Shown: piece by piece, positions 1-64,000 of the stretch
How the letters are laid out: each line of letters begins with the position of its first letter
Numbering within the stretch: position 1 is the first letter of the stretch
Source: a virus
Lineage: Duplodnaviria; Caudoviricetes
Length of the DNA stretch: 64,000 nucleotides
Direction: 5' to 3' (one strand)
IMG/VR virus record: IMGVR_UViG_2917802685_000001
Coordinates: 1 to 64,000 of that record
Notes under the pieces: generated by a model
Told to the model about the DNA's origin: nothing
What the model saw: only the letters and a program-made list of their open reading frames with translations
The model's database searches: none
Position numbers and translations under genes: made by a program

Positions 1-301
1 CGTCCTGCTGCAGATGATCCAGGTCGGCATGTCCAACGCCGGGCTCATCGGTGAGCCGATCACGGCCGAGACCACGATCAACGTGAAGTCGGCGCTGATC
101 GGTCTGCTGGAGCAGGCGGTCTCCGACGCGATCATCGTCTCCTACGCCAACGCGCAGGTGCGGCAGCAGTCGGCGGACCCGTCGGTCATCGAGGGGACCT
201 TCAGCTACAAGCCGCCGATCCCGATGAACTACGTCGTCGTGAAGTTCGCCGTCGACCTCACGACCGGCGACACGTCCACGGAGACGGACCAGACCGCCTG
301 A
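1..301 (+). CDS. Tail sheath protein, C-terminal part (5' truncated by window)
   Basis: Open frame from the window edge; ends in a sheath-like motif (FSYKPPIPMNYVVVKF); directly precedes the tube gene. Confidence 0.7.
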   Translation, partial: VLLQMIQVGMSNAGLIGEPITAETTINVKSALIGLLEQAVSDAIIVSYANAQVRQQSADPSVIEGTFSYKPPIPMNYVVVKFAVDLTTGDTSTETDQTA

Positions 302-305
302 GCCC

Positions 306-380
306 GCGCGGCAGGCGCTTGTGACGGGCCGCCTGCCGCGCTTCTGGAGGACCCCCGGTGTGAGGGCGCCGGGGGTCCTC
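306..380 (+). terminator. Two GC-rich hairpins after the sheath gene
   Basis: Inverted repeats GCGCGGCAGGCG 306-317/330-341 and GAGGACCCCCGG 347-358/369-380. Confidence 0.55.
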
Positions 381-383
381 TGC

Positions 384-417
384 TGTCCGTGGCCGCCCAT
401 CCCGCACCAGTGGGTGA
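384..417 (+). promoter_or_regulatory. Late-gene motif (variant) upstream of tail tube
   Basis: TGTCC at 384 and AGTGGGTGA at 409 (25-nt offset, as at the other sites). Confidence 0.5.
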
Positions 418-441
418 GACCTACGGATGGGGTGGTGAGCA

Positions 442-945
442 ATGCCTGCAGGCAAGGTCCGCGTCACCGGCTCCGGCTACAGCACGTTTGTGTACGCCGG
501 GAAGCCGATCGCGTTCCTCAACTCGGTGGAGGATTCCGGGCAGCGTGCCTGGTCGGACAAGGGGCAGGCGTACAGCTTCATCCAGCCCCTCGGTTCGCGT
601 ACACCGGTTGAGATCGCGACCTCCCGCGTCCTGGGCGGCGGCACGCTGCAGATGACGATCCAGGAGCTGTGGAACCAGGCGATCTGGGAGCAGCTGGCCG
701 GACTGTCCGGCACGAACAACATCGTCGAGATTTTCGACCGGCTGGCCGGAAGTCCGAACTACGTGACGGCGCAGACGATCATCAAGCCGCCGGGCACCGA
801 GGCCAACCCCTCGAAGTGGCGCGGCAAGATCTATCACAACGTGACGATCGTCGACATCGCCGACGGCGACACCCTGACGGTCGGCGGTCTGGACGTCGCC
901 AAGCCTGTGGTCGCCGCGTACACGCACTCCACCCGACTGCGCTGA
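442..945 (+). CDS. Tail tube protein
   Basis: 167 aa, beta-rich, immediately after sheath and before chaperones and tape measure. Confidence 0.7.
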   Translation: MPAGKVRVTGSGYSTFVYAGKPIAFLNSVEDSGQRAWSDKGQAYSFIQPLGSRTPVEIATSRVLGGGTLQMTIQELWNQAIWEQLAGLSGTNNIVEIFDRLAGSPNYVTAQTIIKPPGTEANPSKWRGKIYHNVTIVDIADGDTLTVGGLDVAKPVVAAYTHSTRLR

Positions 946-958
946 CCAGGAGCGAGCG

Positions 959-1474
959 ATGACGGACACCTACGGCACCTTCGACCCTGCCGACCGGCCG
1001 GGCCGCAAGGCCGCCACGCCGGAGGCCAAGCCGACCCTGCAGGCCGAGGACGGTACGGAGCTGCCCAGCTTCGACGAGCGCTACACCGAGGCGTTCGAGG
1101 GGCTCGCCTTCCTCGGCTCGCTGACCGAGAGCTTCTCCTGGCTCGGGCACGAGTTCACCATCCGCACCCTCGGTGTGGACGAGCAGTTGGCGGTCGCTCA
1201 GGTCACCGCCCGGTACAAGGACGGTGGCGAGCAGCTCGCGTACGTCGCGGCCGTGGTGGCCATGGCGATCGTGACGGTCGACGGCGAGGAGCTGCCCACG
1301 CCGATCGGGGAGGACCAGCAGCTGGCCGAGTGGGCGCACCGGCGGTTCGCCTACGTCAAGGCCAACTGGTACCAGCCGACGATCAACCAGGTCTTCCAGC
1401 GCTACCTGGAGCTGGAGGACACGGTCGCTCAGGTCGTCGAGGCCATGGGAAAAGCGTTCGCCCCGGCCGCATAG
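959..1474 (+). CDS. Tail assembly chaperone (gpG-like)
   Basis: Between tube and tape measure; slippery site G GGA AAA at 1447-1453 near its end. Confidence 0.7.
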   Translation: MTDTYGTFDPADRPGRKAATPEAKPTLQAEDGTELPSFDERYTEAFEGLAFLGSLTESFSWLGHEFTIRTLGVDEQLAVAQVTARYKDGGEQLAYVAAVVAMAIVTVDGEELPTPIGEDQQLAEWAHRRFAYVKANWYQPTINQVFQRYLELEDTVAQVVEAMGKAFAPAA

Positions 1475-1884
1475 ATCCGTGGCTGGAGCGCCGTCTGCGG
1501 ATCGCTGAGCGGCGGGGGCTGCTGTCGGGGCGGCACCTGTCTCGGGTGCAGCAGTTCGGTCTTGAGCTGCTCATCCTCGCTGACGGCTGGAAGGCGACCG
1601 ACCAGGACGAGAAGGCGTTCGAGGACCAGCTGAAGTTCGCTCTGGTGGCTGCGGGCGTGGACGCGACCGATCTGTGGCCGAGGGACGCCGCTGACGTCCC
1701 GGACGACGAGGACGTCGACTACGACTACTCCGCCGTCAGCTGGCAGCAGGGCTCGACCGACGACTGGGAGCGCATGCAGCAGGCGCTCTCGACCTCGCGG
1801 GTGCAGGTGTCCGGGGACCAGGAGCCGGAGGACGAGCCGCCGGTGCCGGACATGGACGACGGATTCGATCGGGAGTGGCAGTAA
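1447..1884 (+). CDS. Tail assembly chaperone -1 frameshift extension (gpGT-like)
   Basis: -1 frame open from the GGGAAAA site to TAA at 1884; acidic product; no good start of its own. Confidence 0.7.
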   Translation, partial: GKSVRPGRIDPWLERRLRIAERRGLLSGRHLSRVQQFGLELLILADGWKATDQDEKAFEDQLKFALVAAGVDATDLWPRDAADVPDDEDVDYDYSAVSWQQGSTDDWERMQQALSTSRVQVSGDQEPEDEPPVPDMDDGFDREWQ

Positions 1885-4085
1885 TGGCGACCCCTACGCC
1901 GCCCCCGGGCGGCAGCACTCCGCCGGGCGGCCTCACAGGCGTTCTGCAGTCGGTGGCTATGCAACTGCAGGCCCTGCTGCACCAGAACCAGACGCTGCAG
2001 AACCTGCCGTCGAGCACGGCCAACGCCCTGCGGCAGGCGCGGCAGAACGTGCTGAACCCGACGGCGCTCTTGGGCGGCCAGGTTCCGACGCCGGTCGCGC
2101 CGAACGCGCAGTGGCTGCAACAGACAGCCGCGCAGTTCCTGAGCCAGGTGGTGCTCAACCAGCCGCAGAACCGCCGCTCCGGCTCTGGCGGTCCGACGCC
2201 GCCCGGCCCCACGCCGCCGACCCCTGCGCCGACTCCGGCGACCCCGCTGCCGCCGTACCCGTACCCGTACAGCCCGTACGGCCACCCGCACATGCCGTAC
2301 ACCTACACGGGCCCCATGCCGGGCTACGGCGGCCCCCTTGTCGCGCCGTCACACCCGGGCAGCAGCGGAGGCCACGCCTCGGGCATCGGCTCCTGGACGA
2401 AGTCGATGCTGCCCCGTGTCGGTGCGGCCATCGGCGGCCCCTGGGGCGCCGTGGCAGGCGCCGCCATCGGTGCCGCCACCGACATCCCGGCCGAGGTCCG
2501 CAGCCAGCGCGACAAGAACGCCTACTACCAGTCGATCGAGGGCGGCTCCAACTTCGACGGGTTCGGCGAACGCGCCTCCGAGGAGCTGTACCGCTGGTCG
2601 ACGTTCGGTGTGCTGTCCTCCGATGAGGCCCGTAAGGCGTTCAAGGGCGTCACGAAGCTGGGCTACAACTCCAAGGTGGAGGGGGGCGTCGGCCGCCAGG
2701 ACGCACTGAACTTCATCTACCACGGCAAGACACGTCGCGGTGAGACCGTGGACGAGTCGCTGCAGCAGCTGCAGGTCAACTCCAAGAACGCCCTCGGGTC
2801 GCTCAACGACCTCAGCAACGCCCTGAACGCGGTCTCCGACAGCGCGGGCAAGGCCGGGGTCAACGCGCAGTCAGCGCGTGCCGAGTTCACGCAGCTGATG
2901 GACCAGGCGATCAAGCAGGGCTACGGCTCCTCCTCGGCGGACGTGGCGTCCCTGGAGCAGCAGACGAAGAACTCCTACGGCCGGTCCTACCAGGACGTGG
3001 ACGTCTCCGGGCGCCTGACGCTCAACCACGCCTACATGGCGGCCTCGATGTCCGGGATGAGCGTCTCGCAGTACCTGACGTCCGGCGTCACGTCCAAGGG
3101 CGCCGCCGACGCGAAGCTGGACCAGGCAACGGCAAGCGCCGTGCTCAAGCCCGGCGTCGAGGGCTGGATCAAGGACCAGATCTCCAAGGCCGGTGGCGCG
3201 GGCAATCTCAACGAGGACGTTGTCCAGCAGATCGCCGAGCAGATGATCCGGCAGTTCTACCCCAACGACTCTCCGGCGATGGCGCAGGTCATCGCCGCCA
3301 TCTCCGGGCAGAGCACGCTGGCCAACGATCCGGTCAAGGCCGCCTTCTGGCTCGTGCAGCAGTACAACGACAAGGGCACCGCCGAGACGACGCACAAGAT
3401 GACGGCCAAGGAGAAGGCCGCCCAGAAGACTGCCAGCAAGGAGAACGCGGTCTCCACCGGCGTCGGCAACAACATGCGCCAGACCCAGGACGACCGAGGC
3501 CCGAACGCGGGCAAGTCCATCCTCGGCGACCTGGACAAGGAGAAGTCCGGCGACTTCCTGGGCTTCGGCGGGCACAACTCGGACGCCTACAACGCGTACC
3601 AGAAGTGGCACGACAAGAACGGCGGCCAGGAGGACCCGGTCGTCTACCACCTGCTCGACAAGATCAAGGGTGACGACAAGACGAAGGTCGCCGTCACCAC
3701 GAAGTCGGGCAAGCGGGTGGTGTCGCTGGCCGACGCGATCAAGAACCACCGCAACGAATTGGCGTCCGGCAAGGCCGTCGTCGTCGAGGGCGACCAGGCG
3801 GGCAAGACGGTCTCCGAGATCCTCGGCAAGGACAAGGTCGACCCGCTGCGCGACTTCTCCAAGGAAGCCAAGGGCACCGACAAGTCCGGCGAGACGTACG
3901 CCAAGTGGGAGAAGGAGCACACCACCAAGGACAAGAAGGGCCGGGACAAGCTGGAGGTCACGCTGTCGGCCGAGGCCCGGCGCCTGCTGACCGTCCTGGA
4001 CTCCACCGGCGTGGCCGGGTCCTCCGCGACCGCCACGCCGCCACTGAGCCCGTACGCGTCCAACCCCAGCTACGGCGGGGAGTAG
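1884..4085 (+). CDS. Tape measure protein
   Basis: About 733 aa, Ala/Gly/Gln-rich and helical, follows the chaperones; ATG overlaps the upstream TAA. Confidence 0.6.
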   Translation: MATPTPPPGGSTPPGGLTGVLQSVAMQLQALLHQNQTLQNLPSSTANALRQARQNVLNPTALLGGQVPTPVAPNAQWLQQTAAQFLSQVVLNQPQNRRSGSGGPTPPGPTPPTPAPTPATPLPPYPYPYSPYGHPHMPYTYTGPMPGYGGPLVAPSHPGSSGGHASGIGSWTKSMLPRVGAAIGGPWGAVAGAAIGAATDIPAEVRSQRDKNAYYQSIEGGSNFDGFGERASEELYRWSTFGVLSSDEARKAFKGVTKLGYNSKVEGGVGRQDALNFIYHGKTRRGETVDESLQQLQVNSKNALGSLNDLSNALNAVSDSAGKAGVNAQSARAEFTQLMDQAIKQGYGSSSADVASLEQQTKNSYGRSYQDVDVSGRLTLNHAYMAASMSGMSVSQYLTSGVTSKGAADAKLDQATASAVLKPGVEGWIKDQISKAGGAGNLNEDVVQQIAEQMIRQFYPNDSPAMAQVIAAISGQSTLANDPVKAAFWLVQQYNDKGTAETTHKMTAKEKAAQKTASKENAVSTGVGNNMRQTQDDRGPNAGKSILGDLDKEKSGDFLGFGGHNSDAYNAYQKWHDKNGGQEDPVVYHLLDKIKGDDKTKVAVTTKSGKRVVSLADAIKNHRNELASGKAVVVEGDQAGKTVSEILGKDKVDPLRDFSKEAKGTDKSGETYAKWEKEHTTKDKKGRDKLEVTLSAEARRLLTVLDSTGVAGSSATATPPLSPYASNPSYGGE

Positions 4086-4088
4086 ACC

Positions 4089-4748
4089 ATGGCTCTCGCA
4101 TCCCTCGGCTTCGCGGGCGGCCCCCAGATCACGTTCCGCATCAACCCCGACTCGATCGACTGGGGCTTCGACATCCACACGTCGGTCACCCCGACCGTCG
4201 GCGGCAGGGTCGTGCAGATCACCGGCGCGACCCTGCGGGACGTCACGATCAATGGCTACCTCGGCGAGAACCGCAAGGCCGGGCCCTCGCCGGACGGCAA
4301 CAAGGACCATGCCGGAGCCAGCTGGCGCTTGCATGAGGCGTTCATCGCGAAGTGCCGGGCCATCATGGAGCACCAGTCCCGGGACTCCAGCACGCCCGGC
4401 AAGATGCACGAACCGGCCGTGTTCAACTACCCGCCGCACGGCTGGCGCTGGAGCGTGTATCTCACCGAGGTCTCCGACATCGACGGCCAGGCGTCGATCG
4501 AGCACCGCACCGGGAAGTACAGCCACGGCTACAAGCTGACGCTGTTCATCGTGCAGGTGGGCTCCGACTCGCTGGTCAAGGCGGGCACCTCGAAGAACGC
4601 GGTCGACTCCGCCCAGGAGAAGGCCATCGCCTCCTACATCGCCCGTATCAGCGAGGGCATCGGCTGGCGTCAGACCGAGTACAACGGTCCGCTCAACGAC
4701 GGCACCGAGGACAAGAGCAGCGACAAGGGTCAGAAGGAGGACAAGTAG
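4089..4748 (+). CDS. Tail tube initiator / baseplate protein
   Basis: FRINPDSI motif typical of tube-initiator proteins; follows tape measure. Confidence 0.5.
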   Translation: MALASLGFAGGPQITFRINPDSIDWGFDIHTSVTPTVGGRVVQITGATLRDVTINGYLGENRKAGPSPDGNKDHAGASWRLHEAFIAKCRAIMEHQSRDSSTPGKMHEPAVFNYPPHGWRWSVYLTEVSDIDGQASIEHRTGKYSHGYKLTLFIVQVGSDSLVKAGTSKNAVDSAQEKAIASYIARISEGIGWRQTEYNGPLNDGTEDKSSDKGQKEDK

Positions 4749-4972
4749 TGGCCAACCAGTGGGGCGCCGACGTGCCCATCTCCATGCCGCAGCCGCTGCG
4801 GGCCGACCAGGAGGCCATCGTCCCCATGAACGGCTTCGTGATGACCCTCGACGGCCTCTACCCGGACATGTCGGCCGCCGACCACGAGCGGCTCGCCACG
4901 CCCGTCTACGCCCCCCACAACCCGCTGCGGAACACCGAGGAGACGGTGCCGGATCCCGACGAGGAGGTGTGA
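4748..4972 (+). CDS. Small hypothetical virion protein (74 aa)
   Basis: GTG overlaps the upstream TAG, AGGAGG RBS upstream, coding-like GC3 (MANQWGADVPISMPQ...). Confidence 0.55.
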   Translation: MANQWGADVPISMPQPLRADQEAIVPMNGFVMTLDGLYPDMSAADHERLATPVYAPHNPLRNTEETVPDPDEEV

Positions 4973-4975
4973 GCC

Positions 4976-5638
4976 ATGGCCGACACCCGCAAGGGCCTGA
5001 ACTGCCTGCTGTTCTACCCCAAGGACAGCAAGACCAACGCCAGCTTCCGGGTCCGCGCCGACGTCCTCGGGCACGGCATGACGATGGTCGCCGACTCCTC
5101 CAGCTCCCGTAACGCCCGCGCGTACTACCCGCACCGGCCGACCCCGTCACGCTTCTACCTTCGGGTGCTGCTCAAGGGGTACAGCGAGCGCAAGGCGTTC
5201 GCCGACTGGATGCAGGGTTACGCCAACTTCGTGATGAACCCGGGCCTGGCCGCCGGTGACTCCTTCCCCGACATGGGGGTCATGCTCGCGAACCGGAACT
5301 TCTACCGCGAGGGCGTGCCCCTGTCCGGCTTCGAGTGGGGCGACACCATCGGCACTGTCGTCTGGACGCCGGTCATCACCTTCGAGTGCACCCGCGAGCC
5401 CCAGGACGTCACAGCGCTCTCCGCGAGCAGCTTCAAGAACGCCCAGGACCCCGAGATGAAGTACTTCTGGCCCATGGGCACGCAGCTCGGCGGCAACGCG
5501 GTCCCGTCCGGCAACTACCAGACCGTCGACCCCGGCAAGGACGGCGGCTCCGACCCGGGCCAGCTGGAGGACCTCCCGGTCAACCCGATGCCCAACGAGG
5601 GCACCCCGCCGAACGAGCGGTACGACTACGGGAACTGA
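4976..5638 (+). CDS. Hypothetical baseplate/tail protein
   Basis: 220 aa, GAGGAGG RBS, within the tail operon. Confidence 0.6.
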   Translation: MADTRKGLNCLLFYPKDSKTNASFRVRADVLGHGMTMVADSSSSRNARAYYPHRPTPSRFYLRVLLKGYSERKAFADWMQGYANFVMNPGLAAGDSFPDMGVMLANRNFYREGVPLSGFEWGDTIGTVVWTPVITFECTREPQDVTALSASSFKNAQDPEMKYFWPMGTQLGGNAVPSGNYQTVDPGKDGGSDPGQLEDLPVNPMPNEGTPPNERYDYGN

Positions 5639-5679
5639 GCGGCCCGCCCCGGGTAGAGCAATCAGCACGGGCGGGCCGC
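5639..5679 (+). terminator. Hairpin, putative terminator
   Basis: GCGGCCCGCCC 5639-5649 pairs with GGGCGGGCCGC 5669-5679. Confidence 0.5.
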
Positions 5680-5715
5680 CATGGGTGCGATGCGTGGTCA
5701 GCGTAGTTGTGCTCG

Positions 5716-5759
5716 TGTCCCTGTGTCTGCCACTCGCCCCAAGGGGCGGAGGTGGTCTC
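5716..5759 (+). promoter_or_regulatory. Late-gene motif with RBS-occluding hairpin
   Basis: TGTCC at 5716, AAGGGGCGG at 5741. Confidence 0.55.
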
Positions 5760-8246
5760 GTGCCGAACTTCGTCCTGGCCCCGGGCGTGAAGGTCTACAT
5801 CGCGACGGAGAAGCACGGGATCATCGACGTCTCGGACGACCTGGTCGAGGGCTCGATGACGCGCCGCTCGGACGGCGTCAGTTCTTTCAACTTCAGTCTG
5901 CAGAACGCCCGCCGGAAGTACGACGGCGTGCTGACCCCGAACGACCGCATCTCGGTGCAGATGAAGCGGTTGAAGTGGGTGCAGGTGTTCACCGGCTACC
6001 TGAACAAGGTGCCGCTCGTGACGGCGTGGCCGCGTGTCGTCCACCTGACCTCGTCCTGCTCGCTCAAGCGGCTGCAGTACTGGTACTGGGACTCCCACAC
6101 CGAAGCGTCGCAGTCCATGGTGCGCGATGCCCTGGTGGACGCGAACAAGGACACCGGGGTCTCCGACGGTGGCATGACGAACGTCGCGCTCACTGTGCTG
6201 AAGAAGGTGGTGGGCTGGCCGGAGTCCAAGGCCCACATCGCCCGCATCCCGAACAACTGGTTCTCGGTCATCGAGGTCCTGGCCAAGCAGATCGACGCCC
6301 AGCTCACCGGCGCCGACGAGATCGCGCGAGCCCTGCTGGATCAGCTCGGTACCGCGTCCGTCGGCGGCACGAGCGGCGCGGACGCCAGCTCGCTGAACGG
6401 AACGTACGGCGGCTTCAACAACCCGGACCAGAAGGCCAACGCCGCGATCATCTACAACGTCGGCAAGGAGAAGGGCGGCTCCACCCGCGACTGCATCATC
6501 GCCATCATGACGGCGATGCAGGAGTCCGGCCTGCGGAACCTCAAGGGCGGTGACCGGGACAGTGCGGGCCTGTTCCAGCAGCGCCCCTCCCAGGGCTGGG
6601 GCACCCACGAGCAGGTGACCGACCCCCGGTACGCGGCTGGGAAGTTCTTCGACGCCCTCTTCAAGGTCACGAACCGCAACAGCATGGAGCTGTGGAAGGT
6701 CTGCGACACCGTCCAGCGCTCCGGCGCGCCGCACGAGTACGCCAAGCACGAGAAGCCCGCCACGGCCATGGTCAGGGACCTGGAGAAGGGTGGGGGCAAG
6801 CTGGACTCCAAGACGAAGCCGCAGGGCACCATCTCCGGCGTCGACCTGGCCCAGCTCTCGGTGAACTTCTGCCAGAAGTACCCGAACATTCCGTACACGC
6901 AGCAGTACGGCGGCACCCAGATGGGCGTGCTGTCGCAGAACCCTCCGCCCGGCCTGGACTGCTCCAGCTTCGTGCAGGCCATGTACCTGCGCGCCCTGGG
7001 CTCGTTGTACGACCTGCCGCGCGTGGCAAACGCGCAGTACGGCGTGTGCAAGAAGGTGACGGTGGCGAAGGCCCTGGCGACGCCGGGCGCACTGGTCTTC
7101 AAGGGCTCCTCGCCGGGCGGCATCTACCACGTGGAGATGAGCCTGGGCGACGGCAAGAGCACGGTCGGCGCGCACCGCGCTGGAGCCAAGCCGCACGACG
7201 TCGGCATCAACCCGCCGTCGGCGCCGTCGTACTGGGACTACGGCGGCTTCCTGCCGCGCGTCGCGTACACCACCGGCGCGGGCACGGTCATCTTCGATGG
7301 GTCGGACGGCACCAGCGGCGGCGTCAACGACATGAGCGGTGACCCGGGGGTCGAGCTGGCCACCGGCGCTGATGCGCCCGGGTACAACCCCAAGGACCCG
7401 TTCGACAAGATGTTTGGCGACAACGCGTGGATGCCGATCTCCACGGCGCAGAACGACCCGAACTACGCGCTGGCGCAGTCCCTGGCCGGTCCGCGAGCGC
7501 TGCTGAACGACCAGCCCCTGCTGCCGTACCTGAAGAACCTGTTCAACTCGTCGATGCGGTCGTTCTGCTCCGCGCCGAACGGCGACCTGATCGCCTGGTA
7601 CCCGGACTACTACGGGATGTGGGGCACGGCCGCCAAGATGGTCATCCAGCCCATCGAGGTGCAGGACTTCGAGGTGTCCTGGTCGGACGACTACATGGTC
7701 ACCCACCAGTTCGTGGTCACGTCGCCGGTCAGCGGGAACCTCTTCGACCCGGCCACGGGGACCGTGCAGCAGTCCATCTCCGACAGCTACCTGTCCCAGT
7801 ACGCCCTCTTCACCACCGGCATCGTCACCATCGACTTCCCGGGCGTGTGGAAGGCGCTGTTCGGGATGGACAAGACAGACAAGCAGGCGAAGGCGTACGC
7901 GGACTGGATCAAGCAGCGGTTCGGCGCCCGGCCGGACTACCAGCAGATGCCAGCCCTCATCGGCCCGAAGGCCGCACTGTTCTCGGCGATCTTCCTCTTC
8001 ATGCGGCAGTTCGCCTTCCAGTACCAGGCCAACATCCCGCTGACGTTCATGCCGGAGCTGTGGCCGGGGATGCTGCTGCAGTTCCCCGCCTTCAACTTCC
8101 AGGGCTACGTGACCACGGTCCAGCACGACTTCAAGTTCGGCGAGGGCGGCTACTTCAAGACCTCGGTGCAGATCGCGGCCCCGGCCCGGCTCACCGGCGA
8201 CAAGGACAAGCGGCTGCTCGGCCTGCCGATGGCGGGAGGCAACTGA
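5760..8246 (+). CDS. Baseplate hub protein with lytic transglycosylase-like and NlpC/P60 domains
   Basis: GTG at 5760 after GGAGG; AMQESGLRNL..GDRDSAGLFQQRPSQGWG (lysozyme-like); GLDCSSFV...YHV (NlpC/P60 Cys-His). Confidence 0.8.
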   Translation: MPNFVLAPGVKVYIATEKHGIIDVSDDLVEGSMTRRSDGVSSFNFSLQNARRKYDGVLTPNDRISVQMKRLKWVQVFTGYLNKVPLVTAWPRVVHLTSSCSLKRLQYWYWDSHTEASQSMVRDALVDANKDTGVSDGGMTNVALTVLKKVVGWPESKAHIARIPNNWFSVIEVLAKQIDAQLTGADEIARALLDQLGTASVGGTSGADASSLNGTYGGFNNPDQKANAAIIYNVGKEKGGSTRDCIIAIMTAMQESGLRNLKGGDRDSAGLFQQRPSQGWGTHEQVTDPRYAAGKFFDALFKVTNRNSMELWKVCDTVQRSGAPHEYAKHEKPATAMVRDLEKGGGKLDSKTKPQGTISGVDLAQLSVNFCQKYPNIPYTQQYGGTQMGVLSQNPPPGLDCSSFVQAMYLRALGSLYDLPRVANAQYGVCKKVTVAKALATPGALVFKGSSPGGIYHVEMSLGDGKSTVGAHRAGAKPHDVGINPPSAPSYWDYGGFLPRVAYTTGAGTVIFDGSDGTSGGVNDMSGDPGVELATGADAPGYNPKDPFDKMFGDNAWMPISTAQNDPNYALAQSLAGPRALLNDQPLLPYLKNLFNSSMRSFCSAPNGDLIAWYPDYYGMWGTAAKMVIQPIEVQDFEVSWSDDYMVTHQFVVTSPVSGNLFDPATGTVQQSISDSYLSQYALFTTGIVTIDFPGVWKALFGMDKTDKQAKAYADWIKQRFGARPDYQQMPALIGPKAALFSAIFLFMRQFAFQYQANIPLTFMPELWPGMLLQFPAFNFQGYVTTVQHDFKFGEGGYFKTSVQIAAPARLTGDKDKRLLGLPMAGGN

Positions 8247-8482
8247 TGATGGGTCCGGGGAACGCCGCTACGCACGGGATCGGCTGGACGGTCAAGCAGG
8301 TCAAGGTCAGCTCGATCCTCACGGACAAGAAGTTCGCCCTGTGCGTCGACACCGAGGGCCAGCAGCTGGAGGTCACCACGGCCATCCACCGCACCGGTAT
8401 CACGCCGGTGGTCGGCCAGGACTGGCTTGTCGACCGCACGTACGGGGTGTGGAGCTTCGCCGCCTGGGTCGACCTGACATGA
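8246..8482 (+). CDS. Small baseplate protein (possible spike/OB-fold)
   Basis: ATG overlaps the hub stop; 78 aa, beta-rich (TPVVGQDWLV). Confidence 0.55.
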   Translation: MMGPGNAATHGIGWTVKQVKVSSILTDKKFALCVDTEGQQLEVTTAIHRTGITPVVGQDWLVDRTYGVWSFAAWVDLT

Positions 8483-8486
8483 AAAA

Positions 8487-8559
8487 AGGAGGGCCCGGAT
8501 TCTGTGACATGCATGTCACAGGTTCGGGCCCTCCTGGAACTGTGACATGCATGTCACAG
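8487..8559. repeat. Two perfect 20-bp palindromes CTGTGACATGCATGTCACAG (parS candidate); the first lies in a terminator-like hairpin
   Basis: Palindromes at 8502-8521 and 8540-8559; outer arms 8487-8497/8525-8535; A6 tract at 8482-8487 gives a U-tail on the minus strand. Confidence 0.75.
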
Positions 8560-8567
8560 CTCTGAGG

Positions 8568-9491
8568 TCAGCCGGTGAGCATGCCTTCTGCCTCGGCCAG
8601 CCTCTTCTTCATGTCGTCCACGTACTCCTGGGCGGACTGCCGGTCGACCGTGACCAGCTCCTTGAGGAGCCCCAGGTCGATCTTCCCGGCGGCCCGAGCC
8701 TCCTTCAGCCGGTCGGCGACCGGGCGCGGCTCGCGGGTACCGATGGCCTTCGGCTCCTTGGCGGCCAGCTCGCTCGCGTCCATCAGGCGGCGCAGGTTCT
8801 TCACTGCCGAAACGGTCACCGGACCGTCATTCGTGAGGTCGACGTACGCAGTCCGGAGCAGGTCGCGATCATCCTTGCCCAGGCTGTAGAGCTGGTCGAC
8901 GACCAGCTGCGCCAGAGGAGCAGTCACCAGCCCGCCGAGCGCCGTGTAGACGACGTGGTGCTTGATCGCACGGTAGTAGGTGTGCCGTTCGATGCCGATC
9001 GCCTTGGCGAACTTGTCGACGGAGTTGTGGCCGCCCGCCTTGTAGCTGCCCTTCGCCTGGACCTCGGCCAGCCAGCGGCCGGTGAGGGTCCAGTAGTCGG
9101 TCTCGATCTGGGCGAACCCGTTTCCCGCCGCTTCTCCGATCTTGCGGATCTGGCGTTCCGCGTGGGCGAGGTGCTGCAGGTCGCTGACGTCGTCCGGCGC
9201 GGGAACGTACTGGAAGGGGTCGTCGGGCTCCCGAGGGTGCACGATCCCCTCGATGGGCGCCGAGGCAACCTGGTGCGGCACCTGGGGCTCTACAGCCGGG
9301 GCGCTCGCTGCGGCGGCTGCGGCGGCCCCGAGGCCATTGTCCTCACCCGGGTCGTTCTCGCCCCGGCGGGCCACGGGCTTGGCCTTCTCGGCGACGGCCT
9401 TGCGGGCGGCGGCGGCTGTGGCGCCCCTGCCTCCGAACCTCTTCGGAGCGGGGGTCTTCCCCTCTTTGGTGTCCTTCGCGGTGGTGCTCAC
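8568..9491 (-). CDS. Partition / centromere-binding protein (non-canonical ParB-like, HTH)
   Basis: GTG overlaps the parA stop; disordered basic N-terminus; HTH-like VDKFAKAIGIERHTYYRAI. Confidence 0.6.
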   Translation of the reverse strand: MSTTAKDTKEGKTPAPKRFGGRGATAAAARKAVAEKAKPVARRGENDPGEDNGLGAAAAAAASAPAVEPQVPHQVASAPIEGIVHPREPDDPFQYVPAPDDVSDLQHLAHAERQIRKIGEAAGNGFAQIETDYWTLTGRWLAEVQAKGSYKAGGHNSVDKFAKAIGIERHTYYRAIKHHVVYTALGGLVTAPLAQLVVDQLYSLGKDDRDLLRTAYVDLTNDGPVTVSAVKNLRRLMDASELAAKEPKAIGTREPRPVADRLKEARAAGKIDLGLLKELVTVDRQSAQEYVDDMKKRLAEAEGMLTG

Positions 9492-10282
9492 GCGGCTTCG
9501 TCCTCCTCTTCGATGATGCCCTTCATGGCGTGGCGAACCAGCAGCCCCCACTCCTCCAGGTCGGCCCTCTTCGGCACGGTGTTCCACGACCGAACGTGGT
9601 GCGGCGCCTTGCTGATGTCGAAGTAGGGGTGGAGGAACGGCGGCGGCACGAAGTCCTCGTCGATGTCGCTGAGGTCTTCGGCCATCGCCTCCCGCTCTTC
9701 CTCGGGCAGGGTGCTGTTGAAGTCGCACTTCACGAAGAAGTTGTAGACGTCGAGCCCCTCGGTGTTGAGGATTGCCGCGCGGGAGGCCGTCTGCAGGGTC
9801 GCCTGGATGCGGTCCGTTTCCCACCCGGACGGCGCACTCGGCATGAAGAGCAGACGCCCCTCCGCGCAGAGGTCGATGAAGGTCTCCTTGTCGCCTCCAC
9901 CGAGGTCCACGATGATGACGTCGTACTCGGACTTGAGGGGCTTCAGCCGCTTCTTGAGCGGGATGGCGTCCGCGCCCTTGGTCGGGTGCACGATCAGCGT
10001 GAAGGGGATCTTGTCGCCCAGCGCCTCGTGCGTGGCGACCCAGCGGGCGATGGACTGCGAGTTGTCGTCGGTGTCGACCACCACGACCTTGAGGTTCAGC
10101 ACCAGGGCGAAGTAGAGGGCCAGGTAGAGCACAGAGGTGCTCTTGCCGGTGCCGCCCTTCAGGATGCCGACCCCGATGATGAAGCCTCTACGGGTCTTGA
10201 CCCACTTGACGATGGACTGAACCGGGGCCATCAGGCGGCGAAGTTCCTTCTCCGTCTTCGGCTCGTGTCTCCAGTTGGACAT
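9488..10282 (-). CDS. parA: ParA family partition ATPase
   Basis: Deviant Walker A KGGTGKST, VVVVDTD, DVIIVD; AGGAG RBS before ATG at 10282. Confidence 0.85.
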   Translation of the reverse strand: MSNWRHEPKTEKELRRLMAPVQSIVKWVKTRRGFIIGVGILKGGTGKSTSVLYLALYFALVLNLKVVVVDTDDNSQSIARWVATHEALGDKIPFTLIVHPTKGADAIPLKKRLKPLKSEYDVIIVDLGGGDKETFIDLCAEGRLLFMPSAPSGWETDRIQATLQTASRAAILNTEGLDVYNFFVKCDFNSTLPEEEREAMAEDLSDIDEDFVPPPFLHPYFDISKAPHHVRSWNTVPKRADLEEWGLLVRHAMKGIIEEEDEAA

Positions 10283-10357
10283 GCTCTCAGCTCCTAGGCG
10301 GGGTTGTCGGGGCCTATCTTGCCGCATGATCGGCACCTGTTTCGTCGTTTGGAGCCG

Positions 10358-10402
10358 TGTTCGAGCAATGTGCCGCGCCCGCAAGGGGTGAGGAGGTGGC
10401 TC
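10358..10402 (+). promoter_or_regulatory. Late-gene motif upstream of gp25
   Basis: TGTTC at 10358, AAGGGGTGA at 10383. Confidence 0.6.
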
Positions 10403-10831
10403 ATGAAGACGTTGGCGCTCGTCGGCGGGGACCTGGCACTGGGTGACGGCGGCTACCGGACGCTCACCGGCGCGGCCCGTATCCGACAGGACCTGGCACT
10501 CGCGCTCGCCGAGCCGTACGGCCACGACACCTACCACCCGCAGTTCGGGTCGGTGCTGGCCTCGCACATCGGCGAGCCACTGACTCCAGAGCTGGAGCTG
10601 CTCGTGCGCGCCGAGGTCGTGCGTGTGGTCCAGCAGTACGTGGACGGCCAGCAGGCCCAGATCGCGGCCGACGCTCTGTCCGGCTCCCGGAGCCGGTTCA
10701 GCTTCCAGGATGTAGTGCAGTCGGTGCAGTCCATCAACACGGATATCCAGTACGACACGATCAAGGTGACGATCGCGCTGAAGACGCAGTCCGGCGGAAC
10801 GGTCCGGGTGCTGCGGACGGTGAGCACCTGA
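10403..10831 (+). CDS. Baseplate wedge protein, gp25/W-like
   Basis: ATG at 10403 after GGAGG; EPYGHDTYHPQFGS motif; precedes baseplate J. Confidence 0.75.
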   Translation: MKTLALVGGDLALGDGGYRTLTGAARIRQDLALALAEPYGHDTYHPQFGSVLASHIGEPLTPELELLVRAEVVRVVQQYVDGQQAQIAADALSGSRSRFSFQDVVQSVQSINTDIQYDTIKVTIALKTQSGGTVRVLRTVST

Positions 10832-10838
10832 CTTTTGC

Positions 10839-10891
10839 TGTGCGGCGCCTCCCTCTCGCCCTCAAGGGGTGACGAGAAGGAGGGCGCCGCA
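10839..10891 (+). promoter_or_regulatory. Late-gene motif with RBS-occluding hairpin
   Basis: TGTGC at 10839, AAGGGGTGA at 10864; arms 10841-10858/10873-10891. Confidence 0.7.
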
Positions 10892-12741
10892 TGGGTGTTT
10901 CCAGGGACGACATCGTCTCGCAGATGCGGGATGCGCTGCTGGTCTCCGACCCGGAGCTGGACACGTCCATCGGCACCCCGGCGCGGAAGATCCTGGACGC
11001 GGTCTCCGCGTCGCTGGCGGACGCGTACGTGGAGAACCACCTGCTGTCGTACGCCTACGACATCGACAGTAAGACCGACGCCGACCTGGACTCCTTCTGC
11101 CAGCTGTTCGGCATCGCGCGGATCGCGGCCCGGCGCTCGGTCGGAACGGTGACCTTCTCCCGGACCGGCGACCTGACCCCGACGGTGTTCATCCCGGTCG
11201 GCACGGAGATCGCGTCCTCGTCGAACTCCTCGATCGTGGTCACCACGGTGGTCGGCGGCACGCTGATGCCGGGCGCCTCCTCGGTCACGGTGCCGGTCCA
11301 GGCCGTGACGGCCGGGCCCGAGGGCAACCTGGGCGCCGGGATGGCTACCCAGATCACCTCCCCGATCCAGGGTGTCAACACCGTCACCAACACGGCGGCC
11401 CTGACCGCTGGCATGTCGCGGGAGACCGACTCGGAGCTGCGGACCCGCTGGAAGTCCACGGTGTTCCGGTCGCTGGCCGGGACGGAGCAGATGTACCGAG
11501 GCGTCGCACTGGACGACGGCGACTGCTACGCGGTGTCCGTCGTCGGCTCCTCGCGGACGCGGTCGGAGATCCTGCAGGTGCCCGTCAGCGGCAACACGGT
11601 CTGCCAGATCACGGACGCCCGCTACATCTACTCCTCGCCGGTGCAGGTGACGAAGTCCGACGGCACGCCGCTGATCAAGGACTACGACTACACCTGGGTT
11701 CCGGCGAACCCGCCCCAGATCGCGGGGTTGTCGGCGTCGTTCCCTGCGGCCGGTGAGCTGCTCACGGTGGCGTACCAGTACCTGCCGGTGGTGAGCCGGA
11801 ACGACCCGGCGAACAACATCACAAACAGAGTGGACCTCTTCGTCGGCGGCACCCGGGCGCAGTCGGCGCAGACGGCGCTGGTGTTCAAGCAGAGCAAGGT
11901 GTTTCAGACCGTCTCGACGCTGGACCTGTACACCGGGGCATGGCTGCGGTCGGACCAGACGCGGCCGGTCGCCAGCAACGTGTTCGTGCCGCTGCCGTTC
12001 GGGCCGATCGTGACCGTGCCGTCCACGCTGTCGGTCGCGGGGACGACATACGGCCTGGCGTCCACGGCGCACCCGCTGGGCACGGTGGCCAACGGCGTGA
12101 CGTACGCCTACACGGTCGTCCACGAGGACACGGTGGACGGCTGGACGCCGACCTCGCGGTTCGGCCTGGAGTGGCACCACACCTACCTGCCCGCCGACGG
12201 CTCGCCGATCTCCGTGGGTGGCAACGGCGACTACACCTACAACGAGGTGCCGTCCTCGGTCCAGGATGCGGTCAACCGGTGGAGGTTGACCGGCATCGAC
12301 GCCAAGGTGCACCAGGCCAAGCAGCGCTGGCTCCGGTTCTCGCTGGGCGTGATGTACACGGTGTCGTCCACCGGGTCGGTTGACTCGGTCCAGGAAGCCA
12401 TCCGGTCCGCCTTGAGTGACTACCTGAACCGGATGGACTTCAACAGCAACGTCCAGATCAGCGACGTCCTCGCGGTCATCCACCAGGTGCCCGGCGTGGA
12501 CAACTGCCGCCTGCTCAATGGCGCGGACGTGACCGGCTACAGCTCGGCCAACCCGAACGCGTCGATCGTGGGCGTCCAGCAGATCGCCCCGAACTCGGCC
12601 CCGAACTCGGCCGCGCTGTCCTCCTACGTCGATGCGCCGACCGGCCGGGCCAAGGACATCTACTTCCGCGACGACGAACTGCCCGTGCTCGGCGGCGTGG
12701 TCTTCAAGACCCTCGCCCGGAACTCCTTCGGGGTGCTGTGA
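10891..12741 (+). CDS. Baseplate J-like protein
   Basis: GTVTF, VQAVTAGPEGN and GMSRETDSELRTR motifs; C-terminal QVPGVDN. Confidence 0.85.
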   Translation: MGVSRDDIVSQMRDALLVSDPELDTSIGTPARKILDAVSASLADAYVENHLLSYAYDIDSKTDADLDSFCQLFGIARIAARRSVGTVTFSRTGDLTPTVFIPVGTEIASSSNSSIVVTTVVGGTLMPGASSVTVPVQAVTAGPEGNLGAGMATQITSPIQGVNTVTNTAALTAGMSRETDSELRTRWKSTVFRSLAGTEQMYRGVALDDGDCYAVSVVGSSRTRSEILQVPVSGNTVCQITDARYIYSSPVQVTKSDGTPLIKDYDYTWVPANPPQIAGLSASFPAAGELLTVAYQYLPVVSRNDPANNITNRVDLFVGGTRAQSAQTALVFKQSKVFQTVSTLDLYTGAWLRSDQTRPVASNVFVPLPFGPIVTVPSTLSVAGTTYGLASTAHPLGTVANGVTYAYTVVHEDTVDGWTPTSRFGLEWHHTYLPADGSPISVGGNGDYTYNEVPSSVQDAVNRWRLTGIDAKVHQAKQRWLRFSLGVMYTVSSTGSVDSVQEAIRSALSDYLNRMDFNSNVQISDVLAVIHQVPGVDNCRLLNGADVTGYSSANPNASIVGVQQIAPNSAPNSAALSSYVDAPTGRAKDIYFRDDELPVLGGVVFKTLARNSFGVL

Positions 12742-14075
12742 TGGCAGACGACTTCCTCCACCAGGGCGACGGCACCTTCGGGACCGCCGTCATCCCGGGC
12801 GGCCTGATCCCGCTGCAGGCCGACGTCACCGTGCCGCAGTCCACCGCGCTGGCCAGCGGCACCGGCATGCTCGTGGCCGACACGGCCGTCGCCGAGCAGC
12901 TGCGTCACTTCCCCGAGGAGGTCTACGACCTCCGGCCCACCAGCCACCTGGTCCGCCTGATGCAGGCGCTCCTCGGGGACTCCGGCGTCGGCCAGCTCCG
13001 CAAGCGGCTGCTGGTGGCCCAGATGCAGAGCCTGTCCGTCTCGGGGGCAAGGTTTTTCGATCTCGACCGGTTCTACGGGGCGATCTTCAACGCCACCAGG
13101 AACGACGCCGAGGTCCTGCCGATCAACCCCATGGAGACGGCGACCGCCACGGCCGCCGAGTGGGACTCGATCGAGGCCGCCGACGCCTCCTTCCGGGACC
13201 GGATGACCGCGCTGGCCAAGGCCATCGCGATGGGTGGCACCGTGCCGGGCCTGCAGGCTGCGGCCGAGGCCATCACCGGCGTCGAGGTCGACGTCTACGA
13301 GTCCTGGGCGCTGCTCGACGCCGCTGGGGACACGGACGAGACCGCGCACGACTGGGCCTGGATGGAGGCCGGTCACTGGAGCGACTACGAGGGCGAGATC
13401 TGGGGCACCTTGGAGGGCACGCCGTTCTACGGCCGCTCCGGCTCCCTGACCCGCTCCGAGGTCCTGGTCCGGGTCAACCGCGACTACCCGACCACCCCGG
13501 AGGGCCGGGCTCAGCAGGCCAGCGACGAGTCGGCGCTGGTGCGCGTTCTTGAGCGGATCAAGCCCGCTCACATGCTTCTCACGGTCGACACGCAGGGCAC
13601 CTCAGCCCTGGTGGCGCGCGGCATCGCCGGGGTGCGCTCGGACAGCGAGAACTGGGAGATCGTCCCTCAAGTCACCCCGAGCCAGGTGCCGACCAGCACG
13701 AACCCCTACCCGCTGTCGGCGATCCAGCAGCAGGACGGGGTGAACCCGAGTTCGGCCCGGGTGCTGCCCCGGCCGCCGCTGACCACCCGGCTCGGGGACG
13801 AGTGGTCGTACGGCCAGCAGGTCCCGACCTGCCGCTCCTACGCGGTCAACCCCGACGACCCGGCCGACTTCACCACACCTGGACCGGTGCCAGACGCCGA
13901 CCTTGACTCGGATGACCAGACGGTTGTCTGGCGTGACGGCACCTTGACCGTCTACCGGGCCTCCCTCGGCGCGCTCGACCCGCTGCTGAGCCACGCCGCG
14001 CGTGCCGGAGGCGACGGAGTGCTCATCGCCAACCCGTACTCCGGTGACCGCCGCACCGTCCTGACGACCGACTGA
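12741..14075 (+). CDS. Baseplate wedge protein (gpI-like)
   Basis: Follows J; GGTVPGL and LERIKPAH motifs. Confidence 0.6.
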   Translation: MADDFLHQGDGTFGTAVIPGGLIPLQADVTVPQSTALASGTGMLVADTAVAEQLRHFPEEVYDLRPTSHLVRLMQALLGDSGVGQLRKRLLVAQMQSLSVSGARFFDLDRFYGAIFNATRNDAEVLPINPMETATATAAEWDSIEAADASFRDRMTALAKAIAMGGTVPGLQAAAEAITGVEVDVYESWALLDAAGDTDETAHDWAWMEAGHWSDYEGEIWGTLEGTPFYGRSGSLTRSEVLVRVNRDYPTTPEGRAQQASDESALVRVLERIKPAHMLLTVDTQGTSALVARGIAGVRSDSENWEIVPQVTPSQVPTSTNPYPLSAIQQQDGVNPSSARVLPRPPLTTRLGDEWSYGQQVPTCRSYAVNPDDPADFTTPGPVPDADLDSDDQTVVWRDGTLTVYRASLGALDPLLSHAARAGGDGVLIANPYSGDRRTVLTTD

Positions 14076-14078
14076 CCC

Positions 14079-14127
14079 TGTCCGGTCCTCCTCAGCCGCC
14101 CTCAAGGGGTGAGCTGAGGAGGACCGG
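14079..14127 (+). promoter_or_regulatory. Late-gene motif inside a perfect 15-bp RBS-occluding inverted repeat
   Basis: TGTCC at 14079, AAGGGGTGA at 14104; CCGGTCCTCCTCAGC 14082-14096 / GCTGAGGAGGACCGG 14113-14127. Confidence 0.75.
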
Positions 14128-17100
14128 TGGCTGACCTGTACCCGAATTACGCTGCGCTGGCAGCCGCGCGGCAGATCGGTGTGGACTACCGCATTCTGGT
14201 CCGTACGCCGCCCGGCTCCCGGCTGGCGCACATCGCCATCCACGGCGGTGGCATCGAGCCGGGTACCACGGAGATCGCGGACTACCTGGCTGGGTCGGCG
14301 AGCCGGTTCTACTCCTTCGACGGCATGCTGTCCTCGGGGAACAGCAACCTGCACATCACCTCGACGAACTACGACGAGCCGCAGGCCCTGGACCTGGTGG
14401 CCGCCGCCGACTACGTCATCTCCTGGCACGGCGCCGCCGGAAGCGACCCGGTCACCTTCGTCGGCGGCCTGGACACGGAGACCGGCGAGCGGATCAAGGA
14501 CGCCCTGGAGCAGGCAGGGTTCACGGTTGCGGCTGGCAGCGACGAGCTGAACGGCAGCGACCCGGCGAACATCACCAACAAGGACGCCCGGCTCATGGGC
14601 GTGCAGATGGAGCTGTCGCTGGCGCAGCGACAGTCCTTCTTCGAGGACTTCACCCGGGTCGGGCGGGACAGCGGGGCGCGCACCTCTGACTTCTACTCCT
14701 ACATGACCGCGATCCAGACGGCACTCAACGGTCTGGATGTACCGGGCAAGGCTGTCGGCTCGGCGTGGAAGGGCCGGGTTGCCCAGCCCGTGACCGGCAC
14801 CGGGTCGGCGTCGGGTGACTTCGGGATCCCGGCGCTGGCTCCCTTGACCGTGGACGGCATGCCCCTTGACTCGCTCAAGGACGCGCTGCGCCTGTCAACC
14901 CAGCGTCAGGCGGCAGGCAACACGGAGCGGTTCTGGTCAAGCCCGCCGCGCGACAACGGTGACCCGACACGGGACGTCTTCGAGTTCTCCCTGTCCACCT
15001 CCCGGCCGGTCAACCGCATCTCGTTCTCCCTGGCCCGGTTCCCCCAGCGGGCCTGGGTGCAGTACCGCGACGCCGACGGGCTGTGGCAGCCACTGCAGAA
15101 CGCGCGCCTGGGCGGCCCGGTCCAGATCAGCATCCTGGACTCAGTCCCGGCAGTCATCCCGCCGGGTGTACCGGACAACCTCAAGTTGCACCCGCAGCAC
15201 TTCGGCGCCGGGCACTGGATGGCGCAGGAGGTCGACGTCCAGCCGGTCGCCGCGAGCCGGTTCAGGATCATCATGACCCGCCTGCCGTCGTCGGCGTACC
15301 CGCGCGGCTCGGACAACCAGCCGGTGTCGTACTCGCTGGGAGTCAAGGACGCGCTGGTGTCCTACCGTGCCTCCAGCTTGACTGACCTACCGTGGCTACC
15401 TCAGCAGGACGCCGAGCACACGGTGCCGATCGCCGGGTCAACCGACCTGCTCGGCTCCCAGGTTGACTACCTGCTCCGGCGCAACCGGGCAGACAACCTG
15501 GTGCCGCCCGCGTCCGGCGTGTGGCGGTGCGCGCCGCAGCCGGTCCCGAACGCCGTGGCGAGCCTGTACCTGGACCTGCGGACCTCGGACGGCAGCGCTC
15601 AAGTCGTCGACCGGCTGTACCTTGACCCGGTCACGTCCGGGGTTTCGTGCAACCTGTACTACACCGACGCCACGGTGGTACCCGAGCGGTTCGAGCCGTG
15701 CGACACCCCGCTGACCTCGCCTCTTGTCCGGGCAAGCACGGACACCCCGGCCGTTGACAGTGAGGGCGTGCTGTTTGACTCGGTCAACTCCTACCTGGAC
15801 GTGGACAACAGGGCCTGTCAGTTCGACCCGACCCAGCCTTTCCTGCTGGGCATGGTGGTCTACCCCCAGTTCACCTCCGGCGACACCGGACAGTTCACCG
15901 TCCTGGACACCCCGGCCCTGACCGTCTGGATCGAGTCCGGGTCGGTCAAGGTGCGCCTGGGCGACCGCACGATGGAGATGGACCCGCTCACCTTCGGAGT
16001 CAACGAGCGCATCCCACTGGCGGTTGCCTACGACGGGTCGACCTTGACCGTGCGCACCCCGTGGTTGACCCGGATCCAGGAGGCAACCCACGTCGTTGAC
16101 CAGGCGCCCCCGAACGTGATCCGGCTCGGCGGCCCGCTCTCCGGTCCGGGCGGCTCGATCCGGCTGCGCAACCTCTTCCTCGCGCTCGGCCGGGCCGCCG
16201 ACGTCGACACCATCGAGGAGTACTGGGACGCCCCGGCCTCCTACGCCCTCAGCCCCGGCTACGGGAAGGACGCCACCGCACACACCAGCGCCAGCGCGAT
16301 CCTGCGCATGGACCCCAGCCTGATCACGGCCGGGGAGGACTCGGTGTGCCCGTGGGGCCTGATCGGCGGGCCGCCGGTCGCCCTGGACGACCTGGTGTGG
16401 ACGCCAGTCCCCGGGGACTTCGTCCTGCGCAAGGGGCTGATGAAGTTCCGGCCGATCAAGGCCCGGCACCTCAAGATGGAGTTCACCAACCTGCAGCCGA
16501 TGGTGCTCACGCCGTCCCAGGCCAGCCCGCTGGTGGAGACCAGGCTGTTCCCGGCCGACACCGGGCAGAAGGGCTCCAGCATCGTCGCCTCCGGCACAGA
16601 GGTCTCTGGCGCGGCCCCGGCGGGCGCCCGGGTCGCCACCGAGCAGGGCGCGGTCTACCAGTACGTGGACGCCAACCGGATCGTGTCCTCCACGGCCAGC
16701 AACGTCCCGTACCTGGCCACGGAGGCCCTGTACGCGCCGGACCCGCTCGCGGCGCAGCAGTTGCGCCGCTCCGGGCAGCGGTTCCCGTACATGCCGCTGC
16801 CGGGTACCAAGGCGCCGCGCTTCACCAGCACGGGCGTGCACCGCTACCACGTGGTGCAGATGGCCATGGACACGAAGGTGGGCTACACCGTGGCGATCAG
16901 CCAGGTGCTGGCCTACCTGGCCGACCCGGTCGCGCAGCGGGACACCGAGCAGTACGTCGAGTTGTTCCACGACACGGCCTACCTGTCCGGCTACGACGCG
17001 TCCCAGCAGGGCGGCTGGAAGCACAACGGCACCGCGATGGTCACCACCGAGCAGCCGTCGTCCGACGGCGCGCAGGCGGTCTCCAAGACGTTCGTGTCCA

Positions 17101-18311
17101 AGAGGCGTGTGCTGGCGGTGCAGTTCGCCTCGCAGACGTCCCAGCCCAAGCAGCTGGTCGCCGACCCGGACTTCGACGACCCGAGCCTCCATTTCTGGCG
17201 GCCGGTCGGCGACGCCACGGCGGAGTCCTCGAACGAGTTCGCCTCCACGATCGGCCGCATGGCCAAGGTCGCTCGCGGCCACTCGGCGTCCTCCTGGGGC
17301 TCGCTGGAGTCCCGCTTCCCGACCTGGGGTGACTTCGAGGACTCCGACCCGCTGCCGAACCGGCCGCTGTGGTGGGAGATCGAGAACGCCACCTCGCAGG
17401 CCGACTTCGGCGGCATCGAGTCGCTGCGGCCGGTGACCCCGGCTCCGCGCGGCCGTCTGTACGCGGCGGCTCGCGTCTACACCGACGGTCCGCTGGCCGC
17501 GCCGCTGCTGCTGCAGCTGGTCAACGGCGACGGCCGGATCATCGCCTCGTCCTCGCACAGCTTCGACTCGGCGCAGATCGGTGAGTGGTACGTGGGTGCC
17601 ACCGTCGACACCAGCCCGCCCAACCCGCTCACCTGGGACGCCGTGTCGGTCCATGGCACCCGCAAGTGGTCGGAGATGGAGACCCTCGGCATGTGGGGCG
17701 ACGTCGCCCAGGACTGGGACGTGGACGACGTCCACGACGTCCGCGTCCGGGTCATCCAGGAGGGCAGCGCGGGCACCGGCGTGTGGCACGTCGACTCGCT
17801 GGCGGTCTTCAACGACCCGATCATCTGGGAGATCTCCCGCGACGGCGGCGTGAACTGGTACGAGATGATCGACATCAAGAACAACCCGCGCGGCGTCTTC
17901 CAGTTCCCGGACCTGCCCAACACCGACCGCTCCGGCGGCACGCAGCTGCGCTGGAGGGCCACCGGCTACGCCTCCGACCTGTCACTGTCCTCGGTCATCC
18001 TGCGGCCCTGGTACGCCACGCTGAGCGGCGCGGTGCCCTATCAGGACACTCTGCAGGCCGCCGGGGCCGCCAGCTCCCTGGCCGACTACTACCCGCCGGT
18101 GGACTCCGACCCGCTGTTCCAGGGCTGGACCAGCCCCATCCCCGAGGACTGGTGGCTCGCGTTCCGCCAGTGGATGCAGCAGAACGCCCCGAAGACCGAC
18201 CCGCTGCCCACGATCACCCTGCCCGACGCGGTGGCCGAGGGCACCAACGAGGGCGCTCCGCCCGCGCTGGCTCGCCACATCCTCACCGACGCCTTCGTCC
18301 TCAACCGCTAA
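14127..18311 (+). CDS. Large tail protein with N-terminal poly-gamma-glutamate hydrolase (PghP-like) domain
   Basis: IAIHGGGIEPGTTEIA, LHITSTNYDEP, VISWHG and GVQMELS motifs of the PghP family, then beta-sandwich-like regions; 1394 aa. Confidence 0.75.
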   Translation: MADLYPNYAALAAARQIGVDYRILVRTPPGSRLAHIAIHGGGIEPGTTEIADYLAGSASRFYSFDGMLSSGNSNLHITSTNYDEPQALDLVAAADYVISWHGAAGSDPVTFVGGLDTETGERIKDALEQAGFTVAAGSDELNGSDPANITNKDARLMGVQMELSLAQRQSFFEDFTRVGRDSGARTSDFYSYMTAIQTALNGLDVPGKAVGSAWKGRVAQPVTGTGSASGDFGIPALAPLTVDGMPLDSLKDALRLSTQRQAAGNTERFWSSPPRDNGDPTRDVFEFSLSTSRPVNRISFSLARFPQRAWVQYRDADGLWQPLQNARLGGPVQISILDSVPAVIPPGVPDNLKLHPQHFGAGHWMAQEVDVQPVAASRFRIIMTRLPSSAYPRGSDNQPVSYSLGVKDALVSYRASSLTDLPWLPQQDAEHTVPIAGSTDLLGSQVDYLLRRNRADNLVPPASGVWRCAPQPVPNAVASLYLDLRTSDGSAQVVDRLYLDPVTSGVSCNLYYTDATVVPERFEPCDTPLTSPLVRASTDTPAVDSEGVLFDSVNSYLDVDNRACQFDPTQPFLLGMVVYPQFTSGDTGQFTVLDTPALTVWIESGSVKVRLGDRTMEMDPLTFGVNERIPLAVAYDGSTLTVRTPWLTRIQEATHVVDQAPPNVIRLGGPLSGPGGSIRLRNLFLALGRAADVDTIEEYWDAPASYALSPGYGKDATAHTSASAILRMDPSLITAGEDSVCPWGLIGGPPVALDDLVWTPVPGDFVLRKGLMKFRPIKARHLKMEFTNLQPMVLTPSQASPLVETRLFPADTGQKGSSIVASGTEVSGAAPAGARVATEQGAVYQYVDANRIVSSTASNVPYLATEALYAPDPLAAQQLRRSGQRFPYMPLPGTKAPRFTSTGVHRYHVVQMAMDTKVGYTVAISQVLAYLADPVAQRDTEQYVELFHDTAYLSGYDASQQGGWKHNGTAMVTTEQPSSDGAQAVSKTFVSKRRVLAVQFASQTSQPKQLVADPDFDDPSLHFWRPVGDATAESSNEFASTIGRMAKVARGHSASSWGSLESRFPTWGDFEDSDPLPNRPLWWEIENATSQADFGGIESLRPVTPAPRGRLYAAARVYTDGPLAAPLLLQLVNGDGRIIASSSHSFDSAQIGEWYVGATVDTSPPNPLTWDAVSVHGTRKWSEMETLGMWGDVAQDWDVDDVHDVRVRVIQEGSAGTGVWHVDSLAVFNDPIIWEISRDGGVNWYEMIDIKNNPRGVFQFPDLPNTDRSGGTQLRWRATGYASDLSLSSVILRPWYATLSGAVPYQDTLQAAGAASSLADYYPPVDSDPLFQGWTSPIPEDWWLAFRQWMQQNAPKTDPLPTITLPDAVAEGTNEGAPPALARHILTDAFVLNR

Positions 18312-18320
18312 GGAGCCGAC

Positions 18321-19142
18321 GTGCGCGCGCACTTCAACCGCGCCCTGCTCGACCTGCAGGGCAACCAGGTGCCCACCGCCACGGTGCGGCTCCTGGTCCC
18401 CGGCACCACCACCTTCTACGGCCAGACCATCTACGCCCAGGCCACCGGCGGCACGACCTACACCAACCCGTGGACGGTCACGACCGGCGAGGTGGACTTC
18501 TACCTCGACGCCCCGGACCGCGTACGGATCGGCGTCCAGGTCGGCACGGACCCAGAGGAGTTCTGGGACAACGTCGATGTGACCGCCGTCAACTCCGACT
18601 CCACCCACCCCGGCGCCGGGGCCCAGTCCCTCCAGATCGGCGTCGGCGCGAACGCCACCGGCGTGCACGCCACCGCCCTCGGCCAGGGCACCCAGGCGAC
18701 CGCCGACTCCACCGTGGCCCTGGGCGAGCAGGCGACGGCCTCCGACATCGGCGCGCTGGCCGCAGGCTCCCAGTCGGACGCCACGGCGCCCGGGGCCGTA
18801 GCCATCGGCCAGTCGGCGCTGGCTCAGGGCTCCCAGTCGACGGCCGTCGGCGACGCGGCGCGGGCGATGTTCAACCGCTCTGTCGCGATCGGAGCAGGCG
18901 CCCAGACCGACCGGCCGCACCAGATCGTCTTCGGTACGGCGGCCGACACCGCTTTCTTCCCCGGCGGGATCGCGCTGCAGAGCCCCAGCGGGCTGACCTT
19001 CATGCTCGCCGTCGCCGACGACGGGCTGCTGTACACCCAGCAGCTGCCCACCTATGTGCCGCCGCCGGAGCCGGACGAGGGCACGGGTGAAAGCTCGGGC
19101 GACGGCGGGGACCCGCTGCCGGGTGACACCGGCGGAGGCTGA
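18321..19142 (+). CDS. Tail fibre with YadA-head-like repeats
   Basis: About 14-aa repeats such as ATALGQGTQATADS. Confidence 0.65.
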   Translation: MRAHFNRALLDLQGNQVPTATVRLLVPGTTTFYGQTIYAQATGGTTYTNPWTVTTGEVDFYLDAPDRVRIGVQVGTDPEEFWDNVDVTAVNSDSTHPGAGAQSLQIGVGANATGVHATALGQGTQATADSTVALGEQATASDIGALAAGSQSDATAPGAVAIGQSALAQGSQSTAVGDAARAMFNRSVAIGAGAQTDRPHQIVFGTAADTAFFPGGIALQSPSGLTFMLAVADDGLLYTQQLPTYVPPPEPDEGTGESSGDGGDPLPGDTGGG

Positions 19143-19152
19143 CGCCGGTTGC

Positions 19153-19199
19153 TGTGCCACGCCTCCCTTGTGACCGAAGGGGTGACGAGGGAGGCGAAG
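19153..19199 (+). promoter_or_regulatory. Late-gene motif with RBS-occluding hairpin
   Basis: TGTGC at 19153, AAGGGGTGA at 19177; GCCTCCCT/AGGGAGGC arms. Confidence 0.65.
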
Positions 19200-20812
19200 T
19201 GGCGCGAGCACACGTGATGCGGCCGATCACCGGCGAGACAGGCGACCTGCTGTACGGCGCGCAGGTCACCGTGCGCGAGGCCGGGCAGTCGGTGAAGGTG
19301 GCCCAGCCGCTGTACGCGGGGCCCACCGGCAACGATCAGCTGACGAATCCGTTCGTCACCGCCAACGGCGTGATCGACTTCTGGATGGACGAGCCGCAGC
19401 GTGTGTCCGTCCTGGTCGAGAAGGACGGCTTCTCCGACATCCTGGTCTACCTCGACGGGCCGCCGCCGCCGGAGGAGACTGCTCGCACCGACAGCCCGCT
19501 GTTGATCGTCGGCAAGCAGGTGCCCGGCAACGTGCTGCTGGCCGGTGACACCCCGGGCCAGGCCGTATGGGGTCCGGTCCCGGCCAACTCCGGCGTCACG
19601 CCGAGGGTGACCGTCATCAACGAGGACTTCGACCTCGCCCGCGACCCGGCAGGATGGTCGTTCACTCAGGCCGCGACCAGCACCCGCGACTACCCGGCCG
19701 AGGCGCCCACCGACTGGGGCCTCACCCGGTCCCTGCACGCCAGGCACACGGGCAACGCAGCCGACCTCGTCGTCCTCACGCCGGGCTTCACCCTCGCCGA
19801 GGCAGGCTTCGTCTCGCTGTGGGTACGGCCGACCCTGGCCACCGGCGAGAGCGTCATCATCGCGGCCACCACGCAGGGCGGCACGAAGACCGTCCTGGAG
19901 ACGATCACCCAGACCCGGCCGTGGGGCTTCTACCGCTACCCGCTGGCCGCTGGCACCTACCAGTCCGTCTCCGTCGAGTTCAAGGGCGCGGCCACCTTCG
20001 TCGCGGGCACCGGCCACGAGGCATGGATGACCGGCCTGCAGGTCATGTACGGAGGCACGGTCCCCGCGCACACCCACGCCGGGTCCGGCACCGGGTCGGT
20101 AGCACTGGGCGCGAACTCGAACGCCTCAGGCCTGAACTCCATCGCCGTCGGCACCTGGGCACAGGCGTGGTACACCAACGCCACGGCCTTCGGTAACGGC
20201 TCGAACGCCACGGCCATAGACACCGTTGCTGTGGGCCCCAGCGCCAAGGCGGTCTCCCAGAATGCGGTCGCCGTGGGCGCGCGTGCCACCGGTTCGCTGG
20301 CCAGCACTGGCTGGACGGCCGTCGGCGCGGACGCTTACGTCGACTCCACCGACGGCACGGCGATCGGCCGCCAGGCCAAGGCGTACGGCTCCGCCGGTAC
20401 CGCCATCGGCACCACCGCCTACGTCGGCCCCGGCGCCACCAACGCCGTGGCGATCGGCAAGAACGCGCAGGCCCTGGCTCCCGCCGCGCTGGCCCTGGGC
20501 GCCAACACCGTCGTGGCCGCCACCCACAACGGCTCCTCGGCCATCGGCGACGCCTCCAAGACCAGCGCGGCCCAGCAGACCACGTTCGGTAACCCCGACT
20601 ACCCGTTCAACGCGGTCGTCGTGGTGAACAAGCTGTACGCCCTCACGACGGTCAACATCGGCACGGATGCCACCAGTCGACTGGGTTTCTTCGGCGCGGA
20701 GGGCACCGTCAAGCCGACCGTGACCGGCTCCGACGGCGGCAACCTCGCGCTGCGCAACCTGATCTCTGCGCTGGCCGGACTGGGCCTGCTGACCAACAAC
20801 ACCACGGCCTGA
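19199..20812 (+). CDS. Tail fibre with YadA-head-like repeats
   Basis: GTG at 19199 after GGAGG; N-terminus paralogous to 18321; many AxAxG repeats. Confidence 0.65.
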   Translation: MARAHVMRPITGETGDLLYGAQVTVREAGQSVKVAQPLYAGPTGNDQLTNPFVTANGVIDFWMDEPQRVSVLVEKDGFSDILVYLDGPPPPEETARTDSPLLIVGKQVPGNVLLAGDTPGQAVWGPVPANSGVTPRVTVINEDFDLARDPAGWSFTQAATSTRDYPAEAPTDWGLTRSLHARHTGNAADLVVLTPGFTLAEAGFVSLWVRPTLATGESVIIAATTQGGTKTVLETITQTRPWGFYRYPLAAGTYQSVSVEFKGAATFVAGTGHEAWMTGLQVMYGGTVPAHTHAGSGTGSVALGANSNASGLNSIAVGTWAQAWYTNATAFGNGSNATAIDTVAVGPSAKAVSQNAVAVGARATGSLASTGWTAVGADAYVDSTDGTAIGRQAKAYGSAGTAIGTTAYVGPGATNAVAIGKNAQALAPAALALGANTVVAATHNGSSAIGDASKTSAAQQTTFGNPDYPFNAVVVVNKLYALTTVNIGTDATSRLGFFGAEGTVKPTVTGSDGGNLALRNLISALAGLGLLTNNTTA

Positions 20813-20822
20813 GCAGGGAGAC

Positions 20823-22145
20823 ATGGCAGCCAACTCCGTAACCGGCCAGGTCGCCGCCGGAACCATCGACGGCTTCCTCCGCGACGACCAGGGCGACGGC
20901 ACCCTCGGTCTGCCGGACTACTCCCTCGTGCCCTACACGTACTCGCAGATGCTCGGCAACGAGACGGCCACTCCGCAGTGGTTCATCGACCAGTACCGCT
21001 TTGCTCGGTTCGCCGGGTTCAAGGGCAGCCCGGACGGCTACGGAGTCCTTCGGGACACCGGCGGCGTGCGGGGAGCGGCCAGCATCTCCGTCATCCCGCA
21101 GAGCACCGGCACCATCACGGCCAGCCCGGACGGCACCCGCGACCCCGACTACACCTGGGGGCCGCGCGACTTCGCCTTCTCGGTCCGCCACCCGGGCACC
21201 ATCTGGCAGAGCACCAGCGCCGCCCGTACGTACGTGGCGCTGACCCAGGGCAACAACACGATCGGCGTCCGCCAGACCATCCCGGGCGCAGGCAACGCGG
21301 TCGGTCCGTGGGACGCCGAGAAGGCCGACTCGGCCGCCATCACGCTGCCCACCGCGATCAAGCCGTGGGACGGCAACCCCCACTCGTACACGCTGTCCAC
21401 GTTCGGCCAGAACGTCTTCTGCCTGATCGACAACTGCATCGGCTTCCCGTTCCGCGCGCCGCGCGCCTACAAGCGCAACGCCAACGGCACCACCAACACC
21501 GCCGTGTTCTCCGACATGTCGGCCTCCGGCAGCTTCATGGGTGCCGACTACCGGGGTACTGACACCGCGCTGTACCAGTGGGACGCGCTGCAGGCCGCCA
21601 GCGGCGAGTTCTTCCTGTACGACATGGGCGCCACGGCCGTGCAGGCCGCTCCCGCCACCACGTACACGCCGACCACCACGCCGTCGGGTGAGACCTGGTC
21701 GCTGTCGGGCACCGTCACGGCCAGCAAGGACGGCATCCTGCTCGCCGCCAACGCGACGGCCTCGTTCAACGTGGACTGGCAGTACGGGGTGCTGACGACC
21801 CGCTGGGGCACCGCGACGGCCGAGGGCGGCCTGGTGTGGCGAAAGGTAGATGCAAACAACTACTACCAGATGACCTCGACCGGCCTGTACTCGTGCATCG
21901 GCGGCACCCTGACGAAGTTCTTCACCTTCACCACGCCGATCGCGGCCGGTGACCACGTCGCGGTGAGGAACTGGCCCGGCCAGATCCGGGTGTACGTCAA
22001 CGGTGTCTCTCAGACCTTCCTCCTGGTCACCACGCTGGCCAATGGCAAGGGCGTCGGCTTCCGCAGTCCGTCCACCGGCACCTCGCAGTGGCGCTACATC
22101 CACTTCCAGCCGCTGGTGTCCGACCCCACCATGCCCACCTCCTGA
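20823..22145 (+). CDS. Tail-associated protein (beta-rich, possible lectin fold)
   Basis: 440 aa, Thr/Gly/aromatic-rich, within the fibre cluster. Confidence 0.55.
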   Translation: MAANSVTGQVAAGTIDGFLRDDQGDGTLGLPDYSLVPYTYSQMLGNETATPQWFIDQYRFARFAGFKGSPDGYGVLRDTGGVRGAASISVIPQSTGTITASPDGTRDPDYTWGPRDFAFSVRHPGTIWQSTSAARTYVALTQGNNTIGVRQTIPGAGNAVGPWDAEKADSAAITLPTAIKPWDGNPHSYTLSTFGQNVFCLIDNCIGFPFRAPRAYKRNANGTTNTAVFSDMSASGSFMGADYRGTDTALYQWDALQAASGEFFLYDMGATAVQAAPATTYTPTTTPSGETWSLSGTVTASKDGILLAANATASFNVDWQYGVLTTRWGTATAEGGLVWRKVDANNYYQMTSTGLYSCIGGTLTKFFTFTTPIAAGDHVAVRNWPGQIRVYVNGVSQTFLLVTTLANGKGVGFRSPSTGTSQWRYIHFQPLVSDPTMPTS

Positions 22146-22154
22146 GGAGCCTTC

Positions 22155-23747
22155 GTGGACCGCTGCCACCTGTACATGCCGCTGGTCGACTCCTCCGGCA
22201 CGCCCTACCCGTACGCCGAGGTGACGCTGCTCGACCTGGACACCGGCAACCCGATCGACGAGCCGGTGTACCTGGACCCGTACGGCGGCGCGCCCCAGGA
22301 GTGGCCCATCCTGGTCGACTCGGCCGTCATCAACTTCTGGACGGACAACCCGCTGCGGGTGACCGTGCAGGCGCTGCTGCCCGGCGGCGCGACCTTCACC
22401 CGCTCCGGCGTCGACATCGTCCCGGCCCCGGCCGCCGCCGTCCGCAGCGATGAGCCGGTGCACATCGGCTCGGCCGACGGCCTGTCCAGCGAGGCCATGC
22501 TGGCCGTCTCCCCGGACGGCTCGGCCGTCTGGCAGGTGCTGGACGTCCTGCGCTTCCACGAGCACGAGGGCGACGCGCCCCATTCCACGGTGCTGGGCAG
22601 CCCCGACCTCACCGACATCTACCCGGGCCAGACCTGGTTCGGCCGGACCCCCACCGGCGCGCAGGGCGAGGACGCGGCGGTCCTCGGTGCTGATGCCCAC
22701 CCGGGCGGCGATGACGCAGTCATCCTCGGCCGGTCGACCGCCGGAGCCAACGCGGTCGCCGCCGGTGCCACGGCCAACGCCACCGGCTCCAGCGTCGCCC
22801 TCGGCGCCGCCACCAACACCGGCCAGCCGAACCAGGTGGTCCTCGGCCGGGCCGCCACGGCCGCCGCCGCACCTGACGGCGCCGTGGTGGTCGGCTCCAA
22901 CGTGACGGCCCCGGCCGCCAATACCGTCACCGTCGGCTCCAGCGCCCAGATCACCTCCGACGGCAAAGTCATCGTCGGCCAGGGCACGTTGCCTGACCTG
23001 AGCTGGCTGAACTGGAGCGTCGCCATCCTCGGCAACGCGGTGATGTCCCGGTTCTTCGCCGCCCGCAAGGACGCGGTCCTCGGCGGCACGGCCAGCCCTG
23101 TCGGCGTGTTCGGCGCGGCCGGAACCCCCCAGCCCCTGGCGAGCAGCAGCGGCGTCACCACCTCCACGCCCGGCCGGACTGCGCTGCTGTCGCTGCTGTC
23201 CGCACTCGACAAGCTCGGGCTCGTCTACCTCACCGACGGCGCGATCGACGACGAGCTGGCCGACTGGACGAAGTCGTACGCCCACGACCCCAACCTCGTC
23301 CTGGAGACCGGCGACGGCGACGGCTCGAAGGCGGGCGACCTCAACCGGGCCAAGCGGAACGCCGCAGGCACCGGGTGGGTCACCTACCTGATGGCCACCG
23401 GCATCCGGGACTTCCGCGCCCACGTCTTCTCCTGGCAGTCGAGCGGTCCGGACCCGGCCACCCTCGCCACCGAGGTCGTCGCCCAGGTCTCGCCGGACAA
23501 CGCGACCTGGACCAGCATCCCGCTGGCCTGGCAAACCATGACCGCGACCACGGCCTCCTGGTACCAGACCTGGCTGGCCAACGCCCGCCCGCTGCCGGGC
23601 GGGATGAAGTACCTGCGCCTGACCCTGCAGGTCAACTCGGCCATCTTCACGCCGCAGCTCGGACGAGTCCTCGTCCGCTCGCGGAACGATCCCCTGACCG
23701 GCTTCGGCAGCGGCGCCTACGGCTCAGGCAAGTTTGGAGGCCAGTAA
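22155..23747 (+). CDS. Tail fibre with YadA-head-like repeats and C-terminal beta-sandwich
   Basis: N-terminus paralogous to 18321 and 19199; AVVLG/SVALG repeats. Confidence 0.6.
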   Translation: MDRCHLYMPLVDSSGTPYPYAEVTLLDLDTGNPIDEPVYLDPYGGAPQEWPILVDSAVINFWTDNPLRVTVQALLPGGATFTRSGVDIVPAPAAAVRSDEPVHIGSADGLSSEAMLAVSPDGSAVWQVLDVLRFHEHEGDAPHSTVLGSPDLTDIYPGQTWFGRTPTGAQGEDAAVLGADAHPGGDDAVILGRSTAGANAVAAGATANATGSSVALGAATNTGQPNQVVLGRAATAAAAPDGAVVVGSNVTAPAANTVTVGSSAQITSDGKVIVGQGTLPDLSWLNWSVAILGNAVMSRFFAARKDAVLGGTASPVGVFGAAGTPQPLASSSGVTTSTPGRTALLSLLSALDKLGLVYLTDGAIDDELADWTKSYAHDPNLVLETGDGDGSKAGDLNRAKRNAAGTGWVTYLMATGIRDFRAHVFSWQSSGPDPATLATEVVAQVSPDNATWTSIPLAWQTMTATTASWYQTWLANARPLPGGMKYLRLTLQVNSAIFTPQLGRVLVRSRNDPLTGFGSGAYGSGKFGGQ

Positions 23748-24664
23748 TGGTTACCACCGTCCCCACAGGGACCCTCAACTGGGACGTGCCGCTCAACGCG
23801 GCCCTGACCGATCTGCAGGGCCAGATCACCAACAAGAGGCTGGACCAGCTGGTCGCCCCCACCGCTTCCGTCGGCGCGGGCGGCCAGAAGATCATCAACC
23901 TGGCCAACGGGGCTGCGGCGAACGATGCTGCCGCGTTCGGCCAGATACCTGTCGCCGGTACCGCCGCCGGTACCTATGCGGCGGGCAACGACTCCCGCAT
24001 CACGAACGCGCTGCCCTCAAACGGCGGCGCCATGTCCGGGACGTACTCAGGGAACCCGAACTTCTCCGGCGTGCCCTCCTTCGCCCAGTCCCTCCGTGTC
24101 GGCACCGCCTCGACGCTCGGGGACAACGGCGTCGGCGAGATCCAGCTGGCCGACGCCGCGACCGTCCCCACCACCAATCCCTCCGGCGGATCGGTGATCT
24201 ACAGCCAGTCGGCAGCGGGGGTTCCGCTCCGGATGCGGGACGTCTCCGGCAACGTGCGCGGCCTGGTGCCTGCGCGTGCCCTCTCTGCAGCAGCCGAGAC
24301 CAACAGCACCACGACGCAGCAGGCCTCGACCTCCCTGACGATCCCCGTGGAAGCCGGGGCCACGTACCAGATGTTCGCGTTCCTGGTCGTCCAGACTCCG
24401 TCCGGCGTGAGCTTCACCCACTCCTTCACCGGTCCGTCCGGAGCCACCATGGTCTGGGGCGACAACACGGCCACCTTCGTCGCCACCATCACCGGCGTGG
24501 ACACCTGGTCCGGCTCCGGCGCGAACAAGGCGGTCACCCTGCACGGGACGCTGATCACCGCTGCCACCGCCGGGAACCTCGTGGTCACCTTCGCCACCGC
24601 CACGGCCGGTCAGACCGCCACCCTCGGCGCGAGCAGCTGGATCCGCCTCGACCGAATCAAGTAA
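23747..24664 (+). CDS. Tail fibre / receptor-binding protein
   Basis: ATG overlaps the upstream TAA; NWDVPLNAAL, KIINLANG and AAGNDSRI fibre motifs. Confidence 0.65.
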   Translation: MVTTVPTGTLNWDVPLNAALTDLQGQITNKRLDQLVAPTASVGAGGQKIINLANGAAANDAAAFGQIPVAGTAAGTYAAGNDSRITNALPSNGGAMSGTYSGNPNFSGVPSFAQSLRVGTASTLGDNGVGEIQLADAATVPTTNPSGGSVIYSQSAAGVPLRMRDVSGNVRGLVPARALSAAAETNSTTTQQASTSLTIPVEAGATYQMFAFLVVQTPSGVSFTHSFTGPSGATMVWGDNTATFVATITGVDTWSGSGANKAVTLHGTLITAATAGNLVVTFATATAGQTATLGASSWIRLDRIK

Positions 24665-24667
24665 CAC

Positions 24668-24687
24668 TTCAACGGAAAAATGGATTT
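24668..24687. repeat. AT-rich 20-bp site, 19/20 inverted match to 55699-55718
   Basis: TTCAACGGAAAAATGGATTT versus AAATCCATTTTTCCATTGAA. Confidence 0.6.
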
Positions 24688-24765
24688 CTGTTTTTCTCGA
24701 TCCATCGGCAGATGGATAAATCTCTAAATTCACCTCCCGCCTCTCTCATACCTACGGTGACCTGC

Positions 24766-26319
24766 ATGGACGCCCCGCCCGTCTTCCACAGCCCGCACGG
24801 CCTGTTCCCGTGCCAGCAGGAGGGCACAGGGTTCGCCTACGCCCAGCGCTCCGGCCTGCTCGTGGCGGACACCGGCATCGGCAAGTCCGTCATCGCCATG
24901 GCGCTCGCCGCGCTGCTCGCCGAGGACGGCGCCGAGGACCTGGTCCTGCTCGTGTGCAAGCAGAACAAGCTCACCGAGTGGCACGAGGACTTCGGCGCCT
25001 TCACCACGCTCCCGGCCACCGTCCACCACGGCCCCAGCCGGATGAAGGCCCTGCGGCACGGCCTGCCCCGCGTCGTGATCAGCACGTACGAGACGCTCCG
25101 TGCCGACCTGGCGCGCTTCTCCATCCCCAAGGGCAAGCGGTCCCGGGTCCCCACCCCGGGGCCGGTCCTGGAGGCCCTGCTGGCCGCCCAGGCCGACGGC
25201 CGCCGCGTCCTCGTGGTCTACGACGAGATGTCCGACAAGCTGCGCAACCGCTCCAGCCAGTTGTACAAATCTCACGGCTACGCCCTCGCCCAGCTGCGCC
25301 GACACCAGAAGGACCTCCGCGTCATCGGCCTGACGGCCACACCGATCAGCCGCTCCTACGAAGACGGCTTCAACCTGCTGCGCCTGGCCGTCCCGGCCGC
25401 CATGCCGACGGTGAAGGTGTTCGAGGACGCGGTGATCAAGAGCCGGGACGACTACGGCCGCCCGCGCTACGCCGACGACGGAGTCGAGCAGTTCGTCGCC
25501 CTGGCCCGGCCGCACATCTGGCGCAAGCGCAAGACCGACCCCGACGTCCGCGACCTGTTCCCTCGCCGGATCGAGGAGTTCCGCACGCTGCAGATGGGCC
25601 GGGAGCAGGAGCGGTTCTACGACGAAGTGGCGTCCCTCCAGGGGGACTTCCAGGAGCCCGTTCCCGGCCTGCACGCGGCCCTGAGACAGATCGCCGCGCA
25701 CCCGATGGCCCTGGCCCACTCCGCGTCCGCCGGAACGTCTCAGCTGGCCATGGAGCTGGTCCGGGCATACGGGGTGGACCACCTGCAGTCGCTGCCGTCC
25801 AGGAAGACCGAGGAGCTTGTCGAGTACCTGTCATCCATCGTGCACGGGCAGGGCGACAAGGCCGTCGTGTTCTCCCAGTTCGGGCCGTCCGTCCTGCCGC
25901 TGCTGGAGGAGGCCCTGCGCAAGGAGGGCATCCGCAGCTACCTCTACACCGGCGCCCTGGACGGCCCCGAGCGCGAGCGCGCCCGCACCGGCTTTCGCGC
26001 CGACCCCGAGCCCTGTGTGTTCCTGACCAGCGACGCGGGCAAGGACGGCATCAACCTGCCCGAGGCCACCTACCTGGTCGAGTACGAGTCGGCGCTGACC
26101 TACGAGACCCGCACCCAGCGCCTAGGCCGGATCGACCGCATCACCTCGCAGGCCGCCTCGATCACCTGCACCACGTTCGTCCTGCAGGGCACCGTGGAGG
26201 AGGGGATCGTGGAGTCCATGCTGGCCCGCAACGAGATGGCCGACCGATTCCTGGGCGACACCGGCGCGGAGGGCCACGTGGGGGCCGTGCAGCGGCGCCG
26301 CAGCTACCTGGTGGCATAA
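24766..26319 (+). CDS. SNF2-family helicase
   Basis: ADTGIGKS, VVYDE, LTATP, VVFSQF, DAGKDGINL and QRLGRIDR motifs. Confidence 0.85.
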   Translation: MDAPPVFHSPHGLFPCQQEGTGFAYAQRSGLLVADTGIGKSVIAMALAALLAEDGAEDLVLLVCKQNKLTEWHEDFGAFTTLPATVHHGPSRMKALRHGLPRVVISTYETLRADLARFSIPKGKRSRVPTPGPVLEALLAAQADGRRVLVVYDEMSDKLRNRSSQLYKSHGYALAQLRRHQKDLRVIGLTATPISRSYEDGFNLLRLAVPAAMPTVKVFEDAVIKSRDDYGRPRYADDGVEQFVALARPHIWRKRKTDPDVRDLFPRRIEEFRTLQMGREQERFYDEVASLQGDFQEPVPGLHAALRQIAAHPMALAHSASAGTSQLAMELVRAYGVDHLQSLPSRKTEELVEYLSSIVHGQGDKAVVFSQFGPSVLPLLEEALRKEGIRSYLYTGALDGPERERARTGFRADPEPCVFLTSDAGKDGINLPEATYLVEYESALTYETRTQRLGRIDRITSQAASITCTTFVLQGTVEEGIVESMLARNEMADRFLGDTGAEGHVGAVQRRRSYLVA

Positions 26320-26411
26320 GGGGCCGGGAGCCCCGTGGATGACCTCCCTGGGGCTCCCGACGGCTGGACCTCCTGGGCTGGAGGAGGACCGCTCGGTGGG
26401 TCAGGTACCCA

Positions 26412-26485
26412 GTTTCTCAGCAACGACACAACCCCAGGGGGGCGCAGCCTGGGGGGTCATATCGAATGTGTCAAAGCTGAGAAAC
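26412..26485. repeat. 74-bp element with GTTTCTCAG...CTGAGAAAC ends; inverted copy inside rep (origin/iteron candidate)
   Basis: Its reverse complement aligns along the whole length with 27405-27479, with a few mismatches. Confidence 0.75.
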
Positions 26486-26735
26486 CCCAGGTCAGACTGC
26501 TCTTACTGGGCTTCTTGGAGGACCGCAGGAGAGCTGCGCTGGCCTTGGAGAGGTTCGCATCGGGCTGGAAGCCGACGTAGACGGCCCATCCGGCGCCGTA
26601 CCTGTCGATCTCGGCGCACATGTCGTAGGGCGCCCGGGTGAAGCCCTGGCTCTTGAGGTCATCACGGACGCGGCGGAGGGCTGCCTTGGCCTCATCGAAG
26701 GGCAGACTCCGAGTGGCGGGAATCGGTCGCTGCAT
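26457..26735 (-). CDS. Small hypothetical protein downstream of rep
   Basis: 92-aa ORF; first two thirds have coding-like GC3; 3' end overlaps the repeat element. Confidence 0.35.
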   Translation of the reverse strand: MQRPIPATRSLPFDEAKAALRRVRDDLKSQGFTRAPYDMCAEIDRYGAGWAVYVGFQPDANLSKASAALLRSSKKPSKSSLTWGFSALTHSI

Positions 26736-26816
26736 GGGGGCACGCTAAGCGACTCAGAAAAACCTGACAAGACCATGTACGGGGCCTGAGCAGGAAGAAC
26801 AGTCGTACTGGAAGGG

Positions 26817-28259
26817 TCAGGCGGCGCAGGCGAGGGCGTTGCGGCGGACCAGCTCGTCGTAGTCCAGGTCCTCAACGAGCATCAGGTACCGGCCATCTGA
26901 CGCGACGACGAAGTCCTCGACGATCTCGCCGGTCACCGGGTCGATGACCTCGCTGCCCCACCTGCAGCGCCGGTCGACCTCGTCCCCCCGAACGGGGACA
27001 ACGTCGGGCATCCGGCGCTCGCGCATGCGGGGGACGACCATGCCGTGCCAGACCGCACGCTGGTCCTTGTGGGCCTGCTGACGGCGCCAGGAGGTCCCGT
27101 ACGTGCCGATCTCGGCCGCCACGGTGTCCCAGCCCTCCCAGGCTCCTGCGAGGGCCTCAGCGGCCGTCTCAGTGAGTGCCCACAGGCTGTCCTCGCGGGT
27201 CACCAGGCCGTACTCGGCAAGGCGCTTGAGGTGTCGGTACGCGGTCGCCTGGCTGACCATGGCGGTCTGCTGCAGCTCGGCGACGGACTGGGGATCCCGC
27301 AGGTGGAGGGCGGCGAGCATCTTCAGGGAGGAGGCGCCAAGGCCCCGGTGGGCGAAGGCGTCCAGGCCCATCAGGCGCTCGATGACGGCGCCGTCCAGCT
27401 CACCGTTTCTCAGCTCTGACACATTCGACTGTGCCCCCCCAGGCTGCGCCCCCTTGGGGTTGTGTCGCTGGTGAGAACCGTCCTTCAGGTACCAGGTGGA
27501 TCCCTTGTCGGGAGTACCCACCTCGACCAGGTTCAGCCAGCCCCAGAAGACCAGGCGCTTCGAGGCCACGTACGCGGTGCGGGCGGTGCACCCGGCGATC
27601 TCTGCGGCCTCGCGGTGGGACAGGGTGTACATCCGGCCACCGGACTTCTTCGCGGTGTGCCAGTGGGCCATGAGGACCCGCAGAGCGGTCGAACCGGCCA
27701 TGCCGCGCCAGCAGTTGGCGGAGGCGATCGAGTCCCGCAGGGCCACCAGGTCGACCACGGAACCCTGACGGGAGTCGATGACCTGGGTGGTGCTGACGTG
27801 GTGCTGCGCGCGGGTCCAGATCTTGTCCAGGTAGCGCTCGGCGCCCGGCTGGCTCATCTCGCGGACGAACCCACCCGGCCGGGAGGGCCAGTCGATCATG
27901 GCCTCGGAGAACTGGTCCCGGGTCCAGCCGCTGCGGACGGCTCCTGCAGCTACAGCAGCCATGACGGCGTGCTGGTGCTGGGCCTTGATCCGGCTGCTGG
28001 ACGAGGAAGTGGAGGAGCCGTAGCGCTGGCCGGTGTCGCCGTCGACCATCAGCGTCGTCATGTTCGGCGACAGCTGCGGGAAGCGACGGATCCAGTGCTG
28101 CGGGTGAAGAAGGCGGGAAGACGCGCTCGCGGAAGCGGCGGTTCCCTGAATTTTGGCGAGTTTTTCGCCTTGGGTGGCGTGCGGCACGGGTGCGTGGCCC
28201 GTAAACTGGCGTGGCACGGCGGGAGGTGCCCTCTCTATTGGTAGTGGACAAGGGCCCAA
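26817..28259 (-). CDS. Putative plasmid replication initiator with two winged-HTH domains (start uncertain)
   Basis: wHTH-like LSHREAAEIAGCTARTAYVASKRL and SVAELQQTAMVSQATAYRHLKRL; internal copy of the 74-bp element; long non-coding leader. Confidence 0.55.
   Translation of the reverse strand: MGPCPLPIERAPPAVPRQFTGHAPVPHATQGEKLAKIQGTAASASASSRLLHPQHWIRRFPQLSPNMTTLMVDGDTGQRYGSSTSSSSSRIKAQHQHAVMAAVAAGAVRSGWTRDQFSEAMIDWPSRPGGFVREMSQPGAERYLDKIWTRAQHHVSTTQVIDSRQGSVVDLVALRDSIASANCWRGMAGSTALRVLMAHWHTAKKSGGRMYTLSHREAAEIAGCTARTAYVASKRLVFWGWLNLVEVGTPDKGSTWYLKDGSHQRHNPKGAQPGGAQSNVSELRNGELDGAVIERLMGLDAFAHRGLGASSLKMLAALHLRDPQSVAELQQTAMVSQATAYRHLKRLAEYGLVTREDSLWALTETAAEALAGAWEGWDTVAAEIGTYGTSWRRQQAHKDQRAVWHGMVVPRMRERRMPDVVPVRGDEVDRRCRWGSEVIDPVTGEIVEDFVVASDGRYLMLVEDLDYDELVRRNALACAA
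27405..27479. repeat. Second (inverted) copy of the 74-bp element, in the linker between the two HTH domains
   Basis: GTTTCTCAGCTCTGACACATTCGA...TTGTGTCGCTGGTGAGAAC. Confidence 0.75.
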
Positions 28260-29023
28260 CCACCGTGGAGGCGATGGTCAGACCGACTAGGTCGCGTCGT
28301 CTGAGGGACTGGTAATCCCTTGTGGGAAGTGCACTCTTGGCGGAGAGACTCCCACCGGCCCTACGGGCCGCTAAGCGAAGAGGGGCGTCACGGAGATGGA
28401 GGTCTCCGGGCGCCCCTCAAGCCGTTTCTGAGGAAGTCCGTGCATCGTCAGCCCCCTTGGCGGGTTCGGGCACGCCTGTGCCCGGGGGTGGTCTGTGGTG
28501 GTGGCTCCAGGCTGGCGGGCCCGGTACGGAAGACATTGAACATCATCGGGGGCAGAAATGGACAGCCGCCCTCCGAACGGATTGCAGGCGCTGCTCTGTG
28601 GCGGCGTGTCTGCACCTCGGGTCGTGTACACCGAGGGCAGTTTTTGGGTAGGCTGGCTCATGCCAGCGACCTCCTTGGACGTGGATCTTCAAGTGGGTAT
28701 GAGGTTGTTGGCCCCACCGACAGAAGATGACCGGCCAAGGTCTCTGTCGGACGGCCGCCGAGGGATGGGGATCCCGATGACGCGGCCGTTGGTGTTTCTG
28801 GAGCCAGGTGAAGCAGACACGACCCTCGGTGGGCGGAACCGACGATGGTCGCGTGGGTCACCCTAGTACCTCTGTGGTGCCAGATGCACGGACCCTGCGC
28901 ACGAAACCTACAGGCGCGCCCCGCTGACACCCCGTCGGGAAATCCGCCGGAGCAAAAACGCGACTTCGCCGCTGGCCGCTGTGTAGCGTCGCGCACGCCG
29001 CCAGACTTGCCCTGCTCACCGCC

Positions 29024-31168
29024 ATGAGCAGCATCACCACCTTCAAGGGGCCCTCCATGCCGTCCGCTCCGCCTGCGACCTTTTTGTCCCTGCAAGAGCT
29101 GTTCGCCCGCCACCTCCCGGGCTACCGACGCCGTCCGCAGCAGGAGCACCTGGCGCAGGCCATCGAGCTGACGCTGACCCAGGACCTCACCGCGCACGAG
29201 CCCATGCACCTCCTGGCTGAGGCGGGCACCGGCACTGGCAAGTCGTACGCCGCCCTCGTCGCCGCGATCCTCGCCAGCCGCGCCGGGGGAGAGGACGTAC
29301 CCCGCAAGAGGTTCGTCGTCGCCACCGCGACCAACGCCCTCCTGACCCAGTACACAAAAAAAGATCTCCCGTGGCTGGAGGAGGTCCTGGCCGAGGTCGG
29401 CATCGACTTCACCTGGGCCCCGCTCAAGGGCATCGGCAACTTCATCTGCCTGGCCAAGATGGCCGACAGCCCCAAGATCGAGAACCTGCAGGCGCTGCGC
29501 GAGGAGATCGCGCCGGACGAGAACGGCCAGCTCACCCACACCGGCGACCGCGACGACGTCACCACGCCGGTCGACCAGCGCCGCGAGTGGCCGCTGGTGT
29601 CCGCCTCCAGCGACGAGTGCCCCGGCCGGGGGAAGTGCGGGTTCGCCGAGCAGTGCTTCGGCCTGCGGCACAAGGACGCCGCCATGGGCGCCGACATCGT
29701 CGCGACCAACATGGCGGTCCTGCTCACCGACACCAAGATCGCCCGGGAGACCGCCGGGGACGACGGGGAGGGCCCCCGGATCCACGTCCTTCTCGGCGAG
29801 TACGACGGCCTGATCATCGACGAGGCCCACGAGCTGGAGGACCAGGCGACCAGCCACCTCGGGTTCGACATCAAGCAGGGCGGCCTGCTCAAGTGGGCCG
29901 ACCAGGCCATGAGCTTCCTCGCCGTCCACGAGGACGTGGACGAGCAGCGCGCCGGGAAGAGCTTCGACGCCCACCAGGACGTCGTGAACGCCATCGAGGC
30001 CCTGACCCAGCCGATCGCCGACCAGCTGGAGCACGACCAGACCGGCGCCATCGACGCCGACTTCATCGGCTACCACGCCGACCGGTTCGTGGCGCTGTGG
30101 ATGGCGCTCGAAGTCCTGCGCCAGCGCGTGGTCAAGCGGAAGATCGCCGACTCCTCCGACCAGGAGAGGGAGGAGGCCATCCGCAACCGGATCATCACCG
30201 TCGGCCGCAACTTCCTGGCCAACATCAAGGCCGTCATGCTCGCCGACCCCAACGAGATGGTCCGCTGGGCCGAGATGTACGGCAACGAGCGCATGACCAT
30301 CGGCAAGCGCTGGATGATCAAGGCCGCGCCCATCGGCGTCGGCCCCTACCTCCGCGAGGAGCTGTGGAGCCGTTACCCGGCCGTCCTGATGTCCGCCACC
30401 CTCAGCGCGGGTACCGGCGAGCGCCGCTTCGACTACATCGCCCGCCGCCTCGGCCTGAAGGACACCGCCGCCACTCTCGACGTCGGTAGCCCCTTCAACT
30501 ACCGCGCTCAGGCCCTCACCTTCCACCCCGCCGCCGACGTCCCGGCCCCGGCCGGGGAGACCCGAGGCGAATGGGAGACCTGGGTCGCGGCTGCCACCCT
30601 GGCCCTGGTGCGCGCTGCCGGGGGAGGAGCCCTGCTGCTCTACACCTCCCGCAAGGCCATGACCGAGGCATACAACGTCGTCGGCGGCCAGCTGCGTGCC
30701 GACGGCTACGCCACCTTCGTCCAGGGCGGCGACATGAGCGTCAAGGAGATGGCCGAGCGCTTCCGCGCCGACGAGCACAGCGTCCTGTTCGGCTTGAGGT
30801 CCTTCATGACCGGCATGGACTTCCCCGGCAACACCTGCCGCCTCGTCGTCGTCGACAAGCTCCCCTTCGCCGTCCCCAGCGACCCCATCCACAAGGCCCG
30901 CAGCGAGGCCATCGAGCGCCAGGGCGGCAATGCCTTCGCCGACCTGGTCGTGCCGTCCATGACCCTGACCCTCCTGCAGGCGTACGGCCGCCTCATCCGC
31001 AGCGTGGGTGACTCCGGCGTCGTCGCCCTGATGGACCCGCGCCTGGCCAGCAAGGGCTACGGCCGGGGCATCGTCAAGGCTCTCCCGCCCGCGCCCGTCA
31101 CCACGGCACTGGGAGACGTCGTCGGCTTCTACAAGGGATTCCAGGTGGAACTGCCCGCCGCCGCTTGA
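29024..31168 (+). CDS. dinG: DinG-family ATP-dependent helicase (Fe-S); start may be 29057
   Basis: EAGTGTGKS, Cys cluster, IIDEAH, MSATL, GMDFPG and QAYGRLIR motifs. Confidence 0.85.
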   Translation: MSSITTFKGPSMPSAPPATFLSLQELFARHLPGYRRRPQQEHLAQAIELTLTQDLTAHEPMHLLAEAGTGTGKSYAALVAAILASRAGGEDVPRKRFVVATATNALLTQYTKKDLPWLEEVLAEVGIDFTWAPLKGIGNFICLAKMADSPKIENLQALREEIAPDENGQLTHTGDRDDVTTPVDQRREWPLVSASSDECPGRGKCGFAEQCFGLRHKDAAMGADIVATNMAVLLTDTKIARETAGDDGEGPRIHVLLGEYDGLIIDEAHELEDQATSHLGFDIKQGGLLKWADQAMSFLAVHEDVDEQRAGKSFDAHQDVVNAIEALTQPIADQLEHDQTGAIDADFIGYHADRFVALWMALEVLRQRVVKRKIADSSDQEREEAIRNRIITVGRNFLANIKAVMLADPNEMVRWAEMYGNERMTIGKRWMIKAAPIGVGPYLREELWSRYPAVLMSATLSAGTGERRFDYIARRLGLKDTAATLDVGSPFNYRAQALTFHPAADVPAPAGETRGEWETWVAAATLALVRAAGGGALLLYTSRKAMTEAYNVVGGQLRADGYATFVQGGDMSVKEMAERFRADEHSVLFGLRSFMTGMDFPGNTCRLVVVDKLPFAVPSDPIHKARSEAIERQGGNAFADLVVPSMTLTLLQAYGRLIRSVGDSGVVALMDPRLASKGYGRGIVKALPPAPVTTALGDVVGFYKGFQVELPAAA

Positions 31169-31189
31169 GAATCCTGTTTTCCGCTTTTC

Positions 31190-31219
31190 TTGTCACCCAC
31201 CCCCTCCAGGGGGTAGGGT
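31190..31219 (+). promoter_or_regulatory. Housekeeping-sigma-type promoter
   Basis: TTGTCA-N18-TAGGGT, followed by a CCGCCA-loop hairpin at 31227-31244. Confidence 0.6.
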
Positions 31220-31273
31220 GAAACCACGTTCTCCGCCAAGAGCGAATAACCTCACACGCACAGGAGCAATAAC

Positions 31274-32026
31274 GTGACTTCCGCCGCCGCCACGGAATCC
31301 ACCAGCACCGAACTCGTTCCCTCCCTTCCGTTCGACTTCGACAAGCTCGGCGTCGAGCTGAAGAACGACCCCGGCCTCAACATCTCCGACGTGCTGGCCA
31401 GGCTCGCGACCATTCCGCCCATCGACCCGGACAAGCCGGTCAAGATGGCCTCCGTCGTCGAGCTGGTCACCGGCGAACTCATGCACGCCATCGAGGAGAT
31501 CCCCGACGTCTTCGGCAAGGTCAAGCCGCCTGCCAGCCGCCGCGTCCTCAACACCACCGAGCTGGCCAAGCTCCGGGCCGAGAAGATCCAGATCGACACC
31601 GCCATGAAGGCGCTGGCGGCCCGCAAGAACGAGATCCACACCATGGTCTCCGTCCACTTCGACGTCGTCGCGGAGCAGCAGAAGGGGATCGACCCCACGA
31701 AGACCCCGACGAACAAGAAGGGCCACTACCTGATCGCCTCTCCCGGAAACCCGGAGCGGGCCGATGTCAAGGACGGCCTGAAGTACTTCACCCGCGAAAA
31801 GGCCAAGGACACCGTCGAGTGGAGCATGGACGCCCTGCTCGACCTCCTGGAAAGCGGCAAGATCACCCGCGCCGAATTCCGTGCGATCACCAGCACCCAG
31901 GCTGTCATCGACCTCGACAAGGTCAAGCGCGTGCTCACCCTCAAGAGCAAGATGCCCCGCTTTCAGGAGATCGTCAGCCAGATCAGCACGGTGAAGCACG
32001 GCACGCTGAGCATCAACCTGCGCTAG
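31274..32026 (+). CDS. Hypothetical protein
   Basis: 250 aa, AGGAG RBS, coding-like GC3. Confidence 0.7.
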   Translation: MTSAAATESTSTELVPSLPFDFDKLGVELKNDPGLNISDVLARLATIPPIDPDKPVKMASVVELVTGELMHAIEEIPDVFGKVKPPASRRVLNTTELAKLRAEKIQIDTAMKALAARKNEIHTMVSVHFDVVAEQQKGIDPTKTPTNKKGHYLIASPGNPERADVKDGLKYFTREKAKDTVEWSMDALLDLLESGKITRAEFRAITSTQAVIDLDKVKRVLTLKSKMPRFQEIVSQISTVKHGTLSINLR

Positions 32027-32115
32027 GCATTACGCGATCCCTACGACACCATTACAGCCCCCGCCGCCTCCGCCCGTGACCCGGGCGGAGGCTCGCGGCA
32101 TGTGGAAGGACGAAT

Positions 32116-32610
32116 ATGCCTCCCCTGACCCTGGAGCCCATCATCGTCGAGCCCCAAGACCTCACCGCCCGGGTCTCCGACCCCGAGCGCGAACGGTTCA
32201 TCCTGTACGACACGGACTTCCCCGTGGAGACCGACCCGAAGTACGCCGTCGCCCCCGGCTTCCGGCCGCTGGCTGTACCGCACTTCGGCGTCGGCGAGGT
32301 CGCCTGTTTCGTGTTCGCCGGACAGCTCGACTGGCTCAAGCGCCAGCTCAAGGGCAAGCCCTACAAGCTCACCACCGGCGAGACGAAGACCTGGCCCCTC
32401 CTGCTGAACGACCAGGTCCTGACCTTCCGCAGCGTCGCCCGAGGCGGAGCCACTGCCCCCAAGCGGTACACGCTGCCCGACATCGAACGCCTCGCCTGCG
32501 CCCTGTACGAGCGCGGCGACATCGACGGCCACGAACTCCAGCGCGTCTGCCAGATCCTCCTCGCCGTCGCCCGCCAGTACTGGGCCCGCACCAAGAAGCG
32601 CGAGGACTGA
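32116..32610 (+). CDS. Hypothetical protein, possible MerR-like HTH
   Basis: FGVGEVACF...KRYTLPDIERL. Confidence 0.55.
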   Translation: MPPLTLEPIIVEPQDLTARVSDPERERFILYDTDFPVETDPKYAVAPGFRPLAVPHFGVGEVACFVFAGQLDWLKRQLKGKPYKLTTGETKTWPLLLNDQVLTFRSVARGGATAPKRYTLPDIERLACALYERGDIDGHELQRVCQILLAVARQYWARTKKRED

Positions 32611-33488
32611 TGCGCCCGCTCCTGCTCATCGACGGCAACAACCTCCTCATACGCGCCGTCGAGGCCACCCGCCGCTCCGCCATGCACAGCGACGACGGCA
32701 CCGACACCAGCGCCCTCGTCGTCTTCATCAAGACCATCTCCCGCTACATACGCGAAGAGAAGCCCTACCGCGTCATGGTGCTCTGGGACAGCGGCCCGGA
32801 CTGGCGCAAGCAGATCTACCAGCAGTACAAGGCCCACCGGCCCCAGGTCACCGACGAGTACCGCAGCGCCACCCGCCGACTCGTCCGAGAGTTCCTGCAG
32901 CTCGCCCGGGTGCCCTGGACCTACCTGCCAGGGTTCGAGGCCGACGACCTCATCGCCGCGCACTGGCGCTACGCCCACGAGCCGGTCGTCATCCTCTCCA
33001 GCGACAAGGACATGCTCCAGCTCGTCGGCGAGACCCCGACCGGGCACCCGTGCACACAGATTCGTGTCTCCAGTGCCAACACCCCCACCGACCGCTGGGA
33101 CGAGGCCAAGGTCATCGAGCGCTACGGCTGCACGCCCGCCCAGCGCCCCCTCGTGATGTCCCTGACCGGCGACGCCTCCGACGGCATCCCCGGCGTGAAG
33201 GGCATCGGCGACGTCTACGCCCTCAAGCACCTCACCGCCGCCGACTGGGACCTGGACGCCGTCGAGCACCCGGCCATCGTCGAGGCCCGCGACAAGGGCG
33301 AGATCGCCGTCTACCGGCAGCTCGTCGACCTCCGCGACGTCCCGTACGAGATGATCCCCACCGGCCCCGGCCCGTTCATGCCCGTCACCCCCGGCCCGGA
33401 CGCCGCCTGGAAGGCCCTGTGGGCGTTCCTGAACCGCTACCAGCTGCGCGAGATCGAGCGCCGCCTGATGGCCGGAGAACTCTGGTAG
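32610..33488 (+). CDS. 5'-3' exonuclease / flap endonuclease
   Basis: LLIDGNNL, YKAHR, EADDLIA, SSDKDM and GDASDGIPGVKGIG motifs. Confidence 0.9.
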   Translation: MRPLLLIDGNNLLIRAVEATRRSAMHSDDGTDTSALVVFIKTISRYIREEKPYRVMVLWDSGPDWRKQIYQQYKAHRPQVTDEYRSATRRLVREFLQLARVPWTYLPGFEADDLIAAHWRYAHEPVVILSSDKDMLQLVGETPTGHPCTQIRVSSANTPTDRWDEAKVIERYGCTPAQRPLVMSLTGDASDGIPGVKGIGDVYALKHLTAADWDLDAVEHPAIVEARDKGEIAVYRQLVDLRDVPYEMIPTGPGPFMPVTPGPDAAWKALWAFLNRYQLREIERRLMAGELW

Positions 33489-33497
33489 GGCGATTTC

Positions 33498-33527
33498 TTG
33501 CTCTCGACCTGGACCGGCGGTTAGCGT
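33498..33527 (+). promoter_or_regulatory. Housekeeping-sigma-type promoter
   Basis: TTGCTC-N18-TAGCGT, followed by CCGCCA-loop hairpins. Confidence 0.45.
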
Positions 33528-33611
33528 CAAAACGCCTCCCCGCCAGGAGGCCCTCTTCCACGGCAGACCGTCATTTTGCCGTGCCCAGCCACCGCCAGGT
33601 TGGAGACCTCT

Positions 33612-34043
33612 GTGCTCGACTTCTCTGCTGCCGCTTACGGCAAGGCCGCCACCACAACCGTGGTCCGGCCGCTCTCTCCGACGTTCGATGGCATACACCC
33701 GGTGCACGCCCGCCCGGTCGCCACCGCTGGGCCCGTCACCATGGCCGCCAGCGACCTCCTCGACGCCCCCATGGACTGGTCCTGGGAGCAGCTGCGCGAC
33801 TACGTCATGCGCTCCATCGCTGAGCGCCACGGCCCCCAGCCGCGCCACGAGAGCGCCAAGGTCAACTCGATCTTCAAGTCCTTCGCCGCACGATGGGGCA
33901 ACCAGGCCGGGCCGATCGCGCAGTTCGCCTTCGAGCAGCAGGACGGCTTCTGGCGGGACGCGCCGGTCACCATCACCCGCTTCACCAAGGGCAACGACGG
34001 CTACTTCGCAGGCCCGATCTCCGAGCGGCTGGCCGGTGCCTGA
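33612..34043 (+). CDS. Hypothetical protein
   Basis: GTG at 33612 after GGAG; first gene of the dnaC/dnaB operon. Confidence 0.6.
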   Translation: MLDFSAAAYGKAATTTVVRPLSPTFDGIHPVHARPVATAGPVTMAASDLLDAPMDWSWEQLRDYVMRSIAERHGPQPRHESAKVNSIFKSFAARWGNQAGPIAQFAFEQQDGFWRDAPVTITRFTKGNDGYFAGPISERLAGA

Positions 34044-34344
34044 ACTCATCTTCGTCGTCCCAGAGACGTACCGGTCTCCCCACGGCGAGCCCACCTGCTG
34101 CCCCGACTCCTACATCTGCCTCAGCGGTGGGGCGCCGGAGATGGAGTGCCCGCGCCACGGCGGCTTTGACGTCTGCTGCGACCAGCCGGAGGCGCACGTC
34201 CTGCAGAACCGCGAGGACTGGCATCGGCTCATGGACCGGTGGGAGCAGGGCCTGCTCGACCAGCACATCTCGCGCTACAAGATCCTCCAGGCGTTCGAGC
34301 TGGAATCCACGCCCCTCGCGGACCTGCTCAGCGACCGCATCTGA
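34036..34344 (+). CDS. Small Cys-rich hypothetical protein
   Basis: GTG overlaps the upstream gene; CCPDSYIC...CPRHGGFDVCC. Confidence 0.55.
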   Translation: MPELIFVVPETYRSPHGEPTCCPDSYICLSGGAPEMECPRHGGFDVCCDQPEAHVLQNREDWHRLMDRWEQGLLDQHISRYKILQAFELESTPLADLLSDRI

Positions 34345-34391
34345 TCCATCACCGCCCGGCCGCCACCGGGCCCTCATCAAGGACCGCCACC

Positions 34392-35240
34392 TTGAAACGA
34401 CCTCCCCCTCCTCCGACCTGCCAGCCGCTGTCCAACCCGGACTTCGACCGGCTCAAGGCCGTCCGCCCCCGCCTGTGGACCAGCCCCAAGGACACCTGCC
34501 TGACCTGCCTCAAGCGGGACGGCAACACCTACCGCTGGTACGCCGCCGACGCTGCGAACCGCCGCACCGAGGAGGTCGTCACCTACGAGTGCGACTGCCG
34601 CGACCAGTGGCTCATGCACCTGTGGTTCCTCAACGCGGGCATCCCACTGAACTATCAGCGCCTGGGCTGGGACGACATCAAGGCCGTTCCGCAGCACATC
34701 GTTGAGCAGGTCATGGGCTATGCCCTCCAGGCGGCCCGCAACATCGCCTCCGGACGCAACCTGATCCTCTGGTCCAAGGACCCTGGCACCGGCAAGACGC
34801 TTTTCCTCGCCCTGCTGTGCAAGTTCCTCATGGCCAACGGATTTCAGGCCCACTTCTCGCAGTTCAACGACGTCATCGACCTCTTCACCTCCACCTGGCG
34901 CGACAAGGACGAGCGGGAGCACTGGACGCGCCGCGTGCGCAACGTGGACGTCCTCGCCATGGACGACATGGGCAAAGAGAACAAGGGCCGGATCGACGTA
35001 GTCGAGGACATGGTCGACCGCATCATCCGCGCCCGCGTCTCCGACGCCGCGCCCACGATCATCACCAGCAACCGATCTCCCCAGGAGATCCAGCAGGGTT
35101 ACGGCGTCTACGCGATGAGCCTGCTCAGCGAGTCCGCCGACTTCATCGAGATCCCCGGCACCGACTACCGGCCCGCGCGACGCGAACTCTCCCGCCAGGA
35201 AGCCGACCTCGGCCTGGCCCGACCCATCACGGCGGTATGA
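34392..35240 (+). CDS. DnaC/IstB-like AAA+ helicase loader
   Basis: CLTC...CDC Zn motif, PGTGKT, VLAMDDMG, TIITSN; TTG start. Confidence 0.85.
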   Translation: MKRPPPPPTCQPLSNPDFDRLKAVRPRLWTSPKDTCLTCLKRDGNTYRWYAADAANRRTEEVVTYECDCRDQWLMHLWFLNAGIPLNYQRLGWDDIKAVPQHIVEQVMGYALQAARNIASGRNLILWSKDPGTGKTLFLALLCKFLMANGFQAHFSQFNDVIDLFTSTWRDKDEREHWTRRVRNVDVLAMDDMGKENKGRIDVVEDMVDRIIRARVSDAAPTIITSNRSPQEIQQGYGVYAMSLLSESADFIEIPGTDYRPARRELSRQEADLGLARPITAV

Positions 35241-35902
35241 CCATGAGCATCGACGACATGTCCTTCAACCTGGACCACGGCACTTCGGTCCCCATGACCC
35301 CCGGCCTTCCCTACGCCTGGCAGGCCACGGCCGACAACAGCGTCACCCGGCACTACACCCCGAAGGCGGGCATGACCGCCGAGAAGGCCGGTGAGCAGGT
35401 CCGCGTCGTCCACCACAAGCTCCAGACCCTGCAGAAGCTCATGGGCACGTCGAGGACCGAGGCCGACGAGCTGGAGAAGCGGATCCGCGACCTGGTCGCC
35501 GACTTCCGGGCCCCCGAGTCCGAACTGGCCACGGCGAACCAGGCCCTGCTCGACCTGCAGAAGCGCAACGACGCCGTGATCGCGGAGTGCCGCCGCTGGA
35601 AGGAACGCTCCGAGCAGCAGCGCTACACCGTGTCCAACGCACTCGGACTCGGCAGCGGCGCCTCGTGGCCCGCGATTTACGAGCGGGCGGCAGAGCTGTT
35701 CGAGAAGACGCTGGCCACCCCGGAGACCCCGAACGTCGTGACCTTCATCCGCCAGCGCACCCCGGGCGACTCCGTCCGCCACCTGGCCGGTGAGATCATG
35801 AAGCACGCCGGGCCCGACGGCAACATCGAGCTGGCTGGGATCGCCGTGGCACTGCGCATGGTCGCCGCCGACGTCGACAGCCTCCCCCAGGGCACCCCGT
35901 GA
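35237..35902 (+). CDS. Hypothetical coiled-coil protein
   Basis: ATGA overlap with dnaC; heptad-rich core. Confidence 0.6.
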   Translation: MTMSIDDMSFNLDHGTSVPMTPGLPYAWQATADNSVTRHYTPKAGMTAEKAGEQVRVVHHKLQTLQKLMGTSRTEADELEKRIRDLVADFRAPESELATANQALLDLQKRNDAVIAECRRWKERSEQQRYTVSNALGLGSGASWPAIYERAAELFEKTLATPETPNVVTFIRQRTPGDSVRHLAGEIMKHAGPDGNIELAGIAVALRMVAADVDSLPQGTP

Positions 35903-36138
35903 CCCTGACGGCCAAGAGCCTCGGTGACCCCCTCTCGCCGAGGGAGGGGGAGATCGTCCAACTCGCCAGCCGGGGCTACACAGACCCCGAAATCGCCGCC
36001 GAGTTGACGATCAGCGAACACACCGTCCGCGAGTACTGGCGCTACCGCATCCGCCCCTGCCTCGGCGCCGACAACCGCACGCACGCAGTCGCCCTGGCCG
36101 TCGCCCAGGGCCTGGCGTTCCCACAGGTGACCGCATGA
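35899..36138 (+). CDS. LuxR-family HTH regulator (stand-alone)
   Basis: LSPREGEIVQLASRGYTDPEIAAELTISEHTV...NRTHAV. Confidence 0.85.
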   Translation: MTLTAKSLGDPLSPREGEIVQLASRGYTDPEIAAELTISEHTVREYWRYRIRPCLGADNRTHAVALAVAQGLAFPQVTA

Positions 36139-37439
36139 CCTTGCACGCAGAGACCACCCTCTACGCCAGCATCACCGACGTAGACGCGCTGGAGCAGTTG
36201 GCCGACACCGGCCTGGATCCGGCGTGCATTCCGACGACCGGCATGCGCGACGTCGTCGAGTGGGCGGTCTCGTACTTCTACCGCTCCGGTCGCACCAAGG
36301 CGCCCTCCCGTGAACTCCTGCAGGAGCAGTGGGGGCACAGGCTGGAGCAGTGCAACATCACGCTGCCGGACGAGGACCTGGAAGTCGACGAGGTCTTCGC
36401 GGCGATCGAGTACCTGCAGTCGCAGTACGTCCTCGCCGAGTCCCAGCGCCTGCAGCGCGAGGCCGCCGTCGAGATGGCCAACGCCGAGCCCCACGAACGC
36501 GTCGAGGCCGTCCACCGCGCCTCGGCCGCCTTCCACAACCTCTCCATGTCGGTCCGCAACCGGCAGAACGAAGTCGAAGGCGTCCAGGGCCTGCGCGACT
36601 CCCTCGCCCGCTACGACCAGCGCGCCGCCGCACCGAAGGTCGTCACCGGCATGTCTCTCGGGATGGAGGCCGTCGACAACCACACCCTGGGCGTCCACGG
36701 CGGCGAGATCTGCGCCTGGTGCGCACCCCCCAAGGGCGCCAAGTCGTTCAGCGCCACCCACGTTGCCCACACCGAGTGGAAGCGCGGCCGGGAGACCGTC
36801 CTGGCCACGCTGGAGAACAGCGTGCTCATGACGTACGACCGGCTCGCCTGCCAGATCTGCTGCGTCGACTACCGCGAGTACCAGAAGGGCACCGCCACCC
36901 CCGAGGACGTCGACCGCGTCCGCACCTGGCTCGACGAGAACGAGACGGACCTGAAGGACGGCCTGCACGTCCTCTCCCCGGACGACGGCCTGCGCACTCC
37001 CGCCGCCCTTATTCGGCAGGCCCAGTCCTACGGAGCGAAGTCGATCATCGTCGACCAGCTCTCCCACATCCAGCACCCCAGCCCGAACCCCCGGCGCCCC
37101 AAACACGAAACGATCGCAGAGATCATGAACGAGCTGTCCACGCTCATCACCACCGGCCGCTACATGCCATCGGTGCTCCTGAACTGCCAGATCAACCGTG
37201 AGGGCGTCGCCTCCGCCCAGAAGGCCGGACGCCTGGAGATGCAGCACATCGCCGACTCCTCCGCGATCGAACGCTACAGCTCCTGGGTCTTCGGCCTCAT
37301 CCGCTCAGAAACCGAGGTAGCCGCCGGTATGGCCACCCTGCAGATGCTCGCGTCCCGACGCATGGACCTGACCAACTGGCGCTGCGCCTGGGAGCCCTGG
37401 TACGGCACCCAGCACATCCTCGGCGAGGTGACCCTGTGA
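36135..37439 (+). CDS. DnaB-like replicative helicase
   Basis: APPKGAKS, TLEN, IIVDQL, CQINR and IADSSAIE SF4 motifs. Confidence 0.8.
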   Translation: MTLHAETTLYASITDVDALEQLADTGLDPACIPTTGMRDVVEWAVSYFYRSGRTKAPSRELLQEQWGHRLEQCNITLPDEDLEVDEVFAAIEYLQSQYVLAESQRLQREAAVEMANAEPHERVEAVHRASAAFHNLSMSVRNRQNEVEGVQGLRDSLARYDQRAAAPKVVTGMSLGMEAVDNHTLGVHGGEICAWCAPPKGAKSFSATHVAHTEWKRGRETVLATLENSVLMTYDRLACQICCVDYREYQKGTATPEDVDRVRTWLDENETDLKDGLHVLSPDDGLRTPAALIRQAQSYGAKSIIVDQLSHIQHPSPNPRRPKHETIAEIMNELSTLITTGRYMPSVLLNCQINREGVASAQKAGRLEMQHIADSSAIERYSSWVFGLIRSETEVAAGMATLQMLASRRMDLTNWRCAWEPWYGTQHILGEVTL

Positions 37440-38008
37440 CCGCCTACGCCTTCCCCTGCGCCGTCAAGCCCGAGCTGTTCGACACCGGCAAGGGGCGCAA
37501 TACCAGGGTCGTCCGCAAGGCCCTGCGGATCTGCGACACCTGCCCCGTCCAGCTCGCCTGCCGACGCGCTGGCCGCGAAGGCCGCGAGTTCGGCATCTGG
37601 GGCGGAGAGACCCAGCCCGAGCGCTGGGCCGCACTCGGCATTGTCGAGTCGGACGCTCTCCCGCAGGAGTGCGGTACTGAGAAGGCCCTCAGTCGCCACA
37701 AGTCCCTCGGCGTGACCTGCGAGACCTGCGAGCAAGAGCAGAGCAAGCGCGACGAGGAAGCCAAAGCCGCCAAGATCGCCAGCGAGAAGAGCCAGCGCAC
37801 CGAGTCCGAGGAGATCCCCGGGAGCCGGGTGAACCCCTTCCACTCCCCGCTCCGGCCGATCTGCGGCACCGAACGCGGCTACCGCGCGCACCTGAGACGC
37901 AGCGAACTCCAGCTCCCCCCGCACCCCCAGTGCACCTGCCGGGAAGCCCGGCAAGCCCTGCGCGCCGCCGAACGCGCCCTGTTGAAGGAAGCGCAGGTCT
38001 CCGCATGA
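37436..38008 (+). CDS. WhiB-family regulator with C-terminal CGT-H-CxxC repeats
   Basis: Four WhiB cysteines plus GIWGG; two CGTE..H..C..C modules. Confidence 0.8.
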   Translation: MTAYAFPCAVKPELFDTGKGRNTRVVRKALRICDTCPVQLACRRAGREGREFGIWGGETQPERWAALGIVESDALPQECGTEKALSRHKSLGVTCETCEQEQSKRDEEAKAAKIASEKSQRTESEEIPGSRVNPFHSPLRPICGTERGYRAHLRRSELQLPPHPQCTCREARQALRAAERALLKEAQVSA

Positions 38009-38301
38009 CCTCCACCGCCCTGGGGCCGTGGCTCGTCGCCTTCACCGGCGACCCGGAGAGCCGCTGCCCCAAATGCGCAGCCCTGGCTGCCCAGACCGAG
38101 TGGCACGACACCGTCGTCGTCGGCATGTGCAAGGAGCGCCGCGACGCCATCGTCGCCATGAGCGATAACCCCGACGACGTCCCCGACGAGACCACCGAGC
38201 ACCTGTGCCGGGCCTGCTACTGCGGCTACTTCTGGAGCGAGCACGTGGCCTCCCCGGCCGACCTGGCCCGCATCAAGGCCGCCGCCGCCCATGACAACTG
38301 A
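38005..38301 (+). CDS. Zn-ribbon hypothetical protein
   Basis: CPKC...CYCGY; ATGA overlap. Confidence 0.55.
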   Translation: MTSTALGPWLVAFTGDPESRCPKCAALAAQTEWHDTVVVGMCKERRDAIVAMSDNPDDVPDETTEHLCRACYCGYFWSEHVASPADLARIKAAAAHDN

Positions 38302-39394
38302 CCTCGACCAGCTCGCCGCGCTCCCCGACGAGCAGAAGTCCCAGATCGCCAAGGACGTCCTCGACTCCCTCGGCATCCAGTTCAAGCGGCAGATCCGGGA
38401 CGAGCTGATCATTCCGTGCCCGGTCGGCCAGTTCCACAACGACCAGGAGCGGAACCCCACCGCCGCCCTGAACTTCAAAAAACTCCTGTTCAACTGCCTC
38501 GGCTGCGACTCCAGCGGCACCATCCTGTGGCTCATCGCCACGGTGCGCGGCGACATCACCATCGACGAGGCCCGCGAATGGCTCCTCGGCGAAGCCGGAC
38601 TCACCCGCGCCGTCGGCCTGCCCGACATGCTCGCCTTCTTCGACGCCCTCTACACGCCGAAGACCCGGCCGCCGATGCCGGTCTACAGCCCCCGCATGCT
38701 GGAGCGCTGGCGAAGCGTCCCCGACTACATCGTCCGCGAACGGGGCATCCCGATCGAGACCTGCGAGCGGATGGACATCTGCCTCGACCCCGACGGCTTC
38801 ATGGGGCCGCCCGAAGCCCGGGTGCGCACCGGCCCGCGCGCCGTCATCCCGCACTACTGGGACGGCCAGCTCGTCGGCTGGCAGTCCCGCCGCCTGCCCG
38901 GCGCCGACCCGAGCACACCGAAGTACCTGAGCACCCCCGGGTTCCCCCGCGACGAGACGATCTTCGGCCGCGAGTACCTCCGGAGCGAAGTCGTCGTCGT
39001 CGAGTCGCCGATGAGCCAGCTCCGCCACCAGCACCACAGCAGCATCGAGGCCACCTTCGGCGCCGTCGTCACCGACGAGCAGATCGAGGAGCTGGTGCGG
39101 GGCCGCAAGAAGCTCATCTGGTTCATGGACAACGACACCGCCGGATGGCGCGCCGTCGCGGGCCGGACCTTCAACGGCCGGTTCTTTCCCGGCGCCCCCG
39201 AGCGCGCCTCCCGCTGGTGCCAGAACTGGGTCGTCCAGAGCCCCTTCGCTGCCGACCCCGCCGAGATGTCCGACGAGCTGTACCACGTCCTCGTCACCGA
39301 GTACGTGGTGCCCTGGCAGGTCTGGGAACAGCCGAAGGTCCTGTACTGCCACCGCTGCTTCCAGCGCGCCCACCCAGGAGCCTGCCGTGGCTGA
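38291..39394 (+). CDS. DNA primase (Zn finger + Toprim)
   Basis: CPVGQFH...CLGC, VGWQSR, KYLST, VVVES, MDNDTAG. Confidence 0.85.
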   Translation: MTTDLDQLAALPDEQKSQIAKDVLDSLGIQFKRQIRDELIIPCPVGQFHNDQERNPTAALNFKKLLFNCLGCDSSGTILWLIATVRGDITIDEAREWLLGEAGLTRAVGLPDMLAFFDALYTPKTRPPMPVYSPRMLERWRSVPDYIVRERGIPIETCERMDICLDPDGFMGPPEARVRTGPRAVIPHYWDGQLVGWQSRRLPGADPSTPKYLSTPGFPRDETIFGREYLRSEVVVVESPMSQLRHQHHSSIEATFGAVVTDEQIEELVRGRKKLIWFMDNDTAGWRAVAGRTFNGRFFPGAPERASRWCQNWVVQSPFAADPAEMSDELYHVLVTEYVVPWQVWEQPKVLYCHRCFQRAHPGACRG

Positions 39395-39551
39395 GTGCCC
39401 TCCCGGCGTCCACTCGATGTTCGACTTCTGCCCCGGCGACTGCACCGAGCCCCTGGAAGACGTGGTACGCCACACCGTGGACGGCGTGGTGTACCTCTGC
39501 TACCCCGACGACCACTACTGTCCTCCCGGCTCCCTGCCACCCAAGGAGTGA
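39387..39551 (+). CDS. 54-aa Cys/His-rich hypothetical protein (not in ORF track)
   Basis: AGGAG at 39376, GTG at 39387, MAECPPGVHSMFDFCPGDC..., TGA at 39549-39551. Confidence 0.45.
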   Translation: MAECPPGVHSMFDFCPGDCTEPLEDVVRHTVDGVVYLCYPDDHYCPPGSLPPKE

Positions 39552-39560
39552 CCCAGGGAG
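39519..39560 (+). promoter_or_regulatory. Late-gene motif with RBS-occluding hairpin inside the replication operon
   Basis: TGTCC at 39519, AAGGAGTGA at 39543; CTCCCTG 39530-39536 / CAGGGAG 39554-39560. Confidence 0.6.
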
Positions 39561-39566
39561 GCACGT

Positions 39567-39713
39567 ATGCTCAAGTTCGGCACCGGCACGATTACCGCCG
39601 TCGCGAAGGACACCGAAGAGGGCCAGCTGGTCCGCACCGCCGTGGCACTCACCGAGACGGAGCGCGCGGGCATCCTCGCCGAGGGCGAGGAGACGGACAG
39701 CGAGGGGGAGTAG
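39567..39713 (+). CDS. 48-aa acidic protein (not in ORF track), probably late-expressed
   Basis: GGGAGG RBS; MLKFGTGTITAVAKDTEEGQLVRTAVALTETERAGILAEGEETDSEGE. Confidence 0.6.
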   Translation: MLKFGTGTITAVAKDTEEGQLVRTAVALTETERAGILAEGEETDSEGE

Positions 39714-39716
39714 GCG

Positions 39717-40457
39717 ATGACGGGACTGCGGATCGCGGGCCGTCCCGAGCACATCATCATCTCCACCAGCACCGCCCTGGCGCTGCGCCCCGCGCCGGTC
39801 GTCCACGACGTCAACGGCTACTACGCCAGGCTCGACGTATCGCCGACCGCGACCAAGCGGGAGATCCGCGAGGCGTACCAGGCCCTTGGCGGCCCCAATG
39901 ACGCCGAGCTGACCGAGATCTTCAAGGTGCTCATCAACCGCGAGAGCCGGGCCGCGTACGACCACAAGCAGCCCGGCAGCACCTTCGTGGACCGGGCGGT
40001 CGTGCAGGCCATTCTGCGCAAGGCAGCCGCCCAAGCCGCCCAGGAGAACGCCGAGTTCGGCACCGGAAGGACCGCCAGAGACATTATTGGAACTCTGGCT
40101 GAGGAGACCGGAAATCCGCTCCTCCAATTTCTTGCTTCGGGTTCCACCGAAGGCTTTGATGATGACGGAGACAGGGACCGCCATCCCCGATCCGACCCCC
40201 CGGCCGCATGGCCGTACTCCTACCTGCTTCTGGCCTCTACCTGCGACGACGTCGACAGGCTGGCTCGGTGGCGGGAAGGGCTCGCGCAGGCCCTGACGGG
40301 CCGTGGTTGCTCCCACTTCGCCGTGGGATTCCACGCCTTCAACGACCTGCCGTTCCTCGTGGTGCGAGACATCGGAATTCCCGTCGTCTTTCTCCACGAA
40401 GAGGCCACGGTGACCGGGGAGTTGATTACGGCAGCCTCCACCGCCGTCGTCGCATAA
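39717..40457 (+). CDS. J-domain-like protein lacking HPD
   Basis: YYARLDVSPTATKREIREAY...IFKVL...RAAYD. Confidence 0.6.
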   Translation: MTGLRIAGRPEHIIISTSTALALRPAPVVHDVNGYYARLDVSPTATKREIREAYQALGGPNDAELTEIFKVLINRESRAAYDHKQPGSTFVDRAVVQAILRKAAAQAAQENAEFGTGRTARDIIGTLAEETGNPLLQFLASGSTEGFDDDGDRDRHPRSDPPAAWPYSYLLLASTCDDVDRLARWREGLAQALTGRGCSHFAVGFHAFNDLPFLVVRDIGIPVVFLHEEATVTGELITAASTAVVA

Positions 40458-40495
40458 CTGGCTTCACCTGCCATCAAAGATCTTCAGGAGCCTTC

Positions 40496-41488
40496 GTGAC
40501 CGCCAACACGAGCCCCGTCATCAACTTCCGCCGAGGCGGCACCGCCGCCGAGCAGGCCGAGAAGGAGGCAAGCGTCTCCTCCAGCGGCCGACGCGGACCC
40601 GACTACTTCGGCCTCAAGGACGACGGCGACTCCGCAGTCGTCCGCCTCCTCACGGACCACGACGACTGGATCTGGGTCAACCAGCACTCGTTTGTGCCGA
40701 CCAAGCCGGGCCCCAAGGACGCCGAGAAGTGGCCCAAGAACATGACCTCGGTGTGCCGCTACGACAAGGCGTTCGGCGGCCACTACCAGGACTGCTACAT
40801 CGACGACTCCAAGCTGAAGAACTCCTTCGGCAAGGTCGCCACCCCGCGCCCCCGCGTCTGGGCCCTCGCCATCGAGCGGGAGATCGTGCGCGGCGACGGC
40901 AGCGAGGCCCTTGGCGGCCCGGCCAAGCAGGGTGTCGTCGTCGGCATCCGAGACAAGATCGACGAGGTCGACGAGCTGGGCCCCGACGGCAAGCCCACCG
41001 GCCTCAAGCTGAAGTACCCCCGCATCCTGGTGATCAACCAGCCCATGAAGGGCTTCTTCGCCCACTTCAAGGCCCTCCACGGCCTGTACGGGACGGTCGT
41101 AGACCGGGACTTCAGCGTCACCCGCAGCGGCACCGGCACCGACACCGAGTACAAGATCGTCCCGATCGACCCGATCACGGACCCGGCGACCGGCCAGAAC
41201 CTCATCAAGCCGGGCACCCCCATCTGGGAGAAGTACCTCCAGGCCGTCGCCGAGCGCGAGGTCAGCCTGGAAGGCATCGTCGCCGACAAGGCCAGCGACG
41301 AGTACTACGCCCGCTTCTTCGACCCGACCAAGTCGGTCGAGAAGGACGGCACCATCACCGCCGCCACGGCGGCCACCGGGGGCATGGTGAACCTCCCGGC
41401 CGACGCCGCCAGCGGCCCGGCGGACATCTCGGACGACCTGCGCAGCCGCATCGCGAACCTCGGCGTACCGCAGACTCCCGCCGCCTGA
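40496..41488 (+). CDS. Single-stranded DNA-binding protein (gp32-like)
   Basis: YFGLKDDGDSAVVRLL, DRDFSVTRSGTGTDTEY; directly upstream of the polymerase. Confidence 0.6.
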   Translation: MTANTSPVINFRRGGTAAEQAEKEASVSSSGRRGPDYFGLKDDGDSAVVRLLTDHDDWIWVNQHSFVPTKPGPKDAEKWPKNMTSVCRYDKAFGGHYQDCYIDDSKLKNSFGKVATPRPRVWALAIEREIVRGDGSEALGGPAKQGVVVGIRDKIDEVDELGPDGKPTGLKLKYPRILVINQPMKGFFAHFKALHGLYGTVVDRDFSVTRSGTGTDTEYKIVPIDPITDPATGQNLIKPGTPIWEKYLQAVAEREVSLEGIVADKASDEYYARFFDPTKSVEKDGTITAATAATGGMVNLPADAASGPADISDDLRSRIANLGVPQTPAA

Positions 41489-41614
41489 TCCAGGCGCACA
41501 CATCGCCGGTCCGTCCCGGTGCCGTCAGATACGGCGCTCAGCGTTCTGCGCTGCGTTCTTCCCCGGGACGGGCCGGACCATCTTCAGCACCCTTCACGCG
41601 CAAGGACCACCACC

Positions 41615-44600
41615 GTGCTGCGCCTCATCACCTCATACGCCCATGAGCGCTTCCCCGGCGGGACGCACCGTGTCGGCGGCCTGAACATCCACCTTCCCGC
41701 CCTCGTCGAGCACGAAGACGACGGCACCCGCTGGCTGCTCGTTCCCGCTGTCCCGCCCATCATCGTCACACCGCAGACATGGCGCCGCGCGCTGAACGGC
41801 GGCGCGGCCGGAGTCATGGAGGCGTTGCAGGACGGCGTCACTGCCGTCCCGGCGCACATGATCGAAGAGCAGGACATCGACGGCGGCAGGCTGTGCCTCG
41901 CCTACAGCCGTAACGCCATCTTCGGCGACAACGAGGGCATCCCCACCTACCACGAGGTCCTCGACCAGCTCGAAGCCAAGCAGGACCCGCCCAGGGCGGG
42001 CTCCGGGTTCGTGCACCTGCACACCCACAGCGAGTACAGCCCCCTCGACGGCCTGTCCCGCATGGACGAGATCGTCCGCGAGGTCACCTCCCACGGCCAG
42101 GACGCCGTCGCCATCACCGACCACGGCACCTGTGCCGGGCACCCCGAGCTGCAGCGCGCAGCCGACAAGGCCGGGGTCAAGCCGATCTTCGGCATCGAGG
42201 CCAACCTGTGCGACGACCGGCACCTCCGCCGGGTCGAGGACGAAGACGTCCCCGAGGACAGTCCCATGCGGAAGGTCTTCGACGACAAGGGCAACCCCGT
42301 CCCCTTCCGGCGCCAGATCCTGAACAACTACTGGCACCTGTGCCTGTTCGCCATGGACAACACCGGCCTGCGCAACATCTGGGCCGCCTCCACCGAGTCC
42401 TACCGCGACGGCTTCTACGGCCGCCCCCGCATGGACTGGGACACCCTCTCCCGCTTCAACGAGGGCGTCATCGCCTCCACCGGCTGCCTGCGCGGCCCCG
42501 TGGCCGTCGCGCTCAAGAACGGCGACGTCGAGCTGGCCGCTGCCCGCCTCACCCGCCTCATGGACCTCTTCCCGGGCCGCCTGTACGTCGAGCTGCAGCC
42601 CAACGACATGCCCGACCAGGTCCGCCTCAACCAGATCCTCGTGGAGTTCGCCCGCCAGTTCCGCCTGCCACTGCTGGCCACCGTCGACTCCCACTTCCCG
42701 ACGAAGGGCGACGCGCACTCCCACGACGTCTGGATCGCCTGCCAGACCAACAAGGACGTCCAGGACGAAGGCGACCTGTTCGCCGAGGACCTGAACCTCT
42801 ACGTCATGGGAGAGGCCGAGGTTCGCGCCGGACTCGCCTACCTCGGCGAGGACGTCGTCGAGGAGGCCATCGCCAACACCACGGCGCTGGCCGAGCGTTG
42901 CAACGCCCGCATCGAGGGTGAGACCGCGATGCCGTCCTTCACCGGCGATCCGGCCGAGGACGAGCGGCGCCTGCGCGAACTCTGCCAGAACAATTGGGAT
43001 CGCCTGCCCATGAACCAGACCGGGTTCAAGGTGCCGACCTCGCTGCAACAGGAGTATCTCGACCGCTTCCGCCGCGAGATGGATCTGCTCGTCACGAAGG
43101 GCTTCTGCGGCTACTACCTGATGGTCGCGGATTACGTCGGCTGGGCCAAGGACCACGGCATCCTCGTCGGCCCCGGGCGCGGCTCCGGCGGTGGCTCCCT
43201 CGTCGCCTACCTCGCCCGCATCACCAGCCTCGACCCGGTCAAGCATGACCTCCTCTTCGAGCGCTTCCTGACCATGGGCCGTGCCGGGTTGCCGGACTTC
43301 GACGTCGACTTCCCCGCCTCGAAGAAGGCCGAGATCCTCGGCTACCTCCGCGAGCGCTGGGGCGAGCGCAACGTCGTCTCCATCGGCTCCGAACTGCGCC
43401 TGAAGAACAAGGCCGTCATCAACGAGCTGGTCCGCGCGCTGGCCTCCTCCCTGCCGGAGAACGCCGCCGCCGACCTGCGCCAGGTCTCCGCCCTGATCGA
43501 CGAGGCCGAAGCGGGCACCGCCGGACTCGGCATGTCCTGGGAGGACCTCTGGATCCAGCACGGCGAGCAGCTCCAGCCGTTCGCCGACCGCTACCCCGAG
43601 CTGTTCGCCATGGCAGAGCGCCTGGTCGGCCGCCTGAAGTCCTACGGCCGCCACGCGGCCGGTGTGGTTATCTCCACCGGCGCCCCGCTCACCGACTGGC
43701 TGCCGATGCGCACCATCGACGGCGAAGAGCAGATGGTGACGCAGTGGGCCATGAACGACGTCGAGGCGATCGGCCTGGTCAAGTTCGACATCTTGACCTT
43801 GAGGACCTTGGACACCATCCAGGAGACCCTCGACCTGGTCCGCGAGCAGCGCCGGTACGAGATCGACCTGGAGGCGTGGGAGGTCGAGTTCGAGGATCCC
43901 CTGGTCTGGGACGAGCTGCAGGCCGCCCACACCCTCGGCGTCTTCCAGATCGAGACCCACTCCGGCACCCGCCTGTGCGAGCGCATGCGGCCCAAGAACG
44001 TCGCCGAACTTGCCGACATGGTCACCATCGTCCGGCCCGGCCCGATGAACTCCGGCCTGACCGACCTCTACTTGCGCCGCCGCGCGGGCGAGCAGGCCGT
44101 CTCCTACCCCGACCCCCGCCTGGAGCAGGTCCTGGCGCCCACCTACGGCGCGATGATCTACCAGGAGCAGGTCATGGCCGTCACCCAGCTCCTCGCCGGG
44201 TACGACGAATCCGAGGCCGACGGCGTCCGCCGCATCCTCGGCAAGAAGAAGGTCAGCGCCATCGCCGACGCCGGGCAGGAGTTCCTCTCCCGCGTCGACA
44301 TGCCCCGCGAGCAGGCCGAGCGCCTGTGGTCCCAGATGGCCGAGTTCAGCAAATACGGCTTCAACAAGTCCCACGCCTACGCGTACGCGTTCCTCGCGTT
44401 CTGGACCGCGTTCCTCAAGGTCAACTACCCCCGCGAGTTCCTCGTCGCCGCCATGTCCACCGTCGACAAGGACCGCGTCCCGGAGTTCGTGAAGGAGGCC
44501 CGGCGCCTGGACGTCGAGGTCCTCCCGCCGGACATCAACACCTCCGGTCCCGGCTTCACCGCCGACCCCGAGCTGTACGCCGTCCGCTACGGCCTCGGCT

Positions 44601-45385
44601 CCGTCAAGGGCGTCGGCGACGTCGCCGTCAAGGCCCTCGTCGAGACCCAGCCGTACGCCTCCTGGGACGACTTCGAGGAGCGCCGGAGCCCCAAGGCCAA
44701 CGCTGGAGTCGTCGCCCTCCTCGCACGCATCGGCGCCTTCGACACCCTCGTCCCCAACCGGCGCGGCCTGGAGGCCAAGCTGCTCGCCGTCAAGACCGGC
44801 GAGGACGCCCGCTGCTTCTACAAGGACGACGGCCTGCGGACCAGCCTGGAGCTGCTGCACCCGGACGCCCCGGAGGTCTGCGGGTTCGACTGGCACGCGG
44901 AGCCCGCCCGGGTCAACCAGCGCACCGGCAAGATCCTCAAGCGGAAGGCCCCGGCGAAGCGCTGCACGAAGGCGTGCCGCCAGTACGTACCCCGGCAGCC
45001 GCTGCAGATCGAGTCGGTCGAGCCCTACAGCCCGGTGGACATCCGCACCATCGAGCACGAGATGCTCGGCACCTACCTCTCCAGCACGCCGTTCGACGAT
45101 CTCGACCCGGGCGACCGCGCCGTCTGCCGGGCTCAGGCTGAGCAGCTGGCCGCCGGACCCAACGGCACGTACTACGTCGCCGCGATCGTCGCCGGAGCCC
45201 GCCCCCACAAGACGGGCGACATGGGCTTTTTGACCCTTGAGACCGAACTGTCCACCCTTCGCGTCGCAGTGTTCCGTGACGCCTGGGCCGTCGAGCAGCG
45301 CCGCTTCGTCAAGGGCGCCCTCTGCCTGGCCGAACTCCGCAAGAACGACCGGGGCTTGTCCCTCGTCGCCTACCAGCCCCTGTGA
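41615..45385 (+). CDS. dnaE: DNA polymerase III alpha subunit
   Basis: FVHLHTHSEYS..DG (PHP), GRGSGGGSLVAY, PDFDVDF, KFDIL, YGFNKSHA. Confidence 0.95.
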   Translation: MLRLITSYAHERFPGGTHRVGGLNIHLPALVEHEDDGTRWLLVPAVPPIIVTPQTWRRALNGGAAGVMEALQDGVTAVPAHMIEEQDIDGGRLCLAYSRNAIFGDNEGIPTYHEVLDQLEAKQDPPRAGSGFVHLHTHSEYSPLDGLSRMDEIVREVTSHGQDAVAITDHGTCAGHPELQRAADKAGVKPIFGIEANLCDDRHLRRVEDEDVPEDSPMRKVFDDKGNPVPFRRQILNNYWHLCLFAMDNTGLRNIWAASTESYRDGFYGRPRMDWDTLSRFNEGVIASTGCLRGPVAVALKNGDVELAAARLTRLMDLFPGRLYVELQPNDMPDQVRLNQILVEFARQFRLPLLATVDSHFPTKGDAHSHDVWIACQTNKDVQDEGDLFAEDLNLYVMGEAEVRAGLAYLGEDVVEEAIANTTALAERCNARIEGETAMPSFTGDPAEDERRLRELCQNNWDRLPMNQTGFKVPTSLQQEYLDRFRREMDLLVTKGFCGYYLMVADYVGWAKDHGILVGPGRGSGGGSLVAYLARITSLDPVKHDLLFERFLTMGRAGLPDFDVDFPASKKAEILGYLRERWGERNVVSIGSELRLKNKAVINELVRALASSLPENAAADLRQVSALIDEAEAGTAGLGMSWEDLWIQHGEQLQPFADRYPELFAMAERLVGRLKSYGRHAAGVVISTGAPLTDWLPMRTIDGEEQMVTQWAMNDVEAIGLVKFDILTLRTLDTIQETLDLVREQRRYEIDLEAWEVEFEDPLVWDELQAAHTLGVFQIETHSGTRLCERMRPKNVAELADMVTIVRPGPMNSGLTDLYLRRRAGEQAVSYPDPRLEQVLAPTYGAMIYQEQVMAVTQLLAGYDESEADGVRRILGKKKVSAIADAGQEFLSRVDMPREQAERLWSQMAEFSKYGFNKSHAYAYAFLAFWTAFLKVNYPREFLVAAMSTVDKDRVPEFVKEARRLDVEVLPPDINTSGPGFTADPELYAVRYGLGSVKGVGDVAVKALVETQPYASWDDFEERRSPKANAGVVALLARIGAFDTLVPNRRGLEAKLLAVKTGEDARCFYKDDGLRTSLELLHPDAPEVCGFDWHAEPARVNQRTGKILKRKAPAKRCTKACRQYVPRQPLQIESVEPYSPVDIRTIEHEMLGTYLSSTPFDDLDPGDRAVCRAQAEQLAAGPNGTYYVAAIVAGARPHKTGDMGFLTLETELSTLRVAVFRDAWAVEQRRFVKGALCLAELRKNDRGLSLVAYQPL

Positions 45386-45393
45386 GGCCCGCC

Positions 45394-45861
45394 ATGACCC
45401 GCACGATCGAGAACACCACCACCGAGGCCCAACACGACTGGCCCGAGAGCGTCTACATCCAGGGCGGCGAACACGGCGTCGTGTTCGGCGCGGCGGACGG
45501 CCCCTACCAGACAGCCTTCTTCGAGGCCTTCCCCGGCGGCACCTTCCTGCGCGGCGAGGGCAAGACCCTCGCCGAGGCCGAGGAGAAGTGCTGGAAGCAG
45601 TACCAGGTCTTCACCGCCTGCGACGGCACCGGCGAGCCCCACGGGCCTTTCGAGCGTCGCCAGTACACCAATGGCGCCGGATTCTGTACCCGCTGCGGCA
45701 TCTGGATGAGCCAGGTCTTCGACCCCATCCCGGACGACCCGAACCGCGAGCGTCGCCTCATCGAGCGGGTCTTCGTCGACAGAGACCCCGAGGCGATCGA
45801 GGAAGTCCTCACCACCGTGGCGGACGCCGCCAGCCTGCCCCACGCCCCCAGCGGCGACTGA
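45394..45861 (+). CDS. Hypothetical protein
   Basis: AFFEAFP..TFLRGEG; Cys/His motif. Confidence 0.6.
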   Translation: MTRTIENTTTEAQHDWPESVYIQGGEHGVVFGAADGPYQTAFFEAFPGGTFLRGEGKTLAEAEEKCWKQYQVFTACDGTGEPHGPFERRQYTNGAGFCTRCGIWMSQVFDPIPDDPNRERRLIERVFVDRDPEAIEEVLTTVADAASLPHAPSGD

Positions 45862-45877
45862 CCCCAGGAGTACCGCC

Positions 45878-46516
45878 ATGTCGATCATCTCCTCCATCAA
45901 CCACCCCTACTGGTCCCCCCTCGGCGCAGCCGCCAAGGCGACCCGCAACGGCCTGCAGATCTCCCAGGCTGCCGTCGCTCAGCACACCGGCCTCACCGTC
46001 CGTCAGTACGCGGCCCTGGAGAGCGGCTTTATCCCGCCCGATGTCGCCGACGGCCTCGGCCGCATGAGCCTCTCCCGCCTCGACGAAGCCCTCGGCTGGG
46101 ACGACGGCACCGCCCGGACCCACGTCGAGAAGGCCATGACGGCCGCCATGTTCCCGACCACCGTCGCCAGCACCTTGCCGGTCGACGGCGAGACGCTCAC
46201 CAACCTCGACCGCTCCACCTACCCGCAGGCCGCCTGGCGCCGTCTCGGCAAGGCCATCCAGGCCTCCCGCATGTCCTTCAACATGAGCCGGGGGGCTCTG
46301 GGCTACGGCGTCCAGTCCACCAGCAAGAGCATCCTGCGCATCGAAGAGGGCCGCGTGTACGGCGATCCGCGCACCGCGCCTCCTGGCGACTACCAGTCCG
46401 AGAGGTACGTCCTCAAGCGCCTGGCGCTGCTGGAGATGGCCCTGGAGTGGGAGATGGGCCAGGCCGCCCAAATCCTCGAAGGCCAGAATCGGGCCTCTGT
46501 CAGTCCTGCGGCGTAA
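45878..46516 (+). CDS. Tandem XRE-type HTH regulator (repressor candidate)
   Basis: ISQAAVAQHTGLTVRQYAALESG and MSRGALGYGVQSTSKSILRIEEG. Confidence 0.7.
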   Translation: MSIISSINHPYWSPLGAAAKATRNGLQISQAAVAQHTGLTVRQYAALESGFIPPDVADGLGRMSLSRLDEALGWDDGTARTHVEKAMTAAMFPTTVASTLPVDGETLTNLDRSTYPQAAWRRLGKAIQASRMSFNMSRGALGYGVQSTSKSILRIEEGRVYGDPRTAPPGDYQSERYVLKRLALLEMALEWEMGQAAQILEGQNRASVSPAA

Positions 46517-46591
46517 GCTGCGAAATCGAGCCAACCGCCATTGGCCACAGCTGACCGCCATCAGCTACTCCCTGCAAGGAGACCCCGCACC

Positions 46592-47719
46592 ATGCCTCCC
46601 AAGAGCCGTCTCGCCAAGCTGCGCGCGGACCTGACCAAGGTCTACGGCGACCGCGTCACCCGGCGCGACGCGATGGTCCGACCCACCTTCATATCCAGCG
46701 GCAGCCTCACCCTCGACTACGCCCTCGGTGGCGGCTTCGCCCTGAAGCGCACCCACGAGATCGTCGGTCCCGAGGGCATGGGCAAGACGACGCAGTGCAT
46801 CCTCGCCATGGTCGACGCCCAGCGGATGTTCCCCGACCGGGGTGTCGCGATCATCGACATGGAGCAGTCCTTCGACTTCGAGTGGGCCGAGAAGCTCGGC
46901 CTCGATCTCGATGAAGACCGGTTCGTCCACATCTACCCGGACCACTCCGAGGACGTTTCCGACCAGATCAGCATGTTCCTCCGAGATGGAGAAATCTCCC
47001 TCGTCGTCGTCGACTCCGTCGGCGGCATGGAGTCCAAGGCCGCCTTCGAAAAGCGCGCCGAGGACTCCGCCATGGGCAAGAACTCCCAGGTCATCTCCCG
47101 CATGGTCAAGCGCGTCGCGGGCCTGTGCCGCGCGAACAACGCGGCCGTGATCTTCGTGAACCAGTACCGGGCCGACATCGGCAACCCGCGCGGCGGCCAG
47201 AAGTCCGCCGGACCGAGCGCCCTGAAGTACAACACCACCACGAAGATCAAGATGAGCCGCACCGGTGAGCCGACGAAGAAGGTGTCCATCACCGACGCCG
47301 TCTCCAAGGCCCCGGCCGAGCTGGAAGTCGCCCGCCAGATCCGCGCCAGGGTCGAGCGCAACAAGCTCGCCGCGCAGGGCAGGGTCGCCGACTTCTGGTT
47401 CCGCAACGTCGCCACCGACAAGTACGGACCCGTCGGCATCGACCGCGCCGACGAGGCCATCACCCTCGGCATCGCCACCGGCGCCATCAAGCGCCTGTCC
47501 ACCGTGTCGTACGAGTTCCCCGACGGCAGCACCGTCAAGGGCGGACGTCCCGGCGTCGAGGCCGCCATCGCCGAGCGCCCCGAACTGGTCGAGGTGATCC
47601 GAGAGAGGGCCCTGGCCTCCATCTCCGGCGACGTCAAGGCCGACCACGAGGTCACCTACGACGACGTCCCCGACGGCGTCGACACCACCACCGGCGAGAT
47701 CCTGGAGGACGCCGCATGA
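46592..47719 (+). CDS. recA: RecA-like recombinase
   Basis: SSGSLTLDYALGGG, GPEGMGKTT, VVVDSV, IFVNQ, ALKY. Confidence 0.9.
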   Translation: MPPKSRLAKLRADLTKVYGDRVTRRDAMVRPTFISSGSLTLDYALGGGFALKRTHEIVGPEGMGKTTQCILAMVDAQRMFPDRGVAIIDMEQSFDFEWAEKLGLDLDEDRFVHIYPDHSEDVSDQISMFLRDGEISLVVVDSVGGMESKAAFEKRAEDSAMGKNSQVISRMVKRVAGLCRANNAAVIFVNQYRADIGNPRGGQKSAGPSALKYNTTTKIKMSRTGEPTKKVSITDAVSKAPAELEVARQIRARVERNKLAAQGRVADFWFRNVATDKYGPVGIDRADEAITLGIATGAIKRLSTVSYEFPDGSTVKGGRPGVEAAIAERPELVEVIRERALASISGDVKADHEVTYDDVPDGVDTTTGEILEDAA

Positions 47720-48162
47720 ACCGCCTGAAGCGCGCATGGGCCATCGCTGGAGAGCCCTGGTTCTTCTACATCGTCATGAGCTTGTGCGCCCTCGTCATCG
47801 CCTACGCCTGGTACGTGGTCGGACAGCAGGTCGACCTCAACCAGATCGGCCAGGACATCCACTACAAGCTCGGCGTCATGGCCGCCCTGACCGCCGTGGT
47901 CCTGGGCGCCTTCCTGGGCGTCACCGCCAGCCACCTCGTCCGCCGGTACGGCCCGACCAAGACCCTGCCCGTCGACCCGGACTTCCCGCCGACCCTGCCC
48001 GTCGATCCCGACTTCCCGCCGACCAAGATGGTCTACCTGCAGGGCGAAGGAGCGCCGGAGCGCTGCGCCTGCCACGACCAGGTCATCGAGGACGGCACCG
48101 AGATCTGGCACTGGCCCCAGCCCGCCAAGCTCGTCTGCGTCAAGAAGGGCGACGCCAAGTGA
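47716..48162 (+). CDS. Membrane protein with a duplicated TLPVDPDFPP segment
   Basis: Two hydrophobic helices; 30-bp tandem repeat at 47961-48020. Confidence 0.6.
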   Translation: MNRLKRAWAIAGEPWFFYIVMSLCALVIAYAWYVVGQQVDLNQIGQDIHYKLGVMAALTAVVLGAFLGVTASHLVRRYGPTKTLPVDPDFPPTLPVDPDFPPTKMVYLQGEGAPERCACHDQVIEDGTEIWHWPQPAKLVCVKKGDAK

Positions 48163-48344
48163 CCTGGCATGTCTGCGACCGCCTCCCCCCGCCGGGAGCT
48201 TGCATGACCGTCGTCACCCGCTGCGCCGGATGCGGAGTCTTCTGGAAGCGCGTCTACCGCACCGGTGAGGGATTCCGCTGGAAGCCGGTCAACGGCTTCT
48301 CGTCCTGGCGTCTGCGCCGCCGGTTTGCGGGGGTCAAGCCGTGA
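48159..48344 (+). CDS. Small Cys-containing hypothetical protein
   Basis: GTGA overlaps at both ends; HVCDRLP...CAGCG. Confidence 0.45.
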   Translation: MTWHVCDRLPPPGACMTVVTRCAGCGVFWKRVYRTGEGFRWKPVNGFSSWRLRRRFAGVKP

Positions 48345-48799
48345 CCCTCGACAAGGGCCTCAACAAGCGCATGGGTGACGCGCACGAGCAGCGGCTGGCC
48401 GAGGTGCTGGGTATGCGCCAGACCCGGGGGAGCGGCAACCAGTGGCGTGACCAGATGGACGCCAAGCACGACCGCACGGCATGCACCTTCGCCTTCGCAG
48501 TCGACGGCAAGTCCACCCTGGCCAAGTCCATCAGCATCACCCGCGCCATGTGGGAGAAGGCCGGAGAGCAAGCCAGCGGCGAACTCCCCATGCTCGCACT
48601 CCGCTTCTACAACAACGCCTCCCTGGAAGTCCACGCCGACCTGGCCGTCTGCGACCTCCTGGACTTCGCCGAGATGCGCGAGGCCGCCGAGAACTGGCAC
48701 AAGGCCAAGCCCATCCTGCAGGCCCTCGTCGAACGCCACCCGCGCTGCATCCCGGTCCTCGTGGGCCTCGCGCAGCAACTCATCAACGCTGATCAGTGA
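48341..48799 (+). CDS. PD-(D/E)XK nuclease (Hjc-like resolvase)
   Basis: GDAHEQRLA...RGSGN..D...VDGKST. Confidence 0.6.
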   Translation: MTLDKGLNKRMGDAHEQRLAEVLGMRQTRGSGNQWRDQMDAKHDRTACTFAFAVDGKSTLAKSISITRAMWEKAGEQASGELPMLALRFYNNASLEVHADLAVCDLLDFAEMREAAENWHKAKPILQALVERHPRCIPVLVGLAQQLINADQ

Positions 48800-48813
48800 A
48801 GTGAGACCTCATC

Positions 48814-49224
48814 ATGCACGGTGACCTGAACGACTACTGGAACTACATCCTCTCCGGCATCGACGTCGTCGGCCTGGTCGCCCTGCGCGCCGTCGGCAAG
48901 AAGGACGCGAAGGGCTGGCTGTGGGCGATGTTCACTCAGGCCGTCTGGATGGTGTACTCCGTCTCCACTCTCCAGTGGGGCTTCCTCGCCGTCGCGGCCG
49001 TCAAGTTCGGCGTCTACACCTGGAACTGGATCTCCTGGATCCGCAGCGATAAGGCCGAGGCCAAGCCCAAGACGCGTGAAGAGCTGGCCCTGGAGCTGGC
49101 CCGCGAGCGACTGCCGAAGGGCACCGACGAACTCACGATCCTGCGGGCCGCATCCATGCTGAGCAAGGCGCTCAAGGTAGTGGAGCTGTACCCGGAGCAG
49201 ACGAAGGTGAGACCGACGACGTGA
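48814..49224 (+). CDS. Small membrane protein (PnuC-like segment)
   Basis: Hydrophobic helices; GWLWAMFTQAVW...WNWISW. Confidence 0.5.
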   Translation: MHGDLNDYWNYILSGIDVVGLVALRAVGKKDAKGWLWAMFTQAVWMVYSVSTLQWGFLAVAAVKFGVYTWNWISWIRSDKAEAKPKTREELALELARERLPKGTDELTILRAASMLSKALKVVELYPEQTKVRPTT

Positions 49225-50060
49225 CCTTCACCCCCTCCTTCCGCCGGGTCGGCTCCATCGGCAGCGACCTGGTGCTCATCCCGCTCGTCGAGAACGCCGT
49301 CCAGCAGTGCGCCTTCCCCACGGACTTCGTGGTGCGCCTGGGCTCGTACGCCGCCAAGCGCGAGCCGGACGGCTGGTTCCACCCCTCGACCCACCCGACC
49401 ATGGACGAGCGGCAGCTGTACTACTACCTCGCCCAGCCGGACAAGTGGGACGAGCCGGAGTTCGAGTACGGACCCCGGATGTCGGTCCTCATGGGCACCG
49501 TCATGCACGACGTCATGCAGACCGTCATGACCAAGCTCGGCCTGCTCGTCGCCCCGAGGGGCACCTGCGTGTGCTGCGGCAAGCCCCACGGCAAGGGCCG
49601 GGGCAAGTGCGACGAGTGGGGCGTGCGAGACGACCTCCTCGGCCGACGCGGCCACATGGACGGCCTCCTCAACATCCCCGGCTGGTGCGAGCCCGGCGAC
49701 GGCATCTTCGACCTGAAGACCTGCGCCCCACCCGTCATCCGTGGCATCGACAACAACGACCTCGACGCCTTCAAGATCAAGTGGCCCAAGTACTTCGGCC
49801 AGGCCCAGGAGTACATGGCCTGCACCGGCAAGCAGAAGGCGCTCATCCTCTTCCTCGCCATGAGCGAGGGCTGGGTGATGCGCGAGTTCACCATCCCCCG
49901 CGACGACCTGTACATCGCCCGCCTGGAAGCGAAGTACCGCGCCGTCCGCGCCCACGTAGACGCCGGGACCCCGCCTCCCATCGCCTGCTGCCCCGGTGGC
50001 GCCAAGGCCCGCAAGTGCCCCGCCACCCGTTGCACCGTCAAGACCGGGCTCGCCGCCTGA
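49221..50060 (+). CDS. Cas4-like / PD-(D/E)XK exonuclease
   Basis: FHPS, GTVMH, GHMDG, DLKT, QAQEYM; C-terminal Cys cluster. Confidence 0.75.
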   Translation: MTFTPSFRRVGSIGSDLVLIPLVENAVQQCAFPTDFVVRLGSYAAKREPDGWFHPSTHPTMDERQLYYYLAQPDKWDEPEFEYGPRMSVLMGTVMHDVMQTVMTKLGLLVAPRGTCVCCGKPHGKGRGKCDEWGVRDDLLGRRGHMDGLLNIPGWCEPGDGIFDLKTCAPPVIRGIDNNDLDAFKIKWPKYFGQAQEYMACTGKQKALILFLAMSEGWVMREFTIPRDDLYIARLEAKYRAVRAHVDAGTPPPIACCPGGAKARKCPATRCTVKTGLAA

Positions 50061-50093
50061 GCCTCCCACCTCTGACCGCCATCGGAGACCCCT

Positions 50094-50738
50094 GTGAAGA
50101 ACCAGCTCGCCATACCCGCCGTCGAGCGCATTGCCCGCCGCAACGCCTTCCGACCGCCGTCCTTCGAGGACTTCGCCGTCACCACGGTGCAGGCCTTCGA
50201 CCAGTCCCTGAACAACACCGGCGTGGTCATCCTGCGCTCGTACGGCACCGGCATCACCCTCCTGGCCACCGGCATGATCCGCCCCTCCGCCGGGGCCACC
50301 GACCAGGTGAGCTGGGAGGGCAACTACGCCCGCGCCGAGGACATCTACGAGGGCGTCGCCTACCACCGCAAGGGCTACGCCTCCATGGTGGAGAACGTCG
50401 TCTACGAGCGCCCCCCGGTCCACGGCAAGCGGACCGAGTCCATCATCCTGGCCGGACGCGAGGTCCACCGCGCCACCGGCGGCAAGGCCGTCATGGTCGA
50501 CAACCGGCACGCGAAGAAGCTCGTCGTCGGCCGGGCCGGGTCCAGTCAGAACCCCGTCACCAAGGCCCACGTCAAGGAAGCTGTCGAGGCGTACATCACC
50601 CCGCCCGAGGCCAGCGGCAAGCTCATGCCCTGGAACGAGCACGTCCGCGACGCCTGCATGCTCGCCCTCGCATGGCTCCTCGACGAGAAGCAGCGCCAGG
50701 CCCAGGAGGCCGTCGTAGAGCTGGAGGCCGCCGCGTGA
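50094..50738 (+). CDS. RuvC-like Holliday junction resolvase
   Basis: AFDQSLNNTG, VVYE, KAHV, HVRDA. Confidence 0.7.
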   Translation: MKNQLAIPAVERIARRNAFRPPSFEDFAVTTVQAFDQSLNNTGVVILRSYGTGITLLATGMIRPSAGATDQVSWEGNYARAEDIYEGVAYHRKGYASMVENVVYERPPVHGKRTESIILAGREVHRATGGKAVMVDNRHAKKLVVGRAGSSQNPVTKAHVKEAVEAYITPPEASGKLMPWNEHVRDACMLALAWLLDEKQRQAQEAVVELEAAA

Positions 50739-50899
50739 ACTCCGAGATGACAGGCGAGGGAGTCTGGCGCCCGGCCGTTCCGCTGCCCTTCTACAGCGGG
50801 CTGCTGAAGAAGCGCTGCCCCTTCTGCTGGAAGCCCTTCTGGACCGCGAAGCGCTACCGGAAGCACTGCCGCCGTCAGCACGTGGGAGGAGCCGAATGA
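50735..50899 (+). CDS. Small C2H2-like Zn-finger protein
   Basis: CPFC...YRKHCRRQH; overlapping start and stop. Confidence 0.5.
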   Translation: MNSEMTGEGVWRPAVPLPFYSGLLKKRCPFCWKPFWTAKRYRKHCRRQHVGGAE

Positions 50900-51594
50900 G
50901 CGACCTCACCGACATGATCGACAACGATCAAGCGGCCAGGCAGGCCACCCGGGTCGTCGGCGAACTCGCCCGCGAGGCCGACCAGCCGCTCAGTGTCGAC
51001 ATCGACCCCGACCGCACCCGTGAGACGGCCACGGCCGGGTTCTCCCGGATGCGCACCGAGTGGCGACCTGGGGAGGCTGCCGAGGTCGCAGGCGTTATGC
51101 AGCAGGCCCAGGGCATCATCCACCGGGCCTTCCCTGGCGTCTACCTGATCATGAACGAGCTGTGGATGACCGTACGAGAACCGGTCGTGGACGAGGCCTC
51201 CGGCGAGATCCAGACCGACATCTTCGGCTGGCCGCTCTGGAAGAAGCTCCCCTCCGGCGCCTACATCGAGGACTACTCCCGCCTCACCGACCGGGAGAAG
51301 GACGACTTCCTGCTGCGCATCACCACCGGCCTGCTGGAGTGGCACCAGCAAGCGGCCAACCTGTGGGGTGAGTCCATGCTGGCCAAGGGGCGCTGGGAGG
51401 AGGCCATGGGTGTCGGCTTCATCTCGCCGACCGGCCGGGTCACCGTCGAGGAGCGCACGCAGCGCGGTCGGGTGTACGCCGCCGAGGACCGCTACCACGC
51501 GATCTTCCGCTCGGCCGTCAACCGCTCAGCCGAGGCCCTCGTCAGAAGTATGGAGCTGATCGGGCAGCGGCTCAAGGACTCCCTGACGGCCTGA
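50896..51594 (+). CDS. Hypothetical protein
   Basis: 232 aa, GGGAGGAG RBS. Confidence 0.7.
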   Translation: MSDLTDMIDNDQAARQATRVVGELAREADQPLSVDIDPDRTRETATAGFSRMRTEWRPGEAAEVAGVMQQAQGIIHRAFPGVYLIMNELWMTVREPVVDEASGEIQTDIFGWPLWKKLPSGAYIEDYSRLTDREKDDFLLRITTGLLEWHQQAANLWGESMLAKGRWEEAMGVGFISPTGRVTVEERTQRGRVYAAEDRYHAIFRSAVNRSAEALVRSMELIGQRLKDSLTA

Positions 51595-51743
51595 GTCCTG
51601 TCTGTGGTCCAACTTCGATCGACGAAAAGTTGGAGTTGCGGGCGGGGGCCTGCTTATGCTGACACAGAATTCCAGATGTGCTGCCGCCACATGCACATCC
51701 GGGAAGGCGCGACCGCCACGCGTCAGTAAAGGAACCCGCCTGC

Positions 51744-52136
51744 ATGACCATTGACGTGCGCGTGCTCCGGGAACTGTTCCGGCATCTCCAGGCGTGGAAC
51801 ACCCTCTATGAAACGGAGGGTATGGACACGATAACTGGCCCGGACGGTACCGAGTACTGCATCCACGACATCGTCCACCTCTACAAGAACGCCGTCGAAA
51901 GACGCGGCGAAAACGGAAAGCACCTGCTTTCCCCCCGCCAGCGCGAAGCAATTCAGCTGTTCCTCATCGAGAACCGGCCCGAGCGGGAAGTCGCCCGCCT
52001 CATGGGCGTCTCCGAGGACAACCCCGTCGCCTCCTACGCCACCCAGGGCCTCGTCCGCCTCAACGAGCTGATCAAGGCAGGCGTCATCCCCGGCAACGGC
52101 AGCGCCGACGAGGGGCTGGAGGTCGCGGCAGCATGA
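51744..52136 (+). CDS. Sigma-70 region-4-like HTH protein
   Basis: LSPRQREAIQLFLIENRPEREVARLMGVS; no region 2 recognised. Confidence 0.7.
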   Translation: MTIDVRVLRELFRHLQAWNTLYETEGMDTITGPDGTEYCIHDIVHLYKNAVERRGENGKHLLSPRQREAIQLFLIENRPEREVARLMGVSEDNPVASYATQGLVRLNELIKAGVIPGNGSADEGLEVAAA

Positions 52137-52426
52137 GCGACCGCATCCGCAACGGCATCGACGCCGACCTCGAAGCCCAGGCCGACGCGATCTTGCGCCA
52201 GTCCTTCCTCGACAACCCCGATCCCGAGGAAAAGGCCAAGATCCTCACGCCCTACATGCTGCAGAACCGGCTCAAGCGCGAGGTCTTCGTGCCCGGCGGC
52301 ACCCCCGACGGAGCCGTCCGCAAGGGCAGCTTCCACCGGGCCATCAACCGCCAGCACCCCCACCTCAACGCAGCAGAGGGCGTCGCCCGGCCGCAGCACC
52401 GAGTCCCGCTGAAGGCCGAAGAGTGA
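52133..52426 (+). CDS. Hypothetical protein
   Basis: 97 aa, ATGA overlap. Confidence 0.6.
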   Translation: MSDRIRNGIDADLEAQADAILRQSFLDNPDPEEKAKILTPYMLQNRLKREVFVPGGTPDGAVRKGSFHRAINRQHPHLNAAEGVARPQHRVPLKAEE

Positions 52427-53070
52427 GCGACAACCTGCCCGAGGTCCTCGACCCTGACGCCTCCGGCCCGGTCAGCATGGTCATGGTGCGCGTCGGCAAC
52501 CGGACCGTGCCCGCCAAGACCGGCTCCCGCTGCCGCGTCTGCCAGTCCCCCCACCGCGCCCAGATCGAGGCATGGATCCTGGAGGGCTACACCCGGCCCA
52601 CCATCCTCGCCTGGCTCAAGGACATGGAGGAAGGCCCCCTCGGCCACCCCACCGAGAAGGCCCTGCGCAGCCACACCGACCGCCACCTCCCGCTCGGCGC
52701 CCGCGCCGAGGCCGCCATCCTGGAGCGCCGGACCGAAGCGCTCGGCGAGGAGATAGAAAAATTTGGCGGCCGTGTCGCAGACCATCTCACCGCCCTGGAT
52801 ATGGTCGTTCTGAAGGGCTTCCAGGCCCTCCAGGAAGGCAACATCAAGCTCGGCGCCTCCGACCTCATGAAGGCCATCGACCTCAAGCAGAAGATCGACG
52901 CTTCTGTCGAGGGCGGGCTGGACGACAAGAAGTGGCGCGGAATCCTCATGGAGTACATGAAGATAGCCGTCGAGTTCATCCCGCCAGAGAACCGACAGGC
53001 TTTCGCAAGAGCCCTCAGCCAAAGCCCAGTACTCACCGCGCTGTCACAAAGCAATCAGCAACAAATGTAA
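52423..53070 (+). CDS. Zn-ribbon/HTH protein (possible small terminase or regulator)
   Basis: CRVC...H..RH followed by a helical domain. Confidence 0.5.
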   Translation: MSDNLPEVLDPDASGPVSMVMVRVGNRTVPAKTGSRCRVCQSPHRAQIEAWILEGYTRPTILAWLKDMEEGPLGHPTEKALRSHTDRHLPLGARAEAAILERRTEALGEEIEKFGGRVADHLTALDMVVLKGFQALQEGNIKLGASDLMKAIDLKQKIDASVEGGLDDKKWRGILMEYMKIAVEFIPPENRQAFARALSQSPVLTALSQSNQQQM

Positions 53071-53133
53071 AAAACTCCGGTCCGCCACCCGGAAACCACC
53101 ACCACTCCTTCCGCCAGAGGAGAACAGCCCGTC

Positions 53134-54126
53134 ATGCACCTCCGCGAGCCCTCAACCACCACACTCGCCGACCTCGACCGCGCCTGGAAGAACCGCGACC
53201 GCGAGTGGACCTCCGACGCCTGCGTCCCCTCCGTCGACTTCCCCCAGGCCCCCGGCGTCGAGCCGACCATCCTCCTCGGCGACCACGAGATCACCCTGGA
53301 CGAGAAGGCCATCGAGCTGCTGTGCGCCTTCTACCAGGTCCCCACCGCGTACTTCCGGCGCATCACCGCCGAAGAGCGGCACTACGTGATGAACATGCGG
53401 ATGACCCACGCCCTGGGCGAGGTGACGATCACCTACAACGACCGAGGCCTCACCGACGTCCGCAAGCCGACCAAGCCCCGCCTGGAGGCCGAGGAGTTCG
53501 TCCGCATCGCCCACCGGCTCTACCCGGCCTCCTCCACCGTGCTGGACGCCTGGGTCACCGCCGACGAGCTGCGCCTGGACGTCCTGGGCCGCCACGCCGA
53601 GGACGGCGTCTGGGGAGGACTGCGCTTCGGCCAGAACCGTAAGCAGAACCTCGCCCCCACCGTGACCCCCATCCTCTTCCACGAGGACACCACCACGGTG
53701 ATCGAGATCCCCGACCCCTCCCTGAAGATCGACGCACGCGGCGTCTCCATCGACAAGATCGGCGAACGTCTCGCCGCCGAGGCCCTGCGCGCCGACGCCC
53801 GCCTGTACAAGGACGCCGAGCACCTGCTGGGCCTGGTCAACAGCTCCATCGCCGGGGACCGCATCATCCGCCTGCACCGCATCGCTGCCGAGCACAAGAT
53901 GCCCGTCCGGCCGCTCGCCGACATCACCGTCGCGCTCTCCCGCAACGACCAGCCGACCCTGCTCGACATGGTGCTGGCCATCGCCAACACGGCCAACGCC
54001 CCCAAGATCCTGCAGGACCCCGACAAGCGGAAGCTGCGCACCACCCTCCAGGCCATCGCCGGAGCCGTCGTGGTCGACGAAGCCGAACGCTGCATCTCCT
54101 GCCACGCCCTCGTCGCCGCCGCCTGA
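53134..54126 (+). CDS. Hypothetical protein
   Basis: 330 aa, RBS AGGAG; C-terminal CxxC. Confidence 0.7.
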   Translation: MHLREPSTTTLADLDRAWKNRDREWTSDACVPSVDFPQAPGVEPTILLGDHEITLDEKAIELLCAFYQVPTAYFRRITAEERHYVMNMRMTHALGEVTITYNDRGLTDVRKPTKPRLEAEEFVRIAHRLYPASSTVLDAWVTADELRLDVLGRHAEDGVWGGLRFGQNRKQNLAPTVTPILFHEDTTTVIEIPDPSLKIDARGVSIDKIGERLAAEALRADARLYKDAEHLLGLVNSSIAGDRIIRLHRIAAEHKMPVRPLADITVALSRNDQPTLLDMVLAIANTANAPKILQDPDKRKLRTTLQAIAGAVVVDEAERCISCHALVAAA

Positions 54127-54231
54127 CCGCCACCAGGAGACAACCGTGAACATGAACGACAACGCCAGAAGGGCGATCGTCACCGTCGCGTGGCTCGCCT
54201 TCGTCGCCTTCATCTTCTGGCTGGACGCCCG

Positions 54232-54786
54232 ATGACCGAGAACCTGCGCCAGCGAGACGGCGACCAGCCGCTGCCCACCGAGGGCCAGGAGAACGTCCAG
54301 GACGCCCTGATCGAGCGCATCAAGGAGCGCCGCGCGCTGGGCATCCAGCGCTACGGCCGCCCGCTGCAGACCTTCAACGGCCGCAACGCCGTACGCGATG
54401 CCCTCGAAGAGGCCCTCGACCTCTCCACCTACCTCATGCAGGTCGAGATGGAGCAGAAGGCCGTACAGGCACGGATCAGGCATGCACTGACGCTGCACGT
54501 CTCCGGCCTCAGCGGACTGTGCCTCACCTGCAAGTCGGCGGCCCCCTGTGCCACCCGAGAGGCCCTCACCAGCTCGCGGCCCGCACTCAAGGTCACCATC
54601 ATCGAGCCTTCCGAGGAACTCGTCTGCTCGCCGGACGCCGTGGAGGAGATCCGGCGCCAGTTCGGCGTCACCGAGGAACAGACCGGCCTGACCGGCATAG
54701 GCAGCCTGATGGGCTTCCCCGTCTTCGTGGATGACGAACTTCCGCCAGGCACTGTCCGCCTGCAGCCCAGCACCCCCAAGAAGTAA
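54232..54786 (+). CDS. All-alpha NTP pyrophosphohydrolase-like protein
   Basis: RRALGIQRYGRPL...DALEEALDLSTYL. Confidence 0.5.
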   Translation: MTENLRQRDGDQPLPTEGQENVQDALIERIKERRALGIQRYGRPLQTFNGRNAVRDALEEALDLSTYLMQVEMEQKAVQARIRHALTLHVSGLSGLCLTCKSAAPCATREALTSSRPALKVTIIEPSEELVCSPDAVEEIRRQFGVTEEQTGLTGIGSLMGFPVFVDDELPPGTVRLQPSTPKK

Positions 54787-54817
54787 CCACCCCCTCTCCT
54801 TCCGCCAGAGGAGCACC

Positions 54818-55297
54818 ATGACCGCCAGCAACCCGTCCGGCCTGATCCTGCCGCCGGGCGTCCAGTCCTCCAGCCCGTTCGGGCCCGCCGCCGACCGCTT
54901 CGACAAGGAGTACGGCGGCGTCCACCAGCGCAGCGAGCTGGCCCAGGGCGACATCCTCGACAGCGAGATCCTTGCGCTGGAGGCGATCTTCAAGGACATG
55001 CAGGACCGCTACGGCGTCCGCTCCTTCAACGTCACGGAGTTCGAGCGCGAGGCCAAGGACCGCTGCCACGACCAGCTCGGCCTCGCCATCGACATCCGCT
55101 GGAAGGCCCTCGCCGACGGCACCGGCCGCATCATCGAGGGCGCCGCCAGCCCCGAGATCGAGATCGTCGGCCGCGTCCAGAAGAAGGCGTTCGACCACGA
55201 CCACAAGGTCCACGAGGTCACCCGCGACATCCTCGACCTCGGCACCCAGGGCGTCATCGCCTCCGAGGAGCCCGCGCGCGGAGGACACCCCCACTGA
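54818..55297 (+). CDS. Hypothetical protein
   Basis: ATG at 54818 after AGGAG. Confidence 0.65.
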   Translation: MTASNPSGLILPPGVQSSSPFGPAADRFDKEYGGVHQRSELAQGDILDSEILALEAIFKDMQDRYGVRSFNVTEFEREAKDRCHDQLGLAIDIRWKALADGTGRIIEGAASPEIEIVGRVQKKAFDHDHKVHEVTRDILDLGTQGVIASEEPARGGHPH

Positions 55298-55434
55298 TGA
55301 GCTACCTCCGCGCCTTCCTGGTCAGGCGGCTCAGACTGCCCTATCTCCACGACGACATGCCGGACTGGCACGTGGAGTACAGCACCGCCCAGCTGTGGCG
55401 CTGGTATGAGCAGGTGCGCGAGGTGCGCCGATGA
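55297..55434 (+). CDS. 45-aa hypothetical protein (not in ORF track)
   Basis: TGATG and ATGA couplings at both ends; MSYLRAFLVRRLRLPYLH... Confidence 0.4.
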   Translation: MSYLRAFLVRRLRLPYLHDDMPDWHVEYSTAQLWRWYEQVREVRR

Positions 55435-55700
55435 GGGACAGCCGCCTGCACGACTGGGACGACGACAGCGTCACCGTGGCGATCATCCCCCAGGCATGCG
55501 GGAACTGCGGTGAGCGCACCGACCGCGTCCGCATGTCCCTGGAGGTCCTCGCCTCCGGCAGCAGCGGCTTCGTCGGCATCCACACCGTCGCCGAGACGCC
55601 CTGCTGCGGCGGCAAGCGCAACTCCGCCTACCCATCCGAGTACCTGGCCCGGCTTCTGGACCACCTCAAGGTCTGCCCGAACCACCACCGGAAACCGTAA
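55431..55700 (+). CDS. Zn-finger hypothetical protein
   Basis: CGNC...CC...HLKVC. Confidence 0.5.
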   Translation: MRDSRLHDWDDDSVTVAIIPQACGNCGERTDRVRMSLEVLASGSSGFVGIHTVAETPCCGGKRNSAYPSEYLARLLDHLKVCPNHHRKP

Positions 55701-55739
55701 ATCCATTTTTCCATTGAACCGTTGAAGGAGAACACCGCC

Positions 55740-56213
55740 ATGTCCCGCAACCGCGAAATCAACCTGGGCCCCGTCGCCCTCGTCGTCGGCGCCATCGTCG
55801 CCCTCGCCCTCGTCGTCGGCGTGTTCATGGGCGCCATCGCAGGCTTCAAGGCGTTCGGCCGCTACCAGGCCGTCACCGACGCGAAGAACGCGGCCACGGT
55901 CGCCCGGATCAAGGCCAACAACGACGTCTCCGTCACCGGCATCCAGATCAAGAACCAACAGCAGCGCGTCCAGGTCGCCAAGCAGCAGGCCCAGATCCGG
56001 TTCGAGAACGCCAAGGGCATCCGCGAGTCCCAGGACGAGATCGCCAAGACCCTGACACCGCTGTACGTGCAGTTCGAGATGACCGAGGCCCTGAAGGAGA
56101 TCGCCAAGAGCGGCAAGAACTCCTCGGTGGTGTACATCCCCTCCGGCGCCAACGGCGTGCCGCTGGTCTCTGGCGTCAACGGCCAGCCGTCGGTCACCAG
56201 CCCGGCGAAGTAG
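55740..56213 (+). CDS. Membrane-anchored coiled-coil protein (SPFH C-terminal-like)
   Basis: N-terminal TM helix; IAKTLTPLYVQF...VVYIP. Confidence 0.6.
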   Translation: MSRNREINLGPVALVVGAIVALALVVGVFMGAIAGFKAFGRYQAVTDAKNAATVARIKANNDVSVTGIQIKNQQQRVQVAKQQAQIRFENAKGIRESQDEIAKTLTPLYVQFEMTEALKEIAKSGKNSSVVYIPSGANGVPLVSGVNGQPSVTSPAK

Positions 56214-56220
56214 CGGTCGC

Positions 56221-56269
56221 TGTCCCACCGGCGCCCTCCCGCCCCAGAAGGGGTGAGGAGGGCGCCGCC
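56221..56269 (+). promoter_or_regulatory. Late-gene motif with 11-bp RBS-occluding inverted repeat
   Basis: TGTCC at 56221, AAGGGGTGA at 56248; CGGCGCCCTCC 56229-56239 / GGAGGGCGCCG 56257-56267. Confidence 0.65.
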
Positions 56270-58471
56270 ATGATCAGCAAGAACAACGAGGACACCTCGC
56301 CCCTGGCGAACTTTGATCCCACGGAGATTCACCAGCTGTTCCTGGGATTGGAGGTGCCCGATCCGATTACGTTCGTGGTCTCGCCGAGGTATCTGAACCG
56401 GCCAAACCTCTACCCGCGCCAGGCCACCCTCATGAAGGTGTTCTTCCTGCGCGAGGACCTCTTCACCGACTACGACTACCGGGTCGTCGCCGAGTGGGAC
56501 GAGTCCTACCGCACCGCCAAGTCCTCCAACGAACAGCGGGCCGCGCGCGCCGCTGAACTCGCCGAGACCAGCCCCGAAGCCGCCCTCGAAGCCGAGGTCG
56601 ACGGCATCATGACCGAGGCCCTCGACGCCATCGCCGCCCAGGCCCTGCTGGAGGGCAACGAGGACGCCCCCAAGATGCCCCTGTCCGGCTCCCCGGACCT
56701 CCTGGGCCGCATGCGCGCCTGCAAGGCTCTCGGCTACAGCTGGTTCAAAGAGATCCTCCTGGTCATGGGCCGCCGCGCAGGCAAGGGCCACATCAGCGCC
56801 CTGGCCATGGCCTACGTCCTGTGGTGCTACATGGCCAAGGGCGACCCCCAGGAGTTCTACGGCGTCGACCGCGACAAGAAGCTCGCCGTGCTGATCTTCG
56901 CCGGTAAGCGCGACCAGGCCAAACAGAACCTGTGGCGCGACCTCGTCAACGTCGTCACCGGCGGCCCGTGTTTCGCCCCCTACATCGCCGACAGCCTCGG
57001 CGAGAAGCTCTCCGTCTACGCGCCGAACGACTTCGTCCGCATGGAAGACATGCGCAAGCGCGGCATCAAGACCGCCATGGACATGGCCACCTTCCACATC
57101 CTGCCCAAGGAATCCACCGTCATGGCGGGCCGTGGCCCGGCCTCCATGATCCTCGGCTTCGACGAGATGGCCCACGTCGTCAACAGCGGCGCCAACCGCT
57201 CCGCCGGAGAGGTCTACGACGCCTCCACCCCCTCCCTCGACCAGTTCGGCAGAGACGGCTTCATCGTCGAGCCCAGCTCGCCGTGGGAGATGAGCGGCAA
57301 GTTCTACGACAACTGGCTGCGCGCCACCAGCTACGAGGACGACGGCACCCCCACCTACGCGAACGTCATGATGATCCAGCTCCCCAGCTGGGACGTCTAC
57401 CTCGACTGGCAGATCGCCCACGAACTGCCCCTCTTCCCCGAGGGCTTCACCGGCGACAACGGCGAGTACGCCGACTGCGACCCGCCCGGCTTCAAGCCCC
57501 TCAAGGGCGCCATCCAGAACTTCGACGAAGAGATGCGCAAGCTGGAGAAGGCCGACCCCGACACCTTCGCCGTCGAGCGCCGCGCCCAGTGGGCCACCGT
57601 CCTGGACGCCTACCTCAATCCGGACAAGGTCGAATCCGTCTTCGGCCCCTGGCACGAGCGCCCCGTCGAATACGGCAGCCCGCTCATCCTGCCCACCACC
57701 CAGGGCATCCTCGCCTACACCTACAAGGGCCACGCCGACCCCAGCTCCGTCAACTGCCGCTTCGGCGTCGCCCTCGCCCACACAGAGATCGACGCCGAGG
57801 GCCGCCCCCACGTCGTCTTCGACAAGATCCACTACTTCGATCCGGCCGACTTCCCGAACCACACCATCGACTACGAGGAAGTCGAGGACTGGATCTGGCA
57901 CGACATGATCGTCCCCTTCAGCCCCGACGACTTCACCTTCGACCAGTACCAGTCGGTCGGATCCATCCAGTCACTCGTCAAGCGGACCGCCAAGACGCGC
58001 CTGCCCAAGAAGGTCAACATCTGGGAGCGCACCGCCACCAACCAGATCAACTGGCGCTACGCCGAGACCTTCAAGGCCGCGATCAACATGGGCCTGGTCC
58101 ACGCGCCCGAGCACGAAGAGGGCATGCTGGAGCTGAAGTTCCTCCAGAAGAAGCCCGGCATCAACCGCGTCGATCACCCCACCATCGGTCCCGTCCAGAC
58201 CAAGGACATCGCCGATGCGATCATGATCACAACGTTCGCGCTCATCGGTGACTGGATCGAGGGCTACAAGGAGATGCTCAACGGCGCCAGGCCCGCTGGC
58301 GCCATGGTGGGTGGCCTGCACGGATCCAGCGCCCGCACCCCCGACATGGCCATGCCTGACCAGGACACACAGGCCCGCCTGAACGCCCTGCGCAGCTTCA
58401 CCCGCACCCGTACAGGACGCCAGGGCTGGGATCAAGGCCTCGGCCGCACAAGGTCCGGATATCGCCGCTGA
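56270..58471 (+). CDS. terL: Terminase large subunit
   Basis: YPRQ, MGRRAGKG (Walker A), ILGFDEMAH (Walker B), SSP; nuclease HADPS, TFDQY, KDIADA. Confidence 0.85.
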   Translation: MISKNNEDTSPLANFDPTEIHQLFLGLEVPDPITFVVSPRYLNRPNLYPRQATLMKVFFLREDLFTDYDYRVVAEWDESYRTAKSSNEQRAARAAELAETSPEAALEAEVDGIMTEALDAIAAQALLEGNEDAPKMPLSGSPDLLGRMRACKALGYSWFKEILLVMGRRAGKGHISALAMAYVLWCYMAKGDPQEFYGVDRDKKLAVLIFAGKRDQAKQNLWRDLVNVVTGGPCFAPYIADSLGEKLSVYAPNDFVRMEDMRKRGIKTAMDMATFHILPKESTVMAGRGPASMILGFDEMAHVVNSGANRSAGEVYDASTPSLDQFGRDGFIVEPSSPWEMSGKFYDNWLRATSYEDDGTPTYANVMMIQLPSWDVYLDWQIAHELPLFPEGFTGDNGEYADCDPPGFKPLKGAIQNFDEEMRKLEKADPDTFAVERRAQWATVLDAYLNPDKVESVFGPWHERPVEYGSPLILPTTQGILAYTYKGHADPSSVNCRFGVALAHTEIDAEGRPHVVFDKIHYFDPADFPNHTIDYEEVEDWIWHDMIVPFSPDDFTFDQYQSVGSIQSLVKRTAKTRLPKKVNIWERTATNQINWRYAETFKAAINMGLVHAPEHEEGMLELKFLQKKPGINRVDHPTIGPVQTKDIADAIMITTFALIGDWIEGYKEMLNGARPAGAMVGGLHGSSARTPDMAMPDQDTQARLNALRSFTRTRTGRQGWDQGLGRTRSGYRR

Positions 58472-58522
58472 CCTGGAATGGCTGCCTTGCCCACGAGGAA
58501 AACTCCGTGGCACGATGGCGTC

Positions 58523-58691
58523 GTCTCGTGAATGGGTTGCAGCCAGGGGTCCTTTCGGCCCGGGAACAACTGCAGCTGGCAGGCGTGCCTCAACGTGCCA
58601 CCCGGCGCCAGACCGATCAGGTCGGCCGGATGGCGCCGGGGTGTGGTGGAGTCTGGCGGGACTGACCACTACTTAAAACGTCTCACGAGAC
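58523..58691 (+). ncRNA. Candidate ~170-nt multi-stem structured RNA (strand not proven)
   Basis: TTGCCC-N18-CACGAT promoter-like site at 58487-58516; closing stem GTCTCGTGA/TCACGAGAC; four internal helices; downstream hairpin. Confidence 0.55.
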
Positions 58692-58698
58692 ACGAGAT

Positions 58699-58730
58699 GC
58701 CCCCCGGACAGGTACCGCCGGGGGGCTCTC
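58699..58730 (+). terminator. Hairpin after the candidate ncRNA
   Basis: GCCCCCCGG 58699-58707 / CCGGGGGGC 58718-58726. Confidence 0.55.
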
Positions 58731-58739
58731 CCATTCCCA

Positions 58740-58783
58740 TGTCCACCAGCTCTTCACCGACGTGAAGGGCTGGAGGTGCAGGG
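58740..58783 (+). promoter_or_regulatory. Late-gene motif (variant) with hairpin over the RBS
   Basis: TGTCC at 58740, AAGGGCTGG at 58765; CCAGCTCTTCA/TGAAGGGCTGG arms. Confidence 0.55.
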
Positions 58784-61471
58784 ATGACGGACATCAGCGC
58801 GACCAGCTTCTTCCGCCAGGCGGGCGTCGCCGACGGCGGCATCGACTTCGACCACGAAGAGACCGACACCGGCAGCTCGATCTGGCCGACCAGGATCAAG
58901 CTCAAGGCCCTGCACCCCGAGACCGGCGAGGAGATGGGCTTCCTCGACTACCAGGTGCCCCGCCGCAAGACCAACAAGATCACCGTCCATGAGCTGAAGA
59001 CCCACGAGGACTACCAGCGCAAGGGCGTCGGCTCCGCCCTCATGGACGAGATGCAGCGCCGCCACCCCGGCACGCCTGTAGATCACGGCGACCGCACCCC
59101 CGCCGGTAAGGCGTGGTGGAAGGGCTACACCGACGGCAAGAAGGTCACCCGGGGCCGAACCATGGCCACCCGCACGACGGCCGCCGCCCCGGAGACCTTC
59201 GCGCGCGGCGACGGCGAGGATTGGCTGGCGCACCGCCAGCGCGTCCGCCACGGCCTGTCCACGGGCCGCATCTCCTACCCGCAGGCCCGCGAGCACGGCT
59301 ACGACGGCGATGCGCGAGAGGACACCCGCGACAGCTGGACCGGACAGCACACCGAAGGCAAGGGCTGGCAGCCCCTGCCCCACCAGCTCTACCACACCAC
59401 CACCGACGCCGCCGGAGTCGCCGCCCACGGCCTGCGCAGCGGCGGAGAACTCGGTCAGGACAGGGGCCACGGTCTCGGCGGCACCCCCGAGTGGCTGTCC
59501 CTGACCGACCACCACGACAACGCCCACAACATGCTCGATGCGATGCACGAGTACCACGCCCACCTCAACGGCAAGACCAGCTTCCCTGACCTCCACCGAG
59601 CGGCCGAGAGCGGAGAGGGCGCCCAGCAGCCCTTCCACAAGCCCTTCGTGGACGGCATCTCGGAGATGTACAACGAGCACCACCGAGACTCGCTGATGCG
59701 GGGGAAGCGCATCGAGCCCGGCTTCGCCACCTACGACGAGGCCAAGGAGAAGGGCTGGACGCCACACCCGACCCTCCACAAGGACTTCGGCGAGGACAAG
59801 CACGGCCGCCACATCGGCACCGGCTGGGAGCGCGACTCCAACCTCGAAGAGCGCCACGACGAGTACGGAGCCTTCTCCCGCGCCCGCCAGTTCTCCGGCA
59901 ACGGCAAGCCCTCCGTGCTGTTCACCAGCAACGACCGCCGGGCGTTCGCCGACAAGGACCCCAGGAACTTCGCCGTCCTCCACGTCCGCCCCCGCCCCGG
60001 CGGCCACGGCTTCCCCGGCGGCGACAAGCACGAGTGGCGCACCGGCAGCGGCGACGCCGTTGAGGTCCACGGCGAGCCCATCCGCCGTCAGGCCCTACGC
60101 GTCACGGCGGCCGTCCAGGACGGCGACGACATCCCGTCCCGCCTCCTCAACCCCCACGGCCACCACGTCCGCGCCCGGGTCGAGGGCAACACGAACGTTG
60201 AGATGGTCCCGCGCCACGAGGTCGAGCGCTACGCCAGCCAGCCGACCGACGACGCGCACACCAAGGAGGTCGGCACCCACGTCGCCACCAGCGGCGAGAT
60301 GGAGCCCCTCCTCCTGCACTACCACCCCGCCAGCGGTGAGGCCTACCTCGGCGAGGGCAACCACCGCTTGCGCGCCGCCAAGGCCCTGGGTATGGACCAC
60401 GTCCCCCTGCGCGTGAGCCGCTCCAGCTACGGCCTGCCCGGCCCCGGCGTGAAGGTCCCCCAGGACCACCCCGCCATCGCGGCAGGCGGCCACGTCCCGG
60501 CCGACATCTACCCCAGCCACATCGGCCTCACCGCAGTGGACAAGCCCGCCATCCCGGAGGGTGACCTGCGCAGCGCCAGGAACGACTACAACCTCACCGG
60601 CCGCCCCCGCCTGGCGGCAGCCGACACCCCCGTGCCGGACAACACCCAGCCGTACCAGCACGAGCACGACTGGCTTCCCCACGGCCACTTCTTCGGCCCC
60701 GGGAAGAAGGGCCTGGACCCGCGCCTGTTCGACGAGAACGACCGGATGCACCCGATCGTCCGCCAGCACCTGCTGTCTCTGCTCAACGCCTTCTGGACCC
60801 CGAAGTACGGCGACTCCTGGCAGTCCTGGGCCCGCGTCTACCTCACCGGCTCCGAGGCCTCCCACTGGTACGGCAACGGCGACCTCGACGTCCTCATCGG
60901 CATTGACCACGAGGCCCTCAACCACCACGTCGACCACTTCACCGGCGAGCCGGACGACGCGGTCGACGAGCGCCTCACCAACGAGCTGCGCGAGGGCCTC
61001 AACGACGACCACCGGATGTTCCCCGGCCCGGACGGCAAGGACACCGGCCCCTGGGAGTCGACCTTCTACGTCAACCCGGGCTCGTACGACATCCGCGACC
61101 TCAAGCCCTACGCCGCCTACGACATCACCCGCGACGAGTGGGCCGTCAAGCCGGTCGAGGTCCCCGACGACTTCGGGCCCGAGAAGCTCCCCGAGTCCAC
61201 CTGGGACGTCCTCGACGCGCTGCAGAAGCTCATCGGCGCCATCCAGGAGCTGCCCGCCGGAACCCGGGAGCGCGAGGGCGCCGCGCTGTACGATTACCTC
61301 CACGCTGACCGCCACAGCGCTTTCGGCCCCGAGGGATCGGGCCTCTATGACCCTGCCAACGCTGTCTGGAAGGCCCTCGACAAGGCCCCCGGCAAGCCGC
61401 TGCAGCAGCTCATCGACTGGAAACACGCCCACGACGGGACCGCCGCCACGGACCTGGAGACCGCAGCATGA
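58784..61471 (+). CDS. Polyvalent protein 1: GNAT + ART-like + ParB/Srx-like + nucleotidyltransferase
   Basis: YQRKGVGSALM; LYHTT..GL..WLSLT..HEW; GEGNHRLRAA; LTGSEAS..DLDVLI. Confidence 0.75.
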   Translation: MTDISATSFFRQAGVADGGIDFDHEETDTGSSIWPTRIKLKALHPETGEEMGFLDYQVPRRKTNKITVHELKTHEDYQRKGVGSALMDEMQRRHPGTPVDHGDRTPAGKAWWKGYTDGKKVTRGRTMATRTTAAAPETFARGDGEDWLAHRQRVRHGLSTGRISYPQAREHGYDGDAREDTRDSWTGQHTEGKGWQPLPHQLYHTTTDAAGVAAHGLRSGGELGQDRGHGLGGTPEWLSLTDHHDNAHNMLDAMHEYHAHLNGKTSFPDLHRAAESGEGAQQPFHKPFVDGISEMYNEHHRDSLMRGKRIEPGFATYDEAKEKGWTPHPTLHKDFGEDKHGRHIGTGWERDSNLEERHDEYGAFSRARQFSGNGKPSVLFTSNDRRAFADKDPRNFAVLHVRPRPGGHGFPGGDKHEWRTGSGDAVEVHGEPIRRQALRVTAAVQDGDDIPSRLLNPHGHHVRARVEGNTNVEMVPRHEVERYASQPTDDAHTKEVGTHVATSGEMEPLLLHYHPASGEAYLGEGNHRLRAAKALGMDHVPLRVSRSSYGLPGPGVKVPQDHPAIAAGGHVPADIYPSHIGLTAVDKPAIPEGDLRSARNDYNLTGRPRLAAADTPVPDNTQPYQHEHDWLPHGHFFGPGKKGLDPRLFDENDRMHPIVRQHLLSLLNAFWTPKYGDSWQSWARVYLTGSEASHWYGNGDLDVLIGIDHEALNHHVDHFTGEPDDAVDERLTNELREGLNDDHRMFPGPDGKDTGPWESTFYVNPGSYDIRDLKPYAAYDITRDEWAVKPVEVPDDFGPEKLPESTWDVLDALQKLIGAIQELPAGTREREGAALYDYLHADRHSAFGPEGSGLYDPANAVWKALDKAPGKPLQQLIDWKHAHDGTAATDLETAA

Positions 61472-63954
61472 CCGAGTTCAACGCCGTCGCCCACTTCCGC
61501 CAGGCTGCCTGGTCCGACGAGGAAGGCCTGTCCGACAAGACCCGGGCCGCCGTCGACCGGGCCGAGGGCGACTGGCACACCCACCGGCAGTACCTCGCCG
61601 AAGACCACATGAACAAGCAACTGGACCCGGAGACCAACCGGCTCGCCCACCAGGGCCACGCCCAGCGCACCGCCAACAAGATCACCGACGCCGAGGGCCT
61701 GCCCCCCGTCAAGGTCCTCGTCCACGACTCACCGAACGTCGCCGGGCGCGGCACAGCCCACGACGGCAGCCCGGTCATCGCGCTCGGCGAGAACACCCTG
61801 AAGCACACCACCCTCATCCACGAGCTGACGCACCACATGCGCCAGCCCCACGAGGACGACCCCGACCACAACGCGGGCGGCTTCTACGGCGACTACATCG
61901 GCATGCTGCAGCGCCACCACCCCGACCCCGACGCGTACGTGCACATGATGGACGCCAACAAGCTCGCCGTGGCCCACATGCGCGCCCACCCCGGCAACTT
62001 CCCACCCCGGACCGCGAGTGCGGCCTACGATGCCCCAGAAGGAGGCAGCCATGGATCCGAACGAGCAGGACGAGACGATGGACCCCGAGGTCGAAGCGGA
62101 GATCCTGCAGAGGCACGACACTCCCGGGGAGCGCAGCACGGTCAGCGTGAACGAGCTGCGGCACCGGGCCGCCGTGTCCGCGCAGCAGCAGGCGTAGAGC
62201 GCCACCCCGAGCTGCAGGGCGACCTCGACCGCCTCGGCGGAGGCGCCCGCCACGTCCAGGAGACCATCGACGCCCTGCACCACGGCGGCTCCGGCGGCGC
62301 CGTCACCTACCCGCTCTCGCACCCGCTGGAGGGCTGGCACGCAGCCCTCACCAGCGGCGGCCACCAGGTCGTGCACCGGCACGACGGCGAAACCCTCCAC
62401 GTCGGCTACGCCGGACACAACATCGCCGACGCCGAGCAGCGCCTGGGCGCCAGCAACGGAAACGGCTCCCTGCCGGTGGAGTTCCACAAGGGCGCCGAGA
62501 AAGACTTCGACGGCCTCCACCCCGAGGTCCAGGAGAAGGCCCTCAACACCATCGACCGCCTCGCACGCGGCGAGCAGCACAAGTACGACCACGCCCTCAA
62601 CGGCGGACAATGGGAGAGCGGCGGCTGGCGATCGGCCCGCGCCGACTTCCTGCACCGCGTCACCCACCGCTTCGAGGACGCCGACGGCAACCCCACTCCT
62701 CCCGAGCGCGCGGCCCGGCTGTTCGTCGGCCACATTGGCCCGCACAACTACGGCGACGCCGCCAAGCGCCTCTCCAGCCTGACCGGCTTCTTCCGGCAGG
62801 CCAGCCTGCCGCAGGAGTGGTACCACGGCTCCGGGGCCGTCTTCGACCGCTTCGATCCGAGCAAGGACAAGACCGTCCAGGACGAGAGCGCCGAGCCCAA
62901 GCACTGGAACAGCCACCTCGGCTCCCACTTCTCCAGCGACCACCGCGTCGCCCAGGAGTTCGCCCAGCGCCAGGGCGGCGGCCACGTCTACCACGTCCAG
63001 CTCAACCTGCAGAACCCCAAGCACTACGAGTCCGAGCACGACCTGGACAAGGAAGCTGTCCTGTGGGCTCACCACAACGGCCACGACATGGGGCCGTCGG
63101 TGAGCAAACCGGCCTACCGCGAGCACATCGAGCCGGACGAGTGGCAGTTCTTCCCCAAGTACGACGACCACGGCGACCCCCGGCCGAACACCCAAGAGAT
63201 CGCCCACGGCTTCCGTGACCACCTCAAGGCCCAGGGGCACGACGGCATCACCTACGGCAACGAGTTCGAGGGCGCCCACAACGGCTTCCACGCCGGAGAA
63301 CGGCACCTCAGCGCTATCGCCTTCCACCCTGACCAGGTCACCATCACGCAGCGGCACAGAGGCAACGAGCCCCACACCGCCGCCCTGCAACTGACCGAGG
63401 CCGAAAACCGTCTGCTGCAGCGTCAGGCGGCGGCCGTCGAGAACGGCAGTGGCGTGATGGTTGCGTTCGTCCCGCCGCACGAGGTGGCAGAGCAACTCGC
63501 CCTGCACGGCGGCCAATTGGTCGATGACCTGCACATCACCCTGGCGTACCTGGGCAATGTGGCCGACTACACCAAAGAGCAGCTGACACTGCTGCCGCAA
63601 TTGGTTTCGGCCTGGGCAATGAGGCAAAAGGCAGTTACGATCCACATCGGAGGCGTTGGAACGTTCAACAACGCCTACAAAGACCAGCACGTCCTGTGGG
63701 CGCACCCCGACATACCCGGTGGGGTGCAGATGCACGTCAGCCTGGCTGACTACCTGGAACGGTACGGGTACCGTCTTCCCAGTGAGCACGGCTGGACGGC
63801 CCATATGACGCTGCAATACGTCGACCGGCACAAGCGGTTCATGCCGCAGCTGCCAGAAGTCGGCTGGGAGGCGACCGAGGTGGTCACCTTTGTCGGAGCG
63901 GCTCGCCACGCCGCGCGCCTCGGCCTCCGTCCCAGCACACCCACCACGCTCTAG
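61468..63954 (+). CDS. Polyvalent protein 2: zincin + two RelE/ParE-like + ART-PolyVal-like + 2H phosphoesterase
   Basis: HELTH; VEFHKGAEKDF..HRVTHRF..HIGPH; WYHGS..HFS..LQNP..GHDGI; LHITL...AHMTL. Confidence 0.75.
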   Translation: MTEFNAVAHFRQAAWSDEEGLSDKTRAAVDRAEGDWHTHRQYLAEDHMNKQLDPETNRLAHQGHAQRTANKITDAEGLPPVKVLVHDSPNVAGRGTAHDGSPVIALGENTLKHTTLIHELTHHMRQPHEDDPDHNAGGFYGDYIGMLQRHHPDPDAYVHMMDANKLAVAHMRAHPGNFPPRTASAAYDAPEGGSHGSERAGRDDGPRGRSGDPAEARHSRGAQHGQRERAAAPGRRVRAAAGVERHPELQGDLDRLGGGARHVQETIDALHHGGSGGAVTYPLSHPLEGWHAALTSGGHQVVHRHDGETLHVGYAGHNIADAEQRLGASNGNGSLPVEFHKGAEKDFDGLHPEVQEKALNTIDRLARGEQHKYDHALNGGQWESGGWRSARADFLHRVTHRFEDADGNPTPPERAARLFVGHIGPHNYGDAAKRLSSLTGFFRQASLPQEWYHGSGAVFDRFDPSKDKTVQDESAEPKHWNSHLGSHFSSDHRVAQEFAQRQGGGHVYHVQLNLQNPKHYESEHDLDKEAVLWAHHNGHDMGPSVSKPAYREHIEPDEWQFFPKYDDHGDPRPNTQEIAHGFRDHLKAQGHDGITYGNEFEGAHNGFHAGERHLSAIAFHPDQVTITQRHRGNEPHTAALQLTEAENRLLQRQAAAVENGSGVMVAFVPPHEVAEQLALHGGQLVDDLHITLAYLGNVADYTKEQLTLLPQLVSAWAMRQKAVTIHIGGVGTFNNAYKDQHVLWAHPDIPGGVQMHVSLADYLERYGYRLPSEHGWTAHMTLQYVDRHKRFMPQLPEVGWEATEVVTFVGAARHAARLGLRPSTPTTL
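62051..62197 (+). CDS. Nested +1-frame 48-aa ORF, putative antitoxin
   Basis: GAAGGAGG RBS at 62038-62045; MDPNEQDETMDPEVEAEILQRHDTPGERSTVSVNELRHRAAVSAQQQA; ends where the first RelE-like domain starts. Confidence 0.6.
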   Translation: MDPNEQDETMDPEVEAEILQRHDTPGERSTVSVNELRHRAAVSAQQQA

Positions 63955-64000
63955 AGTCCCGCCAGACCGGAGCAGTCAGGAGAACGCTCAAGTGAGCACC

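Follow-up and report, generated by a model that had tools for sequence, protein, structure and literature searches.

In phage T4, the internal proteins IPI-III and Alt carry a capsid-targeting leader that is removed by the prohead protease gp21, which cuts after Glu (Leu/Ile-x-Glu), and the cargo is made of single-domain proteins encoded by separate genes. The prohead proteases of T4- and HK97-type phages share the fold of the herpesvirus assemblin (MEROPS S21), whose release and maturation sites read (Val/Leu/Ile)-x-Ala-Ser, with the cut between Ala and Ser. In the phiKZ-like phage SPN3US, the head protease gp245 processes head and ejection proteins, cleaving after A-x-E; the N-terminal propeptides measure between 20 and 254 residues, some being cut repeatedly, and the sites were identified by mass spectrometry (PMC10052503). 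A further class is represented by the polyvalent proteins, in which two to fifteen unrelated effector domains are joined in one polypeptide and for which packaging and proteolytic processing have been predicted (Iyer, Burroughs, Anand, de Souza, Aravind 2017; PMC5512222, available portion). The same portion of that paper describes the virion RNA polymerase of phage N4 as packaged uncut despite its zincin domain, does not contain the word 'linker', and gives no definition of a junction or cleavage motif or of an N-terminal leader.

Two adjacent genes of a Streptomyces phage can be compared with these systems. They lie in the window, i.e., the 64,000-nucleotide stretch of DNA that was analysed (positions 1 to 64,000 of the IMG/VR record IMGVR_UViG_2917802685_000001), and all features given below as start..end are on the plus strand of the window. 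Polyvalent protein 1 (P0001; 58784..61471) has 895 aa and a GC3 of 0.94, and polyvalent protein 2 (P0002; 61468..63954) has 828 aa; the start of the second gene overlaps the stop of the first (ATGA), which suggests that the two may be translationally coupled. Both belong to a genome of 154 kb that also encodes portal, capsid and head-protease genes, with about 65 kb separating the pair from the head module. The upstream neighbour is the gene for the terminase large subunit, terL (56270..58471; phrog_2, E 1.2e-11), and a promoter-like bipartite motif, TGTSS-N16-26-AAGGRSTG (58740..58772), is found 12 nt upstream of protein 1. The plus strand of the whole genome contains this motif 11 times, as compared to 0.26 in shuffles, with copies ahead of tail genes, the tape-measure gene, terL, protein 1 and the portal gene. 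This common upstream motif supports a predicted late co-regulation of proteins 1 and 2 with virion genes. The original prediction, made from the letters of the DNA, had placed two open reading frames here, adjoining terL and under a late motif; both reading frames and the position next to terL were borne out, and the late motif is supported. Megablast of the 5.2-kb stretch against cultured phages gave no match. Identical DNA occurs in isolate-sized sequencing runs from two studies, with no RNA run listed among them, and close relatives are present on contigs of 150-157 kb in Streptomyces isolate assemblies. All in all, the pair is best explained as late-expressed, coupled polyvalent effector proteins of a Bxz1-like Streptomyces myovirus.

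The nine enzyme-like domains that had been proposed are supported, albeit unevenly, with four modules in protein 1 and five in protein 2, of different folds. Protein 1 opens with a GNAT acetyltransferase module (58826..59173, residues 15-130), which scores VIA Z 8-9.5 to GNAT structures; Pfam GNAT families are matched by 16 of 24 homologues (best E 2.3e-10), with protein 1 itself under the Pfam cut-off (22.1 vs 27), and both the fold and the family profile of GNAT acetyltransferases were thus recovered. It is followed by an ART-fold module of the KptA/Tpt1-like type (59189..60094, residues 136-437; 9ld3_A, Z 9.0, rmsd 2.5 over 87 residues), for which the Atlas leads were DUF4433, PTS_2-RNA and Arr; PDB sequence searches for an ART module and for the head-protease domain returned nothing useful. 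The third module is ParB/Srx-like (60113..60613, residues 444-610; Pfam ParB_N E 0.058). It is poorly modelled, at low confidence, and its profile support is weak overall, consisting of weak PHROG ParB matches and of two homologues that match ParB at 0.0011; the relative P0010 carries the NCBI name ParB/Srx. The last module is nucleotidyltransferase-like (60623..61468, residues 614-895) and contains an invariant G-S...D-x-D: G689, S690, D700 and D702 are unchanged in 24 sequences (signature G-S-x(9-13)-D-x-D/E), and its fold is supported by one weak Foldseek match, to TUT7 (E 0.02). The fold searches used whole-chain models, in which the GNAT, 2H and RelE domains filled the match lists and masked the nucleotidyltransferase, ParB and zincin modules.

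Protein 2 starts with an HExxH zincin-like module (61510..62007, residues 15-180). All 20 of 20 homologues retain the HExxH, even at 27% identity, and the fold weakly resembles SprT-, M1- and M48-type peptidases (VIA Z 5.4-6.2), with no Pfam peptidase family matched at E<=5. Two toxin-like modules are found next: RelE/YoeB-like module 1 (62194..62448, residues 243-327) scores VIA Z 10.3 to YoeB, over residues 240-321, and 9.9 to M. tuberculosis RelE1, to which Foldseek adds YafQ and RelK; RelE/HigB-like module 2 (62452..62787, residues 329-440) scores VIA Z 9.7 to YoeB, as computed on residues 332-430, and 9.3 to HigB1. An ART-PolyVal ADP-ribosyltransferase module follows (62806..63387, residues 447-640; Pfam PF18760, E 1.4e-9, 39.2 bits vs a cut-off of 31.2), and the chain ends with a LigT-like 2H phosphoesterase module (63436..63951, residues 657-828; Pfam E 2.1e-10) that reaches VIA Z 16.9 to drCPDase and keeps H689, T691, H779 and T781 invariant in its two H-x-T/S motifs; in two further profile searches, 2H was the only match. 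A related 2H domain, which shares 31-35% identity with the 2H module of protein 2, is present in the 'capsid maturation protease and MuF-like fusion protein' of cultured Streptomyces phages such as TurkishDelight and BabyGotBac. There it forms part of a large head-morphogenesis protein, whose gene lies between the portal and capsid genes, whereas those proteins possess a MuF-type anchor and differ from ours in phage lineage and gene position. Taken together, the multi-domain chains, the ART-PolyVal repertoire and the portal-terminase phage all agree with the polyvalent class. Indeed, as far as the available portion of the 2017 paper describes that class (PMC5512222), it likewise combines many unrelated effector domains in one chain, draws on a common repertoire including ART-PolyVal (the Pfam family named for the class), GNAT, RNase-type toxin, ParB-like, nucleotidyltransferase and zincin domains, of which the last three are candidates here, and occurs in phages with a portal-terminase system. 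Compared with that description (PMC5512222, same portion), the joints of the present proteins carry a conserved code that recurs in the head-protease protein, and one of the reading frames contains an overprinted small gene.

This overprinted gene, absent from the original prediction, encodes 48 aa in the +1 frame (62051..62197), with AAGGAGG 6 nt before its ATG, and is antitoxin-like by position. It covers residues 181-240 of protein 2, has its own ribosome-binding site and is conserved; in the linker that hosts it (62008..62193), the polyprotein frame shows a GC3 of 0.45 and a GC1 of up to 0.97. Ribosome-binding site, ATG and protein are kept in 6 distinct relatives, with substitutions by codon position 1/2/3 of 53/37/71. 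The product is small and acidic, without a family match in Pfam, NCBIfam or PHROGs, and the gene ends at the first residues of RelE module 1. The 48-aa gene probably neutralises the toxin of RelE module 1 in the producing cell. The arrangement recalls RelBE, YefM-YoeB and HigBA, as two RelE-fold modules are present (Z about 10) and a small gene with its own ribosome-binding site ends exactly where the first toxin module starts. Unlike in those systems, the toxin has no separate start codon, being translated as one segment of a polyprotein, and the small gene lies in another frame within the ORF and matches no antitoxin family. If the assignment is true, this would be an unusual toxin-antitoxin pair absorbed into a polyprotein.

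The composition of the two proteins is also peculiar. Neither contains Cys, and His accounts for 6.9% of protein 1 and 9.1% of protein 2 as compared to 2.74% in the proteome, making them the two most His-rich among the proteins of the genome with at least 150 aa. Their description as Cys-free and His-rich is therefore correct for this pair, but only the His-richness is kept in relatives. Cys-freeness as a selected trait can be dismissed, as relatives contain 0-10 Cys and Cys is likewise missing from other large proteins of the genome.

Both chains begin with a leader of 14 residues with pLDDT <50, ending in F-F-R-Q-A-G in protein 1 (58784..58825) and in H-F-R-Q-A-A in protein 2 (61468..61509), both kept in relatives. 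In protein 1, three joints follow: R-T-T-A-A-A (59171..59188, residues 130-135) lies in a low-pLDDT stretch at 116-133 and coincides with BLAST breakpoints at 129-137; R-R-Q-A-L-R-V-T-A-A (60083..60112, residues 434-443) has low pLDDT from 435 and breakpoints at 437-445; and P-R-L-A-A-A (60605..60622, residues 608-613) has breakpoints at 606-624, with [RKH]xA[AS] occurring in 23 of 48 distinct contexts upstream of the module. In protein 2, the disordered linker (62008..62193, residues 181-242) contains R-T-A-S and two R-A-A-A, an internal copy of the leader end, F-F-R-Q-A-S (62788..62805, residues 441-446; low pLDDT 436-450), precedes the ART module and is kept in relatives, and Q-R-Q-A-A-A (63418..63435, residues 651-656; low pLDDT 634-656) shows the motif in 20 of 31 distinct contexts. 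The ten junction strings of the original prediction were all recovered in place, including FRQA, which had been said to open both proteins and to recur before the ART domain and is seen 3 times vs 0.01 expected. In parallel, RQA[AGS] is seen 4 times vs 0.11 expected, and R.A[AGS] 10 times vs 2.9 in shuffles over both proteins (P=0.0008), with protein 1 alone not significant (3 vs 1.4). In the AlphaFold models, 9 of the 10 R.A[AGS] sites fall in stretches of pLDDT<50 that comprise 27% of residues (P=6e-5), low pLDDT being partly due to shallow alignments in folding. Thus, when motifs and domain boundaries are compared, as had been proposed, the motifs sit in low-confidence linkers and at the BLAST breakpoints of module-shuffled relatives. 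The proposed R-x-A code itself needs revision: the basic-x-Ala joints are real, but the code is not strictly R-x-A, being wider, [R/K/H]-x-A-[A/S], and accompanied by a longer leader. QRLGAS departs from the canonical spacing, RVRAAA falls where the +1 frame is the main coding frame, and the joint between RelE modules 1 and 2 shows no strict motif.

The code extends beyond this phage. [RKH]xA[AS] is present in 87 of 184 distinct internal junction contexts vs a background of about 3.4-4% in 10-residue windows, so that only about half of the contexts fit the strict motif, and the starts of BLAST HSPs are 4-fold enriched at the motif, with three control motifs flat. Across about 100 module-shuffled relatives the motif is kept; neither a lack of conservation nor motifs away from domain boundaries, each of which would have spoken against the original prediction, was encountered. 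These relatives are not independent samples, and P values overstate support. Every N-terminus carries the leader consensus S-A-T-x-F-F-R-x-A-[A/S], in 46 distinct variants, and the leader is reused at some internal joints, giving 85 distinct 14-mers in all. The order of the cassettes is variable, with protein 1 always terminated by the nucleotidyltransferase and protein 2 always by the 2H module. Ala-rich linkers are expected in a genome of 68% G+C. Three further candidates were discarded: a third leader-bearing protein at 54731 (M-T-N-F-R-Q-A), whose ATG lies within a 56-nt overlap with the upstream ORF, a later Met being the likelier start; an F-F-R-x-A in the relative G001, which is in a non-coding frame (GC3 0.48); and shorter single-module forms, whose matches are truncated gene calls starting inside RelE module 1 only.

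The most serious alternative, which we regard as unlikely, is that nothing is cut, the motif and leader being flexible joints left by linker recombination, or fossil gene starts, in multi-enzymes that stay intact, whether packaged or cytoplasmic. The internal leader copies do resemble fossil gene starts, cassette order varies freely, and N4 vRNAP, ArdC and TraC1 are transferred uncut according to the available portion of the 2017 paper (PMC5512222). However, homologous recombination could not be driven by a motif of 12 nt, the basic residue and the Ala-Ala/Ser pair are retained amid completely different flanks, and the motif is found behind the leader at genuine N-termini as well, where there is no joint. 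Moreover, the overprinted stretch keeps R-x-A-A/T-A in the polyprotein frame despite the diverged C-terminus of the small gene. The junction peptides probably serve as sites at which a protease releases enzymes packaged in the phage head.

As to the protease, the junction code also marks the borders of the cassettes in the head-protease fusion protein, a protein of 1197 aa with swappable cassettes (139471-143064 of the genome), in this phage and in three relatives, i.e., in four genomes; the Atlas lead for its protease domain is Peptidase_S77. The presence of the code at these borders supports a putative link between the motifs and the head protease. At the N-terminus of the capsid protein, R-x-A/S-K is kept in this phage, Cali, Finch and SCentae while the preceding residues diverge, and here Lys, not Ala/Ser, follows the Ala. 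Measured cleavage of capsid or head protease, or proteomic data, were not found in the literature on Bxz1-type phages. The zincin of protein 2 could itself be the cutting enzyme, acting in cis or in trans and either prior to packaging or following injection, and its invariant HExxH and weakly peptidase-like fold fit such a role, which is the processing model for polyvalent proteins in general in the available portion of the 2017 paper (PMC5512222). We consider it improbable, given that tblastn finds no zincin module at the loci (about 8 kb on each side) of several relatives that keep leader and motifs, where unrecognised peptidase modules could exist, and that the motif also flanks cassettes in the head-protease fusion protein. 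Indeed, the motifs persist in many relatives without a zincin module, a pattern more in line with a protease that works in trans. Cutting by another protease is very improbable: a host enzyme has a precedent in Prp, which removes the leaders of capsid and scaffold in staphylococcal phage 80-alpha (Phe-Phe-Ala-Ser, between Ala and Ser), and the small protein encoded at 55722-56213, immediately before terL, weakly matches phrog_11227 'protease' (E 7.7e-6), but the latter has no Pfam match and only weak pilin-like or Rv1733c-like matches in NCBIfam, and the link between motif and head-protease fusion requires no extra component.

Our preferred reading, to which we assign a probability of about one in two, is that proteins 1 and 2 are effector polyproteins targeted by their leader, cut by the head protease and injected, with the small gene as antitoxin. 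Four observations support the predicted packaging and cleavage: the upstream motif in common with tail, portal and terL genes, the junction code in the head-protease fusion protein, the R-x-A/S-K of the capsid protein, and the persistence of the motifs in relatives without the zincin. According to this model, the 14-residue leader would target each chain to the assembling prohead, where the cassette-fused head-maturation protease of 1197 aa would cut at or next to the Ala-Ala/Ser pair, removing the leader and freeing single enzymes of ~10-35 kDa. These would then enter the host together with the DNA and serve in its takeover or in counter-defence, providing acetylation, ADP-ribosylation and RelE mRNA cleavage, while the 2H module may remove 2',3'-cyclic or 2'-5' nucleotide signals, or RNA ends. 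In the producing cell, the 48-aa overprinted product would neutralise the first RelE toxin. As in T4, a conserved N-terminal leader (~10-14 residues) has two hydrophobic residues shortly before the presumed cut, an ADP-ribosyltransferase is among the predicted cargo, and other head proteins would be expected to carry this short motif too; in contrast to T4, several enzymes share one chain and the presumed P1 is Ala. Ala at the presumed P1, Ser/Ala at P1' and a protease fused to other head components are features in common with assemblin, from which the system differs in having a basic P3, aliphatic in herpesviruses. As in SPN3US, a three-residue motif would define the substrates, ejected proteins included (PMC10052503), whereas the motif and the lineage are others, and the sites, measured there, are predicted here from sequence.

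The prediction of 2017 defines no processing signal for polyvalent proteins in the available portion of the paper (PMC5512222), and the leader and the basic-x-Ala joints are candidates for it. If true, the model would define what a phage head protease recognises that, like assemblin of herpesviruses, has Ala at P1, and would make the leader testable as a tag for loading foreign proteins into capsids. Tentatively, and at somewhat less than even odds, a cargo code may operate in Bxz1-like actinophages, by which any cassette placed behind the leader with basic-x-Ala-Ala/Ser joints would be loaded, cut by the head protease and injected, the effector set being readable and exchangeable and toxic cassettes travelling with an overprinted antitoxin. 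If leader and joints are indeed signals, the injected effectors of a whole group of actinophages would become predictable from sequence.

Protein 1 (P0001, 895 aa, 58784-61471, plus strand) and protein 2 (P0002, 828 aa, 61468-63954, plus strand) overlap by an ATGA and lie directly downstream of terL (56270-58471, plus strand, phrog_2). The count and naming of about nine modules in the original prediction proved right from profile, fold and conservation evidence, the ParB, NTase and zincin assignments being the least secure. In protein 1, the GNAT module (residues 15-130) scores a VIA Z of 8-9.5 in structural alignment of its AlphaFold model with GNAT structures, and Pfam GNAT families are matched by 16 of 24 homologues. 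It is accompanied by an ART-fold module (~300 residues) whose top match is the KptA/Tpt1-type structure 9ld3 (Z 9.0, rmsd 2.5 over 87 residues), with DUF4433, PTS_2-RNA and Arr as leads from the Atlas; by a ParB/Srx-like module with weak profile matches and a poor model; and by a C-terminal NTase-like module with an invariant G-S...D-x-D signature and a single weak match, TUT7. Protein 2 holds an HExxH module, whose motif is invariant in 20/20 homologues and whose fold weakly resembles SprT, M1 and M48 peptidases, a pair of modules with the RelE fold (Z 10.3 and 9.7), an ART-PolyVal module that exceeds the Pfam cut-off (E 1.4e-9), and a 2H phosphoesterase (Z 16.9) in which neither H-x-T motif varies. 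Residues 447-638 of protein 2 (ART; window 62806-63381) also align weakly (Z 6.5, rmsd 6.1; Foldseek E 0.009) to residues 1419-1610 of chain B in 9k3a, the pre-ejectosome of cyanophage A4; this chain is an ejection protein solved from inside the virion, and the match is a lead only. Just 5' of terL, a 163-aa ORF (window 55722-56213) shows weak similarity to a 'protease' family of PHROG (E 7.7e-6); Pfam gave no match, and NCBIfam only pilin-like or Rv1733c-like hints.

The enzyme modules are connected by short joints, and all ten motif strings were found where they had been predicted. Across both proteins, R.A[AGS] occurs in 10 copies versus 2.9 in shuffles (P=0.0008; not significant in protein 1 alone); such counts are modest evidence, and the position of the motif is the stronger. 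In particular, the low-confidence stretches of the two AlphaFold models comprise every joint and both leaders, i.e., the conserved 14 N-terminal residues of each protein. Stretches with pLDDT<50 cover 27% of residues, yet they contain 9 of the 10 sites, which also lie at breakpoints versus relatives, thus bearing out the placement of the motifs at domain boundaries. FRQA does recur (3 copies in the two proteins versus 0.01 expected; only 4 in a six-frame translation of the whole genome, the fourth probably non-coding), but the conserved leader is longer, S-A-T-x-F-F-R-x-A-[A/S]. All N-termini carry it, in 46 distinct variants, and it reappears at ~36 internal joints, often after an extra basic-Thr-Ala.

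Conservation of the motif holds across ~100 module-shuffled homologous proteins (500-1550 aa, from IMG/VR contigs and a protein collection), in which the same modules vary in order and number. Similarity to these relatives breaks at residues 129-137, 437-445 and 606-624 of P0001 and at residues 179-191, ~243, 327-337, 436-450 and 630-657 of P0002. When the sequence upstream of each module was tabulated for every distinct context, wholly different upstream modules were seen to share the same ending: a basic residue, any residue, Ala, and Ala/Ser. The R-x-A sites are therefore at the joints as predicted, but the strict R-x-A gives way to [R/K/H]-x-A-[A/S], which is present in 87 of 184 distinct internal contexts versus ~3.4% of 10-residue windows. 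BLAST segment starts are enriched 4-fold at the motif, with three control motifs flat. These junction statistics rest on related sequences, so that independence is overstated, but the pattern is still clear. The serious rival explanation is that the chains are never processed and that the joints are either flexible linkers kept by conservation or fossils of gene starts. This is weakened, and rather unlikely, because the leader is followed by the motif at genuine N-termini too, and because the motif residues are retained where the flanks are unrelated.

One joint is also overprinted by a small gene. Residues 181-240 of protein 2 combine a GC3 of 0.45 with a GC1 of up to 0.97, the signature of another coding frame. 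Indeed, a 48-codon ORF (62051-62197, plus strand, +1 frame within protein 2) is preceded by AAGGAGG 6 nt before its ATG, and its RBS, start codon and protein are kept in six distinct relatives. Substitutions at its codon positions 1/2/3 number 53/37/71, and amino-acid identity in the small-gene frame exceeds that in the polyprotein frame. The latter has to stay open across the small gene because its first codon positions are nearly all G or C, and it therefore yields a disordered Arg/Gly/Ala linker. The conserved peptide opening this linker is the small gene's RBS in another reading frame. The end of the small gene coincides exactly with the beginning of the first RelE module, which lacks its own start codon; this position makes the small gene a putative antitoxin, with no family match in Pfam, NCBIfam or PHROGs. 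In the polyprotein frame, the R-x-A-A/T-A before the RelE module survives divergence of the small gene's C-terminus. Presumably because of the overprinted stretch, public gene calls begin protein 2 inside or just after this module, downstream of the small gene (527 aa here; 355-382 aa in relatives).

The virus record measures 154,158 bp (68% G+C), its first 64 kb being the window. Its capsid protein shares 59% identity with the capsid proteins of cluster C mycobacteriophages (Bxz1, Cali), Rhodococcus phage Finch and Gordonia phages. P0001 and P0002 have homologues on 150-157 kb contigs from assemblies of Streptomyces isolates, and identical DNA is present in isolate-sized sequencing runs from two studies. 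The close relatives (G001, G002 and NCBI Streptomyces assemblies) are single contigs of this size, and direct terminal repeats are present in one IMG/VR relative, consistent with an extrachromosomal phage in cultured strains. As for composition, His-richness is real: the two proteins are the genome's most His-rich (>=150 aa), with 5-13% in every module whatever its fold versus 2.7% for the proteome, and 5.7-9.8% in relatives. The head-protease fusion protein (genome 139471-143064) contains 5.1% His. The lack of Cys, by contrast, is not conserved and is incidental, since relatives carry 0-10 Cys and the residue is also missing from several other large proteins of this genome.

The late motif predicted above protein 1 is likewise supported. 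The bipartite TGTSS-N16-26-AAGGRSTG lies 12 nt 5' of protein 1 and occurs at 11 sites on the plus strand of the whole genome versus 0.26 in shuffles (e.g., window 10358, 10839, 14079, 19153, 39519, 56221 and 58740; genome 125865), preceding tail genes, the tape-measure gene, terL, the polyvalent genes and the portal gene. Both proteins are therefore most likely expressed alongside virion genes, a timing that suits enzymes made for the next host and not the current one. The head module (125.9-146 kb) comprises the genes for the portal, the 1197-aa head-protease fusion protein, a 301-aa possible scaffold that matches no family, and the capsid protein. The N-terminal part of the fusion protein matches the head-maturation-protease family phrog_18299 (E 2.7e-23). 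The fusion protein is a cassette protein too, with ParB-like and DUF7178 domains, and carries the [R/K/H]-x-A-[A/S] code at its own domain borders; its homologues in three related genomes have other cassettes and the same border code. At the capsid N-terminus, this phage shares R-x-A/S-K with Cali, Finch and SCentae, whereas the residues in front of it differ. Cali gp93 (L029 4543-8403), encoded just 5' of the capsid gene, is 44% identical in its N-terminal part to the head-protease domain, and its 'tape measure' label is probably a misannotation; the adjacent gp92 (1278 aa) has many basic-x-Ala-Ala/Ser sites, including H-F-R-T-A-A. In Streptomyces phage TurkishDelight, a gene between those for portal and capsid (L039 5128-8571) encodes a 'capsid maturation protease and MuF-like fusion protein' of 1147 aa, whose 2H domain shares 35% identity with the final module of protein 2. 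The zincin has been proposed as the processing enzyme of polyvalent proteins generally (PMC5512222), but several relatives keep leader and joints in loci where tblastn over about 8 kb on each side found no zincin module, making this improbable here.

Given the late motif, the border code of the protease protein, the capsid N-terminus and the zincin loss, the simplest model is a three-step one: the chains would be brought to the prohead by their leader, cut at the Ala-Ala/Ser pair by the head protease, and injected as freed enzymes. Herpesvirus assemblin cleaves between Ala and Ser, and the cut proposed here would be similar; it can also be likened to that of SPN3US gp245, which cleaves after A-x-E (PMC10052503). 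What is shown ends with conserved joints in linkers, the later steps being inferred, and the model as a whole is given a probability of about 0.5; cutting by some other protease is very improbable. All in all, the original observation is confirmed and sharpened, and the two proteins are polyvalent and probably packaged effectors. A defined code at their leaders and junctions, together with the antitoxin-like gene embedded in one of them, adds to what is known of such effectors.

Follow-up and report, generated by a model that had tools for sequence, protein, structure and literature searches.

The locus and its host gene

The window, the whole 64,000-nucleotide stretch of DNA that was analysed, is the start of plasmid pRLB1-9.1 from Streptomyces sp. 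RLB1-9. The element is phage-like, or a phage-plasmid, and its record is listed both as a plasmid and as a 99%-complete virus record. Searching the phage collection with blastn gave no matches, and a search of the plasmid collection returned the record itself, distant 2H modules and nothing else. The host gene discussed here, called as an ORF at 61468-63954 on the plus strand, is annotated as a member of the 2'-5' RNA ligase family; its start overlaps the stop of the previous polyvalent gene (ATGA), and TerL (phrog_2, from PHROGs) is encoded directly upstream.

The 828-aa product is a polyvalent protein: it joins several unrelated effector domains, it belongs to a phage or conjugative element, and packaging genes are adjacent. 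Its modules run in the order HExxH module, linker, RelE-fold domain 1, RelE-fold domain 2, ART-PolyVal and 2H phosphoesterase, and its Pfam matches are ART-PolyVal at aa 448-624 and 2_5_RNA_ligase2 at aa 687-798. An N-terminal leader (MTEFNAVAHFRQA) and the HExxH module, recognised by its sequence motif (HELTHH), occupy 61468-62037 on the plus strand. The motif suggests that this module may be a zincin; it has no Pfam match, and in homologues it is swapped for other modules or missing. At the far end of the RelE-fold domains lies the junction motif SLTGFFRQA (62779-62805, plus strand). It closes the cassette described below and looks similar to the N-terminal leaders and to RTATAFF, a motif that homologues carry ahead of the cassette.

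A small gene nested in the linker

The linker holds a second gene on the same strand, in the +1 frame of the host CDS (61468-63954). Its Shine-Dalgarno sequence (SD), GAAGGAGG at 62038-62045, is read as E-G-G in the host frame and is followed by a 5-nt spacer and an ORF of 48 codons plus a TAG stop (62051-62197, with the TAG at 62195-62197), which encodes a product of 48 aa. An earlier note on this DNA had described this +1 ORF, with its strong SD, its ATG at 62051 and its TAG at 62197, and the sequence bears out each of these signals. Some pipelines already call the ORF as a gene (P0022, P0023, P0026).

The stretch from 62038 to 62196 on the plus strand is dual-coded. In the host frame it is an Arg/Gly/Ala-rich linker, aa 191-243, in which Arg, Gly and Ala supply 32 of the 52 residues; its pI is 11.6. 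The earlier note had remarked that this linker reads like an off-frame translation, and its composition and codon usage agree: host-frame GC3 between 62038 and 62197 is 0.42, against about 0.95 elsewhere in the host gene. The note had also put the end of the +1 ORF where the first RelE-like domain begins, and the two do meet exactly. The nested TAG shares bases with GTA, the host codon for Val243, and this residue opens both RelE-fold domain 1 and its strand 1. The overlap is of 4 nt, and the first codon of the toxin domain begins one base before the stop of the putative antitoxin.

Two RelE/ParE-fold domains follow the nested gene

Domain 1 (62194-62448, plus strand, aa 243 to about 327) opens on the codon GTA, and domain 2 (62464-62790, plus strand, aa about 333-441) lies behind it. 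The structure of the tandem was predicted with AF2 (pLDDT 79) and searched with Foldseek and VIA, and the top rows from both were all toxins of the RelE/ParE superfamily. For domain 1, VIA gave RelK (3oei_K) at Z 10.8 over 77 of 84 residues, YafQ at Z 10.6 and YoeB at Z 10.5, in alignments covering model residues 1-78/82. For domain 2, with alignments covering residues 91-190, it gave YoeB/ParE (6n90_B) at Z 10.6 over 81 of 86 residues, Sa2YoeB at Z 10.2, HigB1 at Z 9.8, RelE at Z 9.3 and ParE2 at Z 8.6. Both host-frame domains are predicted to have the compact RelE/ParE (BECR) fold, made of a strand, two helices and a sheet of 3-4 strands, and the name "RelE-like" that they carried in the earlier note was well chosen.

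The Pfam families ParE_toxin, YoeB_toxin, RelE and PBECR1-5 gave no match to the tandem, even at E-values up to 10. A scan of metagenomes found one distant canonical toxin-antitoxin (TA) pair, L020. Its free-standing toxin, a PF05016 ParE_toxin protein with its own upstream Phd/YefM antitoxin, aligned to domain 2 with hhalign at 95.9% probability (E 6e-9, 44% identity over 34 residues). No free-standing homologue of the RelE tandem turned up in a search of the size range 109-350 aa; every full-length homologue carries these domains inside a polyprotein, 611-1303 aa long. Typical ribosome-dependent RelE toxins are basic, and this tandem, with a pI of 6.1, is not. Because it is not basic and has no Pfam match to RelE, ParE or PBECR, its toxin activity remains predicted. 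Invariant His, Arg and Tyr residues stand near the last strands (HRVTHR, GH.GPHNY, GYAGHN), and their conservation is suggestive of candidate catalytic residues.

Codon usage and the age of the two frames

In the +1 frame the nested stretch has GC1/2/3 of about 0.75/0.40/0.94, and it is the sole frame anomaly in the three large genes between 56270 and 63954. The same signature was found in the homologues, where all 14 of the 14 that were aligned have +1 GC1/2/3 of about 0.75/0.45/0.95. In overprinting theory, codon usage separates the older frame from the newer (PMC3744397, PMC8227390). Since the codon usage of the stretch sits in the +1 frame, the analysis supports the nested gene as the older frame, overprinted by the frame of the polyprotein. 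Among bacterial cases of dual coding it is unusually clear, and the direction of evolution can be read from it.

Conservation and selection

The earlier note had suggested checking whether the +1 ORF is conserved and co-occurs with RelE domains in homologues, and it does both. A GGAGG-type SD, an ATG and a TAG in an unchanged position are kept in 16/16 distinct homologous loci, with 5-7 nt between SD and ATG and a peptide of 38-56 aa in the relatives, and the tandem RelE/ParE fold follows the nested gene in every locus, whatever stands upstream. In every locus the host frame is open, and what precedes the cassette takes at least six forms: HExxH, GNAT, NUDIX, a Zn-ribbon, another domain, or just a 16-aa leader. 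No start codon is conserved downstream of the TAG across homologues. This continuity of the ORF in 16 loci points to read-through of the host frame across the linker.

The nested signals are kept on codons that the host genes rarely use. The nested ATG is covered by a host CAT or AAT at every SD-proximal start that was scored (15 loci), and the nested TAG is covered by a host GTA in 16/16 loci. In host genes, CAT makes up 2 of 150 His codons (1.3%), GTA 1 of 126 Val codons (0.8%), and AAT stands at 2.5%.

Nei-Gojobori dN/dS did not separate the frames (0.90 vs 1.06), and a BLOSUM permutation test with controls took its place. In this test the +1 peptide scored z = +5.2 and the host-frame linker z = -1.2, while four control blocks in the RelE region gave the reverse pattern, with z = 5-11 for the host frame and about 0 for +1. 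With a complete ORF, its own start signals, a different frame and selection at the level of the product, this is a nested overlapping gene, and it is very probably real and under selection. Its SD and ATG make separate translation likely as well.

What the peptide resembles

The predicted structure of the peptide (pLDDT 83) is a helix at aa 12-23, a loop and a helix at aa 33-47, and these two helices are the whole model; it has no DNA-binding domain. The peptide had no matches in Pfam, NCBIfam, PHROGs or PDB sequences, its model had none in Foldseek, and hhalign gave 0.2% probability for an alignment to a Phd/YefM antitoxin. A wide fold search with VIA reached a best Z of 3.2, and although the antitoxin PaaA2 appeared at Z 3.1, it was tied with unrelated helical chains and so is no evidence of kinship. 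In the ESM Atlas the best score was 0.83, and a cluster with RelB3_C in 13% of its members scored 0.79, below the useful threshold. A profile of the peptide, run against 1.84 billion representative proteins, recovered only three copies that are themselves nested and three long proteins of repetitive sequence, with no free-standing homologue. No free-standing toxin-antitoxin ancestor of the peptide was found.

The earlier note had called the peptide acidic. This holds for the copy in the window (pI 4.4) but not for the family, in which pI runs from 4.3 to 11.8 and charge from -7 to +5.5, with the sign flipping between clades. The argument from an acidic antitoxin was dropped as a family trait.

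Alternative explanations

In a window of 68% GC, long open frames in alternative reading frames are common, and the nested ORF could be one of these. The chance of this is negligible: the comparative data contradict it (signals in 16/16 loci, z = +5.2 for a constrained peptide), and the GC3 switch is unique to the nested stretch. It is very unlikely, too, that the gene structure has been misread, with a polyprotein that enters the +1 frame and leaves it again, through programmed frameshifting or errors in the sequence, or with separate genes flanking an untranslated linker. Several pipelines do split the homologues into a small ORF and a downstream gene that starts at an internal GTG, and an internal SD can stimulate frameshifting, as it does in prfB and dnaX. 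Sequencing error is ruled out because 16 independent assemblies share the arrangement, and no shift site is conserved, since different sense codons precede the TAG (GCG, AAG, AGG, CAG, CGG). There is also no slippery site at the SD and no host-frame stop, and in no locus does such a stop end the upstream module or a conserved start open the downstream one. Both sequencing error and frameshifting were rejected on these grounds. It is improbable, again, that the +1 ORF is an untranslated relic, swallowed when the modules fused, whose signature and signals have not yet decayed. The dN/dS values are uninformative on this point, and a read-through fusion is cheap, since about 66% of synonymous resamplings keep the host frame open by chance. 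Against decay, however, all lineages retain the SD, ATG and TAG, through host codons of 1-2.5% usage, although they differ at about 30% of core nucleotides, and their substitutions tend to conserve the +1 peptide (z = 5.2). The second position of the +1 codons, which is the third position of the host codons, has 35-55% GC over the whole ORF, and mutation bias would give about 95% if it were free.

The evidence for a selected nested gene fits equally well with a real, translated gene whose product has another task than neutralising the RelE-fold domains. Such a peptide could be a small regulator, a helper in packaging or processing of the polyprotein, or an anti-defence peptide, and its linkage to the RelE tandem would be inheritance as a cassette only. 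In favour of this, the peptide is like no antitoxin, its charge is not conserved, and the tandem is itself atypical, acidic to neutral and without a Pfam match. Against it, the nested stop meets the first residue of toxin domain 1, exactly and invariantly, and the gene co-occurs strictly with the tandem in 16 loci even though both outer neighbours vary. Exact abutment together with strict co-occurrence marks a functional pair, not a passenger, and we consider a function of another kind less likely than neutralisation.

A proposed captured toxin-antitoxin-like module

The stop/start geometry is that of a classical antitoxin-toxin operon, which makes the cassette most likely a captured TA-like module, and because the stop of the small gene meets the toxin domains exactly and is kept in every relative found, its peptide may be a built-in antidote. 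The earlier note had proposed just such a captured module. The conserved, selected ORF adjoining a RelE fold agrees with that proposal, but the peptide is unlike any antitoxin family. From position and linkage, we would give the peptide an even chance of being an antitoxin that neutralises the adjacent RelE/ParE-fold domains. For the whole explanation, a captured TA-like module that is dual-coded in a polyprotein, together with the mechanism proposed for it, we put the probability at about 0.5.

The small older gene and the two RelE/ParE-fold domains travel together, as a single cassette, among the polyvalent proteins found in Streptomyces phage-plasmids, and the polyprotein frame crosses the small gene and reads it as an unconstrained, probably disordered Arg/Gly/Ala linker. 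According to this proposal, the toxin would have lost its own start codon and would now be made only within the polyprotein. The strong internal SD would load ribosomes and yield the peptide from the same mRNA, and the peptide would bind and neutralise one or both RelE/ParE-fold domains in the producing cell. The gene of the polyprotein directly follows the terminase, and the protein would then be packaged or transferred without the peptide, or would outlast it; the toxin domains would be freed in the next host, possibly by cleavage at FFRQA-type junctions.

How phages and plasmids that package nuclease or toxin domains spare the producing cell is largely unexplained, proteolytic activation being the sole account in the literature consulted (PMC5512222), and the nested gene makes the question testable. 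We suggest, tentatively and with somewhat less than even confidence, that polyvalent proteins with TA-type toxin domains avoid poisoning their producer by means of an antitoxin gene overprinted by their own frame. If this is true, a single mRNA would give a diffusible inhibitor for the producer and an inhibitor-free toxin, delivered to the recipient by virion or transfer, and the overlap would keep the antidote attached to the toxin when modules are shuffled. Standard annotation misses the small gene or shortens the large one.

Comparison with known systems

As in type II TA operons (relBE, yefM-yoeB, dinJ-yafQ, parDE), a small gene on the same strand lies immediately upstream of a RelE/ParE fold and abuts it, in 16/16 loci, with the usual stop/start overlap and with a toxin fold that matches RelK, YoeB, YafQ and ParE at Z about 10. 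The canonical Phd/YefM-ParE pair L020 has the start of domain 2 in common. Unlike in these operons, the toxin is tandem-duplicated inside an 828-aa polyprotein, where it is neither a separate polypeptide nor opened by a start codon, and the whole of the upstream gene sits inside the polyprotein ORF, in another frame. The peptide, at 38-56 aa, also differs from RelB, YefM, DinJ and ParD, having no DNA-binding domain and no similarity to them or to any other known antitoxin family. Like PaaA2 of the PaaA2-ParE2 pair, a small two-helix antitoxin that lacks a DNA-binding domain, it is a short helical peptide with no autoregulatory domain, and ParE2 matches domain 2 at Z 8.6; the match of the peptide to PaaA2 itself is not significant, and paaA2 is a normal free-standing gene.

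Nested genes are well known in phages, from lambda Rz/Rz1 and the overlaps of phiX174. As in these cases, a complete gene lies inside another, in the +1 frame and with its own SD. In the present element the small nested gene is the older one and the large host gene, which overprints it, adds only spacer, and the two proposed partners are a toxin domain and an inhibitor of it instead of two lysis proteins.

Polyvalent proteins of phages and conjugative elements carry BECR-fold (PBECR) RNase domains (Iyer et al. 2017, PMC5512222). In the parts of that paper drawn on here, these proteins are multi-domain effectors encoded beside packaging genes, with extensive module shuffling, and they have ART-PolyVal, 2H, GNAT, ParB-like and zincin-type modules and BECR-fold nuclease-like domains in common with the present family. 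Against the domains described there, the present tandem has no Pfam match to PBECR1-5 and stands nearer to TA-type RelE, YoeB and ParE. The same parts of the paper explain the control of activity by proteolytic processing and do not describe an out-of-frame nested inhibitor gene. Fused single-gene TA modules of the RelE/ParE superfamily, in which the antitoxin forms a domain of the toxin polypeptide, read in the same frame (mBio 2025, PMC11980606), also hold toxin and antitoxin information in one ORF-sized unit and include multidomain BECR-fold proteins. Unlike in those fusions, the putative antitoxin of the Streptomyces element would be a separate product, read from a different frame.

A selected gene nested in a polyvalent-protein gene

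A small gene, conserved, under selection and equipped with its own SD, lies in the +1 frame of the gene for a polyvalent protein (the host gene). It encodes 48 aa from an ATG at 62051 to a TAG at 62195-62197, and the SD, GAAGGAGG (62038-62045), is followed by a 5-nt spacer; start and stop are where the earlier note had placed them. The nested gene is coextensive with an unconstrained stretch of the host protein (the linker, aa 191-243), which had been described as reading like an off-frame translation. Base composition bears this out: host-frame GC3 is ~0.95 in all other parts of the gene and collapses to 0.42 between ~62030 and 62197, where the +1 frame has the normal coding pattern (GC1/2/3 of ~0.75/0.40/0.94). 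Arg, Gly and Ala make up 32 of the linker's 52 residues, and its pI is 11.6. Scanning all three large genes revealed no other frame switch of this kind. Judged by codon usage, the usual criterion for telling older from newer frames in overlapping genes (PMC3744397), the nested ORF came first and the polyprotein frame was superimposed on it.

A further in-frame ATG (62030-62032) lies 7 codons 5' of the SD-proximal ATG. It occurs in one clade only, lacks an SD of its own and stems from the Y-D-A junction motif of the host; the nested gene probably does not start there.

Conservation across loci

Searches at the protein and DNA level recovered 16 distinct homologous loci. These come from Streptomyces genomes, from IMG/VR contigs and from metagenome assemblies, and their flanking domains are 47-85% identical to the query. 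Conservation of the +1 ORF alongside the RelE-like domains, proposed earlier as a check, is seen throughout: SD, ATG, TAG and the domain tandem are present in all 16. The SD is of the GGAGG type and 5-7 nt upstream of the +1-frame ATG in 16/16 loci, the ORF spans 38-56 codons, and the TAG holds an identical position within an invariant GTAG (16/16). The start and stop signals are kept at the cost of codons that host genes otherwise avoid (CAT, 2/150 His; AAT, 2/79 Asn; GTA, 1/126 Val): the host codon over the nested ATG is CAT or AAT in all 15 loci whose SD-proximal start was scored, and a host GTA spans the TAG in 16/16.

Simple per-frame dN/dS did not separate the frames, which is expected where a site that is synonymous in one frame changes the residue in the other. 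A permutation test was run on seven independent pairs, with observed substitutions re-placed randomly, their spectrum kept and stops forbidden. The +1 peptide was far more conserved than this null (z = +5.2, reached by 0 of 2000 permutations), and the host-frame linker showed no excess conservation (z = -1.2). Four control blocks in the downstream domains gave the opposite outcome, with host z of 5-11 and +1 values of ~0 or negative. The second position of +1 codons, equivalent to the third of host codons, keeps a GC of 35-55% over the whole ORF in all aligned lineages; if the host third position were free, it would have moved to ~95%. The nested gene is very probably real and selected, and probably translated separately.

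Upstream module, linker and downstream domains form a single open frame in all loci. The upstream modules are of at least six kinds (HExxH, GNAT, NUDIX, zinc-ribbon, another domain, or a mere 16-aa N-terminal leader). No start codon after the nested TAG is conserved across loci, and the first in-frame start after it in the window is a GTG within domain 1. In resamplings constrained by the peptide and by local codon usage, the host frame was open across the nested gene by chance ~66% of the time. An open host frame over so small a gene is cheap, so the linker is best regarded as a passive spacer that arose when an older gene was read across.

A frameshift is unlikely: at the SD the host frame has neither a stop nor a slippery run, and the sense codon that precedes the TAG varies among loci. 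With 16 independent assemblies in agreement, sequencing error can be excluded. Gene callers are inconsistent here (loci L003, L007, L018, L019; homologous proteins P0009, P0011, P0017, P0019, P0021): some report one long ORF, and others report the small nested ORF plus a downstream gene from an internal GTG in domain 1, truncating the polyprotein.

The element and its polyvalent genes

The window covers the opening 64 kb of pRLB1-9.1 (NZ_CP041653.1, 154 kb) from Streptomyces sp. RLB1-9, deposited as a circular plasmid; the same replicon is also a virus record, 99% complete. With its terminase gene and dual record, it is likely a phage-plasmid. The terminase large subunit gene (56270-58471; phrog_2, E 1e-11) immediately precedes two large multi-domain genes, 58784-61471 and the host gene, 61468-63954, whose products are polyvalent proteins as described by Iyer et al. 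2017 (PMC5512222). The host protein (828 aa, annotated as a 2'-5' RNA ligase family protein) matches ART-PolyVal (aa 448-624) and 2H phosphoesterase (aa 687-798) in Pfam. The element has one copy each of the peptide gene and the tandem.

Both polyvalent proteins begin M-T-x-x-x-A-[TV]-[AS]-[FH]-F-R-Q-A (coding 58784-58825 and 61468-61510). Similar motifs mark the borders between modules, among them the two ends of the cassette of nested gene and tandem (SLTGFFRQA, 62779-62805; RTATAFF[RA]QA in homologues). They may serve in processing of the protein, as joints where shuffled modules recombine, or as both. The 2H module (63415-63900) has a GC3 of 0.70-0.85 against ~0.95 in the remaining host gene, which suggests more recent acquisition.

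Two RelE/ParE-fold domains after the nested gene

Host aa 243-441 are highly conserved (78% mean column identity), and their AF2 model (pLDDT 79) has two repeats of strand-helix-helix-sheet. Pfam recognised neither domain. Foldseek's top matches were RelE/ParE-superfamily toxins only, and VIA-align superposed both domains on almost entire toxin chains, in line with the earlier label of RelE-like. Domain 1 (model residues 1-78) matched RelK (Z 10.8), YafQ (10.6) and YoeB (10.5); domain 2 (residues 91-190) matched a YoeB/ParE toxin (Z 10.6), followed by Sa2YoeB, HigB1, RelE and ParE2.

By hhalign, the start of domain 2 also resembles a free-standing PF05016 ParE_toxin (95.9% probability, 44% identity over the toxin's first 34 residues). 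That toxin gene follows a Phd/YefM antitoxin gene in a canonical metagenomic pair (L020:2-482), and is possibly a distant relative of the captured toxin.

A V-E-x-H strand opens both domains. The nested ORF was said to stop where the first domain begins, and its TAG indeed overlaps the GTA of domain 1's opening Val. The putative toxin's first codon thus begins a single base ahead of the nested stop, the geometry of the 4-nt overlap common between operon partners. The nested gene is strictly linked to the tandem while both outer neighbours vary.

Proposed role of the peptide

The peptide has a conserved core of ~36 aa (P-[ED]-[VI]-[EQ]-x-E-[IL]-L-x-R-x-x-T-x-x-D-R-x-x-V-S-L-N-E-L-R) and a predicted structure of helix 12-23, loop and helix 33-47 (pLDDT 83). 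It had no match in Pfam, NCBIfam, PHROGs or PDB sequences, gave non-specific matches in fold searches and did not align with the L020 antitoxin. Its profile, run against 1.84 billion representative proteins, found no free-standing relative, only nested copies called by some pipelines and three repetitive long proteins.

We put at about 0.5 the probability that the peptide is an antidote, from the position, geometry and linkage of the two parts. The cassette would descend from an antitoxin-toxin pair; the peptide would be made from the internal SD and neutralise the putative toxin domains in the producing cell, and the polyprotein would be delivered without it. The main rival, which we consider less probable, is that the nested gene is real and has another job. 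The same linkage and geometry speak for the antidote role; on the rival's side, the tandem is near neutral (pI 6.1) and has no family matches, which leaves its toxin activity putative. Antitoxin-like acidity, which the earlier note had added, does not hold for the family, since clades differ in net charge, from -7 to +5.5.

Relation to known systems

TA operons, in-frame TA fusions (PMC11980606), nested phage genes and polyvalent proteins carrying BECR-fold domains have all been described. Searches of open-access text turned up no account of a polyprotein with toxin domains whose ORF overprints an antitoxin-like gene.
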